DNA of 64,000 nt, taken from Candidatus Methanomethylicia archaeon (GTDB taxonomy: Archaea; Thermoproteota; Methanomethylicia; Nezhaarchaeales; B40-G2). The stretch is from positions 32,001 to 96,000 of the forward strand of contig JAPDJI010000020.1 in the NCBI GenBank assembly GCA_029259155.1, in the 5' to 3' direction. Position numbers and translations under genes: made by a program. Numbering within the stretch: position 1 is the first letter of the stretch; every line of letters begins with the position of its first letter. The notes below the pieces were generated by a model that was given only the letters and a program-made list of their open reading frames with translations, was not told the DNA's origin and searched no databases. Positions 1 to 64,000 of the stretch are shown piece by piece.

Positions 1-246
1 AGGGCCTATGCCCAGCTGCATGAGAGTGCCGTTCCTAGCAGCGAAGATAATGTTCATGAACAAGAACTCTGCCAGTCGGCCGCGCTCCGCTATCCCGAAG
101 AGAGGGACCTGGCACATGATGAAGTATATGGTCAGCACCATGCCTGTCCAGAACAGCTTAGTCCTGAAACTAACCCTGCGTTTAGGCCTCTTTACCTCAG
201 GGAGGAAGCGTAAGGTGGGTTCAATGAGCTCTAATGCTTTAGCCAT
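1..246 (-). CDS. secY: Preprotein translocase SecY (5' part, truncated by window edge)
   Basis: Manual translation from ATG at 246: MAKALELIEPTLRFLPEVKRPKRRVSFRTKLFWTG...GTLMQLGIGP; follows uL15 as in the spc operon. Not in the ORF track. Confidence 0.93.
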   Translation of the reverse strand, partial: MAKALELIEPTLRFLPEVKRPKRRVSFRTKLFWTGMVLTIYFIMCQVPLFGIAERGRLAEFLFMNIIFAARNGTLMQLGIGP

Positions 247-259
247 CGCTCACCGACCA

Positions 260-706
260 TCAGGGGCCCTGAATCACCTGTCCTCCAGCAGCCTTTATCT
301 TCTCCATAGCCCTCTCCGTGAATGATTGAGCCTTAACCACCAAAGGCCTCGTAACCCTACCTTCACCCAACACTTTCAGGAAGCCCAGTTTAAAGCCGTC
401 TAGTAGAGGCTTACCTTCATAGGTCTCAAGAAGACCTTCCTTATCCATCCTATTAGCCAGCTCCTCAAGCTGGCTTACGTTAACCTCAGGGTAACGCCAC
501 GTCACTTCAAGAGGACGCTTGAAACCTCTCTTACCGAAGTAGCCCCTCGCATACTTCAACACCCAGCTCCACTTATGCTTATGCATCCCTGCATGTCCCC
601 TCCCACCCTTCCTACCGCTCCTCCTATGCTGAGCTATCCTACCCCAGCCGCAGCTACGCGTCCCCCTGTACTTCCTTGAAGCCTTCTTCCGCCGTGGAAT
701 ATACAC
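260..706 (-). CDS. rpl15: 50S ribosomal protein uL15
   Basis: RGTRSCGWG..GGRGHAG and KVLGEG motifs; upstream of secY. Confidence 0.96.
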   Translation of the reverse strand: MYIPRRKKASRKYRGTRSCGWGRIAQHRRSGRKGGRGHAGMHKHKWSWVLKYARGYFGKRGFKRPLEVTWRYPEVNVSQLEELANRMDKEGLLETYEGKPLLDGFKLGFLKVLGEGRVTRPLVVKAQSFTERAMEKIKAAGGQVIQGP

Positions 707-750
707 AGCGAAAACCTCCGCTATCGAGGGGGACCGGAGGGTTAAAGAGA

Positions 751-1323
751 TTACTCTACCACGATCCTCGTCCCGCGCTCCCTGCCCTTCTCCAGCTTCT
801 CCAGCTTAACCTCCAATACACCATTCTTATAGGAAGCCTTAGCCGTATCAGGCTTTACGCGTGCAGGGAGCTTAACCTCCTTGTAGTACTTACGCCGCTC
901 CGTGTCCACCGAGATAACCAGCTCATCCTCAGAGGCGTGGAGCTTAATGTCCTCTTTATTAACACCCGGAAGCTCTGCGTAAACCTTAATGTAATCCCCC
1001 TCGTCCATCACGTCTACTAAAGGCTCCGTCTCCTCCTGGATCATAGGGCCCTTGGGCGTCGGCCTAACGTTACCGAACTCCCTAACCACCGGTTTACCGT
1101 CAGGGCCTACGGTAACGCTAAAGCCATAGATAAAAGGCCCCTGCTGCTTCTCGCTGGGAAGCTTAGCGAATTCACGTTCAAAGATACGAGACATCATCTC
1201 CTCCATGCGCTCAAATTCACGTTCAAACTCGTCGAATATATCGAACCACCAGCGCCTACGCCTCCTACTACTCCACTCATCGAACAAGCTCTTCACCACA
1301 CAAGCCTTCCGCGCCAGCTTCAT
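751..1323 (-). CDS. hsp20: Small heat-shock protein Hsp20 (true start likely ~1288-1297)
   Basis: Alpha-crystallin domain (AELPGV, YKNGVLEV) and archaeal YGFSVTVGPDGKP segment. Confidence 0.93.
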   Translation of the reverse strand: MKLARKACVVKSLFDEWSSRRRRRWWFDIFDEFEREFERMEEMMSRIFEREFAKLPSEKQQGPFIYGFSVTVGPDGKPVVREFGNVRPTPKGPMIQEETEPLVDVMDEGDYIKVYAELPGVNKEDIKLHASEDELVISVDTERRKYYKEVKLPARVKPDTAKASYKNGVLEVKLEKLEKGRERGTRIVVE

Positions 1324-1429
1324 AAACTTACCTCTACCTCAGAAACTCCATAAACTCATGATTTGTCCTCTACGATGTCTCGTCCCTCACCTTATTAGCT
1401 ACCTTATAGTAATCCCTCGTCCTTTGATT

Positions 1430-2909
1430 TTAAATTCTCTTCCTCGTCAAGAAATCCTTCGTCCTTAACAGCCTCACCGGGTATGGGTGAGTCCAAGAAT
1501 ATGCCTTCCTTAATGCCATGCACCTTCTATTAAGCTCCATAAACTCTGCCATTAACATCGTAGGCGGGTTTTGAAACACGATCCTTCTGACCGAACGATC
1601 CTCAACGTCCCTTATATTTCGGTAACCATACTCCAACGAACCTACAAAGCTTCTTGGAAGAAGCTCTGTTATGTCCACCGCTCTCTCCAACGTGACCTTG
1701 GCGGATAGCCTATTATATTGGTTCAATTCGAGGGAAAACTTCCTTCCTCAGTTAACGTTGCTTGAATGTAATATCTCTATATATCATCACGCATATGTTT
1801 AAGGTCCACGAAAGGCTGATTGATCGTTTTTGAGCCGTAAGGCGCCCCGATGGCATCCAGTAGCCTCCCAATGAGGGGGTCAGCATAGGAAACTAGGACT
1901 TTGTGAGCCTTAAAGGGGCCGCTAAAGCCTCCACCTAACTCTTCAACCCTACATTTTAGGTAGTGATGTAAAACTGGGTCACTATTATAGTACTCTATGC
2001 TCTTAGTCTTCGTCCTCGTATAACCTTCGTTAATGATGTGGATAGCCATTTTAAAGAGGCTGGGATTGTTAAGGTCGATGGGATAATTTGGGTTAATAAT
2101 GGCCAGCCTTTTCTCAAGCTCGACATAAGGTATCTTAAGGTCTTCACATAGCTTCTTTAAAGTCCCCACTTCAATAGGCTTTACACGTTCTTCCTTTGAA
2201 AGGTATGTATAGTAGTCATACCATGTCTTTAGTAGACTTAGTGTCTTCAATATGTAACTTCGTAAGCTTTTTTCACCGATTTCCTTGATTTTCTCAGCTA
2301 CGAGTTCTTTGAGCTTCTTCACATCGACGTTATGGGCAATATTAGCGGGCTCCTGCCACCAATGATAAAAGCGGCTCAAGATGTCGATGAGGTCTTGCTC
2401 CTCAAGCCTATGAAGACGTCGAGCCGTTGGTTCACTTAAGATGGAAGTCAACGTCTCCATAAAACTGCCCTTCCACTTAGCTTTGATGACCTCAGCAGCC
2501 TCAACGTCATCGAGCATCAGGTAAGTCAGGGCGTCGCTTAACATTCTACTCTCTGTAATTGATAGAGTGTTTTTGACCTCCCTGATCTCCTTTATCTCCC
2601 CTGTACGCCAATCTATCCTATATACCGGTTTGCCTTGACGTAAAGCATATTCAATCTCATTAGCAACCCCAGCCGTAACGAAGCCACCGAGATCACCATA
2701 AATAACTAAGTCGCATGTATCGATTAATTGGAAGAAGAAGTCCATGTCTCCATGAGAGATCCCCCGTCAAATCTTGGAAATCTGCTCGGGTTTACCACTT
2801 CAGCGTTAGGGAAGAATTTCTTGATTAACTCCACTTCCTTACGCTCACGAATAGTGTCGTAAGTTTCTACTGGATGAGCGTAATAGACCTTTAACAACTC
2901 TTCTCTCAA
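1430..2909 (-). pseudogene. Disrupted gene: N-terminal nucleoside 2-deoxyribosyltransferase-like domain plus C-terminal LAGLIDADG-like region
   Basis: Three ORF pieces (2724-2909, 1777-2745, 1430-1726) join via a frameshift near 2750, an in-frame TAG at 1777-1779 (read-through gives DI*RYYIQATLTEEGSF) and a frameshift near 1735. NDT-like YYAHP..NP..DLVI..GVANEIEYA..GKPV; LAGLIDADG-like HIINEG and ATLTEEG motifs. Confidence 0.6.
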
Positions 2910-3169
2910 CCTTCGTCCAATTCTTCTTCCTCTTCTTCAGGCTTGACTATCGTGAACTCGTACCTTCTACCTACGGGAGTACTTGAGACTATGATAAGCC
3001 CTCTATTGAAGGCTTCATTCCATATATCTTCAATTTCCTCGTCGGTGTACCCCTTCGCCTGTAGGTAAGGCTTGAACTCACGTTCAAGTATCCAAGACTT
3101 ATTGAAGTGCTTGAAAAGCATGTCTATGATGTCCCTCAACTCCTCATCAGTAAAGCTCCTCCCACCCAC
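2906..3169 (-). CDS. Small acidic hypothetical protein (possible winged-helix fold)
   Basis: 87-aa ORF with helical pattern and Glu-rich tail; stop overlaps the start of the pseudogene. Confidence 0.65.
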   Translation of the reverse strand: MGGRSFTDEELRDIIDMLFKHFNKSWILEREFKPYLQAKGYTDEEIEDIWNEAFNRGLIIVSSTPVGRRYEFTIVKPEEEEEELDEG

Positions 3170-3258
3170 ACAGCTCGCCCACCATCAACTAAGCTACAAG
3201 CCTTAAAAACCCCGCTAATCGCCTCCAAGGCCACAAACCTCGAAGAGATGAAAAGATA

Positions 3259-3333
3259 TGCGGCCGCCGGGATTTGAACCCGGGCCACTAGCTCGGGAGG
3301 CTAGGGTCCTAGACCAGGCTAGACAACGGCCGC
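3259..3333 (-). tRNA. tRNA-Gly(CCC), no intron
   Basis: GCGGCCG acceptor, CTAGC-CTCCCGA-GCTAG anticodon arm, GGTTCAAATCC T arm. Confidence 0.96.
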
Positions 3334-3648
3334 CGTCCTGCGTAGTTACCCGCTTCTTTTGGGCTTATTAATTTTTCATTATTGGGTGTCTTCATTGCCT
3401 TATCTTGCTGGGTGTGGGCTGGCCTTGGACTTGGAGCGGATGCAGCTGTGGGGGGTTGCTTTCACGTGGAGCTTGATGTAAAGAAGTTGATGGGGATTTA
3501 TCGTGTTTGAACATCGTGCTTGGCTGGCTGTTTATTAATTTGACGTCTACGTTGAGGCTAAGGGCTCTACGTGTTTAGGTCCCGCTAGGACATCTCTCTT
3601 TTTCCGCATATCTTTAACAAAGAGCATTCTCCTTTATGGAGGGGGCAA

Positions 3649-3722
3649 TGGGCCGGCCCGGACTCGAACCGGGGACCAACCGCGCGTCAGGCGGTTATCC
3701 TAACCAGCTAGACGACCGGCCC
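3649..3722 (-). tRNA. tRNA-Val(GAC), no intron
   Basis: GGGCCGG acceptor, ACCGC-CTGACGC-GCGGT anticodon arm, GGTTCGAGTCC T arm. Confidence 0.96.
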
Positions 3723-3842
3723 TGTCATGAAGGGAGGGGGAGGCTCCTATATAGCCTTAACCTTTCCATTTATCCGTTAGGGGTGTTGGTTTCGCTTCGT
3801 TAGTTTTTGTGCCAGGTTTAATTTTCTATTCACTAACACGTA

Positions 3843-4640
3843 ATGCATATATCCTTGAGTCTTAGGTTTAGTTTGGTTGAGGTTATGCCTGTGGAGAGAG
3901 TTGAGACCGGAATTCCAGGTATGGATCAGGTGTTGAGGGGCGGTTTGCCGAGGCGCAACGTGGTTTTGCTTTCAGGTGGTCCAGGGACGGGTAAGTCGAT
4001 TTTTGGTCAACAGTTCCTCTACAACGGCCTCCTTAGAGGAGAGGCGGGGGTTTTCGTAGCTCTTGAGGAGCACCCGGTACAGGTGCGGCTGCTTATGTCT
4101 CAGTTCGGCTGGGATGTTAAGGAGTTTGAGGCTAAAGGCAGCTTCGCTATAGTTGACGCCTTCACCGCAGGGATAGGGGAGGCTGCTAAGAGAGAGCGCT
4201 ATGTGGTCAAGTCGGTGGATGACTTCCCCTCCCTCATAGATATGCTTAGGCTAGCGGTTAAGGAGGTTGGAGCTGAACGCGTAGTGGTGGACTCGGTTAC
4301 GACTCTCTACATCACTAAGCCAGCCATGGCCCGAGGCATGGTAATGCAGCTCAAACGCGTATTATCCGGGCTAGGTTGTACCTCCTTCCTCATCTCTCAG
4401 GTCAGCGTGACGGAGAGGGGGTTTGGAGGGCCTGGTGTAGAGCATGCAGCAGACGGTATCATAAGGCTTGACCTGGACGAGATCGATGGCAGGCTTTACC
4501 GTAGCCTCATAGTTTGGAAGATGAGGGGCACCGCCCACTCTATGGCTAGGCATCCCTTCGAGATAACGGATAAGGGCATAATAATATACCCTGACAGGCA
4601 CCTCTCGGTATCGAGAAAAGCTTCGTCGGAGGCTGATTAA
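3843..4640 (+). CDS. KaiC-like RecA-superfamily ATPase (start likely 3885)
   Basis: TGIPGMD, Walker [27 protein letters not shown]. Confidence 0.92.
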
Positions 4641-4642
4641 GG

Positions 4643-5095
4643 ATGAGCGGGGAAATATCCCTCTCTCCTGTCGGTAGGGAGGAGATCCATAAGCTTGAGG
4701 CCGCCCTCCTCGTAGGCACATTGTTTAGGCCAGAGGTGTTGCAGGCCTTAAAGGACCCTGCCGAGCGCTTGACATGGGTTGACTCGCTGGCGGTGGCCGC
4801 TGCAGCCTTGGCTAGGTCGAAGGCGAGGATGAGCGTGTCAGAGATAGCGGAGGAGCTAGGTAGGACGGAGGCTACGATAAGGAGCCACCTTACTGGGAAG
4901 ACTAAGGCTGGTCAACTCGTCCAGCAGACCTATGAGAAGTTCCTTCGCGAAGGCGTTAAGATAGAGATGGCTGCGGAGGAGACTGAGCTGAGAAGGATGC
5001 TCGAAGAGGAGAGGCGTAGACGAGAGGAGGTTGAGAGTAGGCTTAAAAGGGTGAGGGAGGCGCTCAACGAGCTTGTAAAAGAGCTTGGAGAATAA
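4643..5095 (+). CDS. Predicted HTH transcriptional regulator associated with archaeal KaiC-like ATPases
   Basis: ERLTWVDSLAVAA motif, HTH IAEELGRTEATIRSHL, C-terminal coiled coil. Confidence 0.85.
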   Translation: MSGEISLSPVGREEIHKLEAALLVGTLFRPEVLQALKDPAERLTWVDSLAVAAAALARSKARMSVSEIAEELGRTEATIRSHLTGKTKAGQLVQQTYEKFLREGVKIEMAAEETELRRMLEEERRRREEVESRLKRVREALNELVKELGE

Positions 5096-5098
5096 GCC

Positions 5099-8000
5099 AT
5101 GAAGGCTCTGTTCAAACAGGCATGTCCCAACTGTAGAGGCGATATAAGCGATGATAGGCTTCTAGCCGGTCTACCCTGCCATCGCTGCTTAGACGAGGAA
5201 GAAGCCGCCGAGCTGCTTAAAAAAGTGGAGGAAGGACAGGACCTTAAGAAGCTAGTTTTAGAGGCCCTTGAAGGCAAAGGTAGGCTTAAGCACTACGCGG
5301 AGGTGGCTAAGCCCCAGTTCAAGGCAGAGGAGTTTAACAACTTCTTTAAGAAAGCGCTAGGCCTACCGCTTTGGAGCGCTCAGCGAACATGGGCTAAGCG
5401 TGTTTTAACGGGTAGGAGCTTTGCTATCGTAGCGCCCACAGGGGTTGGCAAGACAGTCTTCGGCTTAGCTATGGCAGCCTACCTCGCCTCTAAAGGCGAG
5501 AAATGCTACGTGGTTTCACCGACGACTTTACTCATAGAGCAGGCTCGTAGAAGGATGGAGGAGATCCTCGAAGCCTCCGGCTTAAAGCAGTTGAAGGTAG
5601 CTTACTACTCAACAGCTCTTCATAGGGCAGAGAAGATAGAGGAGGCCGACCGGATAAAGAAGGGAGACTTCGATATATTGATAACCACCTCCAGCTTCTT
5701 GGCCAGAAACTTCGAGGAGCTTAAACGTAGAAGGTTCGGGTTCATCTTCGTGGATGACGTAGACGCCATTCTTAAGGCGTCTAAAAACATCGATAGGGTC
5801 CTCGTCCTCCTAGGCTTTAAGGAGGAGGACGTGGAGAAGGCCCTAGAGCTCTTAAAGCTTAGGGGAGAGCTTGCTAGAGCTTTGAGACGTCGTGAAGAGT
5901 CAGCGGTGGAGGAGCTTAGAGGAAGGTATGAGCAGCTCAGCAAGGAGGTAGCTAGGCGTCTTAAGAGAAGGAAGCCAGGGCTGCTTGTGGTATCCACGGC
6001 TACCGGCAGAGCCAGGGGGATTAGGGTCAAGCTATTCCGAGAGCTACTAGGCTTTGAGGTGGGTTCGAGGGCTGAGGCCATAAGGAACATTCAGGACATA
6101 TACCTTAAGCCTAAGGAGAACCTGGATGAAGAGGTTGCCGAGCTGGCTAAAAAGCTTGGGCCTGGAGGCTTAGTCTTCATCCCCCTCGATAGAGGGGTTG
6201 AGAGCGCTGACCGCATAGCTAAGATGTTAGCGAAGAAAGGGGTCAAGGCTGAGGTAGTGTACGCTAAAGGCAAGAAGGAGAGGATAGCTGCCTTCGCCAA
6301 GGGCGAGGTAGACGTCCTCATAGGCATGGCCAGCTACTACGGCCTCCTCGTCAGGGGCTTAGACCTCCCTGAAAGGGTGCGTTACGCTATCTTCGCAGGC
6401 GTGCCTAAGATGAGATTTAGCCTAGAGGTTAAGGAGGCCTACCCCTCAAGGGTGCTTCAACTGCTCCTCGACGTGAAAGATGCCTTAACGGGAGACGAAC
6501 AAGTAACAGCGCTTCGACTGATCGGCAGGGTTAGGAGGCTGCTTTGGAGGCTTACACCAGCTAGCTTCAGGGAGCTTAAGGAAGCCTTAGAGAAGGGCGT
6601 GGAGCCTCCGAGTTGGCTTAAACAAGCTTACTCAACGGTTAAGGAAGCTGCCGACTTCCTGTTTCAAGCCCTCTCCCGAAGCGAAGTTAGGGAGAAGTTG
6701 AGGAAGTCTACCCACCTATCCTTCACCGAGGAGGAAGGAAGAGTAACTGTCACTGTCCCAGACGTCCCCACTTACATTCAAGCTTCAGGCAGGACCTCAA
6801 GGATGTACGCTGGAGGAGTCTCAAAGGGAGTCTCCATCGTGGTGGTAGACGACGAAAAAGTGTTTACAGGATTAGCTAGACAAACGAGGTGGCTGGCGGA
6901 TGAAGTCAGATGGGTTAGCTTAGAGGAGGTGGACCTTAAAGGGTTAATGAAGGAGGTGGACGATGACCGAGAACGCGTAAGGAGGCTTTTAAGCGGCGAA
7001 GTTAAGGCGGAAGGCTTCGACCCTGTTAAGTCGGTGCTTTTGATAGTTGAGTCACCGACTAAGGCCAAGACCATAGCGGGCTTCTTCGGTAAGCCTTCAA
7101 GGAGGAGGCTGGGCGAGGTTACAGCCTACGAGGTAGGCACAGGGAAGTACATATTGAACGTGGTGGCTACAGGAGGCCACGTCTACGACCTCGTCCCTGA
7201 GGGAGGCTACTATGGAGTTAAACGTGAAGAAGACAGGTTCATCCCCATATACTCCTCCATTAAGAGATGCCTATCCTGCGGAGAACAGTTCGTGGGTCAC
7301 GCTAAATGCCCGGTTTGCGGCGGCGATAAGCTTCGAGACGCTTGGCGTACCATAGAGGCCCTTAGAAACCTAGCCGGCGAATTCGACTTAACCTATTTAG
7401 GCACTGACCCTGATAACGAAGGAGAGAAGATAAGCTGGGATATAGCCTGCTCGCTGAGGCCATACTCTAACATCCTTAAGAGGGTGGAGTTCCACGAGGT
7501 AACAAGGCCAGCCCTACTACGAGCCCTAGAGGAGCTCAGGGACATTAAGGAGGGCTTCGTGGAAGCTAACATAGTTAGGAGGATTGAGGATCGATGGATA
7601 GGCTTCGAGCTCAGCCATAGACTGTGGAAGAAGTTTGGAAGCAAACATCTCTCAGCTGGCCGAGTTCAGACACCGGTGTTAGGCTGGATCATCGAGAGGT
7701 TTGAGGAGTTTAAGCGTAGCCGACGCCTAGTGTACGACGTAGACCTAAGCGTCAACTACAGGTTAACCTTGGACACGGTGCCAAGCAACCTAAGCCCAGA
7801 GCAAGTGGTAGAGAGGCTTCGACAAGCCACATGTAAGGTAGTTGAAAAGGAGGAGGTTGAAGAGGAGGTCTCACCCCAACCCCCCTTCACCACCGACGCC
7901 TTACTCAAAGAAGCCTCCGCCAGGCTTAGGATGGGGGCGGCAGAGACCATGTCGCTGGCCCAAGACCTCTTCGAGCTCGGTTTAATAACGTATCATAGGA

Positions 8001-8767
8001 CAGATAATACGAGAGTCTCAGCCACAGGTAGGCAGATAGCCAAGGAATACGTTAAGGAGCACTTCGGCGAAGAGCTTTACCAAGCAAGAGAATGGCCTGG
8101 TGAAGGAGCACATGAATGCATTAGGCCTACTAGGCCGCTGGACGTGGAACAGCTGCGCACCCTCGTCGAGACCGAGGCGTTGATGTTAACGAAAAGGCCT
8201 ACTAGAAGGCATTACGCCCTCTACGACCTAATCTTCAGAAGGTTCATAGCAAGCCAGATGTCTAGAGCTAGGGTTAAGAGGCTTAAAGCCAAACTGGACA
8301 TAGCAGGTTTTGCCAAGGAAGTAGAGGGAGTAGTTGACATACTGGAGCCTGGCTTCACGCTCATCTATAGGCCTCCATGGTACATCCTTCCACCCGGCCT
8401 GGAAGGCGCAAGAGTGGTTAACGTAAGCAAGAGGGAGACAGCCACCATCCTACCCTTCACGCAGGGAGAGGTGATAGCGTTGATGAAGGAGAAGGGCATC
8501 GGTAGACCATCCACCTACGCTAAGATCATAGATACCCTCCTAAAACGCAAGTATGTGGTGGAGTCTAAGACGGGGAGGCTTATACCCACATCGAGAGGTC
8601 TTAAGGTCTACAGCTACCTATCCTCCACCTTCGGGGAGCTCGTATCGGAGAGGCGTACCGCCTTACTGGAAAGCTTAATGGATATGATAGAGCGCGGTGA
8701 AGCCGATTACCAAGCCATCCTCGAGGAGCTATACTCAGAGATGAAGCATCTACCTCGATACGCTTAG
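5099..8767 (+). CDS. rgy: Reverse gyrase
   Basis: N-terminal CPNC zinc finger, helicase-like APTGVGKT/DDVD/QASGRTSR, topo IA VESPTKA, SAGRVQTP, ITYHRTD, GIGRPSTY. Confidence 0.98.
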   Translation: MKALFKQACPNCRGDISDDRLLAGLPCHRCLDEEEAAELLKKVEEGQDLKKLVLEALEGKGRLKHYAEVAKPQFKAEEFNNFFKKALGLPLWSAQRTWAKRVLTGRSFAIVAPTGVGKTVFGLAMAAYLASKGEKCYVVSPTTLLIEQARRRMEEILEASGLKQLKVAYYSTALHRAEKIEEADRIKKGDFDILITTSSFLARNFEELKRRRFGFIFVDDVDAILKASKNIDRVLVLLGFKEEDVEKALELLKLRGELARALRRREESAVEELRGRYEQLSKEVARRLKRRKPGLLVVSTATGRARGIRVKLFRELLGFEVGSRAEAIRNIQDIYLKPKENLDEEVAELAKKLGPGGLVFIPLDRGVESADRIAKMLAKKGVKAEVVYAKGKKERIAAFAKGEVDVLIGMASYYGLLVRGLDLPERVRYAIFAGVPKMRFSLEVKEAYPSRVLQLLLDVKDALTGDEQVTALRLIGRVRRLLWRLTPASFRELKEALEKGVEPPSWLKQAYSTVKEAADFLFQALSRSEVREKLRKSTHLSFTEEEGRVTVTVPDVPTYIQASGRTSRMYAGGVSKGVSIVVVDDEKVFTGLARQTRWLADEVRWVSLEEVDLKGLMKEVDDDRERVRRLLSGEVKAEGFDPVKSVLLIVESPTKAKTIAGFFGKPSRRRLGEVTAYEVGTGKYILNVVATGGHVYDLVPEGGYYGVKREEDRFIPIYSSIKRCLSCGEQFVGHAKCPVCGGDKLRDAWRTIEALRNLAGEFDLTYLGTDPDNEGEKISWDIACSLRPYSNILKRVEFHEVTRPALLRALEELRDIKEGFVEANIVRRIEDRWIGFELSHRLWKKFGSKHLSAGRVQTPVLGWIIERFEEFKRSRRLVYDVDLSVNYRLTLDTVPSNLSPEQVVERLRQATCKVVEKEEVEEEVSPQPPFTTDALLKEASARLRMGAAETMSLAQDLFELGLITYHRTDNTRVSATGRQIAKEYVKEHFGEELYQAREWPGEGAHECIRPTRPLDVEQLRTLVETEALMLTKRPTRRHYALYDLIFRRFIASQMSRARVKRLKAKLDIAGFAKEVEGVVDILEPGFTLIYRPPWYILPPGLEGARVVNVSKRETATILPFTQGEVIALMKEKGIGRPSTYAKIIDTLLKRKYVVESKTGRLIPTSRGLKVYSYLSSTFGELVSERRTALLESLMDMIERGEADYQAILEELYSEMKHLPRYA

Positions 8768-9903
8768 AGCAGGAAGGACGCGATGCGAGCCTTAAGGCTA
8801 CCATGCATCACCGACCTACTCCATAAAACCTCCACGCCGACCTTTGAGGCCGCCTTGAGGAAACTGTCGTAAGAAGCTGTTATCAAAGTCACTCTTGCTC
8901 CACGAGCAGCCTCCTTTAAGCTACGGAGAAGTTTAAGGTAAAAATCAGCGATCCTTTTAAGCGAAGGCCCCGACCTCACGCCGTAGGGAGGGTTCAAGAC
9001 CAGGTAGGCAGGTTGATAGTCTAGAATCTCCCTCAGCCTAAGCGCATCGCCAACCTCCAGCTTAATCGTGTCATCGACGCCCGCCGACCTAGCATTAAGC
9101 ATAGCTCCCTGGACATGCTTAGCTGAGCAGTCTAAGCCGTGAATAGGGTACGCCTCAAAGTTAATGCCCTCAGCCAAGTCCTCCGCAACCACAGCTTCGA
9201 GCTCCTTATCTATGAAGCAAAGCTTCCGGTAGGCAAACGTCTTCCTGTAAATCCCTGGAGGCACCTTTCTAGCCATTAAGGCAGCCTCGATAACTATAGT
9301 CCCTCCCCCACACATAGGGTCTAAGAGAGGAGCAGTATCTTGCCAGCCGCTTAACTTAAGCATAGAGGCAGCTATAGTACTCCTCAAAGCAGCAGGGTGG
9401 TCGTATACCCTATAGTTCCTCATATGTAAAGAGGGGCCTGTAAGGTCTATGCCTAGCGTGAAGTCGTTTTCCTTAAGCATACATTGGATCACGACGTCAG
9501 GGTCGTCGAGGTTTACCTTAAGCCTCGACCCCTTTAAGGCCATGTACGTGTCTATTACTGCCTGCCCTACCTTCGAAGCCACGTCGAGGCTTGTGAAGCT
9601 ATGCTTGCCTTTCCTCTCAGCTCTAACAGCAAAGCTCTGGGCTGGTTCAATAAAGCTTGGATAGTCCACCGCAGCCGCCGTACGGTAAACCTCTTCCAAG
9701 CTCTCTATCGTTGACCTAACAAGGATGAGCACTACTCTATGAAGCATTCTAGAGGCGAGGTTAAGCTTAATGGCTCCCTTGAGGCTTGACTCAAAGAAAA
9801 CCCTCCCAAGGCCTACTGATGCTTTGACCCCTAACAGCTCCTCTACCTCCCTAGCAGCTACGTCCTCCAACCCTCTGTTCGTAGTGGCGTAGAAGCTGAA
9901 CAA
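8764..9903 (-). CDS. trm14: THUMP-domain tRNA (guanine(6)-N2) methyltransferase Trm14-like
   Basis: THUMP domain + LLDPMCGGGT + NPPYG. Start moved to TTG at 9903 because the track's extension overlaps tRNA-Ala. Confidence 0.85.
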   Translation of the reverse strand: MFSFYATTNRGLEDVAAREVEELLGVKASVGLGRVFFESSLKGAIKLNLASRMLHRVVLILVRSTIESLEEVYRTAAAVDYPSFIEPAQSFAVRAERKGKHSFTSLDVASKVGQAVIDTYMALKGSRLKVNLDDPDVVIQCMLKENDFTLGIDLTGPSLHMRNYRVYDHPAALRSTIAASMLKLSGWQDTAPLLDPMCGGGTIVIEAALMARKVPPGIYRKTFAYRKLCFIDKELEAVVAEDLAEGINFEAYPIHGLDCSAKHVQGAMLNARSAGVDDTIKLEVGDALRLREILDYQPAYLVLNPPYGVRSGPSLKRIADFYLKLLRSLKEAARGARVTLITASYDSFLKAASKVGVEVLWSRSVMHGSLKARIASFLL

Positions 9904-10029
9904 GCATCCACACCGAGGCTGGGCAGTAATATGAGGTTGGTGGTTAAAAACAACTACTTCAAGCACTGGCAACCGGGATGAAGCGAAGAAATTTAAAAGA
10001 AGATACGTAATCCACATACCTTGCCTAAA

Positions 10030-10104
10030 GGGCCGGTAGTTCAGGGGTAGAATACCCGCCTTGCGAGCGGGTGGTCGCGGGTTCAAGTCCCGCCCGGTCC
10101 ACCA
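10030..10104 (+). tRNA. tRNA-Ala(TGC), encoded CCA, no intron
   Basis: GGGCCGG/CCGGTCC acceptor with G3:U70, CCCGC-CTTGCGA-GCGGG anticodon arm. Confidence 0.97.
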
Positions 10105-10513
10105 TTTTACGTGGATGTAAGAGTTGAAGTTTAAAGACTTGTTCCAAGTTGCATGGGTTTTTACAACAGTTTTTTCATAGAATTATCCAACAGCCAGGAA
10201 AACCTGTTGACTGAGCTGAACATGTTTGAGGTTAGATCATTTGATTAGGATACCAGGCTTATGGTCCTCGAGCACCTGAGGCAGGAGCAGTTAAAGGTCC
10301 CTCTACCCATCTCACATCGAGTTTAGCGAGACCAAAGTAGCTCTTGCCATCTCTATACACTACATCAAAGTAAGTTAAAGCTCAAAGTTAGGCTAATGCT
10401 ACAACTATAATTACCCAACCTGACTTTGAGGATGAAAAGCGATGTAGAGACAGATTAAAGGAGTAGGTTTAAAGTTCCCTCTGCTCAAGGTCCTGGGCGA
10501 GGTTGCTAGGCTA

Positions 10514-11626
10514 TTGAATCGATGGAGATGTCTCCTAAAGCTAAACGATATCCCGCGTGGACATATGTTCATCCTTGTGTCCATAGCTTTGGTTGAAGCA
10601 TTAACCCACTTCGGCGCCATGCCAGGAGACCATCCCCAATACTTCAACGTCACTAAATTCTTCTTAGGTCAGGAACCTCTAATCACCAAGGTTAGAATAG
10701 TCCGACCCCTCGTGCCCTTGCTGGCTGCCCCCTTCTCTCTTGTCATGCCTCTACCTTATGCCTACGGTGTTGTCAACACAGCGTTTTACTTACTCACAGG
10801 AGTTGCTTGCTATGCTCTGACGCTTAAGCTTACAAAATCTAAGTTGACAGCGCTATACTCAGGTGTGCTTGTGTTAACGTCCTTCCCCATGATCGCCTAC
10901 GGAGCAGCTTCAAGCAAAGAGGGAGCTGGGCTCTTCTTTCAAATGCTGGCAGCACTACTCGCCTTAAAGCTGGCTGAGGGCAAAGGCGTCGTTAAGGCGC
11001 TCGCTTACGGCTTAATAGCAGGGGTTGGAATGCTGTCCATGGAGATCGTGATTCCAGCAGTAGCCTTCGGCCTCCTCCTACTCTCAAGGAATAGAATGTT
11101 TAAGGAGGCAGCGGCTTGGCTCATCACCGCTGTCCTCCCATCCGTCTTCGTAGGGGCCCTATTTAACTATTCGATTATTTCATGGTATCTTCAAGGAGGC
11201 ATCGAGTACGCTAGCAAGCTCGGCTTGTTATCCTTAAGTGCTTGGTTCAACCCTTCACTGAGGCTTCGTCACTTAGTTGAAGGTCTCTCACCATTCGTCT
11301 GCCTATTCATGGTGGTTGGCCTAGCTAAATTAAGAGGCGAAGCCAACACTGTGAACCTGTTCGTCTTGATGATAATTCCTGGCGTCGCCGCCTACTTCGC
11401 TTGGCCCCCTGTCACGTCAAGGCAGGTGATAACAATGTCCTACGCAATCTACTGGGTAGCTGCTCGAGGTTTAGCCTCATTAGGAAAGAAGCCCTGGATC
11501 CAAGTCACCTTACTTTTAGTTAACGCCATCCTATGCAATTACCTAGCGTTTAAATGGTACTCAACGTGCTTTTACCTAGAGACCTTGGGCCCTTGGAAGG
11601 GTTTCTCGGTCCCTTGGCCCCCTTGA
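10514..11626 (+). CDS. Polytopic membrane protein, probable GT-C (PMT/ArnT-like) glycosyltransferase
   Basis: Many hydrophobic segments; GD..Y then RPLVPLL after the first TM, typical of GT-C enzymes. Confidence 0.6.
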   Translation: MNRWRCLLKLNDIPRGHMFILVSIALVEALTHFGAMPGDHPQYFNVTKFFLGQEPLITKVRIVRPLVPLLAAPFSLVMPLPYAYGVVNTAFYLLTGVACYALTLKLTKSKLTALYSGVLVLTSFPMIAYGAASSKEGAGLFFQMLAALLALKLAEGKGVVKALAYGLIAGVGMLSMEIVIPAVAFGLLLLSRNRMFKEAAAWLITAVLPSVFVGALFNYSIISWYLQGGIEYASKLGLLSLSAWFNPSLRLRHLVEGLSPFVCLFMVVGLAKLRGEANTVNLFVLMIIPGVAAYFAWPPVTSRQVITMSYAIYWVAARGLASLGKKPWIQVTLLLVNAILCNYLAFKWYSTCFYLETLGPWKGFSVPWPP

Positions 11627-11971
11627 TTAAAGCCTTGCTAAACAGCTTGTAATAAAAAAGCTAAGCATCTAAAGAAATAATATCCCTTGGTTCAGCTGCA
11701 AGATAATTTTCAATGGTGAAGTCGATGGATTCTAAGTCCCCATACTTGTTGACGTTCCTAATCTATGCCTTGGCTCCTGTTATTACATCGCCGAATCGTT
11801 GATAGTGCATGATCAAAATCTACAGTGGAAAGTTTTATTGGTTACTGTTAATAAAGATTAACTAGATGGAGTAAAAGTTATTGAGTGTCTAACACGTAAA
11901 CTCCCATGAAGGTCCTCTGATTGTCTTAATGGTATCTCCCTCAGCTATGAAGATGGACTCACCTAAAACTT

Positions 11972-12410
11972 CTATGTCTGCGGGGAGCAGCTGTAAGTTT
12001 CAACGACCCGTCCATCCACGATGACGTATACAGCGTTCTCCACTGCCACATATAACGCGTTACCTACTAACTCAGCGTCGACTGGGTTTTGGACCTCATA
12101 GCCCAGGATGACAGTGTTGTTAAAGCCTACAATACTCATGCGGTCAAGTAGGCATATTAAGTTTGCTTCATTACCGACGGCGTCCACGTCCTTAACGCCA
12201 CTTAGCCCAGTAAGTCTCCACTATATCGCTCCGGTGAGAGACATTACGTAGACCTCATCCTCCTCTGCTACGAGTATTCGATCTATACTTAGGAAAGCCA
12301 CATCTATAGGTTTCAACTCATGGTTAGCCCCACAGCCTCCTCCCGGTCGAGTCTACGATCCTTAAACCTGAACCATCAGCGATCAATAGAGCCATTAACG
12401 CTAAACGCGA
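11972..12410 (-). pseudogene. Decayed beta-propeller (NHL-like) protein fragment
   Basis: LLIADGSGLRIVDSTGRRLWG*, frameshift, ELKPIDVAFLSIDRILVAEEDEVYVMSLTGAI*WRL (TAG 12221-12223), in frame with ORF 11972-12187; repeated blade-like pattern. Confidence 0.55.
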
Positions 12411-12508
12411 CATACGTCGTAGGAAAGTATAAAGCAGATATTTAATGCATTTCGTCACATAGGAAAAACCTAAAGGATTGTTTAACGAAAAATGACGAGG
12501 TGGCCTAA

Positions 12509-12661
12509 GTGAGGGTGAAGCTAAAGATCGACGGGGAGGAGGTCCCTTTAAATCCCTTCGTCACGAAGATCTTCGGAAACCTGCTTCAAGCCATGGTCGC
12601 TTCACTACATGGCATTAATGAAGCTTGGAGAGAAGCTGTTCTTGAGGTGGAGAGGGATTAA
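12509..12661 (+). CDS. 50-aa protein resembling the C-terminal domain of archaeal MobB
   Basis: GAGGTG SD then GTG: MRVKLKIDGEEVPLNPFVTKIFGNLLQAMVASLHGINEAWREAVLEVERD; 3 nt from the next gene; below the ORF-track cutoff. Confidence 0.75.
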   Translation: MRVKLKIDGEEVPLNPFVTKIFGNLLQAMVASLHGINEAWREAVLEVERD

Positions 12662-12664
12662 GCC

Positions 12665-13072
12665 TTGGCTAAGAGGCTGAGCATAATCGATGTGGACCGC
12701 TGCGTAGGTTGTCAATGCTGTATGTTCGCCTGTACACGCCGTTTAGGCTACGCAGGGCTGGGGAAGTCTGCGATAAAGATTAGGTCTGCTGGCGGCGTAG
12801 AGAGGGGCTTTGTGGTAATAGTCTGTCGAGCCTGCCCTGACCCTCCTTGTGCCAAGGTTTGCCCTGTAGACGCCATTACTCTAAGGAAGGGGGGAGGGGT
12901 GCTGGTCAACGCGTCGATATGTATAGGTTGCGAGCTTTGCCGTGAAGCTTGTCCCTTCAACGCAGTCGGCTGGGATGATGAAGCCAACAAACCAGTAATC
13001 TGCGTGCACTGTGGACAATGCGTGGAGTTTTGTCCACATAATGTATTGAGGGTGGAGGAGGTGACTGCTTAA
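12665..13072 (+). CDS. 4Fe-4S dicluster protein (AOR small subunit)
   Basis: Four CxxCxxCxxxC-type motifs; coupled to AOR. Confidence 0.92.
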   Translation: MAKRLSIIDVDRCVGCQCCMFACTRRLGYAGLGKSAIKIRSAGGVERGFVVIVCRACPDPPCAKVCPVDAITLRKGGGVLVNASICIGCELCREACPFNAVGWDDEANKPVICVHCGQCVEFCPHNVLRVEEVTA

Positions 13073-14832
13073 TGGATGCTTTACCCCGCAGGGTGCTCTA
13101 CATAGACCTCGACCACCGAAGGTTCAAGGTAGAGGATAGGGAAGACCTCTTCAAGCATCGCCTTGGAGGGATCGGCGTTGCGATAAGGCTTCTAACAGAG
13201 GAGTGCCCCAAGGCAGCTGATCCCTTAAGCCCTGACAACGTGGTCGTGTTTGCCGTCGGTCCTCTGACAGGCATCCTCCCCTTAGCCTCTAAGACGGTGG
13301 CCGTCTTCAAGTCGCCTCTAACCAAGACCTTAGGGGAGAGCCATGCTGGCGGTAGGAGCGCGGTGGCCATTAGGTCGGCGGGGTATGGAGCCATCGTGAT
13401 CAAGGGAGCCAGCTCCACCCCCGTCTACTTGGTCATAGATAAGGAAGGGGTAAGGTTCAGGGATGCCTCAGGGCTATGGGGAGTAGCTAGCAGCTTCACT
13501 GTGGGCAGGGTTATACGTGAACGAGAGGCAGGAGCAGGGCTTAGGACAATAATGAGGATTGGTAAGGCAGGAGAAAAGCTGGTGGCTTATGCCTCAGTGA
13601 TAACCGAAACCTACAGACACTTTGGTAGGCACGGCTTAGGGGCGGTCTTTGGAAGCAAGAAGCTTAAGGCAATAGTCGTTCAGGGAGACCAGACAGTAAA
13701 GGTAGCTAACCCAGCGAGCTACAGAGACCTTTACAGTAGGGTGTTTAACGAAGCAGTCAAGTCCAGCTTGATGAAGAAGTACCACGACCTAGGCACCGCC
13801 GCTAACATCATCCCCTTAAACCACATAAAAGCGCTGCCCACTAAAAACCTTACCCAACAGGGCTTTGAAGGAGCTGAGGAAATCTCAGGTGAGAGCTTAG
13901 CTGAAAAATACTTAGGTAGACGTATCGCGTGTAGCCACTGCCCTGTCGCCTGCATCCACCTAGCTGCTTTAAGAGAGCCCTACGTCGATGAGCCTTACTT
14001 CTATAAAACCACCTTCGTAAGCTACGACTACGAGCTCCTCTACGCCCTCGGCTCCATGATAGGGGTTTCCGACGTGTCCAGCCTCCTGAAGCTGATACAT
14101 GAAGTAGATAAACTAGGGCTAGACGCCATGAGCACTGGCGTAGCGCTAGCTTGGGCTACGGAAGCCTACATGAAGGGGTTGATAAACGAGAAGGATACTC
14201 TAGGCCTTGAGTTTAAGTGGGGAAGCTCGGAGGCCTACCTTAAAGCCGTGAGCTACATAGTCGATCAACCCAACGAGTTCTACGCCTCCCTCGCTAAAGG
14301 AGCGGAGGCGGCGGCTTCAAGGTACGGCGGCCTAGACTACGCGCTATGTTTCGGAGGACTTGAAATGCCAGGCTACCAGACAGGCCTAGCTGCCTATGTA
14401 GGCTTCTTCACAGGTGCACGGCACAGCCACCTAGACTCGGGAGGCTATAGCTTAGACCAGAAAGCCTTGAAGGAGAAGAAGAGGTTAACGACGGAGGAGG
14501 TTGCCTCTATCCTTCTAAAGGAGGAGGCTTGGAGGCAAATACTGAGCAGCCTCGTAGTATGCTTCTTCGCTAGGGAGATCTATAGGCCAGGGCTAGTAGC
14601 TGAAGCCTTAAGCCTACTAGGCTTACACCTCAGCGTAGAAGACCTAGACAAGCTAGGCTTAGAGATATTGAAGGAGAAACAGAGCTTTAAGTTAAGGGAG
14701 GGCTTTGACCCAAGAAGGCTGAGAATACCTAAGAGGATATTGGAGGCGTCGACGCCTCTAGGCCCAGTAAACGAGGAAGATCTGAGAGAAGCCATAGCTA
14801 AGTACTTCGAGAAGCTAGAGCTTGGCAGCTGA
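13072..14832 (+). CDS. Aldehyde:ferredoxin oxidoreductase family (W-pterin) protein
   Basis: KSPLT, ESHAGG, GRHGLGAVFGSKKLKA, CSHCPVAC, DYE, GLDAMSTG, VVCFF. Confidence 0.93.
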   Translation: MDALPRRVLYIDLDHRRFKVEDREDLFKHRLGGIGVAIRLLTEECPKAADPLSPDNVVVFAVGPLTGILPLASKTVAVFKSPLTKTLGESHAGGRSAVAIRSAGYGAIVIKGASSTPVYLVIDKEGVRFRDASGLWGVASSFTVGRVIREREAGAGLRTIMRIGKAGEKLVAYASVITETYRHFGRHGLGAVFGSKKLKAIVVQGDQTVKVANPASYRDLYSRVFNEAVKSSLMKKYHDLGTAANIIPLNHIKALPTKNLTQQGFEGAEEISGESLAEKYLGRRIACSHCPVACIHLAALREPYVDEPYFYKTTFVSYDYELLYALGSMIGVSDVSSLLKLIHEVDKLGLDAMSTGVALAWATEAYMKGLINEKDTLGLEFKWGSSEAYLKAVSYIVDQPNEFYASLAKGAEAAASRYGGLDYALCFGGLEMPGYQTGLAAYVGFFTGARHSHLDSGGYSLDQKALKEKKRLTTEEVASILLKEEAWRQILSSLVVCFFAREIYRPGLVAEALSLLGLHLSVEDLDKLGLEILKEKQSFKLREGFDPRRLRIPKRILEASTPLGPVNEEDLREAIAKYFEKLELGS

Positions 14833-14996
14833 GGGACATATTTCAGGTCAGCTTGCCTAAACGTAGGAAGCAAAAATGGTCAATAAACGCCTAGAGTCAA
14901 AGGTCCATGGACACATCGTTACGTTGCCTCATCCAAAAAGAGGCGCAAACAATATAACAAGCCTTTAAAAGGAGAGGAAGGGCCCGGCTACCCTGT

Positions 14997-15127
14997 GCCA
15001 GCCCATAGAAGAGGGCCACGAACGGGTGGTGTAGGGGTTAACACAACGGCCTGTGGAGCCGTGGATCCCGGGTTCGAGACAGTCTTCCCCATAAAGGGGG
15101 GCTGCGAGAATCCCGGCCCGGGCCCCA
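14997..15127 (+). tRNA. tRNA-His(GTG) with two introns (3/4: 15000-15022; 59/60: 15079-15110), encoded CCA
   Basis: Removing both BHB-bounded introns gives GCC|CGGG..ACGGC-CTGTGGA-GCCGT..TTCGAG|T..CCCGGGC-C-CCA. Confidence 0.88.
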
Positions 15128-15201
15128 TCATTACCTCCTTAACTCTCAGCAACCATAGCAGTCCGTTACCTAAGAAATGTCGGTGAGAGGAGGAGAAGGC
15201 T

Positions 15202-16014
15202 TTGAACCCCTCAGAGCTTCTCGAGGTGGCGGTGGAAGCTGTAAAGAAGGCTAAGGAGGCTGCTTGTGAAGCTTTGGTTAAGGGAGGTAGGGCTAGGGTT
15301 AAGGTGGGGGCTTCAGGAGATGAGACCTTAGAGGCCGATGAGGCCGCGGAGGAAGCCATTCTTGAGGTGCTTAAAGCTAGGCTACAGGGAGCTACGGTGA
15401 TAAGCGAGGAGCTAGGCATAGCTGATCTTGGCGGTGGTGGACCCCCCTACGTCTTCGTAGATCCTTTAGATGGAAGCCTCAATGCTAAGCGCGGCTACCC
15501 CTGCTTTTCATCCATGGTGGCCTTTGCCTCTAAGCCTAGGCTGATCGAAGTGCAGGCCATGGCTGTGGTGAACATGCTTACAGGAGACCTCTACTGGACA
15601 GTCAAAGGGGAAGGAGCGTTCCTCAACGGTGTCAAGGTCTCAGCTTCGAGTTGTGCCAAGCTAAGTGAAGCTTTAGTGAGCTTAGATTTCTCAAAGCGTA
15701 ATAGGCCTGAGGGCTACGTATCTAAGATAGCCTCCATAATAGAGGAGGCGCGCCACGTAAGGTTTCTTGGCAGCAATTCACTTGAGGTCTGTTTAGTGGC
15801 TTGCGGCGCTTGCGATGCGTTCATCGACCTTAGAGGTGGTTTGAGGCTCCTCGACGTGGCGGGGCCCCTCCTCATGGTCAGGGAGGCTGGAGGCATCGTT
15901 CACGTAGAGCCTGGAGGCTTAGAGGTTGAGGTGGATGTTAAGCGTAAAGCAAGTTTAATTGCCGCCTCCACGGACAAGCTCTTACACGAGATATTAGGTT
16001 TGGTAAAGGCCTAA
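15202..16014 (+). CDS. suhB: Inositol monophosphatase / FBPase family protein
   Basis: ISEELG, VDPLDGSLN, LDVAG motifs. Confidence 0.88.
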   Translation: MNPSELLEVAVEAVKKAKEAACEALVKGGRARVKVGASGDETLEADEAAEEAILEVLKARLQGATVISEELGIADLGGGGPPYVFVDPLDGSLNAKRGYPCFSSMVAFASKPRLIEVQAMAVVNMLTGDLYWTVKGEGAFLNGVKVSASSCAKLSEALVSLDFSKRNRPEGYVSKIASIIEEARHVRFLGSNSLEVCLVACGACDAFIDLRGGLRLLDVAGPLLMVREAGGIVHVEPGGLEVEVDVKRKASLIAASTDKLLHEILGLVKA

Positions 16015-16680
16015 AGCCTCCTCGTATGCATGGAGGAGAATAGAGGAGACTATCCAAGCCTCCAAGGGTTCAGGGTAGAGTGAAACCGTTTCGTTAGCGA
16101 AGCTGTAGAGGTAATGTGAAAAATCTCCTCTATGGAAGCCTCCCACGATCACCAGGGGCTTTTCGTGCTTAATGAGCAGGCCTGCAACTTCGCGTGGACA
16201 TACTAGACGCCCCTTCTCCGTTAAAAGGACGGTATAGCTAGGTTTCGCTTCATCAATTATTAGCTTAAAGCCGCTGCCGATAACACGTATTAAAGGCTCA
16301 CCTTCCTCAGGTACTCTACCAGCCTTAAGGAGCTGTTCCATTAAGCCTACGAAGCGTGGATAGTTCTTCGGAAGCCTAGTTTCAGGTTTTATCTCCACTA
16401 CGAGGTCGTTAACGGTATGCACGTATATTCTCATCAAGCCTCTTCGACACAGCGGCGTGCCTAAAAGGTATAGAAGCGTGGTATGTACAATGTCGGGCCT
16501 ACCGCGTTTTTCCCATCCTTGAAGGCCTTTCATGGCAGCGTAGTGAAGCGAAATATCTAGAAGAGTCTCTCCTGGCTTCTTTCCTCGCTTTTCAGCGTTG
16601 CGTTTAACCGCTGGATGCTTCCAGATTTCTCTAGGTACTAGCTCAAGCGAGGCTTCAGCCAGAGCAAATATGAGGGTCAC
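15994..16680 (-). CDS. nep1: 16S rRNA pseudouridine N1-methyltransferase Nep1
   Basis: RGRPDIVH, RLPKNYPRFVGLMEQL, VGGFHRG. Confidence 0.95.
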   Translation of the reverse strand: MTLIFALAEASLELVPREIWKHPAVKRNAEKRGKKPGETLLDISLHYAAMKGLQGWEKRGRPDIVHTTLLYLLGTPLCRRGLMRIYVHTVNDLVVEIKPETRLPKNYPRFVGLMEQLLKAGRVPEEGEPLIRVIGSGFKLIIDEAKPSYTVLLTEKGRLVCPREVAGLLIKHEKPLVIVGGFHRGDFSHYLYSFANETVSLYPEPLEAWIVSSILLHAYEEALGLYQT

Positions 16681-16724
16681 GTAACCCCGATGGGTAGAAA
16701 AGCTTGCTTGAATAAAAGGGTTTA

Positions 16725-17099
16725 GTGAGGGGCTTGAGGCCTAGACGAAGGCGAAGGCGTGAAGCCTTAATAATGAAGGACATAGCCTTACAGAGGGTTA
16801 AGAGACTCTTCCAGCTAGCAGAAGAAGCGTTTAGGGAGAATCCTTCGCTTTCAAACCGCTACGTGGAGCTGGCTAGGCTCATAGCTATGAGAAGCAGGAT
16901 ACGCATACCTCGAGAATTAAGAAGGAGGTTTTGCCATAAATGTGGCTGTTATCTTCAACCAGGAGTTAACTGCCGGGTTAGGTTGGCTAAACGCAGAAGC
17001 CCACATGTAGCTATAACCTGCCTTGCCTGCGGCCACGTTCATAGGATCCCATTGACAAGCGTAAGTGGGAAAACCTTTTTTAGCGCTGTAGATGGCTAA
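16725..17099 (+). CDS. rnp4: RNase P protein Rpp21
   Basis: RRFCHKC..PGVNCRVR..CLACG zinc ribbon. Confidence 0.93.
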   Translation: MRGLRPRRRRRREALIMKDIALQRVKRLFQLAEEAFRENPSLSNRYVELARLIAMRSRIRIPRELRRRFCHKCGCYLQPGVNCRVRLAKRRSPHVAITCLACGHVHRIPLTSVSGKTFFSAVDG

Positions 17100-17136
17100 A
17101 GCTAGCTTTAACCATCTGAGTTAAGCGGGTTTAACT

Positions 17137-17604
17137 ATGTCAGCAGTAGAGATGGTCCCTCCACAGGTGCTCATAGAGCAGCTGGCTAAGTACCTGAAGG
17201 AAAACGTAGCTGAGGTTAAGCCTCCTTCCTGGGCCCCTTACGTCAAGACAGGGGTCCATAAAGAAAGGCTCCCTGAAGACCCTGACTGGTGGTATGTAAG
17301 GTGCGCCGCTATTCTACGCAAGCTATACCTCTACGGCCCTGTGGGCATAGAAAGGTTGAGGGTAGCTTTCGGGGGTAGACAGCGCGTAGGGGTTAGAGGC
17401 AGGGAGCATTTCAGGAAGGGTAGTGGAGCTATCGTGCGTAAGGCTTTACAACAGCTTGAGCAAGCCAAGCTGGTGGTGAAGGAGGGGAATAAGGGGAGAA
17501 AGCTAAGTCCTCAAGGAGTATCCCTCCTCGACCGGCTAGCGCTCAGGATGCTGAGGGACCTACAGAAACAGATGCCTGAGCTCAGGAAATACCTGGGTAA
17601 GTAG
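17137..17604 (+). CDS. rps19e: 30S ribosomal protein eS19
   Basis: VKTGVHKERLP.DPDWWYVRCAAILRKLY. Confidence 0.97.
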   Translation: MSAVEMVPPQVLIEQLAKYLKENVAEVKPPSWAPYVKTGVHKERLPEDPDWWYVRCAAILRKLYLYGPVGIERLRVAFGGRQRVGVRGREHFRKGSGAIVRKALQQLEQAKLVVKEGNKGRKLSPQGVSLLDRLALRMLRDLQKQMPELRKYLGK

Positions 17605-17662
17605 TCTCGCGGCGATAGGTTTAGAGATACCCTTAAACCACTAGGACTGGGGGCTCTCTGAT

Positions 17663-18010
17663 TTGAGCGACGAGGAATTAACAGACGAGGAACTTGAAGA
17701 AATTCAGCGCAGAAAAATGCTACAGTACCAGCAGATGGCAGCTGAAGCTCAGCGAAGAGCAGAGCTTCAGAGACAAATGGAGTTAGCTAAGCAGAGTTTA
17801 CTGCGACAAATACTGACGCCAGAGGCTAGAAGTAGGCTTGCAAACATCAAGATGGTACGCCCTGAGTTCGCGGAACAGCTTGAAGCTCAGCTCATTCAGC
17901 TGGCTCAGGCAGGTAGGCTTAGGATACCGGTGACCGATGAAGTGTTGAAGGAAGTACTTAAAAACATCCAGCTGCGAGCTAAGAGAGACTGGAGGATCCA
18001 GAGGGTTTAA
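17663..18010 (+). CDS. PDCD5-like DNA-binding protein
   Basis: ILTPEARSRLANIKMVRPE; conserved position after rps19e. Confidence 0.93.
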   Translation: MSDEELTDEELEEIQRRKMLQYQQMAAEAQRRAELQRQMELAKQSLLRQILTPEARSRLANIKMVRPEFAEQLEAQLIQLAQAGRLRIPVTDEVLKEVLKNIQLRAKRDWRIQRV

Positions 18011-18022
18011 GGAGGGCTGAAG

Positions 18023-18178
18023 GTGGCTCGTAATAAACCAGGCGCCAAAAAGCTGCGCCTAGCAAAGGCAGGTAAACAGAACAGTGCGGTGCCGGCATGG
18101 GTCATCATTAAGACGAGGAGGAAGTTTAGGAGCCACCCTAAGCGACGGCACTGGAGAAGAACAAAGCTGAAGGTGTAG
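18023..18178 (+). CDS. rpl39e: 50S ribosomal protein eL39
   Basis: Manual translation [31 protein letters not shown]...[14 protein letters not shown]; absent from ORF track. Confidence 0.96.
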
Positions 18179-18182
18179 AAGC

Positions 18183-18464
18183 TTGTCGGAGGAAGCAAAA
18201 ATAGTGGAGGAAAGGCTTCTCGTAATACCTCTGAAGAGGGCATACTACTACACGCGTTGGAGAAGGGTGGAGAAGGCGGTCAAGCTGCTTAAGGAAAAAG
18301 TGGCTAAACACATGAAAGCTAAGGAGGTTAAGCTGTCCACCGCCGTCAATGAGGCTTTATGGAGTAGAGGTGCACAAAAACCTCCCAGAAGGCTGGAGGT
18401 CAAGGCGGTTAAGGACGAGGACGGCGTGGTCTGGGTCCACTTACAGAGCGAGGAAACCTCCTAG
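18183..18464 (+). CDS. rpl31e: 50S ribosomal protein eL31
   Basis: VNEALWSRGAQKPPRRL; operon position. Confidence 0.95.
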   Translation: MSEEAKIVEERLLVIPLKRAYYYTRWRRVEKAVKLLKEKVAKHMKAKEVKLSTAVNEALWSRGAQKPPRRLEVKAVKDEDGVVWVHLQSEETS

Positions 18465-18475
18465 AAGCGACCAGT

Positions 18476-19147
18476 ATGTCTGTTGAAGCCCTCGATGTCT
18501 ATGGAAGCGTATGTGTAGGGGCTTTCTGTTTCGCTAACCACTCGTTAGCCATAATACCCGACGAAGCCCCCAAGAAGCTTCAAGAAGCTTTAGAGGAGAA
18601 CTTGAAGGTCAAGGTGGTACGTGTAAAGGTAGCCGATTCCCCTCTAGTTGGGATATTGGTAGCTGGCAACGAGAACGGTATTCTTCTACCTAGAAGCGCG
18701 CTGCCCGAGGAGGTTGAGGTTGTAAAGCGCGAAGGAGAAGGTTTAAACGTTGAGGTAGTGGACAGCAAACGTACCGCTTTAGGTAACTTAATCCTAGCTA
18801 ACGATAAAGCAGCCTTAATACACCCAGACCTTACTGATAGGGAAGCTAAAAGAGTAGAAGATGTATTGGGGGTAGAGGTGGTGAGAGGAGCCATAGCGGG
18901 GATACCTTTCGTAGGATCCACAACGCTGTTAAATAATAGAGGGCTACTCACACATCCCTTAGCAGGAGAGGATGAACTGAAGTGGTTGGAGGAGCTGTTT
19001 AAGGTCAAGGCGGAGGGAGGTACCATTAACCATGGCTCACCCCTACTAAGGGTGGGGGCGGTGGTTAATGACCATGGAGCTCTCGTAGGCTCCTTAACCA
19101 CAGGCTTGGAAATCGCTAAATTGGAGAGGGTATTACTGGCCCCCTAA
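18476..19147 (+). CDS. eif6: Translation initiation factor aIF6
   Basis: GNENGILLP, ALGNLILAND, GTINHG. Confidence 0.96.
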   Translation: MSVEALDVYGSVCVGAFCFANHSLAIIPDEAPKKLQEALEENLKVKVVRVKVADSPLVGILVAGNENGILLPRSALPEEVEVVKREGEGLNVEVVDSKRTALGNLILANDKAALIHPDLTDREAKRVEDVLGVEVVRGAIAGIPFVGSTTLLNNRGLLTHPLAGEDELKWLEELFKVKAEGGTINHGSPLLRVGAVVNDHGALVGSLTTGLEIAKLERVLLAP

Positions 19148-19163
19148 CTGGAGGAGGTAGGCT

Positions 19164-19379
19164 TTGGTGGAGGTAAAGGAGTTTCTAGTAGAGGGGGAAG
19201 TTAGGCTTAAGGATGGTTGGAAGAAGTTTAAGGTTAAGCGAAGAGGCATTAAAGAAGAGGATGTTAAGGAGAAGGTGTACTCCGACATGGGGGGAAGATT
19301 TAAGGTTAAGCGGAGCGCCGTGAAGATCTATAAGGTGCAGGCTTTGGAGGGTGAGGAGGTTGTCGAAGACGCCGCCTAG
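19164..19379 (+). CDS. rplX: 50S ribosomal protein eL20 (L18a/LX)
   Basis: EKVYSDMGGRFKVKRSAVKI; operon position. Confidence 0.92.
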   Translation: MVEVKEFLVEGEVRLKDGWKKFKVKRRGIKEEDVKEKVYSDMGGRFKVKRSAVKIYKVQALEGEEVVEDAA

Positions 19380-19794
19380 CGAAGAAGACCTACAGAGCCT
19401 CGTGGTGGAGTATAGGGTCCTCCAAGACATGAGCGTTGATCTACAGCAGAGGGTTAACGTCATCTCCGCTTTCATAAGTGAGCTTCAGGCTGCTGCCAAC
19501 ACCGTCGAGGAGGTTAGCAAGGTAGGTGAAGGAGCAGAGGTATTGATACCGATTGGTGGAGCTTCATACATTAGAGCTAAGCTTGCTAATCAGGGCAAAG
19601 CCGTGGTAGGTTTAGGGGCAGGGGTGGCTATAGAGAAGGAGCTTTCTGAGGCGAAGAAACACCTGGAAGACCGTATAGGTGAGCTTCAACAAGCGCTTGC
19701 TTCAGTGCAGCGCCAGCTCATGAACGTGGCGGCGAGGATGGCCCAGATAGAGCCAAAAATCAGGGAGGCATTGGAAGCTAGGAGGACAGCCTAG
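19351..19794 (+). CDS. pfdA: Prefoldin alpha subunit
   Basis: EVLIPIGG..VGLGAGVAIEK flanked by coiled coils. Confidence 0.94.
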   Translation: MRRLSKTPPSEEDLQSLVVEYRVLQDMSVDLQQRVNVISAFISELQAAANTVEEVSKVGEGAEVLIPIGGASYIRAKLANQGKAVVGLGAGVAIEKELSEAKKHLEDRIGELQQALASVQRQLMNVAARMAQIEPKIREALEARRTA

Positions 19795-19809
19795 GCAGGA
19801 GAGGCTGAG

Positions 19810-20718
19810 ATGTTTGAGAAGCTTAGAAAAAGTTTCCAGTCGTTTGTTGAGAGCTTAAGCACGAAGCAGTTAAGTGAAGAAGAACTGGAGGAGCCTCTCC
19901 AAGAGCTCCTATTTTCACTGGTTGAAAGCGACGTGGCTTTACCTGTGGCCGAAGAGCTGATAGATAGGTTAAAGAAAAGCCTGGTAGGCTTGAAGGTTGG
20001 AAGGTTCTCTGACGTTGAGGATGTGGTTAAAGGAACCTTAAAGAAAACCCTCCTCGACCTGCTTAGAAGCGCTGAGCCCATCGATTTCTTGGGTGAAGCC
20101 AGAAAAGCTAAGGAAAATGGAGAGGTCTTTAAAGTGGTGCTCGTAGGGCCTAACGGTCACGGTAAGACCTTAACCGCCGCTAAGTTAGCCAAGCTTCTTC
20201 TATCTAATAGCTATACAACGGTTTTAGCATGCAGCGATACCTTCAGAGCTGGAGCCGAGGAACAACTGGAGGAACATGGAAGAAAGCTTGGAGCCAGAGT
20301 GGTCAAGCACCGTTATGGAGCTGATCCAGCAGCTGTAGCCTTCGACGCCGTGTCGCACGCAAAAGCTAGAGGCCTACATGCAGTCATAGTGGACACGGCT
20401 GGTAGGCTTCAGACCGATAGGCCTTTGATGGATGAAATGCGGAAGATAATCCGAGTGGTTACCCCTCACCTCGTCCTATTCGTTGGGGACGCCTTAACTG
20501 GTAATGACGCCCTCGACCAAGCAGAGAAGTTTAATAGCGCTGTGGGCATAAACGGCAGCATCCTAACTAAGCTTGACGCTGATGCCAAGGGAGGAGCAGC
20601 GGTGTCGATTATCTACGCCACGAAAAAACCGATACTTTTCTTCGGGGTAGGTCAAGGCTATGATGACCTAATACCTTTTAGCCCTGAGTGGCTGGTGGAG
20701 CGTATCGTGGCGAGCTAG
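19810..20718 (+). CDS. ftsY: SRP receptor FtsY
   Basis: GPNGHGKT, DTFRAGA, DTAGR, TKLDADAKGG. Confidence 0.96.
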   Translation: MFEKLRKSFQSFVESLSTKQLSEEELEEPLQELLFSLVESDVALPVAEELIDRLKKSLVGLKVGRFSDVEDVVKGTLKKTLLDLLRSAEPIDFLGEARKAKENGEVFKVVLVGPNGHGKTLTAAKLAKLLLSNSYTTVLACSDTFRAGAEEQLEEHGRKLGARVVKHRYGADPAAVAFDAVSHAKARGLHAVIVDTAGRLQTDRPLMDEMRKIIRVVTPHLVLFVGDALTGNDALDQAEKFNSAVGINGSILTKLDADAKGGAAVSIIYATKKPILFFGVGQGYDDLIPFSPEWLVERIVAS

Positions 20719-21660
20719 GTGAGAAGCTTGGTAAACATGAAAAACCGGGACTTACTAACCCTCCAAGACTTCAGTGCTGAGGAGCTCCTACACATACTCG
20801 AGTGGTCTAAGGAGCTTAAGAAAAACCCTGGAAAAGCTGGGCGTCCTCTGGAGGGCCGTCAGGTCGCATTGATCTTTGAAAAACCTTCCACTAGGACTAG
20901 GGTTTCACTAGAGGTTGCTGTAAACCAGCTTGGAGGCAACGCGATTTACTTGTCCACTTCTGAAAGTCAGTTGAAGCGTGGGGAAACCATAGCTGACACG
21001 GCTAGGGTTCTCGATAGATACGTGGACGCAGTCGCTGCGAGGGTATCCAGCCATACATGGCTAGAGGAGTATGCGTTGCATTCCCGAAAACCCGTTATAA
21101 ACGCGTTGAGCGACCTTTACCACCCCCTACAGGCCATCGCCGACCTCTTCACTGTGTGGGAACGTAAAGGACGTTTAAGGGGAGTTAAACTAGCCTACGT
21201 AGGTGACGGAGGAGCTAATACTTGTCACAGCTTGCTCATAGCGTGTTCTAAGCTGGGAGTAGATATGGTGGTAGCCTGCCCAGAGCCATTTAGCCCTCGA
21301 AGAGAGGTTATCGAGGCGGCTCTCACCAACGCTTATCGTAGTGGCAGTAAGGTAGAGGTGGTTAAGGACCCGAGGAAAGCCGTGGAGGAGGCAGACGTAA
21401 TATATACTGATGTATTTGTGAGCATGGGGAAAGAGGCTGAGGCCGAAGAGAGAAAAGCTGCTTTTCTACCAAACTATAGGGTGGACGAAAAGCTAGTACA
21501 CATAGCTAAAGAAGACTACATCTTCATGCACTGCCTCCCAGCTCATAGAGGAGAAGAGGTCGTAGACGAGGTCTTAGACGACCCTGAACACTCAGCCGTA
21601 TGGGATCAAGCTGAAAACAGGTTACATACAGCTAAGGCGGTATTCTCCCTCCTCCTATAG
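20719..21660 (+). CDS. argF: Ornithine carbamoyltransferase
   Basis: STRTR, HPLQ, DVFVSMG, HCLP. Confidence 0.95.
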   Translation: MRSLVNMKNRDLLTLQDFSAEELLHILEWSKELKKNPGKAGRPLEGRQVALIFEKPSTRTRVSLEVAVNQLGGNAIYLSTSESQLKRGETIADTARVLDRYVDAVAARVSSHTWLEEYALHSRKPVINALSDLYHPLQAIADLFTVWERKGRLRGVKLAYVGDGGANTCHSLLIACSKLGVDMVVACPEPFSPRREVIEAALTNAYRSGSKVEVVKDPRKAVEEADVIYTDVFVSMGKEAEAEERKAAFLPNYRVDEKLVHIAKEDYIFMHCLPAHRGEEVVDEVLDDPEHSAVWDQAENRLHTAKAVFSLLL

Positions 21661-22508
21661 TGATGGCTTTGAAGCTGATAGTTACATCGTCAAAAGACCC
21701 CGCCAGCTTAAACATCAAAAGAGCCTTAATGGACTTGGTAGACTTCAAGGAATCGAGCTTAAACTTTGACGGAGCCCCGATCATGTTCCGTGGCGACGTA
21801 GCCCTAGTCACTGTAGACAAGGAGCTCATCCACGCCGACCACATAGACGGATTACTAGACGCTGAGCTCGCGGTCTTCGCGTCAAGACATGAATCCTCAT
21901 CCAAGCTACCATCGCTCCTAACACACATCCCAGGTAACTGGACCTTGAAGGCTGAGGCTGGAGGTAAGCCCAAGAGCCTATGCAGAGCTTGCCCCAGCGT
22001 TCTAAAGGAGACCCTCCTAGAACTAGAAGCTCAGCGCAGGAGGCTTGGGCTACACGAATGGCTATGCGGTGTAGAGGCAACCCATCATGGACCTTACCTA
22101 GAGAAAACTCCAGCTATCTTCGTAGAGATAGGTAGCAGTGAGGAGGAATGGTTAAACAAGACAGCAGCCATAGCGGTCGCTAACGCCATATTGAAAGCTG
22201 TGTCAAGCAAAGTTAGCTACAGGCCGTTACTCTGCTTTGGAGGAACACACTATGCTCCAAAGTTCACTAAGCTCATGTTGGAGACGGCATGGACAGCTGC
22301 ATACATAGCTCCTAAGTATGTCGTAGATGAGCTTGACGAAGCTATTCTAGCACACGCTCTTCAACGCAGCTGCGAGACAGTAGAGGCCGCTGCCTTAGAC
22401 TGGAAAGGGCTTAAAGGAGCTCAAAGGGAAGCTTTAATAAAGCTGCTGAGTAAGGTAGGGTTGAAGGTATGTAAGGCTGATGAGCTTTTTGAGCGAGAAG
22501 GTATATAA
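21660..22508 (+). CDS. dtdA: D-aminoacyl-tRNA deacylase (DTD2)
   Basis: SRHES, THIPGN, EATHHGP, FVEIGS, GGTHY. Confidence 0.93.
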   Translation: MMALKLIVTSSKDPASLNIKRALMDLVDFKESSLNFDGAPIMFRGDVALVTVDKELIHADHIDGLLDAELAVFASRHESSSKLPSLLTHIPGNWTLKAEAGGKPKSLCRACPSVLKETLLELEAQRRRLGLHEWLCGVEATHHGPYLEKTPAIFVEIGSSEEEWLNKTAAIAVANAILKAVSSKVSYRPLLCFGGTHYAPKFTKLMLETAWTAAYIAPKYVVDELDEAILAHALQRSCETVEAAALDWKGLKGAQREALIKLLSKVGLKVCKADELFEREGI

Positions 22509-22549
22509 AGTGCGCCTTCAATAGGCGTGTGGACCTCATAAGGTAGGCG

Positions 22550-22735
22550 GTGCTAATGAGGATACGCAGCTTCATCGAGGATACTATGCGCGTACTAAGG
22601 GTAGTGAGGAAACCAAGCCGCTCTGAGTACTGGGTATTGTTCCGCGTATGCGTGCTCGGCATGACAGTGATAGGTATCTATGGTTTCCTCATACTCTACC
22701 TCTCAACTATCATCGCCGCAGCCGTAGGGCTCTAG
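22550..22735 (+). CDS. secE: Protein translocase SecE/Sec61-gamma
   Basis: RVLRVVRKPSRSEY + one TM; precedes spt5. Confidence 0.93.
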   Translation: MLMRIRSFIEDTMRVLRVVRKPSRSEYWVLFRVCVLGMTVIGIYGFLILYLSTIIAAAVGL

Positions 22736-22749
22736 CAAGGTGATAGGGG

Positions 22750-23223
22750 TTGTCGCTAAGGACTGGGGAGTTTCTATACCTTGTGAGGACAACGGTGGGC
22801 CAGGAGAGAAACGTCATGTTCATAGCTGAGGGAAGGATCGAGAGGGAGGGACTCCCTATACGGTCATTAGTGTGTATCGAAACCCTTAGAGGCTACGTGC
22901 TAGCTGAGGCAGACGCTCCTCATTATGTTGAGAAGGCCTTCTCCAACATTAAACATGTGAAGGGGGTTTCATTAAGAAAAATCAGCTTATCTGATCTCGA
23001 AGTCTTCCTGGTACCTAAACCAGCCATTGAGGGCATAGAGGTCGACGACATCGTGGAGATCACCGGAGGGCCCTTTAGAGGAATGAAAGGCCGAATAGTT
23101 AGGGTAGATAAAAGCAAAGAAGAGGTAACCCTGGAGCTTCTCGAAGCCCCCTACGCCCTACCTATAACCGTGCACGCCGATTACGTCAGGGTCAGCGAGA
23201 AAGCTTCAAGGAGGGCTGGCTGA
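22750..23223 (+). CDS. spt5: Transcription elongation factor Spt5
   Basis: NGN domain (TTVGQE, RGYVLAE) + KOW (GGPFRG). Confidence 0.96.
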   Translation: MSLRTGEFLYLVRTTVGQERNVMFIAEGRIEREGLPIRSLVCIETLRGYVLAEADAPHYVEKAFSNIKHVKGVSLRKISLSDLEVFLVPKPAIEGIEVDDIVEITGGPFRGMKGRIVRVDKSKEEVTLELLEAPYALPITVHADYVRVSEKASRRAG

Positions 23224-23714
23224 TGGGCGTCAAGAAAACCTTCAAGTTCATCATAGAGGGCGGTAGAGCCACTGCAGGCCCCCCTATAGGGCCAGCTTTA
23301 GGCCCATTAGGGCTTAACTTAATGGAGGTGGTCAACAACATAAACGAAGCCACCAAGGACTTCGCTGGTATGAGAGTACCCGTAGAGGTCGAGGTGGACG
23401 TAGACGAGAAGGCCTTCCAGGTGAAGGTAGGTATACCCACCACGACCGCGTTGATAGCTAAAGAACTAAAGGTGGAAAAAGGCTCCTCCAAGCCTGGCAG
23501 CGAGAAGGTAGGAGACCTGACCATGGAGCAGCTCGTCAAGATAGCTAAGATAAAACGTCCAGGGCTACTAGCCAAGACGTTTAAGGCAGCGGTAAAAGAG
23601 GTCTTGGGCACGTGCCTTAGCATGGGGGTCACGGTCGAAGGGAAGAATCCAAAGGTGGTCCAGAGGGAGATAGATCAAGGCCTTTACGACGAGCTATTAA
23701 AGGAGGAAGATTAA
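23223..23714 (+). CDS. rpl11: 50S ribosomal protein uL11
   Basis: GPPIGPALGPLG; GTCLSMGV. Confidence 0.97.
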   Translation: MGVKKTFKFIIEGGRATAGPPIGPALGPLGLNLMEVVNNINEATKDFAGMRVPVEVEVDVDEKAFQVKVGIPTTTALIAKELKVEKGSSKPGSEKVGDLTMEQLVKIAKIKRPGLLAKTFKAAVKEVLGTCLSMGVTVEGKNPKVVQREIDQGLYDELLKEED

Positions 23715-23715
23715 G

Positions 23716-24384
23716 GTGAGCGTAGAGCTGGAAGCTTTAAAGGTAGCCATAGAAGAGGCTAAGAAGCTCGCCAAGGCTAGGAGGTTCAAGCAGTCCGTGG
23801 ACCTTATCATCAGTTACAGCGACCTCTCGACGAAGCAGCCAGAGGCAAAGATAAACGAAACCATAGAGCTGCCCCACGTCTCACCTGAGAGGAAGGCTAA
23901 GGTATGCGTCATAGCTGAAGGAGATCTAGCCATTAAGGCCAAGGAGGCAGCCGACGCTGTGATAGGGAAGGAGGAGCTGAATAAAGCTCAAGGTGACCGT
24001 AAATATGCACGTAGTTTAGCTAGGAACTTTAACTTCTTCATAGCCCAGGTCGACCTCATGCCCCTCATAGGTAGGTCCCTGGGACCAGTACTAGGGCCTA
24101 GAGGCAAGATGCCTACACCTTTACCTGGCACCGCTGACCCCATCCCATTGATCAGGAAGCTTCAAAACTCCGTTAGGGTCAGGATCAAAGACAGCCCTGT
24201 AGTGCAGTGCTCCATCGGGAGTGAAGACATGCCTGTGGATCAGCTAGCTGAGAACGCTAAGACCCTAATAGAAAGCGTAGAGGATAGGCTTAAGGTCCCC
24301 CACCATATTGGAGGAGTCTTCGTGAAGCTTTCCATGGGGCCAGCCGTGCCTGTCAAGATAGAGAAAAGGAGGAAGGCGGCTTGA
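23716..24384 (+). CDS. rpl1: 50S ribosomal protein uL1
   Basis: RFKQSVDL; LGPVLGPRGKMP; KLSMGP. Confidence 0.97.
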   Translation: MSVELEALKVAIEEAKKLAKARRFKQSVDLIISYSDLSTKQPEAKINETIELPHVSPERKAKVCVIAEGDLAIKAKEAADAVIGKEELNKAQGDRKYARSLARNFNFFIAQVDLMPLIGRSLGPVLGPRGKMPTPLPGTADPIPLIRKLQNSVRVRIKDSPVVQCSIGSEDMPVDQLAENAKTLIESVEDRLKVPHHIGGVFVKLSMGPAVPVKIEKRRKAA

Positions 24385-25253
24385 AAACCCTAAGTTTCCA
24401 GGTTTCTCCTAGGGCAAGGAAAGAAGCCTTGGTTAAGACCTTGATGGACCTACTGGAAAAATATAGAGTCGTAGCCATAGCCGACGTAACAGGGCTACGC
24501 GCAAACCAGTTTCAGAGGCTGAGGATGAAGCTGAGAGGTATAGCGGAGGTGAAGATGGCCAAGAACACCTTGATGAGGATAGCCATAGAGAGGCTCCTCG
24601 ATAAGAAACCTGAGCTGAAAAAGCTAGCTGAGTATTTGACAGGGTCTAACGCCTTCGTCTTCACTAATGAAAGCGCCTTCGCACTCTACATGCTTCTGGA
24701 GCGCAACAAGGTGTCAGCTAAGGCTAAACCTGGCGATAAAGCCTCAAAGGACATATACATACCGGCGGGCAACACAGGACTCCCCCCTGGACCTATTCTG
24801 AGCATGTTCAAGATGCTAAAGGTACCCACGAGGATAGAGGAAGGATCCATCTACGTGTCTAAGGACACCTTGGTCCTTAAAAAAGGAGAAGTTATTTCCA
24901 GAGAAGCCGCCGACTTACTGTCGAAGCTTGGCATAGAACCCATTGAGGTAGGGTTAAAGGTGAAGACGGCTTACGAAGACGGCTTAATCTTGACAGAGCA
25001 GGACCTAGCCTTAGACCTAGAGGCATACAAGGGTCAGCTTGCTGAAGCATACTCTAATGCTTTAAGGTTGAGCATAGCTGTAACCTATCCAACCGTCGAC
25101 AACGCTGAGCTGCTCCTAGCTAAGGCACAGAGCGAAGCCTGGAACCTAGCGGTTAACGCAGCTCTACCAGTCAAGGAGGCAGTAGAGATGCTGCTTCAAC
25201 GAGCTGAGGCGGAGGCAAGAGCCCTTGAAGCCATCTTGCCTAAAGCTTCCTAA
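24381..25253 (+). CDS. rpl10: 50S ribosomal protein uL10 (P0)
   Basis: KNTLM, PAGNTGLPPGP. Confidence 0.96.
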   Translation: MKTLSFQVSPRARKEALVKTLMDLLEKYRVVAIADVTGLRANQFQRLRMKLRGIAEVKMAKNTLMRIAIERLLDKKPELKKLAEYLTGSNAFVFTNESAFALYMLLERNKVSAKAKPGDKASKDIYIPAGNTGLPPGPILSMFKMLKVPTRIEEGSIYVSKDTLVLKKGEVISREAADLLSKLGIEPIEVGLKVKTAYEDGLILTEQDLALDLEAYKGQLAEAYSNALRLSIAVTYPTVDNAELLLAKAQSEAWNLAVNAALPVKEAVEMLLQRAEAEARALEAILPKAS

Positions 25254-25295
25254 CGTTTATAAGGGAGGCACTACCCCTAGTGTCGACAACCCCCC

Positions 25296-25640
25296 TTGGA
25301 GAGGGTGACTATGGAATACGTTTATGCAGCTCTGCTCCTACATCATGCAAAGAAAGGAATAACAGAGGAAGGGCTCAAGAGCATTTTAGAGTCTGCTGGC
25401 GTAGAGGTTGATGAAGTTAGAGTTAAGGCGCTGGTGGCAGCCCTAAAGGAGGTTAACATAGACGAGGCTATCAAAGCTGCAGCCCTACCGGTAGTTGCAC
25501 CTGCAGCTGTGGCTGCTGGTACCGCTCCTGCTACCCAGCCTTCAGGAGCTCCAGCAGAAGAAGAAAAGAAAGAAGAGGAGAAGAAAGAGGAAGTCTCAGA
25601 GGAGACCATGGCTGAGGGGCTTAGTGCCCTCTTCGGTTAA
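25296..25640 (+). CDS. rpl12: 50S ribosomal protein P1 (L12; start likely 25311)
   Basis: [11 protein letters not shown]..acidic tail GLSALFG. Confidence 0.96.
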
Positions 25641-25693
25641 CGTTGCATGTTTAAAACCCATCTACCTAAACCATAGCCACGAAGGCCTCTACT

Positions 25694-27901
25694 ATGCCCG
25701 GCCGAGAAGAGGACTATAGGTTAACGTTCTTCTTGGAAAATGGATTTGTACGTAGAAGATGTAGTAGGTGTGGGACCTATTTCTGGACTTTAGACCCTGA
25801 TCGACAGGACTGCGGCGATGCTCCGTGCATGAAGTACATGTTTATAGGCAACCCCCCTCTACGTAAGCCTTACACCCTAGCTGAGATGCGTAAAGCTTTC
25901 TTAAGCTTCTTCGAGAAGCATGGACACACCGTTATCAACCCCTACCCCGTGGTAGCTAGGTGGAGGGAAGACCTTTACTTAACCATAGCTAGCGTAGCTC
26001 TCTTCCAACCCTTCGTAACGGAAGGCGTAGTGCCTCCTCCAGCTAACCCTCTCGTAGTGTCGCAGCCTTGCATAAGGCTCCTGGACATAGACCGTGTAGG
26101 GGCAACCGCTGGGAGACATCTAACCATCTTCGAGATGGGTGGTGCACATGCCTTTAACTATGAGCATGATTGGAAGTATTGGAAGGACCGTACCGTGGAG
26201 CTATGCCACCTCTTCCTGACCGAGGAGCTGGGGCTTAAACCTGAGCTAGTGACCTATAAAGAAGACTTCTGGGAGGGGGGCGGCAACGCTGGGCCTGACG
26301 TTGAAGCTTGTGTTGAAGGACTAGAACTAGCCACGCTAGTTTTCATGACGTACCGTGTGAAAAATGGAACTTACGAAGAAATGCCCGTTAAAGTAGTGGA
26401 TACGGGCTACGGCATAGAGAGGTTTACTTGGGCCTCCACCGGCCATCCTACAGCGTTCCACTCGATCTATGGTTCCTTGCTCGACCGATTCATGGACTCC
26501 CTAGGGGTAAAAGAAGTAATAGACTGGAGGATAGTAGCAGACGCGGTTAAGGAGCTCTCCTCATTACCCGTAGAGGAGGGGTTAAAGCCCGAAGTTAGAG
26601 CTAAAACAGCGGTTAAGCTAGGTGTAGAGGCTAACCAGCTAGAAGCGATGCTCAAGGCAGCGGAGAGAGCCTGCGCGCTGCTTGACCACACCAAATGCTT
26701 GGCCTTCATGTTAACTGACGGCGTAGTGCCATCTAACACTGGTGAAGGATACTTAGCAAGGCTAGTGCTTCGTAGAGCCCTTAGGCTACTTAGGGCTCTA
26801 AAAGTGGAGGTTAGGCTGGGCGACTTAGTAGCCTGGCAACTCGAATACTGGAGCCGAGATTACCCGAGGCTTATGGAAAGAGCCGACATTGTGTTGGAGG
26901 AGGTAGAGCTTGAAGAAAAACGCTATGAAGAGACTTTATCGAGAGGTAGCAGGCTTATTGAACGTAGCTTAAAGGAGCTGGCTAAAGGAGGCGTAGAGGT
27001 GCTCTTAGAGCTCTACGACTCCCATGGCATACCGCCGGAACTCGTCAGTGAAGTAGCGAGGGAAAAGGGCGTAGAGGTGCAGGTTCCAGGAGACTTTTAC
27101 ACCATGGTGGCAAAGCTGCATGAAAAGCCTAAGCTTCAAGCAGAAGTTGCTAAAGTCGATCTATCGGAGCTTCAAGGAATACCTTCCACGAAACTACTAT
27201 TCTACGAGAACCCCTACTTGATGAGGTTTAAGGCCAAAGTACTCAAATGCCCAGCTGGATGGGTGGTCCTCGACGCTACATGCTTCTACCCTGAAGGAGG
27301 AGGGCAGCCCTCGGATCAGGGCTATCTACGCTTCAACGGTAAGGAGGTTCAGGTCGTAGAGGTTGTTAAGGAGGGCGACGTGGTCCTCCATAAGGTGGAA
27401 GGCAAGGTTCCTGAAGGCATAGAGGTGGAAGGCGTTGTAGATGAAAAACGTAGATTAAGCTTGATGAGACATCACACAGCCACCCATATCATCGTAGGAG
27501 CAGCTAGACAGCTCCTAGGAGACCATGTATGGCAAGCCGGCGCTCAGAAAGGAGTAGACCGAAGCAGGATCGATTTAACCTTCCACCGCAGGATCACGAA
27601 AGAGGAGCTAAGGGAGATAGAGAGGATCGCAAACGAGGTAGTGATGAAAGGTCTACCGGTGAAGGCTGAGTTCATGAAGAGGGAGGAAGCCGAAGCCCTT
27701 TACGGCTTAGTTCTATACCAGGGAGGCGTAGTTCCAGGAAGATACATCAGGGTCGTGGACATCGCTGGCTGGAATGCACAGGCATGCGGCGGCACCCACG
27801 TCACCTCTACAGGCGAGGTAGGTCCCATCAAAATTGTGAGAGCATATAGGATACAGGATGGCGTGGAGAGGATCGAGTTCACCGCTGGTCTAAGCGCCTA
27901 G
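25694..27901 (+). CDS. alaS: Alanyl-tRNA synthetase, catalytic + editing domains
   Basis: Archaeal AlaRS motifs YPVVARWR, PPANPL, DTGYGIER, HTATH, ACGGTH; ends at TAG before the C-Ala domain. Confidence 0.95.
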   Translation: MPGREEDYRLTFFLENGFVRRRCSRCGTYFWTLDPDRQDCGDAPCMKYMFIGNPPLRKPYTLAEMRKAFLSFFEKHGHTVINPYPVVARWREDLYLTIASVALFQPFVTEGVVPPPANPLVVSQPCIRLLDIDRVGATAGRHLTIFEMGGAHAFNYEHDWKYWKDRTVELCHLFLTEELGLKPELVTYKEDFWEGGGNAGPDVEACVEGLELATLVFMTYRVKNGTYEEMPVKVVDTGYGIERFTWASTGHPTAFHSIYGSLLDRFMDSLGVKEVIDWRIVADAVKELSSLPVEEGLKPEVRAKTAVKLGVEANQLEAMLKAAERACALLDHTKCLAFMLTDGVVPSNTGEGYLARLVLRRALRLLRALKVEVRLGDLVAWQLEYWSRDYPRLMERADIVLEEVELEEKRYEETLSRGSRLIERSLKELAKGGVEVLLELYDSHGIPPELVSEVAREKGVEVQVPGDFYTMVAKLHEKPKLQAEVAKVDLSELQGIPSTKLLFYENPYLMRFKAKVLKCPAGWVVLDATCFYPEGGGQPSDQGYLRFNGKEVQVVEVVKEGDVVLHKVEGKVPEGIEVEGVVDEKRRLSLMRHHTATHIIVGAARQLLGDHVWQAGAQKGVDRSRIDLTFHRRITKEELREIERIANEVVMKGLPVKAEFMKREEAEALYGLVLYQGGVVPGRYIRVVDIAGWNAQACGGTHVTSTGEVGPIKIVRAYRIQDGVERIEFTAGLSA

Positions 27902-27906
27902 ACTAC

Positions 27907-28416
27907 ATGCAGCAGACGGAGGAGCAGCTGAGGAAAGTGGCGGAGACTCTTCAAGTACCTACCGAGAAAGTGGTCGAGGCGGTTGAACAAGTTAAGGAAG
28001 AGCTTAAGGTAGCTAGGAAAACCATAGAGAAGTCGAGGGAGAAGCTAGCCTCATACATAGCCTCGTCGCTCTTAGAATCAGCTGAACACGTAGGTAAGGT
28101 TGTCTATGTGGGATATAAGGGGCGCGAGGAAGAGGCTGAGGACTTGATCAAGATAGGAGAGGAGGTTGTTAAGAAGGAGCCTTTAGCCGTATGCGTCCTC
28201 ATCGCAGGGACGGAGAGAGCTTTAGTAGTAGTGATGTCTGGCCCAGAGGCCGTAAAGGTAGGAGCCCACGCAGGTAAGCTAGCACGTATAGCCTCAGAAG
28301 CTCTTGGAGGCAAAGGAGGAGGGAGAGAGAGCCTAGGGCAAGGTGGAGGGCCTAGGCCTGAAAAGGTCGAAGAAGCGTTGAGACAAGTTAAAGAGGCTCT
28401 AGCAGCGCTCAGCTAA
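27907..28416 (+). CDS. alaS: Alanyl-tRNA synthetase C-terminal (C-Ala/DHHA1) domain, out of frame with the upstream part
   Basis: Coiled coil + GGKGGG..GQGGG; one inserted base restores GLSALDYMQQ. Confidence 0.85.
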   Translation: MQQTEEQLRKVAETLQVPTEKVVEAVEQVKEELKVARKTIEKSREKLASYIASSLLESAEHVGKVVYVGYKGREEEAEDLIKIGEEVVKKEPLAVCVLIAGTERALVVVMSGPEAVKVGAHAGKLARIASEALGGKGGGRESLGQGGGPRPEKVEEALRQVKEALAALS

Positions 28417-28441
28417 TTAAGCTCCTCTCTATCACTAAAGC

Positions 28442-28544
28442 GGGCCCGTAGCGCAGCACGGACACATATGCCGTGAAGCGCGGCGGCCTTCTATACATCG
28501 TTGAGGAAAGCCGTCGGTCCCGGGTTCAAATCCCGGCGGGCCCG
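28442..28544 (+). tRNA. tRNA-Arg(TCT) with two introns (D-loop 20a/21: 28464-28476; 37/38: 28494-28508)
   Basis: GGGCCCG acceptor; helices ACGG/CCGT and CTTC/GAGG with 3-nt bulges; spliced loop CT-TCT-AA. Confidence 0.88.
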
Positions 28545-28718
28545 CATTTAATATTAAAATAGTAATGTAGTATATAGATTTAAGATGTAAGCGGGAGCTT
28601 TTAGCGAGCCGCCTTCTACATTATCAAGTCGTACTAGACTTAATCTCTAAGCCCTATTAGTCCATCAGCATTTACGTAGCCTTAGTTAAACACCCCTGAC
28701 CTGAATCGAAGATCAACG

Positions 28719-29726
28719 TTACACCATGTCTCGAGAGGCTCCTAGCCTCAAATGTTCCCATCCTCTGGGCTCAACGGTCCTCGTGGATCCTTCAACGTAT
28801 ACTTGCACCTTTCGATCCGCAACAGCTTCACCGATTCTTATCAGCTTCCCGCCCGCCTTGTCCACGGCATCAGCAGCCATCGACCAGCTGTCTCGAGCTA
28901 TGGTGACCAGCAGCTCAAACTCTTCGCCTCCATAGAGAGCTAGATCGACAGGGTCGAGGTCAAACTCCTCAGCAAAGATCTGCGCCTCCTCAGCTATGGG
29001 GACCTCTTCCACGACGAAGCCTACACCACTTGCTCTTGAAAGTTCAAATAAGCTGGCAGCTAAGCCATCGCTCGAGTCTATCGAGGCTGTAGCTACGCCT
29101 GTAGAGGCTAGGGCTAAGCCTTCCTTCAACCTAGCCTTAGGCATGGTCAACGACTCCCATAAACTATCACGCAGCTTAGAGCTGCTCGGGGTAAGCTTGC
29201 GCTCATACATGAGGAGAGCTGCCGCCGTCTTCCCGAAGAGGCCTGTGACCGCTAGGATATCTCCAGGCTTAGCTCCACTCCTCGACGTTAGGTTGCCTTC
29301 AACTAACCCCAACGCCGCGACGTCAACTATCACCGTGGAGGCTTCATTTGTGTCCCCGCCCACAATGTAGGCATCGTACTCCCTTGCCCCCGAGTTTAAC
29401 CCTCTCATAAGCTCTAAAGCCTCGTCTAAGCCAAGCTGAGGAGGCAGCCCTAGGGAGGCAAGGATAGTTAAAGGCTTAGCCCCCTTGGCAGCCATGTCGC
29501 TTATACATGACACCACAGCTTTTCGTCCAGCTTGCCAATAGCTCATACCTCTAGGTACGTCGGTATCCCACACCAACATATCACAGGATAAGGCGAGGCG
29601 TACCCCCCTAATCTCCATGGCAGCCACGTCGTCATTATAGGGTAGGAGCATGCCCCCAAACTTATCCAGGGCTCTCACGAACACCTCGATTAAGCGGCGC
29701 TCTCCAAGCTCAGACAGCTTAACCAT
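28719..29726 (-). CDS. thiL: Thiamine-monophosphate kinase
   Basis: DDVA, SDMAAKGA, GGDT, RSGAKPGD, IDSSDGL, GGEEFEL. Confidence 0.94.
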   Translation of the reverse strand: MVKLSELGERRLIEVFVRALDKFGGMLLPYNDDVAAMEIRGVRLALSCDMLVWDTDVPRGMSYWQAGRKAVVSCISDMAAKGAKPLTILASLGLPPQLGLDEALELMRGLNSGAREYDAYIVGGDTNEASTVIVDVAALGLVEGNLTSRSGAKPGDILAVTGLFGKTAAALLMYERKLTPSSSKLRDSLWESLTMPKARLKEGLALASTGVATASIDSSDGLAASLFELSRASGVGFVVEEVPIAEEAQIFAEEFDLDPVDLALYGGEEFELLVTIARDSWSMAADAVDKAGGKLIRIGEAVADRKVQVYVEGSTRTVEPRGWEHLRLGASRDMV

Positions 29727-29828
29727 GACCCCTCGATAGTTTAAGGCTATGCTTGACTTAAAAACCTAGTAGCTACCCATACCGCGCAGATGCTCGATGT
29801 CGACTTCACCGACCACAGATAGTGAGCT

Positions 29829-30671
29829 CTAATGTTTAACGCCCATCTTTTCTACGAGGGCCTCAACGTCCTCCTCCGCCTTCTCTCCATGAATAGGCTT
29901 GCCTTCAAGGCAGGCCTCGAAGATCTCAGGGTCATACCTGATGAAGCCAGCAACGTTAACGCCCCTATTCCCTAAGTCCTCCATCAGCTTCAAGGCCACA
30001 TTCTCCGAGGGAACCTTATTGAGGACAACGTAGATGTTCTTGATCCCCGCTTCTGCGGCAAGCCTACTCATCTCTTCAGTTATCCTTATCGACTCGAGGG
30101 AAGGCTCGGTAACGATCACCATGCTGTCTACGTTGGCTTCAACCCCTCTACCGAAATGTTCCAGCCCAGCCTCAGTGTCTACCAACACCACTTCATCGTC
30201 CTTTAAGCGCAGCTTGCCTAGAAACTCCCGGCTTAGAAAACCCATGGGGCAAGCACAGCCTTCCGAGAACCTGTTTATCTTACCTATGAGTAGCAGCTTT
30301 AAGCCGTCATCCTCCACGAGGTAAGGAGGAGAAAGCTCGCTTAGCGAGACCACATCTCGATCAAGGATGTTTACCGAAGACTTCCCTCTCGCTGCGAGGA
30401 AGGTCTTCGGAGACATCTTTCGTTTCAGGCCCTGTCTCCCGCCAGCGAGCTCCATCAAGGGTGTAGGAAGCTGTTTGAAGCCTAGCATCCAGTAGAGGCC
30501 CCTATTCGATTCATCAGCATCCACCACCAACACCTTTAGCCCCCTTTTCCTGAAAGCCTTCGCTAACAAAGCCGTGACCACGCTCTTGCCACAACCCCCC
30601 TTCCCAGACACTGCTATGCGGCCTAGCCTCACCGTTAAGCCCCCCATAGCTTCATAGAGTTTAACCTCCAT
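29829..30671 (-). CDS. CooC/AcsF-like nickel-insertion ATPase
   Basis: GKGGCGKS, GCACP, DTEAGLEHFGRG. Confidence 0.88.
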   Translation of the reverse strand: MEVKLYEAMGGLTVRLGRIAVSGKGGCGKSVVTALLAKAFRKRGLKVLVVDADESNRGLYWMLGFKQLPTPLMELAGGRQGLKRKMSPKTFLAARGKSSVNILDRDVVSLSELSPPYLVEDDGLKLLLIGKINRFSEGCACPMGFLSREFLGKLRLKDDEVVLVDTEAGLEHFGRGVEANVDSMVIVTEPSLESIRITEEMSRLAAEAGIKNIYVVLNKVPSENVALKLMEDLGNRGVNVAGFIRYDPEIFEACLEGKPIHGEKAEEDVEALVEKMGVKH

Positions 30672-30772
30672 TCCTTTAAAGCGTTACTTAACCATTACAG
30701 CGCATCACCACGGATCGAGGCAAAGTTCCATGGACAGCTTTAAATCCTCGTAGCTGCAAATAACCAGCGTAC

Positions 30773-32488
30773 ATGAAAATCGTCTTAGTAGACGGGTACA
30801 GCGATGAGCCTTCAGGTCTAGGTGTGCCGCCGTACCTAGACGTCTACGCTAGGTATGTGGCAGGCGCAGCGTGGGAACATGACCCCTATAGCGAGGTGTT
30901 TTACTTAACCATAGATCAGGTAAGGGAAAAGCCAGATCTCTACGTTAAGACTGCTTCCAAAGCCGACCTCCTAGTTTTCCTCGCTGGAGTATGTGTGCCA
31001 GGCAAGTACCTAGGCGGGGAGCCCATCAAGCTAGCGGAGCTAAGGAGGTATCCATTGATGGTTGAGGGGCCAGTCAAGGTGCTCGGAGGCCCAGCTGCCA
31101 AGTTCGGTATAGGGGTGGAGGGAGGGAGGGTGGCCAAGCTACCCAGTGAAGTAGCTAATAGTTTCGACTTAGTCGTTAACGGCGATATAGAAGTCGTGGT
31201 ATCAGATCTGCTCAGGGAGAGATTAAACGTAGAGGCCGTGGACCCCTCTAGGGCGAGAAGGAGCTTCAAGGAAGTAGAGGGTAAAGCTGTAAGAGGAGCT
31301 AAAGTAGTTAAACAGCATCCATGCTATGGACGAAACCTCATAGTTGAGCTGGAGACGTATCGAGGGTGTCCTAGATTCCTTGTAGGTGGATGCTCGTTTT
31401 GTATAGAGCCTCTTTACGGACCTCCTGATTTTAGGAAACCTGAAGACGTGGCAGCTGAGGTGGCAGCCCTATATTCGGAGGGCGTAGATAGGTTTAGGGT
31501 AGGTAGACAGCCTGATCTACTATGTTACATGGCCATAGGGGTAGGGGAACAAGAGTACCCTAAGCCTAACTTGAACGCCATAGAGAAGCTGTTCAGAGGT
31601 ATTAGAGCGTCAGCACCTCTCCTTGAAACTCTTCACATCGACAACGTGAACCCAGGAACCATAGCGCACCACCCTGAGGAGGCTGCTGAAGCGCTTAAAA
31701 TCGTGGTCAAGTACCATACGCCAGGCGACGTCGCCGCCATGGGCGTGGAGAGCGTGGACCCCAACGTGATGAAAGCTAACAACTTAAAGGTAGAGGCCGA
31801 GGAGGCATTGAGAGCTGTTGAGCTGGTCAACCGCATTGGTGCTCAGCGAGGCTACAACGGCCTCCCACACCTCTTACCGGGCATCAACTTCGTCTACGGC
31901 TTGATCGGCGAGACCAAGAAGACCTTTGAGTTGAACCTAGAGTTCATGAAGGAAGTCCTACGCAGAAACCTACTCGTCAGGAGGATAAACCTGCGTCAGG
32001 TCATGGCCTTCCCCGGGACGAAGATGTGGGATGTAGGGGACTCTATTATTAGGAGACATAAAGCCTTCTTCAAGGCCCATAAAACTAGGATGAGGTCGGA
32101 GGTCGATCAGCCCATGCTCATGAAACTCATGCCCCGCTGGACAATCTTGCGGGGCGCCTACACCGAGGCCTACGGTAAAGGTTTAACATACGCTAGACAA
32201 CCAGGCTCTTATCCCATACTGGTATGCTGCAGGTCTAAGCTTAACCTAGGGCTCTACTTGGACTTCGTGGTGGTCGATTATGGACATCGATCCGTGACCG
32301 CCGTCCCCTACCCCATAGACTTGAACACCGCGAATAGGAGACTCCTCGAAAGCATACCTGGCGTAGGTGAGCGTAGAGCCGCCAGGATCATGAATGCAAG
32401 GCCCTTCAGAAGGTTAGATGAAGTCTTTAAGGCTTTAGAAGACCGAGAGGTGGCCGAGAATTTGGTTAGGTATGCCACCCTATCTTAA
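30773..32488 (+). CDS. Radical SAM protein with C-terminal helix-hairpin-helix
   Basis: DGYSDEPSGLGVPPY, ETYRGC-x6-CSFC, DLNTA..IPGVGERRA. Confidence 0.88.
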   Translation: MKIVLVDGYSDEPSGLGVPPYLDVYARYVAGAAWEHDPYSEVFYLTIDQVREKPDLYVKTASKADLLVFLAGVCVPGKYLGGEPIKLAELRRYPLMVEGPVKVLGGPAAKFGIGVEGGRVAKLPSEVANSFDLVVNGDIEVVVSDLLRERLNVEAVDPSRARRSFKEVEGKAVRGAKVVKQHPCYGRNLIVELETYRGCPRFLVGGCSFCIEPLYGPPDFRKPEDVAAEVAALYSEGVDRFRVGRQPDLLCYMAIGVGEQEYPKPNLNAIEKLFRGIRASAPLLETLHIDNVNPGTIAHHPEEAAEALKIVVKYHTPGDVAAMGVESVDPNVMKANNLKVEAEEALRAVELVNRIGAQRGYNGLPHLLPGINFVYGLIGETKKTFELNLEFMKEVLRRNLLVRRINLRQVMAFPGTKMWDVGDSIIRRHKAFFKAHKTRMRSEVDQPMLMKLMPRWTILRGAYTEAYGKGLTYARQPGSYPILVCCRSKLNLGLYLDFVVVDYGHRSVTAVPYPIDLNTANRRLLESIPGVGERRAARIMNARPFRRLDEVFKALEDREVAENLVRYATLS

Positions 32489-32610
32489 ACCTAGTAGATG
32501 GACTCTATGAGGAAAAAGCGGCGCTAAGCCTCAGCGTGATCTTACGCTACCTATCGCGGCATACCGGGGCAGTAAAGGTTTAAAAAACTCTGCTAGAAAA
32601 CGGCGTTAAC

Positions 32611-33528
32611 ATGTCTGAGGAGACCTCCTGGCTCCACTTTACCGAGATGCAAACCCCGAACACTGCGGTATTGCATAAGGTGAAACGCGTAGTATACCGT
32701 GGGAGGACGAGGTTTCAGCAAGTCGACCTCGTGGAGACTTACGACTTCGGCTTATGCCTCATACTGGACGGTAAGCTGCAATCCTCGGTGATGGACGAAT
32801 GGATATATCACGAGGCCCTGGTCCATCCAGCAATGTTGACCCACCCTCACCCTAAAAGGGTAGTTATCATAGGGGGAGGGGAAGGGGCTACAGCCCGTGA
32901 AGTACTGAAGCATGACGCGGTCGAGGAGGTAGTCATGGTTGACTTAGACGAGGAGGTCGTAAACCTAGCCAGGAGGAAGCTTAGGGTTATGCATAGAGGA
33001 GCCTTCGATAACCCTAAGCTCAAGCTCCTCCACCAGGACGGCAGGAAATACCTTGAGGAAGAGGAGGACACCTTTGACGTGGCCATCATCGACATCACGG
33101 ACCCCCTGAGCGGAGGGCCCTCCTATCTCCTTTACACCAAGGAGTTCTACGATATCCTAGCCAGTAAGCTAAGTGAAGATGGTGTCATGGTGACTCAGGC
33201 CACCTCGACCTGCTATAGCCGCGAATGCTTCACTTCCATAGCCAAGACCATTGCTGCTACCTTCCCCATAGCAAGGCCTTACCGTGCCTGGATCCCCTCC
33301 TTCAGCTCGGAGTGGGGCTTCGTGCTAGGCTCCAAGCACCACGACCCCGTCAAGCTGAGCGCCAGGACAATCGCTCAGAGGCTTAGAAGCAGAGGAGTAA
33401 GGAACCTCAAGTTCTACACGCCTAGGCTACACCGCTACCTCTTCTCTCTGCCTAAGTTCCTGGAGAAAGCATTAAGGACGGAGGGCAGGGTCATCAGAGA
33501 CGGAGAGCCAGTTTTCATGCCGGCATAG
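32611..33528 (+). CDS. speE: Polyamine aminopropyltransferase (spermidine synthase)
   Basis: LILDGKLQS, YHEALVH, IIGGGEGAT, DITDP. Confidence 0.95.
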   Translation: MSEETSWLHFTEMQTPNTAVLHKVKRVVYRGRTRFQQVDLVETYDFGLCLILDGKLQSSVMDEWIYHEALVHPAMLTHPHPKRVVIIGGGEGATAREVLKHDAVEEVVMVDLDEEVVNLARRKLRVMHRGAFDNPKLKLLHQDGRKYLEEEEDTFDVAIIDITDPLSGGPSYLLYTKEFYDILASKLSEDGVMVTQATSTCYSRECFTSIAKTIAATFPIARPYRAWIPSFSSEWGFVLGSKHHDPVKLSARTIAQRLRSRGVRNLKFYTPRLHRYLFSLPKFLEKALRTEGRVIRDGEPVFMPA

Positions 33529-33567
33529 ACCATCAATCTTATAAAACTCATCCAACCAGTAAAGCCT

Positions 33568-33641
33568 GCCCCGGTAGCTCAGCTCGGTAGAGCGGCAGCC
33601 TCGTAAGCTGTTGGCCGCGGGTTCAAATCCCGCCCGGGGCT
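33568..33641 (+). tRNA. tRNA-Thr(CGT), no intron
   Basis: GCCCCGG acceptor; GCAGC-CTCGTAA-GCTGT anticodon arm. Confidence 0.96.
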
Positions 33642-33845
33642 CTTAAGTAACGTGAAGCCTTACATCATCAGGGCCAAATCAAATCCAGAGGCTTCCAGTC
33701 TTCTACACCAAGGTGAAAACCTTCGATTCCACTCGCTCAAAAATAGTTTAATAGGTTAAGCTGCTTCAATTCGTTGAAGCCTAAATAGCGAATACCCTGA
33801 GCGTAAGCTATTAACTTCACCTCTAAATAGAAGAGGCTGTTCCCC

Positions 33846-34862
33846 GTGGGGGAGGGTAGGATGCACCTAGTGGGAGGCATTCTCTGTGGAGGGTTAGGGA
33901 AAAGGCTTAGACCTTTGACCGATACTGTGCCCAAAGCCCTCATCGAGCTTAAGGATGGCTACACGGTGCTAGACCACCAGCTTTCCAAGCTTAAGTACGC
34001 GGGGATTAATAAGGTCTACTTGCTGGTAGGCCATCTCCACAATAAGATCGAGGAAAAGTATGGAAAAGAGTGGAAAGGAGTGAAGCTAGAGTACCTCGTC
34101 GAAGATAAGCCACGAGGAACCCTGTATGCGATAAATAACCTTCTCAGCTCCATGAATGCTGGTGAAGTTGCTGTGGTAATGAATGGAGACGTGGTTAGCG
34201 ACGTTAACCTAAAGGAAATGTTGATGAACTGGACGAAAGGCACCGTGTCCATGTTTATCACCCTTCTAACCTCTCCCTATGGGATAGTGGAGGCTGTCCA
34301 TGACGGAAAGATAGTGTCTTTCCGCGAGAAGCCTAAATTACCATATTACATTAACGGAGGCGTTTACATCATACCTAAGGAGCTCGAGGAACATTTCAGA
34401 ACCTACCAAGAAGGCGACGTGGAAAAACTAGTGTTCCCTAAGTTGGCTCGCATGGGTTTACTTCGAGGCTACAGAGAGGACGATGTGTTTTGGCAGTCCA
34501 TAGACTCCTTGAAGGACCTCGAGAACCTAAGGAGCGAGTATCGAAATCGCCACGATACACCGTGGGGCTACGAGAAAACCTTAGTATCCACTGAGGGATA
34601 CATGACGAAGACTGTATACATTATGAAGGGTTACACGACGCCGCTACACGTACATAAGGTTAAGGATGAGACCTTACACATAGTCAAGGGAGAAGGGATA
34701 GTCACCTTAAACGGAGAGAACCTATACGTGAAGAGCGAGGACGTAATCAGGATAAAGCCAGGCACTACTCACGCCGTAACCGCCCTCGAAAACCTGTTGA
34801 TGCATGAATACTCCACCCCTCATCCAGAAGATCTCTTAGAGCTCAATAACCCCTACGCTTAG
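33846..34862 (+). CDS. Sugar-phosphate nucleotidyltransferase with C-terminal cupin
   Basis: GGLGKRLRPLT..PKAL; PWGYE..HVHKVKDET cupin. Confidence 0.88.
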   Translation: MGEGRMHLVGGILCGGLGKRLRPLTDTVPKALIELKDGYTVLDHQLSKLKYAGINKVYLLVGHLHNKIEEKYGKEWKGVKLEYLVEDKPRGTLYAINNLLSSMNAGEVAVVMNGDVVSDVNLKEMLMNWTKGTVSMFITLLTSPYGIVEAVHDGKIVSFREKPKLPYYINGGVYIIPKELEEHFRTYQEGDVEKLVFPKLARMGLLRGYREDDVFWQSIDSLKDLENLRSEYRNRHDTPWGYEKTLVSTEGYMTKTVYIMKGYTTPLHVHKVKDETLHIVKGEGIVTLNGENLYVKSEDVIRIKPGTTHAVTALENLLMHEYSTPHPEDLLELNNPYA

Positions 34863-34940
34863 ATTGAGGCCTCAGCTTTTTTATTCTTTAGGCAGCTTGG
34901 ACGTAAAGGTTTAAACCCTGAGTGGTCACGGTGTTAGCGA

Positions 34941-35063
34941 GCGGGGGTTGCCGAGCCAGGTCAATGAGCTCAACGGCTCGGCTAAAGGCGCAGCCCTGAC
35001 CTAGAAAGGGGGTAAAGGCGGCTGTCCCGTAGGGGTTCGTGGGTTCAAATCCCACCCCCCGCA
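34941..35063 (+). tRNA. tRNA-Leu(GAG) with two introns (21/22: 34965-34985; 34/35: 34999-35015)
   Basis: GCGGGGG acceptor, long variable arm CCC-GTAG-GGG, A73; splicing gives GGTCAA|AGGCG and loop CTG|AGGC. Confidence 0.85.
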
Positions 35064-35087
35064 TGTGAGATTAAGGTGGTGGCTTAA

Positions 35088-35963
35088 GTGACGGTCAATA
35101 GAACCGCCTTAGGGCTTATTTCAGGAATAATCCGCATGATAAGAGCTCCAAATAGCGTCATGACAGGGCTGGCCGTGATAACAGGAATGCTGATAGCTTC
35201 TAAAGGAGCTTGGAGCCTAGAGCTTTTTAAACGGGCAGCGCTAGGCTTCACGACAGGGTTCATGCTATGCGCGGCAGCCATGGCCGTAAACGACTACTAT
35301 GACAGGGAGATAGACATGATAAATGAGCCTGAGAGGCCGATACCTAGCGGCCTTGTTAAGCCCAAGGAAGCAATAATAGTAGCAGCAATACTTAGTTTTC
35401 TAGGCTTGGTTTCTTCAGCTGCCATAAACATCGAGTGCTTAGCAGTAGCGGTCATAGCCTTAGCGGTAGCAATAGGGTATGCCACCGCTGGTAAAGCGAC
35501 GGGTGCTCCAGGCAATGTAATGGTTAGTTTCTGTGTATCCTTACCTTTCATCTACGGAGGCCTAACCTTAGAGGCCTTAGACGAGGCGTTATTTGTCTTC
35601 GCTTCAATAGCTTTCCTAGCTAACATGGGCAGAGAAGTGACAAAGGGGATAGTCGATGTGGTAGGAGACGCGGCTAGAGGAGTTAAGACCATAGCTGCCG
35701 TTTATGGACGCGTTAAAGCAGCGATATTATCAGCCATCTTTTACCTAGCAGCCGTAGCTTTAAGCATACTTCCATGGCTTATGAGGGTCGTAAGTATATA
35801 CTACTTACCCGCGGTGGCCGTCAGCGACCTCGGGTTCATCAAGGCTTCCTTCGAGCTACTCAGAGACCCTTCAAGAGACACGGCGAGAAGGGTAAAGAGA
35901 GAAGGGCTTTTATGGATGCTGATAGGCTTGATAGCCTTCATCATCGGCACCAATCTTCACTAA
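35088..35963 (+). CDS. Digeranylgeranylglyceryl phosphate synthase (UbiA family)
   Basis: NDYYDREID.IN.PERPIPSG; REVTKGIVDVVGD. Confidence 0.92.
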   Translation: MTVNRTALGLISGIIRMIRAPNSVMTGLAVITGMLIASKGAWSLELFKRAALGFTTGFMLCAAAMAVNDYYDREIDMINEPERPIPSGLVKPKEAIIVAAILSFLGLVSSAAINIECLAVAVIALAVAIGYATAGKATGAPGNVMVSFCVSLPFIYGGLTLEALDEALFVFASIAFLANMGREVTKGIVDVVGDAARGVKTIAAVYGRVKAAILSAIFYLAAVALSILPWLMRVVSIYYLPAVAVSDLGFIKASFELLRDPSRDTARRVKREGLLWMLIGLIAFIIGTNLH

Positions 35964-37148
35964 CCTAGCTATCGTGCTGAGCAAGTCGTTAATCATAGCA
36001 TCGGTCTTTAACCCCTTTGGATGAAAGTGCGTTCGATAAACCTGGAAACCCGACGAGCGAAGCTCTTCCATGATAGAGGTCATTGGAGGCTCCCTACTTC
36101 TTAAACGGTGGCTCAGGCTATCTACAGTGTAGTATAGTGGAGGAGCTTGGCTTTCCTCAACGATGGTTGAGAGCAGAGATGACTCACGTCTCTTATGCCT
36201 AAAGCCACTGGCTTCAACCTCCCTCAATACCTGGTCCACGAACATCCTGTCCTGTATAGGTCCACACCATAGAGGACCCCCTATGAGCAGGCGCGACCCA
36301 CATAGTGGACAACGTTCTTCAAGAGCAGTGGCGATGCCATGTTTAAGGAAACGATGCCCGCACCTAGGGCAATGCTCTACGTATCCAAGGTAACGAAAAC
36401 TGAACGTTGATTTCGAAGCGCCTACCTCTATAAGGACGCACACCCTGAAGTGGTGTTCAAGGCTATAGCTCAACAAGGGCTTGATAGCTAAATCGAGCTT
36501 GCCTGCCTCCCTACATATGAAGCCCATGATTAAGCGGACCGCCAGTTCATGACAGTACTCAGTCCTAAGCGATCGTCCACCATAACGTCTCTCAGCCACC
36601 CTAGGATAAACCCCGCAGAGCGGAGGAGCATCTGTAGCCGTCAACATCAATAACCCTCCGCTATTCAAAGCTCGCAAAGCCGCCTCCACGTAAGGCGCTG
36701 GAGAGCCGAAGGGGTCAAGGTCAACTACGTCGTACCTTGAGCCGGGCTTAGCCATAGTTGACAATAGCTGGTTGGCTTCAGCCTTCTCTACACGGACTAC
36801 TCCAGTTAAGCCGTTTAACTCCACGTTTCTCTCAGCTAGCTCCGCTGCGAGAGGGTTTACGTCACCGATAATCACCTCAGATACTCCTTCAACCTCCTTA
36901 GCATACCTTATACCTCTAACACCAGTAGCTGTCAATGGCTCTATTACCTTCAAGTCTCGTCCAACCATTTTATGGTAAGCCCTAAGACAACCAATAGCTA
37001 TGTCTCTGCTCACCTCCATCCTAGGGTTGTAGAATACCGGAGATGATGGAGGGGACACCGTGGAGGTAGAGGGCACCAAGAAAGAAGCTTCCCCTTCCAC
37101 GATCCTCCGTAGCTCTATCCCCTGAAAAACCAAGCTAGCCTTCCCCAC
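35910..37148 (-). CDS. trm1: tRNA (guanine(26)-N2)-dimethyltransferase
   Basis: VFYNPRM..SRD, ATGVRGIRY, DLDPFGSP, TATD, GPLW. Confidence 0.96.
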   Translation of the reverse strand: MGKASLVFQGIELRRIVEGEASFLVPSTSTVSPPSSPVFYNPRMEVSRDIAIGCLRAYHKMVGRDLKVIEPLTATGVRGIRYAKEVEGVSEVIIGDVNPLAAELAERNVELNGLTGVVRVEKAEANQLLSTMAKPGSRYDVVDLDPFGSPAPYVEAALRALNSGGLLMLTATDAPPLCGVYPRVAERRYGGRSLRTEYCHELAVRLIMGFICREAGKLDLAIKPLLSYSLEHHFRVCVLIEVGASKSTFSFRYLGYVEHCPRCGHRFLKHGIATALEERCPLCGSRLLIGGPLWCGPIQDRMFVDQVLREVEASGFRHKRRESSLLSTIVEESQAPPLYYTVDSLSHRLRSREPPMTSIMEELRSSGFQVYRTHFHPKGLKTDAMINDLLSTIARLVKIGADDEGYQAYQHP

Positions 37149-37740
37149 CCTTAAAAAGGAGAGCTACAGCATAAATTTCAGCGCTTGAGGACCTTGAAGC
37201 TCTAGGCCTCGTAAGCTTAACGGACTCGAACCTACCCTTAACTTCCTTGAAAGCTTCCTGGAAAGAGTAGCCTTGAAACATCTTCAACACCGCGCTCCCC
37301 CTAGGTTTAAGCACTTCATCGATCACCTTTAAGGCCGACTCTACTAAGGAGGCTTGCCTAGCCACGTCTAACTCCCATACACCTGACACTTTCGGTGAAA
37401 GGTCTGAGAGCACGACGTCGGCCTTTCTAGGTAAGGCTTCAAGAATAAGTTGAGGAGCACCCGGGCTGGTTACATCGAGTCTAAGTAGCTTGACATTACT
37501 CCAAGGGAACGGCTTAATGGGGTTAAGGTCAACCCCCAGCACAAACCCATCCTCCCCCACGTGCTCTCTAGCTACTTGAATCCATCCACCAGGAGCTGCT
37601 CCAAGATCAACCACCACGGCGCCTCTCCTAAAAATTCTAAAGCGATCAGCGAGCTCCTTGAGCTTGAAAGCAGCCCTTGAGCGATAACCCAATCTACGCG
37701 CAAGGAAGTAGAAGTGGTCTTTACGTCTCTTCTCCGTCAT
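37135..37740 (-). CDS. rlmE: 23S rRNA Um2552 methyltransferase RlmE/FtsJ
   Basis: GYRSRAAFKL, DLGAAPGGW, ASRSSSAEIY; start set to ATG 37740. Confidence 0.94.
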   Translation of the reverse strand: MTEKRRKDHFYFLARRLGYRSRAAFKLKELADRFRIFRRGAVVVDLGAAPGGWIQVAREHVGEDGFVLGVDLNPIKPFPWSNVKLLRLDVTSPGAPQLILEALPRKADVVLSDLSPKVSGVWELDVARQASLVESALKVIDEVLKPRGSAVLKMFQGYSFQEAFKEVKGRFESVKLTRPRASRSSSAEIYAVALLFKGGEG

Positions 37741-37744
37741 ATTT

Positions 37745-38170
37745 TCAAGCAGCTTCCTCGAGAGTAGATGCTTCAGCTTCAAGCCACTTCGTGAGCGCTG
37801 GGCACCTGCCAGGACTGATGGGCTGACCAGGGGCACAACGCTCAATGTCAGGACAGGAGAAACATGGACAACCTACAATGTCGTCGATGTTCACCTTAAA
37901 GGTTCGCTGCACCAACACAATCCTGTAGGTTTTACGTTTATTATAAACGACAGGCTCTCTCTTAACAAGGCCTTTACGCTCTAAGCGCAACGTTATCCTA
38001 GAGCCTTCACGGCTACTAACATTTAGAGCCTTCCATAGGTCACACTGTAGAGCCTCTCCTGCCTCCTTGACCATCTTGAGAGCCTTCTCCTCAATTTCAC
38101 TAAGCGAAGGCGTAGCAACACGCCCCCAGCCCTTGTATATTTCTCCCCACCCTTTACATATATTTCGCAT
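37745..38170 (-). CDS. wHTH transcriptional regulator with C-terminal Cys cluster
   Basis: LQCDLWKAL..SREGSRI..LERKGL + CPCFSC..C..C. Confidence 0.8.
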   Translation of the reverse strand: MRNICKGWGEIYKGWGRVATPSLSEIEEKALKMVKEAGEALQCDLWKALNVSSREGSRITLRLERKGLVKREPVVYNKRKTYRIVLVQRTFKVNIDDIVGCPCFSCPDIERCAPGQPISPGRCPALTKWLEAEASTLEEAA

Positions 38171-38302
38171 CTCTCTTATATATGGCTTTAATAAGCCAAT
38201 ACCCTTCTATAACCAACTTCATAGTTCTTCTCTAACCTTCAATTAAAACGTGTTTAAACAAGAATTCAGAATTAATAAATAATCAATAAAAAAAGTATGC
38301 GA

Positions 38303-39274
38303 TTATATCATCACTATGAAGTCGAGCTTCTTCAACAACTCTTGGTATCTATTTCTCACCGTGACCTCCGTAACGTTAGCGGAGGTGGCGACGTCCTTTT
38401 GAGTACATTTACATTGAAGAAGAGCGCTGGCTATGTAAACCGCCGCCGCCACGATCCCCATAGGGCCTCTACCGGACGTTAACCCTGCCTCAGCAGCCTT
38501 CTCCAGTATCCTCATGGCCTCTACCTGTACCTCGCTGGGTAGCTTGAGCCTTGATATTAGGCGGGGGACGTAGCTTATGGAGGTGGTGGGTACTACCTTA
38601 GCTGAGATGGCCCTAAGGAGGAAGCGATAACTTCTACCTACCTCTTTCTTCTTAACCTGCGAGACCCCCGCTATTTCGTCGAGGGTCCTAGGCAACTTGG
38701 CTTGGCGGCAAGCCATGTAGATGGCGGCGGCCACCATGCTTTCAATAGACCTACCTCTAATCAGCTTATTCTCCACCGCCTTCCTATATATTATCGCAGC
38801 TTCCTCCCTAACGTTCCTTGGCAAACCTAGCTGAGAAGCCATCCGCTCAAGCTCAGACAAGGCATGGGCCAGGTTTCTCTCAGAGGCGCTTGAAACCCTA
38901 ACTCTTTGCTGCCACTTCCTAAGCCTATAGACTTGAAGCCTCTTTGTTAAGGTTAAGCCTTTACCTGAGGCATCACGGCTAGTCCAGTCAATCACCGTGG
39001 AGAGGCCTTTATCGTGAATAGTGTGGGTTAAGGGGGCACCTATCCTAGCTCTCTTATCCTGTTGCTCTAAATCGAAGGCCCTCCACTCCGGCCCCATATC
39101 TATCATTTTTTCCCTAACTACAAGGCCACAGCATAGGCAAGTCATCTCAGCTCTATCGTAGTCTCGTACAAACCTTGTACCTCCACATTCGGGACATCTA
39201 ATGCTTACGCCTTCCACGCTTAATCCCTCCAGGTCGCTTAGCCCCCCTGGTCTCCTTAACGAAAAGCTCACCAT
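38303..39274 (-). CDS. tfb: Transcription initiation factor IIB (true start likely ~39217)
   Basis: CPECG zinc ribbon, GPEWRAF, HDKGLST, two cyclin repeats. Confidence 0.97.
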
Positions 39275-39476
39275 TATGAGGTAGCTTCACTGGGAGGGTC
39301 TTTATAACTATGTACGGCGACTTAGTGCTCCCTATGATGTCGTAGACCTCCCCAACCTCCACGCCTTCACGATTATAAACCTTGGAGCCGAGAGGTGGAA
39401 GCGTAGAAAGCATAGAAGGTTTGACTATAAGGGAGCCCAGCTTTGATGCATGTTGCACCTTGCCGAGTCTCCTCAA
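39198..39476 (-). CDS. gar1: H/ACA RNP protein Gar1
   Basis: [17 protein letters not shown]...PYI; conserved gar1-tfb linkage. Confidence 0.9.
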
Positions 39477-39612
39477 GAAATCATCCCCGGGGGGCGGGAA
39501 ATACCCCGCTCCAGAGAATATAAGTCTTTCTACATGCAGAAAGCTTAGATGGAAGGGAGAGGAGGTAAGGAGGGTTTGGAACCTTCCTTATAAGGTGTAA
39601 GGAGGGCTATAC

Positions 39613-39906
39613 GTGAAGGAAAAGGGATGGCAGTACATCTACCCAGCTTACTTGGACAGCTCTAGGTCGAGAAGCACGGGTAGAAGAGTGCCTAGAAGCT
39701 TAGCGGTGGAGAAACCTAGGCTCGAAGAGATAGTCGAGGCTGCGAGAAAACTTGGATTAGAGGTGAAGGCGAAAGAAAACGCAAAGTACCCTAGAGCTTG
39801 GTGGAGCGGAGAAGGCTGTGCGCTCGTAAAGAAACGCTGGCCTAAGGAGGAGCTGCTACGTAAGATAGCCTACAAGATACGAGAGGAGCGATCTAAGACT
39901 CGATGA
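39613..39906 (+). CDS. srp19: Signal recognition particle protein SRP19
   Basis: IYPAYLDS..SR..GRRVP..LAV; YPRAWW. Confidence 0.94.
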   Translation: MKEKGWQYIYPAYLDSSRSRSTGRRVPRSLAVEKPRLEEIVEAARKLGLEVKAKENAKYPRAWWSGEGCALVKKRWPKEELLRKIAYKIREERSKTR

Positions 39907-40279
39907 GGACCCCGTTAACCACTCCGTCTTGGCCGGGCCTCGAAGTAATCCTAGCTACGCCTATCTCCGTCTTAACTAAGGCCCCCTTAGTTATGACCCC
40001 TCTCCTCGAGTAATCTACGCTGGCTGGATTGGTTAAGACCTGGAGGATCTTCACCTTCTTCGTGGTGCCCGTTGAAGGATCGCTTACATTGACGTAGGAG
40101 GCAGTCCTTAGCTTAATCTTTAAGTTGCCTCCCATTGCCCTCGCAAGAGATCTTCGCTCCTCTTGTCCTAGTATAGTCTCTACGGGCAGGCTACCCGTCT
40201 CGCTTTTACGCTTCCCTCTATGAGGCCTAAACCTTCCTCCCGTAGGCTTCCTTAAGTCTCTGCCGTGCCAAACGCTCAT
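39893..40279 (-). CDS. rps8e: 30S ribosomal protein eS8
   Basis: RKPTGG, GGNLK, ITKGA, TSRPGQDGVVN. Confidence 0.97.
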   Translation of the reverse strand: MSVWHGRDLRKPTGGRFRPHRGKRKSETGSLPVETILGQEERRSLARAMGGNLKIKLRTASYVNVSDPSTGTTKKVKILQVLTNPASVDYSRRGVITKGALVKTEIGVARITSRPGQDGVVNGVLIES

Positions 40280-40339
40280 ACCTGTTCAGCTTAAGAGGCA
40301 GGGCAGGGGGTTATAATATATGTTTCGTATGAGGGGAAG

Positions 40340-41431
40340 ATGATGAAGGGAAGATTGAAGAGAACCATAGCTAAGCTGGAAGAGCAAGGCTTGACTTACG
40401 CCTTAATATCCACCCCTGAAAACGTAATGTACCTCACGGCCTTCAAAGCCATAGGGCAGCCACCGAAGCCCTGCCATCTCCTCATCTCGGCGAAGGAGCC
40501 TAAAGCTAAGCTGCTAGTTTCGCCCTTAGACTATGAAGAAGCCATGGAGAGCGTAGGCAGTGAACTCGAAGTGGTGAAGCTGAAGACTAAGTCCGTCGCC
40601 GACGCTCTTTCCAAGATCCTTCCTAGGGGACGTGGAGTTTTAGGTGTGGAGCTAGGCTACGTCAACCACCTCTTCCTCGAAGAGCTGAAGAGCAAATTAA
40701 AGGACGTGGAGCTGAAAGACTTCTCAAGCCAAGTAGAAGAGCTAAGGGCGGTTAAGGACTCAGAGGAGGTGGAAGCCATAAAGAAAGCTGTTCAAGTAGC
40801 CGAAGAGGCCATAAAGAAAGGGCTTAACTTAATAGTCGAAGAGGCCACGGAGAGAGAAATAGCAGCAGAGATAGAGTATGAAGCTAGGAAAGCTGGAGCT
40901 GAGGGGGTTGCCTTCGATACCATCGTCGCTTCAGGGCCCTACTCAGCTTACCCTCATAGAACTGCTGGGGAAAGAAAGGTGAGGAAAGGGGAGGCCGTGG
41001 TGTTAGATGTAGGTGTGAGGGTGAAGGGGTATTGCTCCGACATAACTAGGACCGTCGTACTGGGCAAGATCCCTGAAAAGCTAGAGGAAGCCTATGTAGC
41101 TGTGCTTGAAGCACAGGAGGAAGCCTCCCGGGCGCTAAAGCCAGGGGTTAAGGCATCCACGGTGGATGCTAAGGCAAGAACGTGGCTAAAAAGGAAAAAA
41201 CTCGCAAGATGGTTCATCCACGGTGTAGGCCACGGCGTAGGTCTAAGTGTACATGAAAAACCAGCGCTAGCCCCTAAAAGCCACGATAGGTTAATGAGAG
41301 GAAACGTTGTCACCCTTGAGCCAGGCATCTACTTGGATAAGCTGGGAGGCGTTAGGGTGGAGGACATGTACCTCGTGGTTAAGGAAGGAGCTATGAAGCT
41401 TACTACCTTAGAGCCACGGTTGGTGCTATAG
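40340..41431 (+). CDS. Xaa-Pro peptidase (M24)
   Basis: DVG..YCSDITRT, HGVGHGVGL.VHE, EPGIY, VRVED. Confidence 0.93.
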   Translation: MMKGRLKRTIAKLEEQGLTYALISTPENVMYLTAFKAIGQPPKPCHLLISAKEPKAKLLVSPLDYEEAMESVGSELEVVKLKTKSVADALSKILPRGRGVLGVELGYVNHLFLEELKSKLKDVELKDFSSQVEELRAVKDSEEVEAIKKAVQVAEEAIKKGLNLIVEEATEREIAAEIEYEARKAGAEGVAFDTIVASGPYSAYPHRTAGERKVRKGEAVVLDVGVRVKGYCSDITRTVVLGKIPEKLEEAYVAVLEAQEEASRALKPGVKASTVDAKARTWLKRKKLARWFIHGVGHGVGLSVHEKPALAPKSHDRLMRGNVVTLEPGIYLDKLGGVRVEDMYLVVKEGAMKLTTLEPRLVL

Positions 41432-42214
41432 TTGAGTAAGGCCAAGGAGGTCTTAAAGAAACTAACAGAGGTTGAAGAAAAGCTAGAAGTTAAGTTAAGT
41501 TGCGTGAAGAAGGTTGAAGAAAAGCTCCACGAAGCCCGTAGCAAGCTATCGAGGCTAAGCGAAGAGGGAATGGAGGTAAAGGAGAAGTTGAGGGAGATCT
41601 ACGAAGAGGTCTCTAGACTTAAGAAAAGAGAGTTGGAGTTAAGGAGGGAGGAAGCAGAGCTTAGGAAAGAGCTCAGAGAACCTGAAGAACAGTTGAAGCT
41701 TAAGCTCGAGAAGCTTGAATGGAAACACCAAGTAAGTAGTCTAAGCAAGGAGGAGGAAAAACGGCTAATCGGGGAAGTAAAGGCAGTTGCCCGAAGCCTT
41801 AAGGCCTGGAGGAAGGTTAAGGAGATAGAAAAAGAGCTAGGAGAAGCCTCCTCAAGGAGATCGGAGCTTAGAATCGAGGCAGAGAGACTAAAGCAGCGTC
41901 TAGCCCAGCTGAGCGAGGAGAAGGTTAAAGTTAAGAAAAGAATAGAGGAGCTTAAAGCTGCTTTGAAACAGGAAAAAAGCGGGTTAAAAGAAGTTAAGGA
42001 CGAGGTTAAAGCCTATCGAGAAGAGCTCCATAAACTAAAGGAGGCCGAGCTTGAAGAAAAAGCCAAGGTTTTAGCGCAGGAAACTAAGAGGAAAGGACAA
42101 ATAGCGAGAGAGGCCTTAAAGAAATTAAGAGAGGGCAGGAAGGTTTCCTTAGATGAGATGAGGGTGCTGATGGAGGAAGGGTTGTTAAGGGAGGGTGAAG
42201 AATCATTTGAGTGA
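41432..42214 (+). CDS. Archaeal coiled-coil protein
   Basis: E/K-rich heptads; LSKEEEKRLI and GRKVSLDEM motifs; conserved linkage to DUF373. Confidence 0.75.
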   Translation: MSKAKEVLKKLTEVEEKLEVKLSCVKKVEEKLHEARSKLSRLSEEGMEVKEKLREIYEEVSRLKKRELELRREEAELRKELREPEEQLKLKLEKLEWKHQVSSLSKEEEKRLIGEVKAVARSLKAWRKVKEIEKELGEASSRRSELRIEAERLKQRLAQLSEEKVKVKKRIEELKAALKQEKSGLKEVKDEVKAYREELHKLKEAELEEKAKVLAQETKRKGQIAREALKKLREGRKVSLDEMRVLMEEGLLREGEESFE

Positions 42215-43322
42215 AGAGACGAAACAGCGCTTCTTAGTGATCTATGTTGATAGAGACGACGACATCGGTAGAACTCTTAACATCAAGACCCCCATCGTAG
42301 GTAGGCAGCAAAACCTTGAAGCTGCTACTCGTTTCGCTTTAGCAGCACCTGAAGACTCCGACGCTAACGCCCTCTTCGCAGCTATACAGGTATACGATAA
42401 GCTACGGGAGGAAGGAGCTGAGTGCGAAGTAGCAACTCTTGCTGGAGCGTTTGAAGGAGGTGTTAAAGCAGATATAAAGGTAGCTAAGGAGCTTGACGAA
42501 GTACTTAGAAAGTACCCAGCCGACGGGGCTGTGATGGTCAGCGATGGGGCAGCCGATGAACACGTTATACCTATCATTCAGTCCAGGCTGCCCATAACCT
42601 CCATTAGAAGAGTGGTAGTGAGGCAGTCCAGGGGGCTAGAGGAAACCTACTTCTTGCTGGTTAAATACCTTAGAAGGGTCATGGAGGACCCTAAGTACTC
42701 CATTTACATGTTCGGTATCCCTGGAGTCTTCCTAGTGATGGTGGCTATCCTGTCCAGCTTGGGTATGGCACACTATGCAGGAGCAGCTCTTCTATTTCTT
42801 ATAGGGATGACACTAGTGGTTAAGGGCTTCTCCCTAGATAAGATGCTCCTAAATGCCTGGTCGTCGTCCCCCATAATATTCTCCAGCGTCGTCATAGCCA
42901 TAATAACCTTCAGCATCGCCGCCTACCTCGGAGCAGCTGCTGTCTCCTCGATAATCGCTGCGGAGGGCCATGCCGAGCTCTTGGGACTGCCAAGGTTGAT
43001 TGGAGCCTTCCTCTCCTTGCCCGACATGCCCGTCTTCCTCACCAAAATATACAACGTCGACATAATAATGGGTGGGATCATCATACTCCTTATCGGCAGA
43101 GCCGTTGATAAGTATGTTAGTGGAAGGCCAAAGGTCTGGCATGAAGGGCTCACCATAATCCTATGCATAATGCTAATCCTACTACTCAGGGAGGTAGCCG
43201 ACCTACTCATGAACCCTCTACAGACCCCTCTAACCTTCATGATATGGATACTATTGACTGTGATAATTTACGGAGCATTGATGGTAGCATTCATGTTCTA
43301 TGAAAGGTGGAAGCGGGCTTGA
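42195..43322 (+). CDS. DUF373 family membrane protein
   Basis: VDRDDDIG, PEDSDAN, VSDGAADE, VVVRQS + TMs. Confidence 0.9.
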   Translation: MKNHLSEETKQRFLVIYVDRDDDIGRTLNIKTPIVGRQQNLEAATRFALAAPEDSDANALFAAIQVYDKLREEGAECEVATLAGAFEGGVKADIKVAKELDEVLRKYPADGAVMVSDGAADEHVIPIIQSRLPITSIRRVVVRQSRGLEETYFLLVKYLRRVMEDPKYSIYMFGIPGVFLVMVAILSSLGMAHYAGAALLFLIGMTLVVKGFSLDKMLLNAWSSSPIIFSSVVIAIITFSIAAYLGAAAVSSIIAAEGHAELLGLPRLIGAFLSLPDMPVFLTKIYNVDIIMGGIIILLIGRAVDKYVSGRPKVWHEGLTIILCIMLILLLREVADLLMNPLQTPLTFMIWILLTVIIYGALMVAFMFYERWKRA

Positions 43323-44089
43323 AGATAGGTATAATAGCAGGTAGCGGGATGGAGGAGCTAGCTGATGGAGCACCGAGACAGAAGGTTAAAACAACCTACG
43401 GGGAAGCTGAGGTTGCATACGTATCTCTTCAGGGAATAGAGGTTGTCCTACTACCTCGACATGGATTTAGCCATACAGTTCCTCCCCATAGAGTAAACTA
43501 CAGGGCAAACATAGCTTCCTTGAAGAAGCTTGGCGTGGAACGAGTCATAGCTACCGCAGCCGTAGGATCACTTAACGATGAGTTTAAGCCGGGAGACCTA
43601 GTCGTCGTAAACGACTTCCTGGACTTCACTAAGAGTAGGCCACCTTCATTCCATGAGGGCCTTAAGGTTATACATGTAGACCTAACTACCCCCTACTGTC
43701 CTGAGGTTAGAGCTTGCCTCATAGAGGGATGTAGGAAGAGCGGGGTGGAGGTCCATGATGGAGGGGTCTACGTATGTACCGAAGGACCTAGATTTGAGAC
43801 CCCGGCTGAGATACGCATGTTTAGAAGGCTTGGAGGAGACGTAGTAGGCATGACGGGGCTCCCCGAAGCCGTCTTAGCGAGAGAAGCCGGTTTATGTTAC
43901 GCTTCACTCTGTATAGTGACAAACATGGCTGCCGGGATGCAAGCCAGGATCACCGCCTCAGAGGTGGTGGAGGTCATGAGGAGGGTGAGGCCCACCGTGG
44001 TAAAGGTCTTAGCGGAAGCCCTGCATCTCATCCCCGATAAGCGCGGGTGTGGTTGTTCACAGGCCTCCTTGACCGCTAGCTCGGAATAA
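43307..44089 (+). CDS. mtnP: Methylthioadenosine/methylthioinosine phosphorylase
   Basis: PRHG..H, NYRANI, EGPRFETPAE, VGMT, VTNMAAG. Confidence 0.9.
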   Translation: MEAGLKIGIIAGSGMEELADGAPRQKVKTTYGEAEVAYVSLQGIEVVLLPRHGFSHTVPPHRVNYRANIASLKKLGVERVIATAAVGSLNDEFKPGDLVVVNDFLDFTKSRPPSFHEGLKVIHVDLTTPYCPEVRACLIEGCRKSGVEVHDGGVYVCTEGPRFETPAEIRMFRRLGGDVVGMTGLPEAVLAREAGLCYASLCIVTNMAAGMQARITASEVVEVMRRVRPTVVKVLAEALHLIPDKRGCGCSQASLTASSE

Positions 44090-44090
44090 G

Positions 44091-44882
44091 TCAAGTTACG
44101 TATTCTTCTCCACCGCCAGCAAAGACTCGTTGAAGCTCTGCGAAGAGCTCGTCTAACCCTTTCCCCGTCTTCGACGATACGGGGAGTAGATAGGGTGTCG
44201 GGTTTAAGTCCTTTAGAGCCTCACATAGCCTTTGGTTCATCTCCCTACCTAGCCCTGAAACCTCAGCGTCAAGCGCATCCATCCATTCGACCGGGTTATC
44301 CATCCACCTTAAAATCCTCTCCTCAGCTTCAGGGCTCAGAAGGTCAGCCTTGGAGAGGACGTTGAGCTGAGGCTTGAGCAACCTATAGTTCACTGAAGTG
44401 GCTAGCAAAAGGGATGATACCAGGCCTGAAGGCCTTTCAGCAAAGACAGAGTCAACTAAGAAAATTACGGCGGTACGCTCTCCGGATATAGAGGAGGTTA
44501 TGTAGGGCCCAGAGCTCCTGAAAGCATAGAGCTCCATCTGGCCGGGAGTATCGACAAGGACATACTCAGGATTTAGATCGACTATCTCCTCTCTTATGCG
44601 CTCCACGTGAGCCGCTATCATATCTGCACAAGCTATGAGAGCGCCGTTAGGCCCCAAATTATATTCACGCATCACATCCTCGACATTTACGTAGTCTCTC
44701 ACGTCTACGTCAGGGCCATAAGGCAACCACACCGCTGCTGGATCCAGGTTTACTGTTGCTACATCAAGTTCGTGGTCAAGAAGCCAGCTAGCAAATGCAT
44801 CTACCAACGTGGATTTACCGCAGCCAGCCGTCCCTACGACGAAAACGAAGAACAAAAAACCACCGTGAGGGCTTTGCTTCAC
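44091..44882 (-). CDS. GPN-loop GTPase
   Basis: GTAGCGKS, NLDP, LGPNG, DTPGQME. Confidence 0.94.
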   Translation of the reverse strand: MKQSPHGGFLFFVFVVGTAGCGKSTLVDAFASWLLDHELDVATVNLDPAAVWLPYGPDVDVRDYVNVEDVMREYNLGPNGALIACADMIAAHVERIREEIVDLNPEYVLVDTPGQMELYAFRSSGPYITSSISGERTAVIFLVDSVFAERPSGLVSSLLLATSVNYRLLKPQLNVLSKADLLSPEAEERILRWMDNPVEWMDALDAEVSGLGREMNQRLCEALKDLNPTPYLLPVSSKTGKGLDELFAELQRVFAGGGEEYVT

Positions 44883-45088
44883 CCTCCTTTTTTACCTCCC
44901 AACCACCACCTCAAATACTCTTTCCTGAGCTTCTCCCTCTCATCCTCCTTTGCCTGAGGCTTCCGTTTACCTTCCAAGGTCCGCTCATACTCAAACCTAG
45001 TTAGCGAGAGACCGCAGCTACGACAAATATACATGTATCTCGATCGATCAAACTTCAACTCCCCTCCACATTCAGGACAGACGGGCAT
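44879..45088 (-). CDS. Small zinc-ribbon protein
   Basis: MPVCPECGG..YICRSCG..EYLRWWL; start set to ATG 45088. Confidence 0.75.
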   Translation of the reverse strand: MPVCPECGGELKFDRSRYMYICRSCGLSLTRFEYERTLEGKRKPQAKEDEREKLRKEYLRWWLGGKKGG

Positions 45089-45198
45089 GCAAGCCACTTC
45101 CGCGTACAAAAAGCTGAGGACCATTTTTAGCCTTACTCTTCCCGCTTAAGCTAGTTTTATATCGAAGAGCAAGGGCTCATATTAGGGTTGTTGGGCGC

Positions 45199-46299
45199 TT
45201 GTGGAGGCTCTTAAGGCCAGACTCAGCTACAGTGTGGCAGGACGATGAAGTAGTGGCCAGGCTTAATTGGTACTATAGCGTCATGACCGATAGGAAGCCG
45301 GCCAAGTACCTGATATGCAAACGAGTAGAAGTTGAGTTTAGCGGGGAGGAGGAGCTTGAGGAGCTCTGGGCTTTACACGATAAGGCAGCCAACAGCTTCA
45401 AGGAGCTCTGGACGAAAGTAAGAGAAGGCTTAAAGCTTGAAGAGGTCGACGCTCCTTCGAAGAGCTTACTTGACCTAAAGGTGGAGCTCGTTAAGCGGAT
45501 GCTGAAAAGCTGCATGTTCTGTGAGAGGAGATGTTCAGTCGATAGAAGTAGAGGCGAAACAGGGTTCTGCAAACTAGATTCGCTAAGCAGGGTATCGACG
45601 TGGTTTCACCATTACGGTGAAGAAGCCCCTCTAGTGCCTAGCGGCACGATCTTCTTCACTTCATGCAACTTCCGCTGCCAGTTCTGCCAGAACTGGGACA
45701 TCTCCACCGATCCACTGAACGGAGTAGAGGTTACACCGCGTAAGCTGGCTTCCATAGCCTCAACGCTAAGAAGAGAGGGCTGTAGGAACATCAACTATGT
45801 GGGGGGTGAGCCCACACCTAATCTTCACGTCATAGTCGAATCGTTGAGGTACATGGAAGTAAACGTACCTATCCTTTGGAACAGCAACATGTACTGCAGC
45901 TTGGAGACCATGAAGATTTTAAGAGAGTTAGTGGACATATGGCTGCCAGACTTCAAGTACTATAGTGACGAGTGCGCCGAGAGGCTTTCAAAGGTCCCCA
46001 GGTACTTTGAAGTGGTGTCGAGAAACCATTTAATGGCTCATGAGAGCGGGGACATGATAATCAGGCACCTCGTATTGCCAAACCACCTCGAATGCTGTAC
46101 TAAGCCTCTTTTAGAGTGGATAGCCAAGAACCTACCCAGGGCGCTAGTAAACATCATGGCTCAGTATAGACCGGAACACGTGGTTGCAAGGGAGCCTCAC
46201 CGCTTCCCTGAAATTGCAAGGAGGCCGACCCTCGAGGAAATGAAGGAGGCCTATGCCACTGCTCGAAGGCTGGGGATCATATACGAGCCTGTCTCCTAG
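45199..46299 (+). CDS. PflX-like radical SAM protein
   Basis: CMFCERRC, SGTIFFTSCNFRCQFCQNWDIS, LPDFKY, IIRHLVLP. Confidence 0.9.
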   Translation: MWRLLRPDSATVWQDDEVVARLNWYYSVMTDRKPAKYLICKRVEVEFSGEEELEELWALHDKAANSFKELWTKVREGLKLEEVDAPSKSLLDLKVELVKRMLKSCMFCERRCSVDRSRGETGFCKLDSLSRVSTWFHHYGEEAPLVPSGTIFFTSCNFRCQFCQNWDISTDPLNGVEVTPRKLASIASTLRREGCRNINYVGGEPTPNLHVIVESLRYMEVNVPILWNSNMYCSLETMKILRELVDIWLPDFKYYSDECAERLSKVPRYFEVVSRNHLMAHESGDMIIRHLVLPNHLECCTKPLLEWIAKNLPRALVNIMAQYRPEHVVAREPHRFPEIARRPTLEEMKEAYATARRLGIIYEPVS

Positions 46300-47350
46300 C
46301 AAGTTAAAGACGGCTGGTAAAATCAGAGTGTTCTTCACGCTCTCAGGCGAGCATCCAACCCTGCCAGCCGCCGAGGTTAAGGCTTTACTGGAGGCTGAAG
46401 AAGTTGAAGTTAAAGAGTTCGAGGCTCGTAGGTTTCTAGCTAGGATGCTCATCTCTCAGGATGACTGTTCAAGGATACTAGATAGGGCTTCAATGGTCAC
46501 AGGCTGCTACCATGAGCTCCTAGCCTGCCGGGCAGAGGTGGAAGAGATAGCTAAGGAAGTAGGGGGAGTAGATTGGTCGAGGCTCAAGGGTAAAAGCTTC
46601 GCCGTGAGGGTGGAGAGGAAAGGAGGGTGCTGTCCTCATCTAAGATCGGCAGAGTTGGAGAGGCTCATAGGGAAGGTGGTGAAGACGCAGGTTCCGGAAG
46701 CCAGGGTGTGCCTTAAAGCCCCCGAAGTGTTGGTCAAGGGGCTGGTGGTGGATCAAAGCTTCTATCTAGGCTTAAGCTTAGCTGAGGTAAGGAGAGGTGT
46801 TTTTGATGAGAGGAGGCCTAGGAGGAGGCCTTTCTTCCACCCCTCAGCGTTAGAGCCAAAGCTCGCTAGGCTCTTTGTAAACCTAGCTCGAGCTAAGAGA
46901 GGAGACCTCCTTTTCGACCCTTTCGCGGGGACAGGCAGCATCTTGATGGAAGCTGCATTGATAGGTTGCAGCCCAGTAGGCCTAGACATCGACCTTAGAA
47001 TGGTGGAAGGCACTAAAGCTAACCTTAGACGCTACGCTCCCCACGCTATCGGAGCTTTGCGTGGAGACGCGAGGCATCCCCCGATATTAAAGGTAGACTG
47101 CGTAGTCACAGATCCTCCTTACGGCAGAACCTCGTCGACGAGGGGGGAGGACACCTCCACGTTGATAGAAAACTTCCTGAACGTCGCGGCTGATCTACTG
47201 CCTCATGGAAGATACATGTGCCTAGCTACCCCTTCTTGGCTCGACTTGGCTGAAGCGGCTTTAAAGGCCGGGTTTAAAGTAGTGGAGGAGCATGAAATAA
47301 GAGTGCATAGATCCTTGACGAGGAGAGTAACGGTATTTAGGAGGTGTTGA
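46253..47350 (+). CDS. trm11: THUMP-domain tRNA (guanine(10)-N2) methyltransferase Trm11-like
   Basis: LSGEHPTLP.AE, RPFFHP, DPFAGTG, TDPPYGR, VHRSLTR. Confidence 0.88.
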   Translation: MPLLEGWGSYTSLSPSKLKTAGKIRVFFTLSGEHPTLPAAEVKALLEAEEVEVKEFEARRFLARMLISQDDCSRILDRASMVTGCYHELLACRAEVEEIAKEVGGVDWSRLKGKSFAVRVERKGGCCPHLRSAELERLIGKVVKTQVPEARVCLKAPEVLVKGLVVDQSFYLGLSLAEVRRGVFDERRPRRRPFFHPSALEPKLARLFVNLARAKRGDLLFDPFAGTGSILMEAALIGCSPVGLDIDLRMVEGTKANLRRYAPHAIGALRGDARHPPILKVDCVVTDPPYGRTSSTRGEDTSTLIENFLNVAADLLPHGRYMCLATPSWLDLAEAALKAGFKVVEEHEIRVHRSLTRRVTVFRRC

Positions 47351-47351
47351 C

Positions 47352-48266
47352 GTGGTCCTTGAAGTATGGTTCCTAGGCACCTCAGCCAGCATCCCCACCC
47401 TCAATAGAGGGTTACCGTGCATAGCGTTAAAGCGAAGAGGAGAGCTCATCCTCTTCGACTGCGGTGAAGGTGCACAGAGACAGATGATGAAGGCAGGGGT
47501 AGGTTTCAGCAAGAAGATGAAGGTGTTCATAACGCACCTCCACGGAGACCACGTCCTCGGGCTTGCAGGCCTACTACAAAGCATGGGCCTCATGGGGAGA
47601 GAGGAAGAGCTGCAGGTTTACGGCCCTGAAGGGCTAGGAAGACTAATAGAGGCCTTTGAAGAAGCCCTCGGGTTCAAGCTGCCTTACGAGGTAGTAGTAA
47701 ACGAAGTAGGGGAAGGTGTAATCCATAGAGGAGATGGGTATTTTATACAGGCAGCATATGTTGAACATTCGGTTCCAACGTTAGCCTACGCCCTCATCGA
47801 GGATAATAGGCCTGGACGCTTTAAACCTGAAAAAGCAGAGAAGCTGGGGGTCCCTAGAGGGCCGCTATGGAAAGCCCTGCAACGAGGAGAAAGCGTGGAG
47901 GTTAAAGGTAGAATCGTCAAGCCTGAGGAGGTAACGGGGCCTCCTAGGAAGGGGTTAAAGGTGGTTTATAGCGGAGATACCTCCTTCTGCGAAGCAATGG
48001 TTAAGCTCTCGGAAGATGCCGATCTCCTCATCCATGAAGCTACGTTCGACGACTCGCTCATACAGAAAGCCTTAGAAGAAAAGCATTCGACAGCTAGCCA
48101 GGCAGCTGAAGTAGCTAAGCTGGCACAAGTCAAGAGGCTTGTATTGACACATATAAGCCCTAGATACCAAGACCCTTCCCCGCTTTTAGATCAAGCATCC
48201 AAGATTTTCCCAACGGTATTAATAGCTGAAGATTTCCTTAAGCTAAGGCTTAGTTATGAAGATTAA
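47352..48266 (+). CDS. rnz: Ribonuclease Z
   Basis: FDCGEG, ITHLHGDH, exosite GVPRGP, HEATF, THISPRY. Confidence 0.96.
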   Translation: MVLEVWFLGTSASIPTLNRGLPCIALKRRGELILFDCGEGAQRQMMKAGVGFSKKMKVFITHLHGDHVLGLAGLLQSMGLMGREEELQVYGPEGLGRLIEAFEEALGFKLPYEVVVNEVGEGVIHRGDGYFIQAAYVEHSVPTLAYALIEDNRPGRFKPEKAEKLGVPRGPLWKALQRGESVEVKGRIVKPEEVTGPPRKGLKVVYSGDTSFCEAMVKLSEDADLLIHEATFDDSLIQKALEEKHSTASQAAEVAKLAQVKRLVLTHISPRYQDPSPLLDQASKIFPTVLIAEDFLKLRLSYED

Positions 48267-48700
48267 GGATCCTCGGGCATAGGTACCTCGAACCTGGGCT
48301 TCCCATTCACGGTCGGAGGCGCCAGCCAGTCCAAGATCCTTTTAAGGTCACTACCCTCCACCTCTACCTCTATAGGTCCCAGCGGTGACTCAGCTTCAGG
48401 CAAGCAGAAAACAGCGTGTCCTGAGTAAGCTGCCTGTTTATGCAGGTAGAAAACAAGTTTATCGCCGGTGGAGAAACGCTTGATCATGTATCTAGCCGCA
48501 TCCAAAGTCCTCTGTTTACGCAGCCTCTCCCGAAGCTTAGCTAAGCTAAGCAGAGTATCGGACCGACCTGTAAGAAGTATAGTGCCTTCTAAACCCTCAG
48601 CCGTCCAGGAGGTTAAGGAAAACAAGTTCTCCACTGCTCTCTTCACTTTATCTTCATCCTCCGTGGGATAGACGTGAACCCTTACCTGCACTCTCCCCAA
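48263..48700 (-). CDS. UPF0201 (DUF54) putative RNA-binding protein
   Basis: VYPTEDEDKV, LHKQAA, ESPLGPI. Confidence 0.9.
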   Translation of the reverse strand: MGRVQVRVHVYPTEDEDKVKRAVENLFSLTSWTAEGLEGTILLTGRSDTLLSLAKLRERLRKQRTLDAARYMIKRFSTGDKLVFYLHKQAAYSGHAVFCLPEAESPLGPIEVEVEGSDLKRILDWLAPPTVNGKPRFEVPMPEDP

Positions 48701-48703
48701 GCT

Positions 48704-49252
48704 TCAACCCCTCTCAGCTAGCTCTCTAAGAATTTTGGAGGCTAGTGAAAAGGCTTGGGTAGGTGATTCCTCGTTGACGATCATATAGTCAGCTAAAGCA
48801 ATCACCTCTCCAAGCCCTACCTTGAGCTCCCTTAAATCACGTTCAACAAACTCGCTCCAATTTGAAGGATCATCGCTCCTACCCCTTCGTTTAAGCCTCT
48901 CATACCTAAGCCTAGGCGAAGCGTGTACTGCTACGATCACCACATGGTTAAAATGCTGCTTGAAGACTTCAACCTCCGCTAAGCTACGCGTCCCTTCAAA
49001 CACCACGACGTCATCGTCCGGCGACACCTGCATTAAACAAAGCTTCGCGACCGCTGCAGGCCCCATTTCCTCCCTAAGCCTCAACATCAGTGAACCTAAT
49101 CCTTCACGGGTCAGAGGAACCCCTCTCTTCATCGCTTCCCGTCTCACGGCATCCCCCATCACTATGACCTTAAAACCAAGCTTCCTAGCAGCCTCAGATA
49201 CCAGCGTCTTTCCTGAGCCTGGGAGACCTGCCACGCAAATAGCGAGCTTCAA
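48704..49252 (-). CDS. UPF0200 P-loop kinase (dephospho-CoA kinase-like)
   Basis: GLPGSGKT, MGDAVR, RGRSDD..RD.REL. Confidence 0.88.
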   Translation of the reverse strand: MKLAICVAGLPGSGKTLVSEAARKLGFKVIVMGDAVRREAMKRGVPLTREGLGSLMLRLREEMGPAAVAKLCLMQVSPDDDVVVFEGTRSLAEVEVFKQHFNHVVIVAVHASPRLRYERLKRRGRSDDPSNWSEFVERDLRELKVGLGEVIALADYMIVNEESPTQAFSLASKILRELAERG

Positions 49253-49471
49253 ACCACGACCCTCAGTCCTAAAAGATGATATGGTTCACCGCATAACCCT
49301 TCTACCGTCAAGGTTACGCCTAACATGTATTTAAAAGCTAAAAAACAGCGGTCGATCGCTAGAGGTGGCATCAATGGTATTGTTCAACTCTTCAATCTCG
49401 TTTTAAGACCTTGAAGGAAAAGCTTCTCCACGTTAATCAACGCCGAGACACATGGTCTTAGCCATGCTACA

Positions 49472-50446
49472 CTACACCTTGGCCTTATAGAATATCGTCT
49501 CGCCGTAAGCTTCCTCGACTATTGAGCCATCAGCAACTAGGCCTTTAACTATGCTCTCAGCCTCCTCGAGCCTTAAGCCGAGGATCGATGCTATTTCGCT
49601 TATTCGGCAAGGCCTTCTCCTAGTCAAATCTATTACTTTCAACTCCAGCTCCTCTACGACGGAAACCTTTAGCTCACCCTTAACTTGGCGTGGTTGATAA
49701 GCAGTTATGACGTTAGACGATGAGTACTCTCTTATAAGCGATGCAGCCTCCTGCATTTCATGTAGCTCTAAGGGCTTAACCCATTTTTCAGCGGGAGGCC
49801 TTAGAACAGTGTTGAGCTGAACCTCCTTAGGTGAGAGCTCACATATAATTTCGGACAGCTTCATTAAGTACTCAGCGCTGTTATTAACGTCTTTAATAAG
49901 CATTACTTGGAGCGCAAGCTTATCGCTACCCCACTCTTCTTTAAACCTCCTCAAACCATCGATAATCATGCTTATCCGGAGCCTAGGCGAGGGCCTATTG
50001 ATGGCTTGAAAGGTTTCTTCATCAACCGCGTCCAGCTTAGCCACCACAAGGTCGAGGAGGCTTAGGGCCTCACGCACCTCGTTTCTCCACATAAGAGAGG
50101 AGTTGGTTAAGATAGCTATCTTTAGATCGCCAACCTCCTCTCTAAGATTGGTGACGAGCTCCTTTAACTTAGGGTAAAGCGTAGGCTCACCGATCCCTGA
50201 GAGCGTTACGTAATCGATGGATTCTTGTTTAAGCTTCTTCAAGGCTGAGGCAAGCTCCTTCCTTATGGTTTGAGGATCGACGTAGTTCTTGACGTCTTCA
50301 GGGCCATCAACCTTACGCCTAGTACTCCCAAGCTGACAGTAAACGCAGTCGAAGGTGCAGGTCTTAGGTGGAAGCAGGGGGTCTACGCCCAAAGAGTAAC
50401 CTAGACGCCAAGAGCGGACTGGGCCGTAAATGGTCAAATAGTCCAC
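49472..50446 (-). CDS. Radical SAM protein
   Basis: YGPVRSWRLG.SLGVD, CTFDCVYCQ, GEPTL. Confidence 0.88.
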   Translation of the reverse strand: MDYLTIYGPVRSWRLGYSLGVDPLLPPKTCTFDCVYCQLGSTRRKVDGPEDVKNYVDPQTIRKELASALKKLKQESIDYVTLSGIGEPTLYPKLKELVTNLREEVGDLKIAILTNSSLMWRNEVREALSLLDLVVAKLDAVDEETFQAINRPSPRLRISMIIDGLRRFKEEWGSDKLALQVMLIKDVNNSAEYLMKLSEIICELSPKEVQLNTVLRPPAEKWVKPLELHEMQEAASLIREYSSSNVITAYQPRQVKGELKVSVVEELELKVIDLTRRRPCRISEIASILGLRLEEAESIVKGLVADGSIVEEAYGETIFYKAKV

Positions 50447-50463
50447 CGAGATAATGAGGAGGC

Positions 50464-51474
50464 CTAGCGATATAACACTAACTCCATGTAGAGGCCTAGC
50501 CCTTTCTCCTTCGCCTTTTCATAAGCTAGCTTAGCGGTCACAGCATCCTGTACAGCTAACCCCGTGGAGCAGAATACCGTAATTTCGCTTTCAGACTCTC
50601 TTCCAGGCTTTAGCCCAGCCACGACCTCGCCTATCTCGGCATGAATATCCTTCTCCGAAAGTAAGCCTTTAGACAAGGGCACGTTTACTTCACCGCTATG
50701 TATGGCTTGTTCCATATCATCAACCACTATCTTCGCTCTCTTCAGTATCATAGGATCAAGCTCTTCTTTGCCTGGAGCATCGGCACCTATACAGTTAAAG
50801 TGGGTTCCCGGGCCGACCCACTCGTCCTTCACAATGGGCTGCCTAGAGGGGGTTGCGGTAACCACGATATCTGCCCCTTTTACGGCTTCCTCAGCGCTAT
50901 CAACAGCTTTAAAGTTAGCCACTCCGGAGTATAGCTTTCCCATCTCTTCGACAAAGCTCTGCGCCCTCTCTCTAGATATATCATAAACCCTAACTGCCTC
51001 GAGCTTGCCGTAAATCGTGGTTAAGGCCGCTAGCTGCGTTCTTGCTTGTCGGCCTGCTCCTATCATCCCAATGACCTTGCTATCTTTCCTCGCTAGATAC
51101 TTAGCTGCTACCCCTCCCGCTGCCCCCGTCCTCAAGTCAGTTATATGGCCGCCGTCCATGATGGCTAAGGGGAAGCCTGTCTCAGGGTCGACCAGTATTA
51201 CCGTGGACATGACTGTCCGTAAACCCTTCTCAACGTTCTTAGGATGCGAATTCACCACTTTGACCGTTGAGACCTCTAAATCTTCGATGTAGGAAGGCAT
51301 ACATCTTAAGTCCCCTCCATATTTCGAGTAGAAGAGGTATATTTTAGCGGGCATCTGCACTTTCCCCAATGCCTTAAGCCTGAAGGCCTCCTCAACCCTC
51401 TCGATAACTTCATTTATCATTAACAGGCCCTTCAGCTCCTCCCCTCTTACCAATAGAGTCTTCAAGGCCACCAC
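50464..51474 (-). CDS. ala: Alanine dehydrogenase, ornithine cyclodeaminase/mu-crystallin type
   Basis: VQMPAK, GDLRCMP, KVVNSHP, RTGAAG, GADAPGK, STGLAVQD. Confidence 0.9.
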   Translation of the reverse strand: MVALKTLLVRGEELKGLLMINEVIERVEEAFRLKALGKVQMPAKIYLFYSKYGGDLRCMPSYIEDLEVSTVKVVNSHPKNVEKGLRTVMSTVILVDPETGFPLAIMDGGHITDLRTGAAGGVAAKYLARKDSKVIGMIGAGRQARTQLAALTTIYGKLEAVRVYDISRERAQSFVEEMGKLYSGVANFKAVDSAEEAVKGADIVVTATPSRQPIVKDEWVGPGTHFNCIGADAPGKEELDPMILKRAKIVVDDMEQAIHSGEVNVPLSKGLLSEKDIHAEIGEVVAGLKPGRESESEITVFCSTGLAVQDAVTAKLAYEKAKEKGLGLYMELVLYR

Positions 51475-51685
51475 GCCTCGAGGGTAAAGAGAGTTTCAAT
51501 CGCGATGCCTGTCAACCTTGCTGAAAGCATAATCCAGCGCTTCAATTCCCCTATCCGTTCTCCCCAGTTATTGGTAGTCAATTTTGATAGTAGCCTTCTT
51601 TCTATATATCTTTTAATAACCTCCTAATCGTCTTGGTGTACATGGCGTTTAAGGGTTTTAGGTTCCCCAAAAGAAAAAGTAAGGC

Positions 51686-52435
51686 TTAGCTTAGAGGATG
51701 AAACTTCTCTAGACCTCTTTCTCTCGTCCTAACATAAACCTCCCTGAAACCGCTGTCATATACAATCCTAGCTAGCTTTAACAAGACCTCTCTAGGAGTG
51801 GCAGGGAGTTTACGAAAATCAGGGTTGAGCACCGTCTCGCTAGGCACGAACTGGTTTAGGATGTAATAGTCGCACTCCGCTATGCTCGAAGCAATGGAGG
51901 CTACTTCCTCCTCACCTATCATTCCTGGAACCACCGTGGTCCTAACCTCGAGTTTCACTCCGCTTGCTCGACATAGCTTTATGGTCTCCTCCACCCTCTT
52001 CACCGCCCAGGCTCCGTCAACCCCCGTAAGCCTTGAGTAAGCCTCAGGGTTCAGCGGCGCCTTCACATCCATGGCTACGTGGTCGACTAGGCCTTCCTCT
52101 ATCAACGCCTTTAATACGTCAGGCCTAGACCCGTTGGTGTTAACCCCCACGCTCATGCCCAGCTCCCGCGCCGCCATACATACCTGCCTTAACCCATCGG
52201 GCTGAATAGTACATTCTCCACCAGTCACGTGGAGGCTATCGACAAGCAGCAAAGCCTTCCTCAGCCTCTCGGCTATCAGGCTTATGTCCACCTCCACCCC
52301 AGAATCGATAGGTATGAGCGTGGAGTTTTGACAGAACGGGCACCTAAAGTTGCATCCAGCGAAGAAAACCACGGCACAAGGCTTACCGGGCCAGTCGGAG
52401 GCTGAAAGGTCCAGAATACCCCCTATCCTAACCAA
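51686..52435 (-). CDS. Anaerobic ribonucleotide reductase activating radical SAM protein
   Basis: DWPGK..GCNFRCPFCQN, TGGE, TNGS, AMDVKAP, EVRTTVVP. Confidence 0.85.
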   Translation of the reverse strand: MVRIGGILDLSASDWPGKPCAVVFFAGCNFRCPFCQNSTLIPIDSGVEVDISLIAERLRKALLLVDSLHVTGGECTIQPDGLRQVCMAARELGMSVGVNTNGSRPDVLKALIEEGLVDHVAMDVKAPLNPEAYSRLTGVDGAWAVKRVEETIKLCRASGVKLEVRTTVVPGMIGEEEVASIASSIAECDYYILNQFVPSETVLNPDFRKLPATPREVLLKLARIVYDSGFREVYVRTRERGLEKFHPLS

Positions 52436-52525
52436 GCTAAGCCACAGCCCCGCCCTTAAGGCGTAATAGGTTCTTTTAAGTTTTAATTGGAAGGGGAGTA
52501 GACAATTGTTAGGGGTTGGCTGTCC

Positions 52526-53404
52526 ATGATCAAGGTCGTGCCTGGCCCTGCCTCAAGGAGGTTAGGCGCAAGCTTAGCAGAAGAGCTGAAAACCAGCGTC
52601 TTAGAAGTGGAGAGCAAGGTGTTTCCCGACGGCGAGTCTTATGTAAGGTTGAAAGGTGAAGTTGCTGGAGAAGAGGTAGTAGTGGTGCAGTCTTGTTATC
52701 CTCCTCAGGATAAACACCTCATCGAGTTGTTGCTACTGGTTAAGACTATCAAGGAGCTTGGAGCACGCAAGGTAATCGCTGCCGTGCCTTACTTAGCGTA
52801 CTCGAGGCAGGATAAAAGGTTCCTCGAAGGAGAAGCAGTTAGCGGGAGAGTGGTGTTAGAGCTTATAGGGCTAGCTGGCGCCGATGCCTTATTGACGGTT
52901 GACGTGCACAGCGAAGCCTTGTTAGAAAAGCTAAGCTTTAAAGCAGTCAACGTCTCAGCCATGCCGCTCATAGCTCGGTACTTGTCCCAGTTAAGGCTCC
53001 TGAACCCCTTCATCCTCTCCCCGGACAAGAAGAGAGCAAGGGAAGCAGGCTTAGTGGCTTCCCTGCTTAATACTGATCATGGTTATCTAGAGAAGGTGAG
53101 GGATCTTTCAACGGGAGAGGTTAAGACAATGGTTAAAGGCTTGCCTGTGGAGGGGAGAGACGTGGTGATAGTGGATGATATAATAAGCACCGGAGGCACC
53201 ATCGCCAACGCAGCGTCCATAGTTAAGAGTCAAGGAGCTAGGAGAGTGCTGGCAGCATGTACTCATCCTATTTTAGCTAAGGGGGCAGAGGAACGTATGC
53301 GTAAAGCTGGAGTAGAGGAGATCATAGGGACTGACGCCGTGGAAAGCCATGTTAGCCGCGTATCGGTAGCTCCTGCCCTAGCTGAGGCTTTAAGAAAGCT
53401 CTAG
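52526..53404 (+). CDS. prs: Ribose-phosphate pyrophosphokinase
   Basis: FPDGE, PYLAYSRQD, VDDIISTGGT. Confidence 0.96.
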   Translation: MIKVVPGPASRRLGASLAEELKTSVLEVESKVFPDGESYVRLKGEVAGEEVVVVQSCYPPQDKHLIELLLLVKTIKELGARKVIAAVPYLAYSRQDKRFLEGEAVSGRVVLELIGLAGADALLTVDVHSEALLEKLSFKAVNVSAMPLIARYLSQLRLLNPFILSPDKKRAREAGLVASLLNTDHGYLEKVRDLSTGEVKTMVKGLPVEGRDVVIVDDIISTGGTIANAASIVKSQGARRVLAACTHPILAKGAEERMRKAGVEEIIGTDAVESHVSRVSVAPALAEALRKL

Positions 53405-53407
53405 GGA

Positions 53408-53998
53408 TCAGCCAAGTTGCTTAACGTATAGGTCCGAGTATATGGATCCCTTAGGCGTTAAGATGCTTCGTTTCAGCTTAACCGACTCTACGTGTTGAAG
53501 CCCGAAGTCCGCGTCAGCCATCTCAGCTAAAAGCTTAGTTAGAGAGTTTAAGGCTCGAGGGCTTTTAACCCTAGCCAACGTAATATGAGGGGTAAAAGCT
53601 TCCCGCTCAGGCCTAAAGCCTAAAGGCCTAAGGGAAAACTCTACCTGCCTGTATAGGTCTATTAACTGTTGAGAGCCGTCAGCCACCCCTACCCACACAA
53701 CTCTAGGCCTCCCCGGAGAAGGGAAAGCTCCGAGGCCTTTAAGCCTCATATCGAAAGGCTTTCCGCTTAGCTTACCTAGCGCCTTCGCAACCTCGTCTAC
53801 AAGGCTTTGAGGTATCTCGCCTAGGAAACGTAGCGTTACATGGATATTCTCCTTCTCCACCAACTTCACGTTGCAGCCCAGCTTATTTATAGCATCCTGT
53901 ACATCACATAGCTTGCTGAGAAGGCTGGGGTCATCAACGTCCACTGCTATGAAACATCTGATCCTCTCCACTAGACCACCATGAATAAAGAGAGGCAA
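53408..53998 (-). CDS. thpR: RNA 2',3'-cyclic phosphodiesterase (2H family)
   Basis: HVTL and HITL motifs, RVVWVG. Confidence 0.93.
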   Translation of the reverse strand: MPLFIHGGLVERIRCFIAVDVDDPSLLSKLCDVQDAINKLGCNVKLVEKENIHVTLRFLGEIPQSLVDEVAKALGKLSGKPFDMRLKGLGAFPSPGRPRVVWVGVADGSQQLIDLYRQVEFSLRPLGFRPEREAFTPHITLARVKSPRALNSLTKLLAEMADADFGLQHVESVKLKRSILTPKGSIYSDLYVKQLG

Positions 53999-54117
53999 AA
54001 CTAGGCTTAAGCCTTAGCCCTCAGGCTAGCTTTAGTTAAAGGACCAGGGTGCCGAGAGGCAACCTATTTACTGTTCTTTGACAGCAATATCCGGTAAGCA
54101 GGCGGGAAGGGCCAGGT

Positions 54118-55545
54118 ATGGAGGAGCTTAAGCGTAGGCTCATTGCTAAGCTTAGGCCGAGCATCGAAGAGAGGCAGAGGATCGAGCAGATCATAAAACA
54201 GGTTAAGGAGAAGGTGGAGGCAGAAGCTAGTAGGCTGAGCGTAGACGTGGAGGTTAAGGTGGAGGGCTCCATAGCTAAGGATACTTGGATCAGCGGAGAC
54301 CGGGACATAGATGTGTTCATTAGGCTACCACCAAGCTTAGGCAAGAAAGGGTTGGAGGAGCTCGGGCTAAAGATAGCGAGGGCAGCTGCTGGTCAAAGCT
54401 ACTTAGAAAACTATGCTGAGCATCCATACATTCAAGCCTTCATTGAAGGCTACAGAATAGACCTCGTACCCTGCTTTAAGCTGGAGAAACTTGAAGGAGA
54501 AGTCACCGCCGTGGATAGGACCCCTTTCCACACCGCATTTATCAAGGCTAAGCTAAGCGAGGAAGCTAGAGATGAGGTTAGGCTTCTAAAGGGTTTCATG
54601 AAGGGCGTAGGGGTTTACGGAGCCGAAATCAAGGTTCAAGGTTTCTCAGGCTACCTATGCGAACTACTAGTGCTTCACTATGGAGGCTTCCGACAAGTAC
54701 TCGAAGCCGCGACATCCTGGAGACCTAGAGAAGTAGTGATAGATATAGCTGGGCATTACAGCAAGGTTGAAGATGCCCTAAACGTCTTCGATCAACCTCT
54801 AATAGTGGTGGACCCTGTTGATGCTAAGCGTAACGTGGCAGCAGCGCTCTCACTTCAGCGAATGGCGGAGTTTGTCGTCGCCTCGAGGCTTTTCCTGAAA
54901 ACGCCGAGTGAACATTTCTTCTTCCCACCGCCCCCTCGGGAGATTAGCCATGAAGAGCTAGGGGAGCATTTGAAGGTTAGGGGCGTACACATAGTAGCCT
55001 TGGAGGTTAAGGTTTCAAGAGAGCCTCCTGATATACTCTGGGGTCAGCTTTACAAGTCGCTTGAAGGGTTTGAGGAGTTGTTGATGGGGGCAGGCTTTGA
55101 AGTGTTAGATAGGGGGGTATGGAGTGATGAGGAGAAAGTGGCGGTCTTTACCTTCGAGCTCCCACACGTGCGCATTCCAAGGGTTAAGAAACAGCTAGGA
55201 CCCCCTGTATCCTCCGCCCCGCATGAAGAGCGTTTCTTACAGAAGCATGTGGGTAAGGACTTGAAGGGCCCTCGCCTTGAAGATTGGAGGTGGATAGCAT
55301 ATTCTTCGAGAAAGTATGTCGATGCTGCTGAGCTGCTCAGGGAGCAGGGTCATAGAGCTAGGCTGGGTAAAGTCATCCAGGAGGGGTTGCGTAGGGAGGC
55401 TAGAACCTACATGGACCTTGAGTTAGCTGTGCTACTCGATAGGCTTGAGGGGTATCGACTCCACCTCTCAGAACTACTCGACGGCAGGCCGAGGTGGCTG
55501 AGGGCTTACATGGAGGCCGCTAAGCTTGAAGATAAACGTAGCTAA
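54118..55545 (+). CDS. cca: CCA-adding enzyme (class I)
   Basis: GSIAKDTW..DIDVF, YAEHPY, DRTPFH, GFSGYLCELL. Confidence 0.97.
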   Translation: MEELKRRLIAKLRPSIEERQRIEQIIKQVKEKVEAEASRLSVDVEVKVEGSIAKDTWISGDRDIDVFIRLPPSLGKKGLEELGLKIARAAAGQSYLENYAEHPYIQAFIEGYRIDLVPCFKLEKLEGEVTAVDRTPFHTAFIKAKLSEEARDEVRLLKGFMKGVGVYGAEIKVQGFSGYLCELLVLHYGGFRQVLEAATSWRPREVVIDIAGHYSKVEDALNVFDQPLIVVDPVDAKRNVAAALSLQRMAEFVVASRLFLKTPSEHFFFPPPPREISHEELGEHLKVRGVHIVALEVKVSREPPDILWGQLYKSLEGFEELLMGAGFEVLDRGVWSDEEKVAVFTFELPHVRIPRVKKQLGPPVSSAPHEERFLQKHVGKDLKGPRLEDWRWIAYSSRKYVDAAELLREQGHRARLGKVIQEGLRREARTYMDLELAVLLDRLEGYRLHLSELLDGRPRWLRAYMEAAKLEDKRS

Positions 55546-56266
55546 ATGGGCGAAAGCCCTATGCTACCCTCGCTGTAGCGAAGAAGAGCTGAAAGCCAGG
55601 TTAAGGGAGCTTGAAGAGCTCGGCGTCGAGGAGCTCTTGGAGGAAGGTAGATCTTCCATAGACGGCCTTAAAGTGCTAGGGAAAGGCTGCGTAGGCGTAG
55701 TAGTCGTGGCGGTGGCTAGAGGAGCTAAGTTGGCCCTCAAGGCCAGGAGGACAGACGCTGATAGGGAAAGCTTGTTGAGGGAGGCAGAAATGTTGAAGGT
55801 AGCTAACAGCTTAGGGATAGGCCCTAGATTGATAGGAGCTACGAGGAACTTTCTAGCCACCGAGCTCATTGAAGGAGAGGTCATAGAGGAATGGTTTCAA
55901 TGTAATCCAGACGCCAGTGAGCTTATAAGAGTCATGAGGGAGCTGCTTTGGCAGTGTTTTAAGCTCGATCAAGCTGGGCTTGACCATGGAGAGCTCTCGA
56001 GGGCAGGAAGACATATACTAGTGTCGAAGAGCGGCGCCCCTGTCATCGTGGATTTTGAGAGCGCTAGCCTACATAGGAAGCCTAGGAACGTTACCTCACT
56101 ATGCCAATACTTTCTCATTAGAGGACGGGCTGCAGAGAGGGTAGTCGAGGCTTTAGGCTTAAGCGATGAGGATAAGCGAAGAGTGTTAAGGCTGCTTCGT
56201 GACTATAAGAGGGGAGCGAGCGAAGCTTCATTGAAAGCGCTGCTTAGAGGTCTCAAGCTAACCTAA
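55526..56266 (+). CDS. Ser/Thr protein kinase (archaeal, cca-linked)
   Basis: LGKG..GVV, ALK, HGELS, IVDFESAS. Confidence 0.88.
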   Translation: MKINVAKWAKALCYPRCSEEELKARLRELEELGVEELLEEGRSSIDGLKVLGKGCVGVVVVAVARGAKLALKARRTDADRESLLREAEMLKVANSLGIGPRLIGATRNFLATELIEGEVIEEWFQCNPDASELIRVMRELLWQCFKLDQAGLDHGELSRAGRHILVSKSGAPVIVDFESASLHRKPRNVTSLCQYFLIRGRAAERVVEALGLSDEDKRRVLRLLRDYKRGASEASLKALLRGLKLT

Positions 56267-56326
56267 TGGGCTCGTTGGTACTTTCCGCTCATCACTCTTC
56301 AGCAAGGCGCTTCAACTCATCGCCCA
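56267..56326 (-). ncRNA. Candidate C/D box sRNA
   Basis: TGGGC/GCCCA terminal stem; C-like GCGATGA, D' CTGA, C' GTGATGA, degenerate D (ACGA); TATA-like TTTTAAG ~25 nt upstream. Confidence 0.55.
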
Positions 56327-56355
56327 GCTAAAGCTATCCAAACACCCTTAAAACC

Positions 56356-56649
56356 TTACAGCTTCCTCCTAGCCACAAACTTCTTCGCCCGCCCCTCCCT
56401 CAACGTGTACCTATAGCCACCTATCACTGCTGAGCCACCTATGTTTCGGAGAGCTTCAATTAGCTTAATGGGAGCTTCGTCAGCGAATATCCATTCACCC
56501 TCACCGCTAGGGTATTCACGCCAATTAAGCGTATCAAGCTCTTGAGGGCTTGGAGGCGCGGCTCGTCCCTTAAGGAGGGCCAAGATTTCATCTAGCTTAC
56601 GCTCGATCCTACTCAAACGTTCCTCCAAGCTCATTCGAGGTCCACTCAT
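56356..56649 (-). CDS. Hypothetical protein (N-terminal coiled coil + small globular domain)
   Basis: 97-aa ORF with upstream TTTATA; no family recognised. Confidence 0.7.
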   Translation of the reverse strand: MSGPRMSLEERLSRIERKLDEILALLKGRAAPPSPQELDTLNWREYPSGEGEWIFADEAPIKLIEALRNIGGSAVIGGYRYTLREGRAKKFVARRKL

Positions 56650-56757
56650 AGGGTTAAGGTGTCAACCAGCTATAAAGCCTAGGTCAGCGCTAACATAAAT
56701 TGAGTTAAGGAAGCCCTTAGAAGAAGCGTTTTTAACTCCCACTCCACACCAAGTTGA

Positions 56758-56898
56758 GGGGCCGTCGTCTAGCTTGGATTAAGATGCCAGCCTGGGGGGT
56801 ATCCCCCACCAAGCTAGGGGCACCCGGAGCGCTGGTGATCCCGGGTTCAAATCCAACGCGGGCGCATCCCCGCGTCGGTGAAAATCCCGGCGGCCCCA
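56758..56898 (+). tRNA. tRNA-Pro(GGG) with two introns (37/38: 56798-56829; 59/60: 56852-56884)
   Basis: GGGGCCG acceptor; BHBs CTGG/CCGG and TTCA/TGAA with 3-nt bulges; spliced loop CT-GGG-GC. Confidence 0.9.
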
Positions 56899-56985
56899 CT
56901 TTACTTCCATCACTAGGTTTAAGCAAGGTTACAATAAGGTGAGCGGTTAGCTTCCCTATGCAGGGAAACTAGGCAGAGAATCCTC

Positions 56986-57771
56986 TTATATTAAAGAAGA
57001 GCTAGGGGTGGGCTCCTCTGGAATGATGACCACTCTCTCTGAAAAGTTCAAGACTTTAACCTTCACTCCGTAAACAGACTCTATGTTGCATGGCGTTAGT
57101 ACCTCAGGCCCGCCTGCAGCGAAAACTTTCCCTTTGATGAGCATTACCACCTTGTCGCTGTACATCGCCGCGATGTTCAAGTCATGTATAGCCATAACCA
57201 CTGATATATCCCTTTCCTTCGCCAGCCTCCTCACCATGTCCATGACCTCGAGCTGATGTCTAATATCAAGGTTACTCGTAGGCTCATCAAGCAGAAGCAC
57301 CTCCGGCTCCACGGCCAGGGCTCTCGCTATAAGCACCTTCTGCCACTCTCCTCCGCTGAGCTCCCTGATGTCTCTCGTAGCCAGCTCTTTAAGCCCTAGA
57401 GCCTCTATTTTATCGGAGACGATCTTTAAGTCCCTGGAGCTAGGGCTCCAGTCCACGTAGGGTCTCCTACCCATCAACACCATCTCAAAGACCGACATGG
57501 GGAAGTGGGCTCTCTCAGATTGAGGTACAAGGCCTATCTTCCTCGCCACCTCCCCTCTGCTTAACGCATTAATGTCCTTTCCATCCACTAGGATTGTTCC
57601 AAGCCTCGGTCTCAGCATCCTGTCTATACACCTAAGTAGCGTGCTCTTACCAGACCCATTCGGACCAATAATACTTAGTATCTCCCCACCCTTCACGGTG
57701 AGGCTTACATCCTCTAATACAGGGGTACTGTCGTAACTGAATGAAACCCCTTTAACCTCCAGCCTGACCAT
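56986..57771 (-). CDS. ABC transporter ATP-binding protein (FecE/BtuD family)
   Basis: GPNGSGKS, LSGGE, LLDEPT, HDLN. Confidence 0.95.
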   Translation of the reverse strand: MVRLEVKGVSFSYDSTPVLEDVSLTVKGGEILSIIGPNGSGKSTLLRCIDRMLRPRLGTILVDGKDINALSRGEVARKIGLVPQSERAHFPMSVFEMVLMGRRPYVDWSPSSRDLKIVSDKIEALGLKELATRDIRELSGGEWQKVLIARALAVEPEVLLLDEPTSNLDIRHQLEVMDMVRRLAKERDISVVMAIHDLNIAAMYSDKVVMLIKGKVFAAGGPEVLTPCNIESVYGVKVKVLNFSERVVIIPEEPTPSSSLI

Positions 57772-57777
57772 CTCGTT

Positions 57778-58869
57778 TCACCAAAAGTCCTTCTTCCTCC
57801 TAATTAACAGGTAGAAGAAGAGAGGAGTACCCATGAAAGAGGTGACTATACCTACGGGAAGTACCATGGGTGATATTATCGTCCTCGCAACGGTGTCCGC
57901 GGCTAGGAGTAGGACCGCCCCCATGAGGCATGAAGCCGGGATAAGGAACCTGTGGTCTCCACCAATAACCATCCTGGTCATGTGTGGAGCCACCAGCCCG
58001 ATGAAGCCTATGGTCCCAAGGAAGCACACAGGGATAGCTGTCAGCAACGATGATAACACGATACCCGCAAGCCTCACCAGCTCAACATCCACTCCAAGGC
58101 TCCTAGCTCCCTCGTCACTAATAAGGAGAGCGTTGAGATCCCAGGAGAACTTGAGGATCAACACCGCGGTTATTGAAACAGCCGTAACCGACACTACGCT
58201 TAGCCTCCACCACGTAGCTTTAGAGAGGCTTCCGAAGAGCCAAAACACCACGGCGGTTACAGCTTCAGGAGTCGCAAAGTATTGAAGGAGCGCGGTCCCT
58301 GCAGAGAACAGATACATCATTGCTATCCCTGATAGGATCATGGTTTCTGGACGGGCGCCCCTAAACTTCGCTAAGCCCATGACCACGAGCGACGGGATCA
58401 AGGCAAAGATGAAGGCGTTGACTGCTACTAGCCATTCGTTGGTGTACGTGACCCCTCTATACGTGATGATGCCTGCTCCAAGAATAATAGCTAACGCAGC
58501 TCCGAAGCCAGCACCAGAAGCCACCCCAAGCGTGTAGGGGCTTGCGAGAGGATTCCTTAACACGCTCTGCATCACGACCCCAGCTACGGCAAAGGCTGCT
58601 CCAGCAACGACAGCCATGAAAATCCTTGGAAGCCTTAGCTCCCATACAATGAGCTGGACGAGGCTTGGACACGAAAACGATGGAATAAGCCTAGAGAGAA
58701 GCGCGTGGAGGACGTCGTTTACGCCTATAGAGGCTGTGCCGAGAGAGGCTGAGAGAGGTATTAAGATAAGTAGGAGGACGATGAGGAGGACGATGAAGCA
58801 TGTCCTCCTCCACGTAAGCCTCAAATACTTCTCTGTTGCGTCCGTGCTTTTCACAGCCACCGTCCACAC
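57778..58869 (-). CDS. ABC transporter permease (FecCD/BtuC family)
   Basis: LRLPR, RNPLASPYTLG, GTIGFIGLVAPH. Confidence 0.95.
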   Translation of the reverse strand: MWTVAVKSTDATEKYLRLTWRRTCFIVLLIVLLLILIPLSASLGTASIGVNDVLHALLSRLIPSFSCPSLVQLIVWELRLPRIFMAVVAGAAFAVAGVVMQSVLRNPLASPYTLGVASGAGFGAALAIILGAGIITYRGVTYTNEWLVAVNAFIFALIPSLVVMGLAKFRGARPETMILSGIAMMYLFSAGTALLQYFATPEAVTAVVFWLFGSLSKATWWRLSVVSVTAVSITAVLILKFSWDLNALLISDEGARSLGVDVELVRLAGIVLSSLLTAIPVCFLGTIGFIGLVAPHMTRMVIGGDHRFLIPASCLMGAVLLLAADTVARTIISPMVLPVGIVTSFMGTPLFFYLLIRRKKDFW

Positions 58870-58906
58870 CTAGTCATGGTCGAAGTGAGGGCTCAATGAC
58901 GCGTTG

Positions 58907-60058
58907 CTAAGCGCTGACGCCTCTGAACGTACCCTGCTTAAAGGAGGTAGTCTCCGTGAACGGAGGATAGGCGTAAACGCCGCGATACTCTACTCCAAGC
59001 CATAGCTCAAAGTAATCCCTGAGGACCACCTCTGGGTCTACGTCTTGGAACCTTTCAGGGTAGAACCACTTGGCTAAGTACAACTCACCTATAAAGGTCC
59101 TCATCCCTCCTAGCAGCTTACTATTCACGATGTAGACTCTACCATTCTTCACGGCGTTCGTCTCCATCAGCTCGAGCCTATTGCACGTGTCCTCCCAGAG
59201 CTGCTCCATACCTGCATAGTCCTCGACGCTATACCCAGAGACCCTTCCATAGTCCGCGATCACTATCACGTCAGGGTTCTGTTCAAGAACCCACTCAGCT
59301 GAGACCTCAGGGTAAGAGACGTTGAAGCCCTCAGCTATATTGATGCCTCCAGCTGCGACTATAGCTTGATGTGTAGCTGAGCCTTGAGAAAACGTCTTCC
59401 ACTGCCTGCTGCCAAACTCCACGTAGACTTTAACCTTCTCCTCGGGCTGCAAGTCCATTAACCTATCTTCAACCATATCCATCATGCTCCGCTTCCATGA
59501 AATGAAGCTGCTAGCTACGTCCTCCCTCTCGAGGATCATAGCCAGTTTAGTGAGGTCGGAGTCGAAGGTTTCAGGCTTGTAGAAGTCTAGCCTCACCACA
59601 GTGATGTTGAAGGGGGTAAGCATCTCCTCAAGCTCGCTACCAGGCCACCTAGCATAGGAGATCACGATCTGTGGCTTTAGCTCAGCGATCGCCTCATAGT
59701 TAGGGTCTCTCCACGACCCTACGGTGGTTAAGTTCTCCATGTGAAGGTAATCCTTCGACGCTACGGTGTCCGAAACGCCCACTATTCTATCTCGAGAGCC
59801 TAAGATACACATAGCCTCAGCAGCATCAGTGTTGAGGACCACTACTCTCTCCACTGGCAGCGTCACTGTAACGTTTCTTCCCGCGGAGTCCGTGATCGTA
59901 ACTGTCTTAACACCTTCTATCCCCTCCTCCGAAGGGCCGCCCATGAACGTAGGCGCAGCTAAGATTAAAGCCGCAGCCACCAAGACAACTATGACGAAGG
60001 CCACCAGCGAGACTTGAAGGGTTGTTAAAGCCTTCCTACTACGCGCGCGCAAGGCCAT
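58907..60058 (-). CDS. ABC transporter substrate-binding protein (FecB/BtuF family)
   Basis: N-terminal TM anchor, ITDSAGRNVT, EWVLEQNPDVI, AVKNGRVY, AKWFYPE. Confidence 0.93.
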   Translation of the reverse strand: MALRARSRKALTTLQVSLVAFVIVVLVAAALILAAPTFMGGPSEEGIEGVKTVTITDSAGRNVTVTLPVERVVVLNTDAAEAMCILGSRDRIVGVSDTVASKDYLHMENLTTVGSWRDPNYEAIAELKPQIVISYARWPGSELEEMLTPFNITVVRLDFYKPETFDSDLTKLAMILEREDVASSFISWKRSMMDMVEDRLMDLQPEEKVKVYVEFGSRQWKTFSQGSATHQAIVAAGGINIAEGFNVSYPEVSAEWVLEQNPDVIVIADYGRVSGYSVEDYAGMEQLWEDTCNRLELMETNAVKNGRVYIVNSKLLGGMRTFIGELYLAKWFYPERFQDVDPEVVLRDYFELWLGVEYRGVYAYPPFTETTSFKQGTFRGVSA

Positions 60059-60105
60059 CCACCGACACTCCTACCTCACGCTTTGCGCAGTGTAGTGCCG
60101 GAGGT

Positions 60106-60140
60106 TATTTAAGTGTTACTGATTAAAATTAAATAACACT
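60106..60140 (-). promoter_or_regulatory. TATA box plus palindromic operator AGTGTTA-N15-TAACACT (NikR-like)
   Basis: Perfect 7-bp inverted repeat 60112-60118/60134-60140 abutting minus-strand TTAAATA (60112-60106) upstream of the ABC operon. Confidence 0.6.
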
Positions 60141-60209
60141 GGACTTCGGCGCAGGGGCCTATGAACATTATACCCAGCTAGTGCTGCTCCGAGAAAAGCA
60201 GGGTACCGA

Positions 60210-60821
60210 TCAATGAAGCTCCCTAGAAAACATGTTCCCTTGAAAGGGCGGACGAAGAAGCCTTAGAGAAGCGGACGAAAGCATAAATAGCGCGGCTACG
60301 ATCAATGTAGCCGCTAAAGTTTCTGGAATAGCTAAGCCGCTCCACGGAAAAAGCCAAGGTATCCCTGAGCTTAGCGATAAGAGAAGTATTGTAAGGCCTG
60401 TCTTAGGAAACTTTGTCCAAATAAGACCTATACCTATGACGATAAGGGAAATCGGGGTCAAGGCGAAGAAGCCTAGCGACACATAGAAATGAATTCTTCC
60501 GGCAGTCTCGGGGAAAAGCCCTATCGAAGACAGCAGTAGAGAAGATAGTAGGAGTAGGACGGATCCGACCCTGAGAAGACCGGCGGAGCGGTAAAGGTTC
60601 AACAACCCTAAACTGAAGACCACGCCCAAGAGGCCGCTGAAGATTAGGCCTGAATTAAAAATCAAGGCTGAAACCCCTTCAACTCCCAGGTCGCTCAACG
60701 CATTATTCCCCCAGTTAAACCAAGGCGAGGCGGCTATCGCCAACGCTATTGACGAGAAAGCAAAGAACGGCAATATAATGCCGCAGAGCAGCGCGGCTTT
60801 GATAAACCTAACATTATTCAA
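60210..60821 (-). CDS. DUF998 family membrane protein
   Basis: PWFNW..NALSDLG..FNSGLI, IGLFPE..IH. Confidence 0.82.
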   Translation of the reverse strand: MNNVRFIKAALLCGIILPFFAFSSIALAIAASPWFNWGNNALSDLGVEGVSALIFNSGLIFSGLLGVVFSLGLLNLYRSAGLLRVGSVLLLLSSLLLSSIGLFPETAGRIHFYVSLGFFALTPISLIVIGIGLIWTKFPKTGLTILLLSLSSGIPWLFPWSGLAIPETLAATLIVAALFMLSSASLRLLRPPFQGNMFSRELH

Positions 60822-60840
60822 ACCGAATACCTCAGGTACC

Positions 60841-61476
60841 TTACAGAAGTTCTACTTGGACATCCCTCTTCTTACTAAAACCACATATATGTCTATACTC
60901 GCACCACTCGCATTCCTCCGATCCCCATAAAGGGAAGCTATGTTCCCAACGCTTAATGTGAGACGCGACGTCTAGGTCTACCTCTATAGGCACCTCGATG
61001 ATATCGGTGGGGGTTATGAAGAGTATGGATGCGTGCTTAGCTTCGGTAAGCCACTTATACAACGCTACTTGGCACGTATACACCTTATCAACCCTCTCCA
61101 CCCTCCTAGTCGAGTACTTGATGTCTATCACCTTCACCGGCGCTCCGTCCTCGTAAACCACGACGTCCGGGTGTCCAACAACCCTATAACCCTCCACCTC
61201 CTTAACGAACTCGCGTTCAATGAGCACTGAAGCATCCCGGTAGATCTTAGCTAATGCCTGAAACACGCCTTGATGTATAAGCTCGCCTATCATGAGCCTT
61301 GGGTGCCACCGTCTCAGCTCAGCCACCTGCTCCTTAACCGCGTCGAAGTCACCACGCTTCTTACACTGTGCCAGCTCATGGACTAGGATGTCCTGGTTCC
61401 TTCGCTTAGCGTACTTGGAGCTCATTAAGTTGTACAGGTAGTTACGTAGATCGCGGCCTACGATGAGGTCGCTCAA
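60841..61476 (-). CDS. Solo Cas4-like PD-(D/E)XK nuclease with 4Fe-4S staple
   Basis: N-terminal Cys (AQCKKR), GELIH, GHPD, DIK, QVALY, C-terminal CEWCEYRHIC; no cas1 or array nearby. Confidence 0.8.
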   Translation of the reverse strand: MSDLIVGRDLRNYLYNLMSSKYAKRRNQDILVHELAQCKKRGDFDAVKEQVAELRRWHPRLMIGELIHQGVFQALAKIYRDASVLIEREFVKEVEGYRVVGHPDVVVYEDGAPVKVIDIKYSTRRVERVDKVYTCQVALYKWLTEAKHASILFITPTDIIEVPIEVDLDVASHIKRWEHSFPLWGSEECEWCEYRHICGFSKKRDVQVELL

Positions 61477-61617
61477 AGCGCTCTCCAGTTAAAGTTCCTT
61501 GAAGCGAGCTTTAAACCTAGCTGGAGCTTCCACCCCCTCACGGAGAAAACGACCAATCATGCTGCAAGCCTAACGCCAGTGAAAGAGATAATACGGTGAT
61601 TGAAGCGTCTCTGACAC

Positions 61618-62112
61618 ATGCAGGAAAAGCTTCTCGAGGCCTATAGGAACCTGGCTTTAGCCTATAGCTATGGCTGGTGGAGGACGCTAGCTTTAACCAT
61701 CAAGAAGTATGGGTGGGGGCTCGTGGAGGATGAAGAATGGCCTAGACTTGCCAGAAGCTTCGGCTTGAAGGAGGCTCGAGGCATACTTAAAGTATTACCT
61801 ACGCTCCACAAAGTTGACCTTGTAGCGGAGGCCTTGAAGCTGTCGCACTGGGCCCTATTCGAGAAGGTAGACATCGAAGTGGACGGCTCGAAGGTTAAGA
61901 TGAGGGTTTATGAATGTTCAGCTAGGAAGTCGCTGGCTAAGTGGAGGCTTGAGGATTATAGATGCGAAGTATTCACGTCGGCTGCCCTTGAAGGGTTCAT
62001 GGAGGCGTTAGGGGTTAAAGCCAAGATAATACGTGTTTATGGACCCCCCGACCCCTTGCCCGCATACGCGCCTAAAGGAGCGTCGTGTGAATGGTTAGTT
62101 GAAGTAAGCTAA
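61618..62112 (+). CDS. V4R-like small-ligand-binding protein
   Basis: MRVYEC..C..YGPPD..CEW pattern. Confidence 0.6.
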   Translation: MQEKLLEAYRNLALAYSYGWWRTLALTIKKYGWGLVEDEEWPRLARSFGLKEARGILKVLPTLHKVDLVAEALKLSHWALFEKVDIEVDGSKVKMRVYECSARKSLAKWRLEDYRCEVFTSAALEGFMEALGVKAKIIRVYGPPDPLPAYAPKGASCEWLVEVS

Positions 62113-63206
62113 TCGTTTTTGAGAGGCCAGTAAGGGGATAACACGGTCTTAATCCTCCTCAACAACCCATCCACATAGCTCTTAACCGAGGGCTGTGTGT
62201 GGGTTGCGGCTTCCCTGAAGGGAGGAGGGTGGCCAGCAAAAGCAGCTATGGTGTTGGCGGCACACTTAGGGATATACTTTAAGTTATAACCGCCCTCCAG
62301 TACAGCCACAAGCCTCCCTGAACAGTGTCTATGGGCTAGCTCCACCACTAGCTTGGCTATCTCGTAGTAACCTTGAGCGCTCAGCTTTAAAGCACCCAGC
62401 TGGTCTTGACGATGAGCGTCGAAGCCCACAGAAGCCACGATGAATTCAGGAGCGTAAGCCTCAACTATTGGAGGCAAAATCTCACTCAGCGCATACAGGT
62501 ACACGTCGTCCCCTACCCCAGGGGGGAGGGGCAGGTTTATGTTGAAGCCTTCGCCCTCGCCCTCACCTACCTCATCAAAGCTGCCGGTGCCCGGGTAGAT
62601 AGTCCTGCCGTCTTGGTGGACCGAGAAGTACAATACTTCTCGGCTTTGATAGAAGAGGTCCTGCGTCCCATTACCGTGATGGACATCCCAATCGACGATC
62701 AACACCCTCCTTAACCCCTTATCCTTCAATAGATGGGCTGCCAGTAGCGCAGCGTTGTTGAATAGGCAGAAGCCCATGGCTTCGTCCCTAGTGGCGTGAT
62801 GTCCCGGCGGACGGATGAGGCAGAAGGCGTTCGTCAACTTACCGTCCATGACTAGGTCGCCTGCCCTGAAAACTCCACCGACGGCCAGTAGGGCTACGTT
62901 AAAAGAGTCCGGTGAAGTGACGGTGTCCGAGTCTAGGTAGCCTCCCTTGACGCTAGCCTTCTCCACCTTCTCTATGAGGGCGGGTGAATGGACGTAGAGA
63001 AGCTTCTCAGGGTCGAGGCGTATTGGCTTAACTAGCTTAAGCTCGGCTCGCTCTATGAGCGAGGACTCCTTCAAGGCCTTAACTATCGCTATTAACCTAG
63101 CCCCTCTCTCAGGATGATCCTTGCCGGTGTCGTGTTTAAGGAATGCACGACTATAGATAATCCCTGTGGAGGGCACGTGAAAACACCTTGACCTTGAGGA
63201 GGGCAA
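62109..63206 (-). CDS. Histone deacetylase family protein
   Basis: HPE, RPPGHHA, GFCLFNN, DWDVHHGNGTQ, GFDAH, LEGGY. Confidence 0.95.
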   Translation of the reverse strand: MPSSRSRCFHVPSTGIIYSRAFLKHDTGKDHPERGARLIAIVKALKESSLIERAELKLVKPIRLDPEKLLYVHSPALIEKVEKASVKGGYLDSDTVTSPDSFNVALLAVGGVFRAGDLVMDGKLTNAFCLIRPPGHHATRDEAMGFCLFNNAALLAAHLLKDKGLRRVLIVDWDVHHGNGTQDLFYQSREVLYFSVHQDGRTIYPGTGSFDEVGEGEGEGFNINLPLPPGVGDDVYLYALSEILPPIVEAYAPEFIVASVGFDAHRQDQLGALKLSAQGYYEIAKLVVELAHRHCSGRLVAVLEGGYNLKYIPKCAANTIAAFAGHPPPFREAATHTQPSVKSYVDGLLRRIKTVLSPYWPLKND

Positions 63207-63257
63207 AGAGAGCTAAAATGTTTTACCCCTGTGAGAAGAAGTTAGAGAGGGAATTTT

Positions 63258-64000
63258 ATGCCTATCCTACCCATAGACACTGGGCGTTACGGTAGCCCTG
63301 AAATAAGAAAAGTGTTCGATGAGGAGGCTAGGCTTCAAAGGTTTCTAGACGTGGAGGCTGCGCTGGCGAAGGCCCACGCGGAGCTGGGCAACATTCCCGC
63401 AGAGGCTGCCGAGGAGATAGCTTCGAAGGCTAACGTTAACTACGTGAAGCTGGAAAGGGTCAAGGAGATTGAGGCTAGGATAAAGCACGATCTTATGGCT
63501 GTAGTAGAGGCCTTAGAGGAGGTTTGCGGGCCTCACGGCAGATTCGTGCACTTTGGAGCTACGAGCTACGACATAGAAGACACCGCCACCGCTCTCCAGC
63601 TTAAAGAGGCTTTGGAGATCATCGAGGCCAGGATGCTCGAGGTTGTGAAGGAGCTCCTACGGCTGACCGAGGAGCACGCTGAGACAGTGATGGTTGGTAG
63701 GACCCATGGACAGCACGCCCCACCTATAACGCTCGGCTTCAAGTTTGCCGTGTGGCTTAGGGAAATGGCTAGACACGTAGAGAGGCTTAAGCAGGTCAGG
63801 GAGAGGGTGCTCGTCGGGAAGATGTCAGGGGCGGTCGGGACGATGGCCGGGTTTGGGCCTAAAGCCTTAGAGCTTCAACGCAGGGTTATGGAGATACTTG
63901 GCTTAAAGCCAGCTGAGATCTCCACGCAGATTGTTCAGCGGGACCGCTATGCCGAGCTCATCTCGCTCTTCGCCTTGATAGCCTCAAGCCTAGACAAGTT
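63258..64000 (+). CDS. purB: Adenylosuccinate lyase (5' part, truncated by window edge)
   Basis: Manual translation MPILPIDTGRYGSPE..KHD..VHFGATSYD..GRTHGQHA..GKMSGAVG; not in ORF track. Confidence 0.94.
   Translation, partial: MPILPIDTGRYGSPEIRKVFDEEARLQRFLDVEAALAKAHAELGNIPAEAAEEIASKANVNYVKLERVKEIEARIKHDLMAVVEALEEVCGPHGRFVHFGATSYDIEDTATALQLKEALEIIEARMLEVVKELLRLTEEHAETVMVGRTHGQHAPPITLGFKFAVWLREMARHVERLKQVRERVLVGKMSGAVGTMAGFGPKALELQRRVMEILGLKPAEISTQIVQRDRYAELISLFALIASSLDK

Follow-up and report, generated by a model that had tools for sequence, protein, structure and literature searches.

The window, a stretch of 64,000 nt from an uncultured hydrothermal (vent) archaeon of the Candidatus Methanomethylicia (contig JAPDJI010000020.1), carries a single tRNA-His(GUG) gene at 14997–15127, which is interrupted by two introns, each with a bulge-helix-bulge motif complete with both outer helices (hBHBh′; Table 1). 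The locus was found in 11 sequencing runs, none of which is listed as an RNA run. It is flanked by an aldehyde ferredoxin oxidoreductase gene (13072–14832) and a gene of the inositol-monophosphatase family (15202–16014). On the reverse strand, a 143-aa frame spanning the tRNA matched nothing in Pfam and is presumably spurious.

Table 1. Features of the tRNA-His locus and its upstream region (window coordinates)
Feature	Position	Strand	Basis
Weak TATA-like box AACAATATAA; spacing fits a start at ~14980–14982, the first bases of the copy	14948..14957	+	PWM score 4.6
Strong TATA-like box GCCTTTAAAA, preceded by a BRE-like, A-rich stretch	14961..14970	+	PWM score 9.7
Spare copy of the 5′ acceptor strand, GGGCCCGG, complementary to 15118–15125	14980..14987	+	Direct reading, RNAfold, chance test
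Leader portion CTACCC, forming the 5′ side of outer BHB helix h, partner 15024–15029	14988..14993	+	Direct reading, RNAfold
Leader bases -3 to -1 (TGT); with G14997 they form one strand of the 4-bp central BHB helix	14994..14996	+	Direct reading, RNAfold
Exon 1, nt 1–3 (GCC)	14997..14999	+	Direct reading, ARAGORN
Intron 1, 23 nt, position 3/4, full hBHBh′ motif	15000..15022	+	Direct reading, RNAfold, ARAGORN after splicing
Exon 2, nt 4–59: D arm, GTG anticodon arm, variable loop, T stem 5′ strand, T loop to G59	15023..15078	+	Direct reading, ARAGORN
Intron 2, 32 nt, position 59/60, full hBHBh′ motif with the T stem as h	15079..15110	+	Direct reading, folding, ARAGORN after splicing
Exon 3, nt 60–73: T60, T stem 3′ strand, acceptor 3′ strand CCCGGGC, discriminator C73	15111..15124	+	Direct reading, ARAGORN
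Encoded CCA end	15125..15127	+	Direct reading, ARAGORN

In silico removal of both introns gave a perfect cloverleaf with C73 and an encoded CCA, and ARAGORN called the doubly spliced sequence as a 76-nt tRNA-His(gtg), in agreement with the identity given in the preliminary description of this DNA. The GUG anticodon lies in a 7-nt loop on a 5-bp stem. ARAGORN reported nothing for the unspliced gene and made no tRNA call when only intron 1 was taken out, and the unspliced sequence scored 24.7 bits against the Rfam tRNA model, under the 29-bit cut-off. The genome's only tRNA-His gene thus escapes standard finders, which is a warning for annotation. A scan for a His anticodon arm with a nearby T arm returned one hit in the 94 %-complete assembly (47 contigs), at this locus; the scan is blind to any second tRNA-His gene with an intron inside the anticodon arm. 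Overall, the locus very probably holds a functional tRNA-His gene with two introns and a leader-dependent splice motif.

The archaeal splice motif is described in the available text of PMC4090602 as a helix of 4 bp flanked by two bulges of 3 nt, in which the splice sites lie. Both introns of this gene possess a 4-bp central helix, two 3-nt bulges and the outer helices h and h′, and their excision restores the cloverleaf. For intron 1, the outer helix (CTACCC/GGGTGG) has 6 bp, comprising five Watson–Crick pairs and one G-T pair, with the GGGTGG side formed by nt 5–10 of the tRNA. The central helix pairs TGTG (14994–14997) with CACG (15017–15020), the bulges are CCA (14998–15000) and AAC (15021–15023), and the inner hairpin h′ is a 4-bp GCCC/GGGC stem with an 8-nt loop. 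A cut after the second base of each bulge excises 15000–15022 and joins GCC to CGGG, the complement of the 3′ acceptor strand CCCGGGC (15117–15123). RNAfold returned this complete motif as the minimum free energy (MFE) structure, both in a 47-nt piece (-19.5 kcal/mol) and in the 158-nt precursor (-70.8 kcal/mol). The corresponding shuffle z-scores were weak (-1.79 and -1.37; 9 and 14 of 200 shuffles, respectively, did equally well), since the region is rich in G+C, and folding energy alone proves nothing here. A random genomic 6-mer matched the pairing of the outer helix with p = 0.002 (p = 0.016 when any number of G-T pairs was permitted).

Much of this motif lies outside the mature tRNA. The leader supplies three of the four bases of one strand of the central helix and the entire 5′ strand of the outer helix, which exists only if the transcript starts at or before ~14990. 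Because the motif uses leader bases, we infer that splicing has to precede 5′ trimming by RNase P. The 3/4 intron, the full motif with its GCC|CGGG junction, and a leader-built splice signal that fixes this order had all been put forward in the preliminary description, and each of these points held at the level of both direct reading and predicted folding. BLASTn-short searches with both introns and the leader against the genome returned only chance-level matches of 14–16 nt and thus no sign of intron transposition.

Intron 2, which interrupts the T loop, had gone undetected in that description. Here, the T stem (15068–15072/15112–15116) runs directly into the central helix (TTCG, 15073–15076/CGAG, 15105–15108), the bulges are AGA and AAT, and h′ consists of CAG/CTG plus a further stem, ending in a hairpin. 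Its removal yields the T loop TTCGAGT, which a related MAG (L007) has in a tRNA-His gene without introns, and at the same 59/60 position the tRNA-His of a sister genus (G001) is interrupted by an intron of 16 nt. A single variant, A15091C in the hairpin loop of intron 2, was seen in one run (X5).

By gene content, the host possesses the machinery required to splice such a transcript, with two paralogues of the splicing endonuclease EndA (PF01974; 105.7 and 72.7 bits) and an RtcB ligase (PF01139; 593 bits). It also encodes an archaeal type-A RNase P RNA (183.8 bits); the type T model had no match in the genome, and it likewise matched nowhere in the control. A Thg1 homologue is present as an intact 271-aa frame (100.9 bits). 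The additional guanosine at position -1 (G-1) is an identity element of tRNA-His, and enzymes of the Thg1 family add it opposite C73. In this gene position -1 is T14996, a point on which the preliminary description was silent, so the working 5′ end lacks an encoded G-1, which would have to be added, as Thg1 could do; C73 and a Thg1 gene are both present, as in other tRNA-His G-1/Thg1 systems, and L007 likewise has no encoded G-1. The order of events that we propose is that an endonuclease of the (αβ)2 type, a subunit arrangement that we presume, would act first together with RtcB, that RNase P would then take off the leader, and that Thg1 would add G-1 opposite C73 after this cleavage.

Introns at position 3/4 are already on record, as the preliminary description had pointed out: the available text of PMC4090602 cites Sugahara et al. 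2008 for 'extreme' 3/4 introns in certain Thermoproteales. The tRNA-His gene shares with the crenarchaeal introns with non-canonical BHB motifs treated there the layout of the motif and the 3/4 position, and adds a second intron at the common 59/60 position. Its host resembles the organisms with a broad substrate range in having two EndA paralogues; unlike the known 3/4 cases, it is an uncultured vent archaeon and not a cultured member of the Thermoproteales. Neither dependence of the 3/4 motif on the leader nor a copy of the acceptor strand in the leader is stated for known 3/4 introns in those portions of the literature that were available.

Such a copy is present at 14980–14987. The sequence GGGCCCGG reads as one G followed by G-1 (G14981) and then nt 1–6 of the tRNA (GCCCGG), so that an encoded G-1 survives only here, and it is separated from the tRNA's 5′ end by a spacer of 9 nt. 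Its perfect complementarity to 15118–15125, also noted in the preliminary description, is exact. Random genomic 20-mers reached an 8-nt complement to the 3′ end of this tRNA with p = 2.25e-4, and none of the 37 other tRNA genes of the genome has at least 6 complementary bases within 20 nt upstream, the longest match being 5 nt (two genes). The sequence is therefore a real, non-random copy of the first strand of the tRNA. In the precursor predicted by RNAfold, all bases from 14980 to 14997 are paired, and the MFE structure of a transcript starting at 14980 has the helix formed by the copy stacked on the complete BHB. A literature search found no description of a spare or decoy acceptor strand in a tRNA leader, in line with what the preliminary description had said, and the word 'leader' occurs 0 times in the available text of a 2026 Asgard preprint.

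Whether the copy reaches the RNA depends on the promoter. We derived a position matrix (PWM) from the sequences upstream of 37 of the genome's tRNA genes; in 25 of these the promoter 10-mer starts 31–35 nt before the mature 5′ end, indicating that leaders are normally very short. The strong box upstream of tRNA-His is in approximately the top 0.02 % of genomic 10-mers, and 6 of the 37 tRNA promoters score as high. It sits 36 nt upstream of G14997. Archaeal transcripts start at a characteristic distance behind the TATA box, and this usual spacing, together with the occurrence of clear promoters only 31 nt before mature 5′ ends in this genome, predicts a start near 14990–14993, downstream of the copy. 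A transcript from this box would take in all of the central helix and at most 4 bp of the outer one, and would lack the 8-mer. The extra two or three bases of spacing at the strong box are just what the central helix needs. The weak box is in the top 1 % of genomic 10-mers, with 5 of the 37 assigned tRNA promoters scoring lower, and lies 34 nt upstream of G14982; in a contig of the same species (L009) it carries A14951G, which reduces its score to 3.9. Taken as starting at 14950, this weak TATA-like box has the 8-mer 31–32 nt behind it, with G14981 at 31 nt. Among the two boxes, only the weak one would place the 8-mer at the 5′ end of the RNA, and transcription of the copy is accordingly doubtful when judged by promoter sequence. 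The preliminary description had named a start downstream of 14987 as counting against its model, and the best promoter match predicts such a start.

That description had further proposed that the copy aids folding of the precursor. The predicted probability of the complete BHB was 0.44 at 37 °C, 0.23 at 60 °C and 0.05 at 75 °C for a transcript starting at 14980, which includes the copy, as against 0.55, 0.27 and 0.03, respectively, for one starting at 14988, which lacks it; a start at 14990, which leaves an outer helix of 4 bp, gave 0.07 at 37 °C. In this model, then, the 5′ strand of the outer helix matters for BHB formation, whereas the copy does not. Nor did the calculations reproduce the proposed displacement of the decoy by the real strand after splicing. 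At 37 °C, the ensemble free energies of the doubly spliced RNA with a 17-nt leader were -46.9 kcal/mol with the copy paired and -39.2 kcal/mol with the true acceptor stem formed; at 75 °C they were -22.4 and -16.8 kcal/mol, respectively. The copy-paired conformer thus remains favoured by 4.5–7.7 kcal/mol with both introns out, so no displacement by the real strand is predicted, and on these figures the copy, if transcribed, would be a trap unless proteins intervene. All of these energies are nearest-neighbour estimates that ignore proteins, base modifications and tertiary contacts.

We looked for the 3/4 intron in 41 related genomes, in genome contigs (two loci) and in metagenome contigs (six loci, which on inspection by eye were four tRNA-His genes, one other tRNA and one non-tRNA sequence). 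Outside the species, none of the searched genomes and contigs has the combination of 3/4 intron and upstream 8-mer. The sole additional carrier is L009, which is identical to the window from 14952 to ~15200 and differs at 14925 and 14951, and Logan contigs of four DNA runs have no change in the leader or the BHB where they cover the locus. The sister genus G001, of the same family, has the same acceptor stem (GCCCGGG/CCCGGGC) and no 3/4 intron; its tRNA-His gene encodes G-1 followed by GCCCGGG ~30 nt behind the start of a TATA box. G-1 is encoded in five of the six other tRNA-His genes compared (G001, G003, G004, L013 and L014), the exception being that of L007. The tRNA-His upstream regions of the genome under study, G001 and G003 could not be aligned reliably and were not used as evidence.

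A scan of all 44 tRNA loci of the genome revealed a second copy within 20 nt of a 5′ end, at tRNA-Glu(UUC) on another contig. This gene reads GCCCCGG, a 6-nt spacer, and GCCCCGG again with the tRNA body. Its promoter (score 8.9) lies 34–35 nt before the upstream copy, the same distance as in the paralogue tRNA-Glu(CUC), with whose positions +1 to +7 the upstream copy aligns. Between the genome and G001 the copy is kept at 9/9 bases, with a changed spacer (CCCGTC vs the 4-nt CCAA in G001), and both genes have a D-loop intron; the tRNA-Glu(UUC) of G002 has neither copy nor intron. A BHB for a 13-nt intron in tRNA-Glu(UUC), sought by hand, had no working register. A search of the class for the pattern GCCCCGG...GCCCCGGTAG returned 4 of 62 genomes and added the tRNA-Asp of family f6 (G017 and G020), in which the copy is followed by a 3-nt spacer and a 13-nt intron lies at ~10/11, with a central helix that uses bases 5–8 of the true acceptor strand. 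For tRNA-Glu(UUC) of both genera and for tRNA-Asp of G017 and G020, the only good promoter would make the copy the first transcribed sequence.

The predicted effect of the copy on the splice motif differs among these genes. In tRNA-Asp of G017, it raises the central-helix probability from ~0.001 to 0.12–0.31 (90- to 600-fold) in silico, while in tRNA-Glu(UUC) it lowers the helix probability and in tRNA-His it brings no gain. In a sample of the phylum, the GCCCCGG...GCCCCGGTAG pattern occurs in 9 of 401 genomes, although five of these nine matches lie in apparent coding sequence and a reversed-pattern control was similarly frequent. The pattern GGGCCCG...GGGCCCGTAG, built on the most common acceptor sequence, was found in 0 of the 62 genomes of the class; the pattern searches covered these two acceptor sequences. 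The layout with a leader copy is therefore rare: three gene lineages possess it, and in every one of them the tRNA has an intron in its 5′ portion.

Two known systems offer a comparison. In the split and permuted tRNAs of Nanoarchaeum, Caldivirga, Staphylothermus and Thermofilum, leader and trailer pair to build the BHB, according to the available text of PMC4090602, PMC4033280 and PMC3218864. As in those genes, sequence outside the mature tRNA-His contributes one of the strands to the splice motif and keeps the pieces joined, and the leader pairing is G+C rich. Unlike those genes as described there, tRNA-His is one contiguous transcript, its leader would be removed by RNase P and not by the endonuclease, and the 8-mer has the gene's own 3′ acceptor strand as its pairing partner. 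In the Caldiarchaeum tRNA-Thr described in the available text of PMC3293823, a 5′ tRNA fragment lies upstream of a gene that gained its intron through integration of a mobile element, and relatives without the repeat are also without the intron, as is the case here. The repeat in our genes is, however, 7–8 nt long (9 nt in tRNA-Glu) and 3–9 nt from the gene, compared with 1.8 kb in that report, and unlike the case it describes there is no integrase or mobile element beside tRNA-His. An att site left by an integrating element was considered for the tRNA-His repeat and rejected: the repeat has 7–8 nt and a 9-nt spacer and there is no integrase nearby, where repeats of tens of bases would be expected. 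What our reading below takes over from that model is its logic alone.

The reading that we prefer for tRNA-His, at a likelihood slightly better than even, is that GGGCCCGG is the relic of an old gene start, comprising G-1 and the acceptor strand at its former distance from the promoter. On this view a 38-nt insertion, made up of a new 15-nt leader/acceptor piece and the 23-nt intron, would have rebuilt the gene's 5′ terminus and left the old start upstream. The relic may still be transcribed from the weak upstream box, in which case the 3′ acceptor strand would be its partner; according to the energy calculations, tRNA-His would not need it for the splice motif, nor would splicing release it. 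This is the simpler reading because G001 has G-1 and the same strand at the normal TATA distance without a 3/4 intron, and three things lead us to favour it: the analysis of promoters, a G-1 that is ancestral, and predictions in which the copy brings no benefit. It is also supported by the tRNA-Glu(UUC) copy, which aligns with the tRNA-Glu(CUC) start and has its promoter placed for the upstream copy, by the relatives that lack both a copy and a 5′ intron (G002 for tRNA-Glu, G001 for tRNA-His), and by the published model, in the part of PMC3293823 available, that leaves a 5′ tRNA fragment upstream of a gene gaining an intron. Some observations nevertheless weigh against it. If the strong box is the promoter and the 8-mer the old start, the box lies inside the old TATA-to-start spacer and must have arisen later or been accompanied by a compensating deletion. 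The pairing of every base of 14980–14997 in the predicted precursor also counts against a mere leftover. An untranscribed relic should decay, yet all eight bases are intact, with no variation in four runs or in L009, which fits only a recent event. Moreover, conservation of the tRNA-Glu(UUC) copy in two genera despite the changed spacer speaks for selection on such copies, and the central-helix gain predicted for tRNA-Asp makes a helper role plausible in some genes, so the idea of a helper should not be dismissed for the whole class of elements.

For tRNA-His itself, a helper role takes the form proposed in the preliminary description: transcription would begin at 14980 or further upstream, the copy would serve as surrogate partner of the 3′ acceptor strand while the true strand is held in the BHB, and the true strand would take over after splicing so that RNase P can cut; the copy may in addition keep the first exon of 3 nt attached and mask the real site of RNase P cleavage. 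The MFE fold with the copy helix stacked on the complete BHB is in keeping with such a role, the 8-mer is far from chance, a weak TATA-like box stands at the right spacing, and the copies of tRNA-Glu(UUC) and tRNA-Asp, the first conserved over two genera and the second raising the central-helix probability, would come first in their transcripts by the only good promoter. We nonetheless regard it as unlikely, if still a serious contender, for the strong promoter match predicts a start behind the copy, the BHB probabilities with and without the copy reveal no gain (0.44 vs 0.55 at 37 °C), the copy-paired fold remains favoured after splicing with no switch predicted, and in tRNA-Glu(UUC) the copy is predicted to be detrimental to the helix. 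The copy could instead be the true first exon (G-1 plus nt 1–6), with all 38 nt of 14988–15025 removed in one or two steps to give a mature tRNA with an encoded G-1. It does have G-1 and the ancestral promoter spacing, and this junction would yield an identical mature sequence, but a search by hand found no BHB in any of seven splice registers, in either the precursor or the once-spliced RNA; the only BHB cuts at 14999|15000 and 15022|15023, and the remaining 15 nt have no helix of their own, which makes this reading highly improbable. Little more probable is a decaying pseudogene, with the functional tRNA-His in the 6 % of the genome missing from the assembly. In its favour, the assembly comprises 47 contigs at 94 % completeness and the gene falls under the threshold of standard finders; against this, neither BHB motif nor the spliced cloverleaf has a flaw, a further contig of the species and, where they cover it, the Logan contigs of four runs carry the identical locus, and the assembly has no other His anticodon arm. 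That the 8-mer complement is a coincidence in G+C-rich DNA draws some plausibility from the partly palindromic acceptor stem (CCCGGG); the chance estimate (p ~2e-4), the absence of 6 or more complementary bases upstream of any of the 37 other tRNA genes and its match to the ancestral G-1 and acceptor strand at the ancestral spacing leave this the least credible of the readings.

An intron in the acceptor stem poses a particular problem, as its splice signal draws on bases of the mature stem and on a leader that RNase P removes. The tRNA-His gene is a clear example of one solution, in which a BHB built by the leader fixes the order of processing. On a broader scale, copies of the acceptor strand in the leader could recur, under selection, alongside introns in the 5′ portion of archaeal tRNA genes, each copy located at the predicted or ancestral start, a generalisation that we put forward tentatively and hold to be somewhat improbable. 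The copy may free the true strand for the splice motif, as modelled for tRNA-Asp, or it may record the gain of an intron with the old start left in front. If this is true, the event in tRNA-His would also have made the gene, which once encoded its G-1, dependent on Thg1. The tRNA-His, tRNA-Glu and tRNA-Asp genes provide testable material for intron gain in archaeal tRNA genes and for an active role of leaders in splicing.

The arrangement in which the 5′ acceptor strand is repeated upstream of a tRNA gene recurs at tRNA-Glu(UUC) of the studied archaeon (table). The upstream copy at this gene comprises 9 nt complementary to the tRNA's own 3′ end and is followed by a 6-nt spacer, the gene itself carries a D-loop intron, and the sole good promoter is in a position that suits the copy. 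The sister genus (G001) keeps the tRNA-Glu(UUC) copy with a different spacer, while the tRNA-Glu(UUC) of a further relative (G002) has no upstream copy. A second TATA-like stretch lies immediately before the copy in G001; its distance to the gene is too small to serve it, indicating that chance boxes can arise in these A+T-rich spacers. tRNA-Thr(UGU) has a 9-nt stretch, 49 nt upstream, that is complementary to the tRNA 3′ end plus trailer and precedes the TATA box.

Features of the tRNA loci and RNase P RNA matches (coordinates on the named contig or locus, or in the window)
Feature	Genome and locus	Coordinates	Strand	Remarks
tRNA-Glu(UUC)	Studied genome, contig C11, outside the window (L025)	11291-11396		Exact upstream copy of 5′ acceptor strand
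Second TATA-like stretch	G001, tRNA-Glu(UUC) locus (L027)	~1470-1481
tRNA-Thr(UGU)	Studied genome, contig C26	682-754		9-nt upstream complement
tRNA gene, 103 nt	Window	28442-28544	+	Rfam match, 48.2 bits; missed by ARAGORN
Archaeal RNase P RNA match	Studied genome, contig C29	11926-12224		183.8 bits, above cut-off
Archaeal RNase P RNA match	Studied genome, contig C26	11109-11414		146.5 bits, above cut-off
tRNA-Asp(GUC)	G017, another family of the same class (L037)			Leader copy of acceptor strand; 3-nt spacer
tRNA-Asp(GUC)	G020, same family as G017 (L038)			Leader copy of acceptor strand; 3-nt spacer

Non-canonical or multiple introns occur in many tRNA genes of the studied genome, across many contigs (Lys, Arg, Ile, Leu, Tyr and Asn), and ARAGORN mislabels them (e.g. 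as 'Stop(tta)', 'Phe(aaa)' or 'Gly(acc)'). Judged by eye, the 103-nt gene in the window is tRNA-Arg(UCU) and contains inserts, located in the D loop and 3′ of the anticodon. No genes for tRNA-Trp, Leu(GAG/CAA) or Pro(GGG) were detected in this genome. Within the tRNA-His gene, the only difference reported among the four DNA runs compared was an A-to-C change at window position 15091 in run X5, in the hairpin loop of intron 2. The genome, a MAG, also returned two RNase P RNA matches, which might be explained by contamination, put at 2.6%, or by the presence of a second copy.

Outside the family, the leader copy at tRNA-Asp(GUC) accompanies two introns: one of 13 nt near 10/11, with a central helix that takes acceptor bases 5-8, and another in the T loop. 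In silico, this copy raises the helix probability ~90-600 fold.
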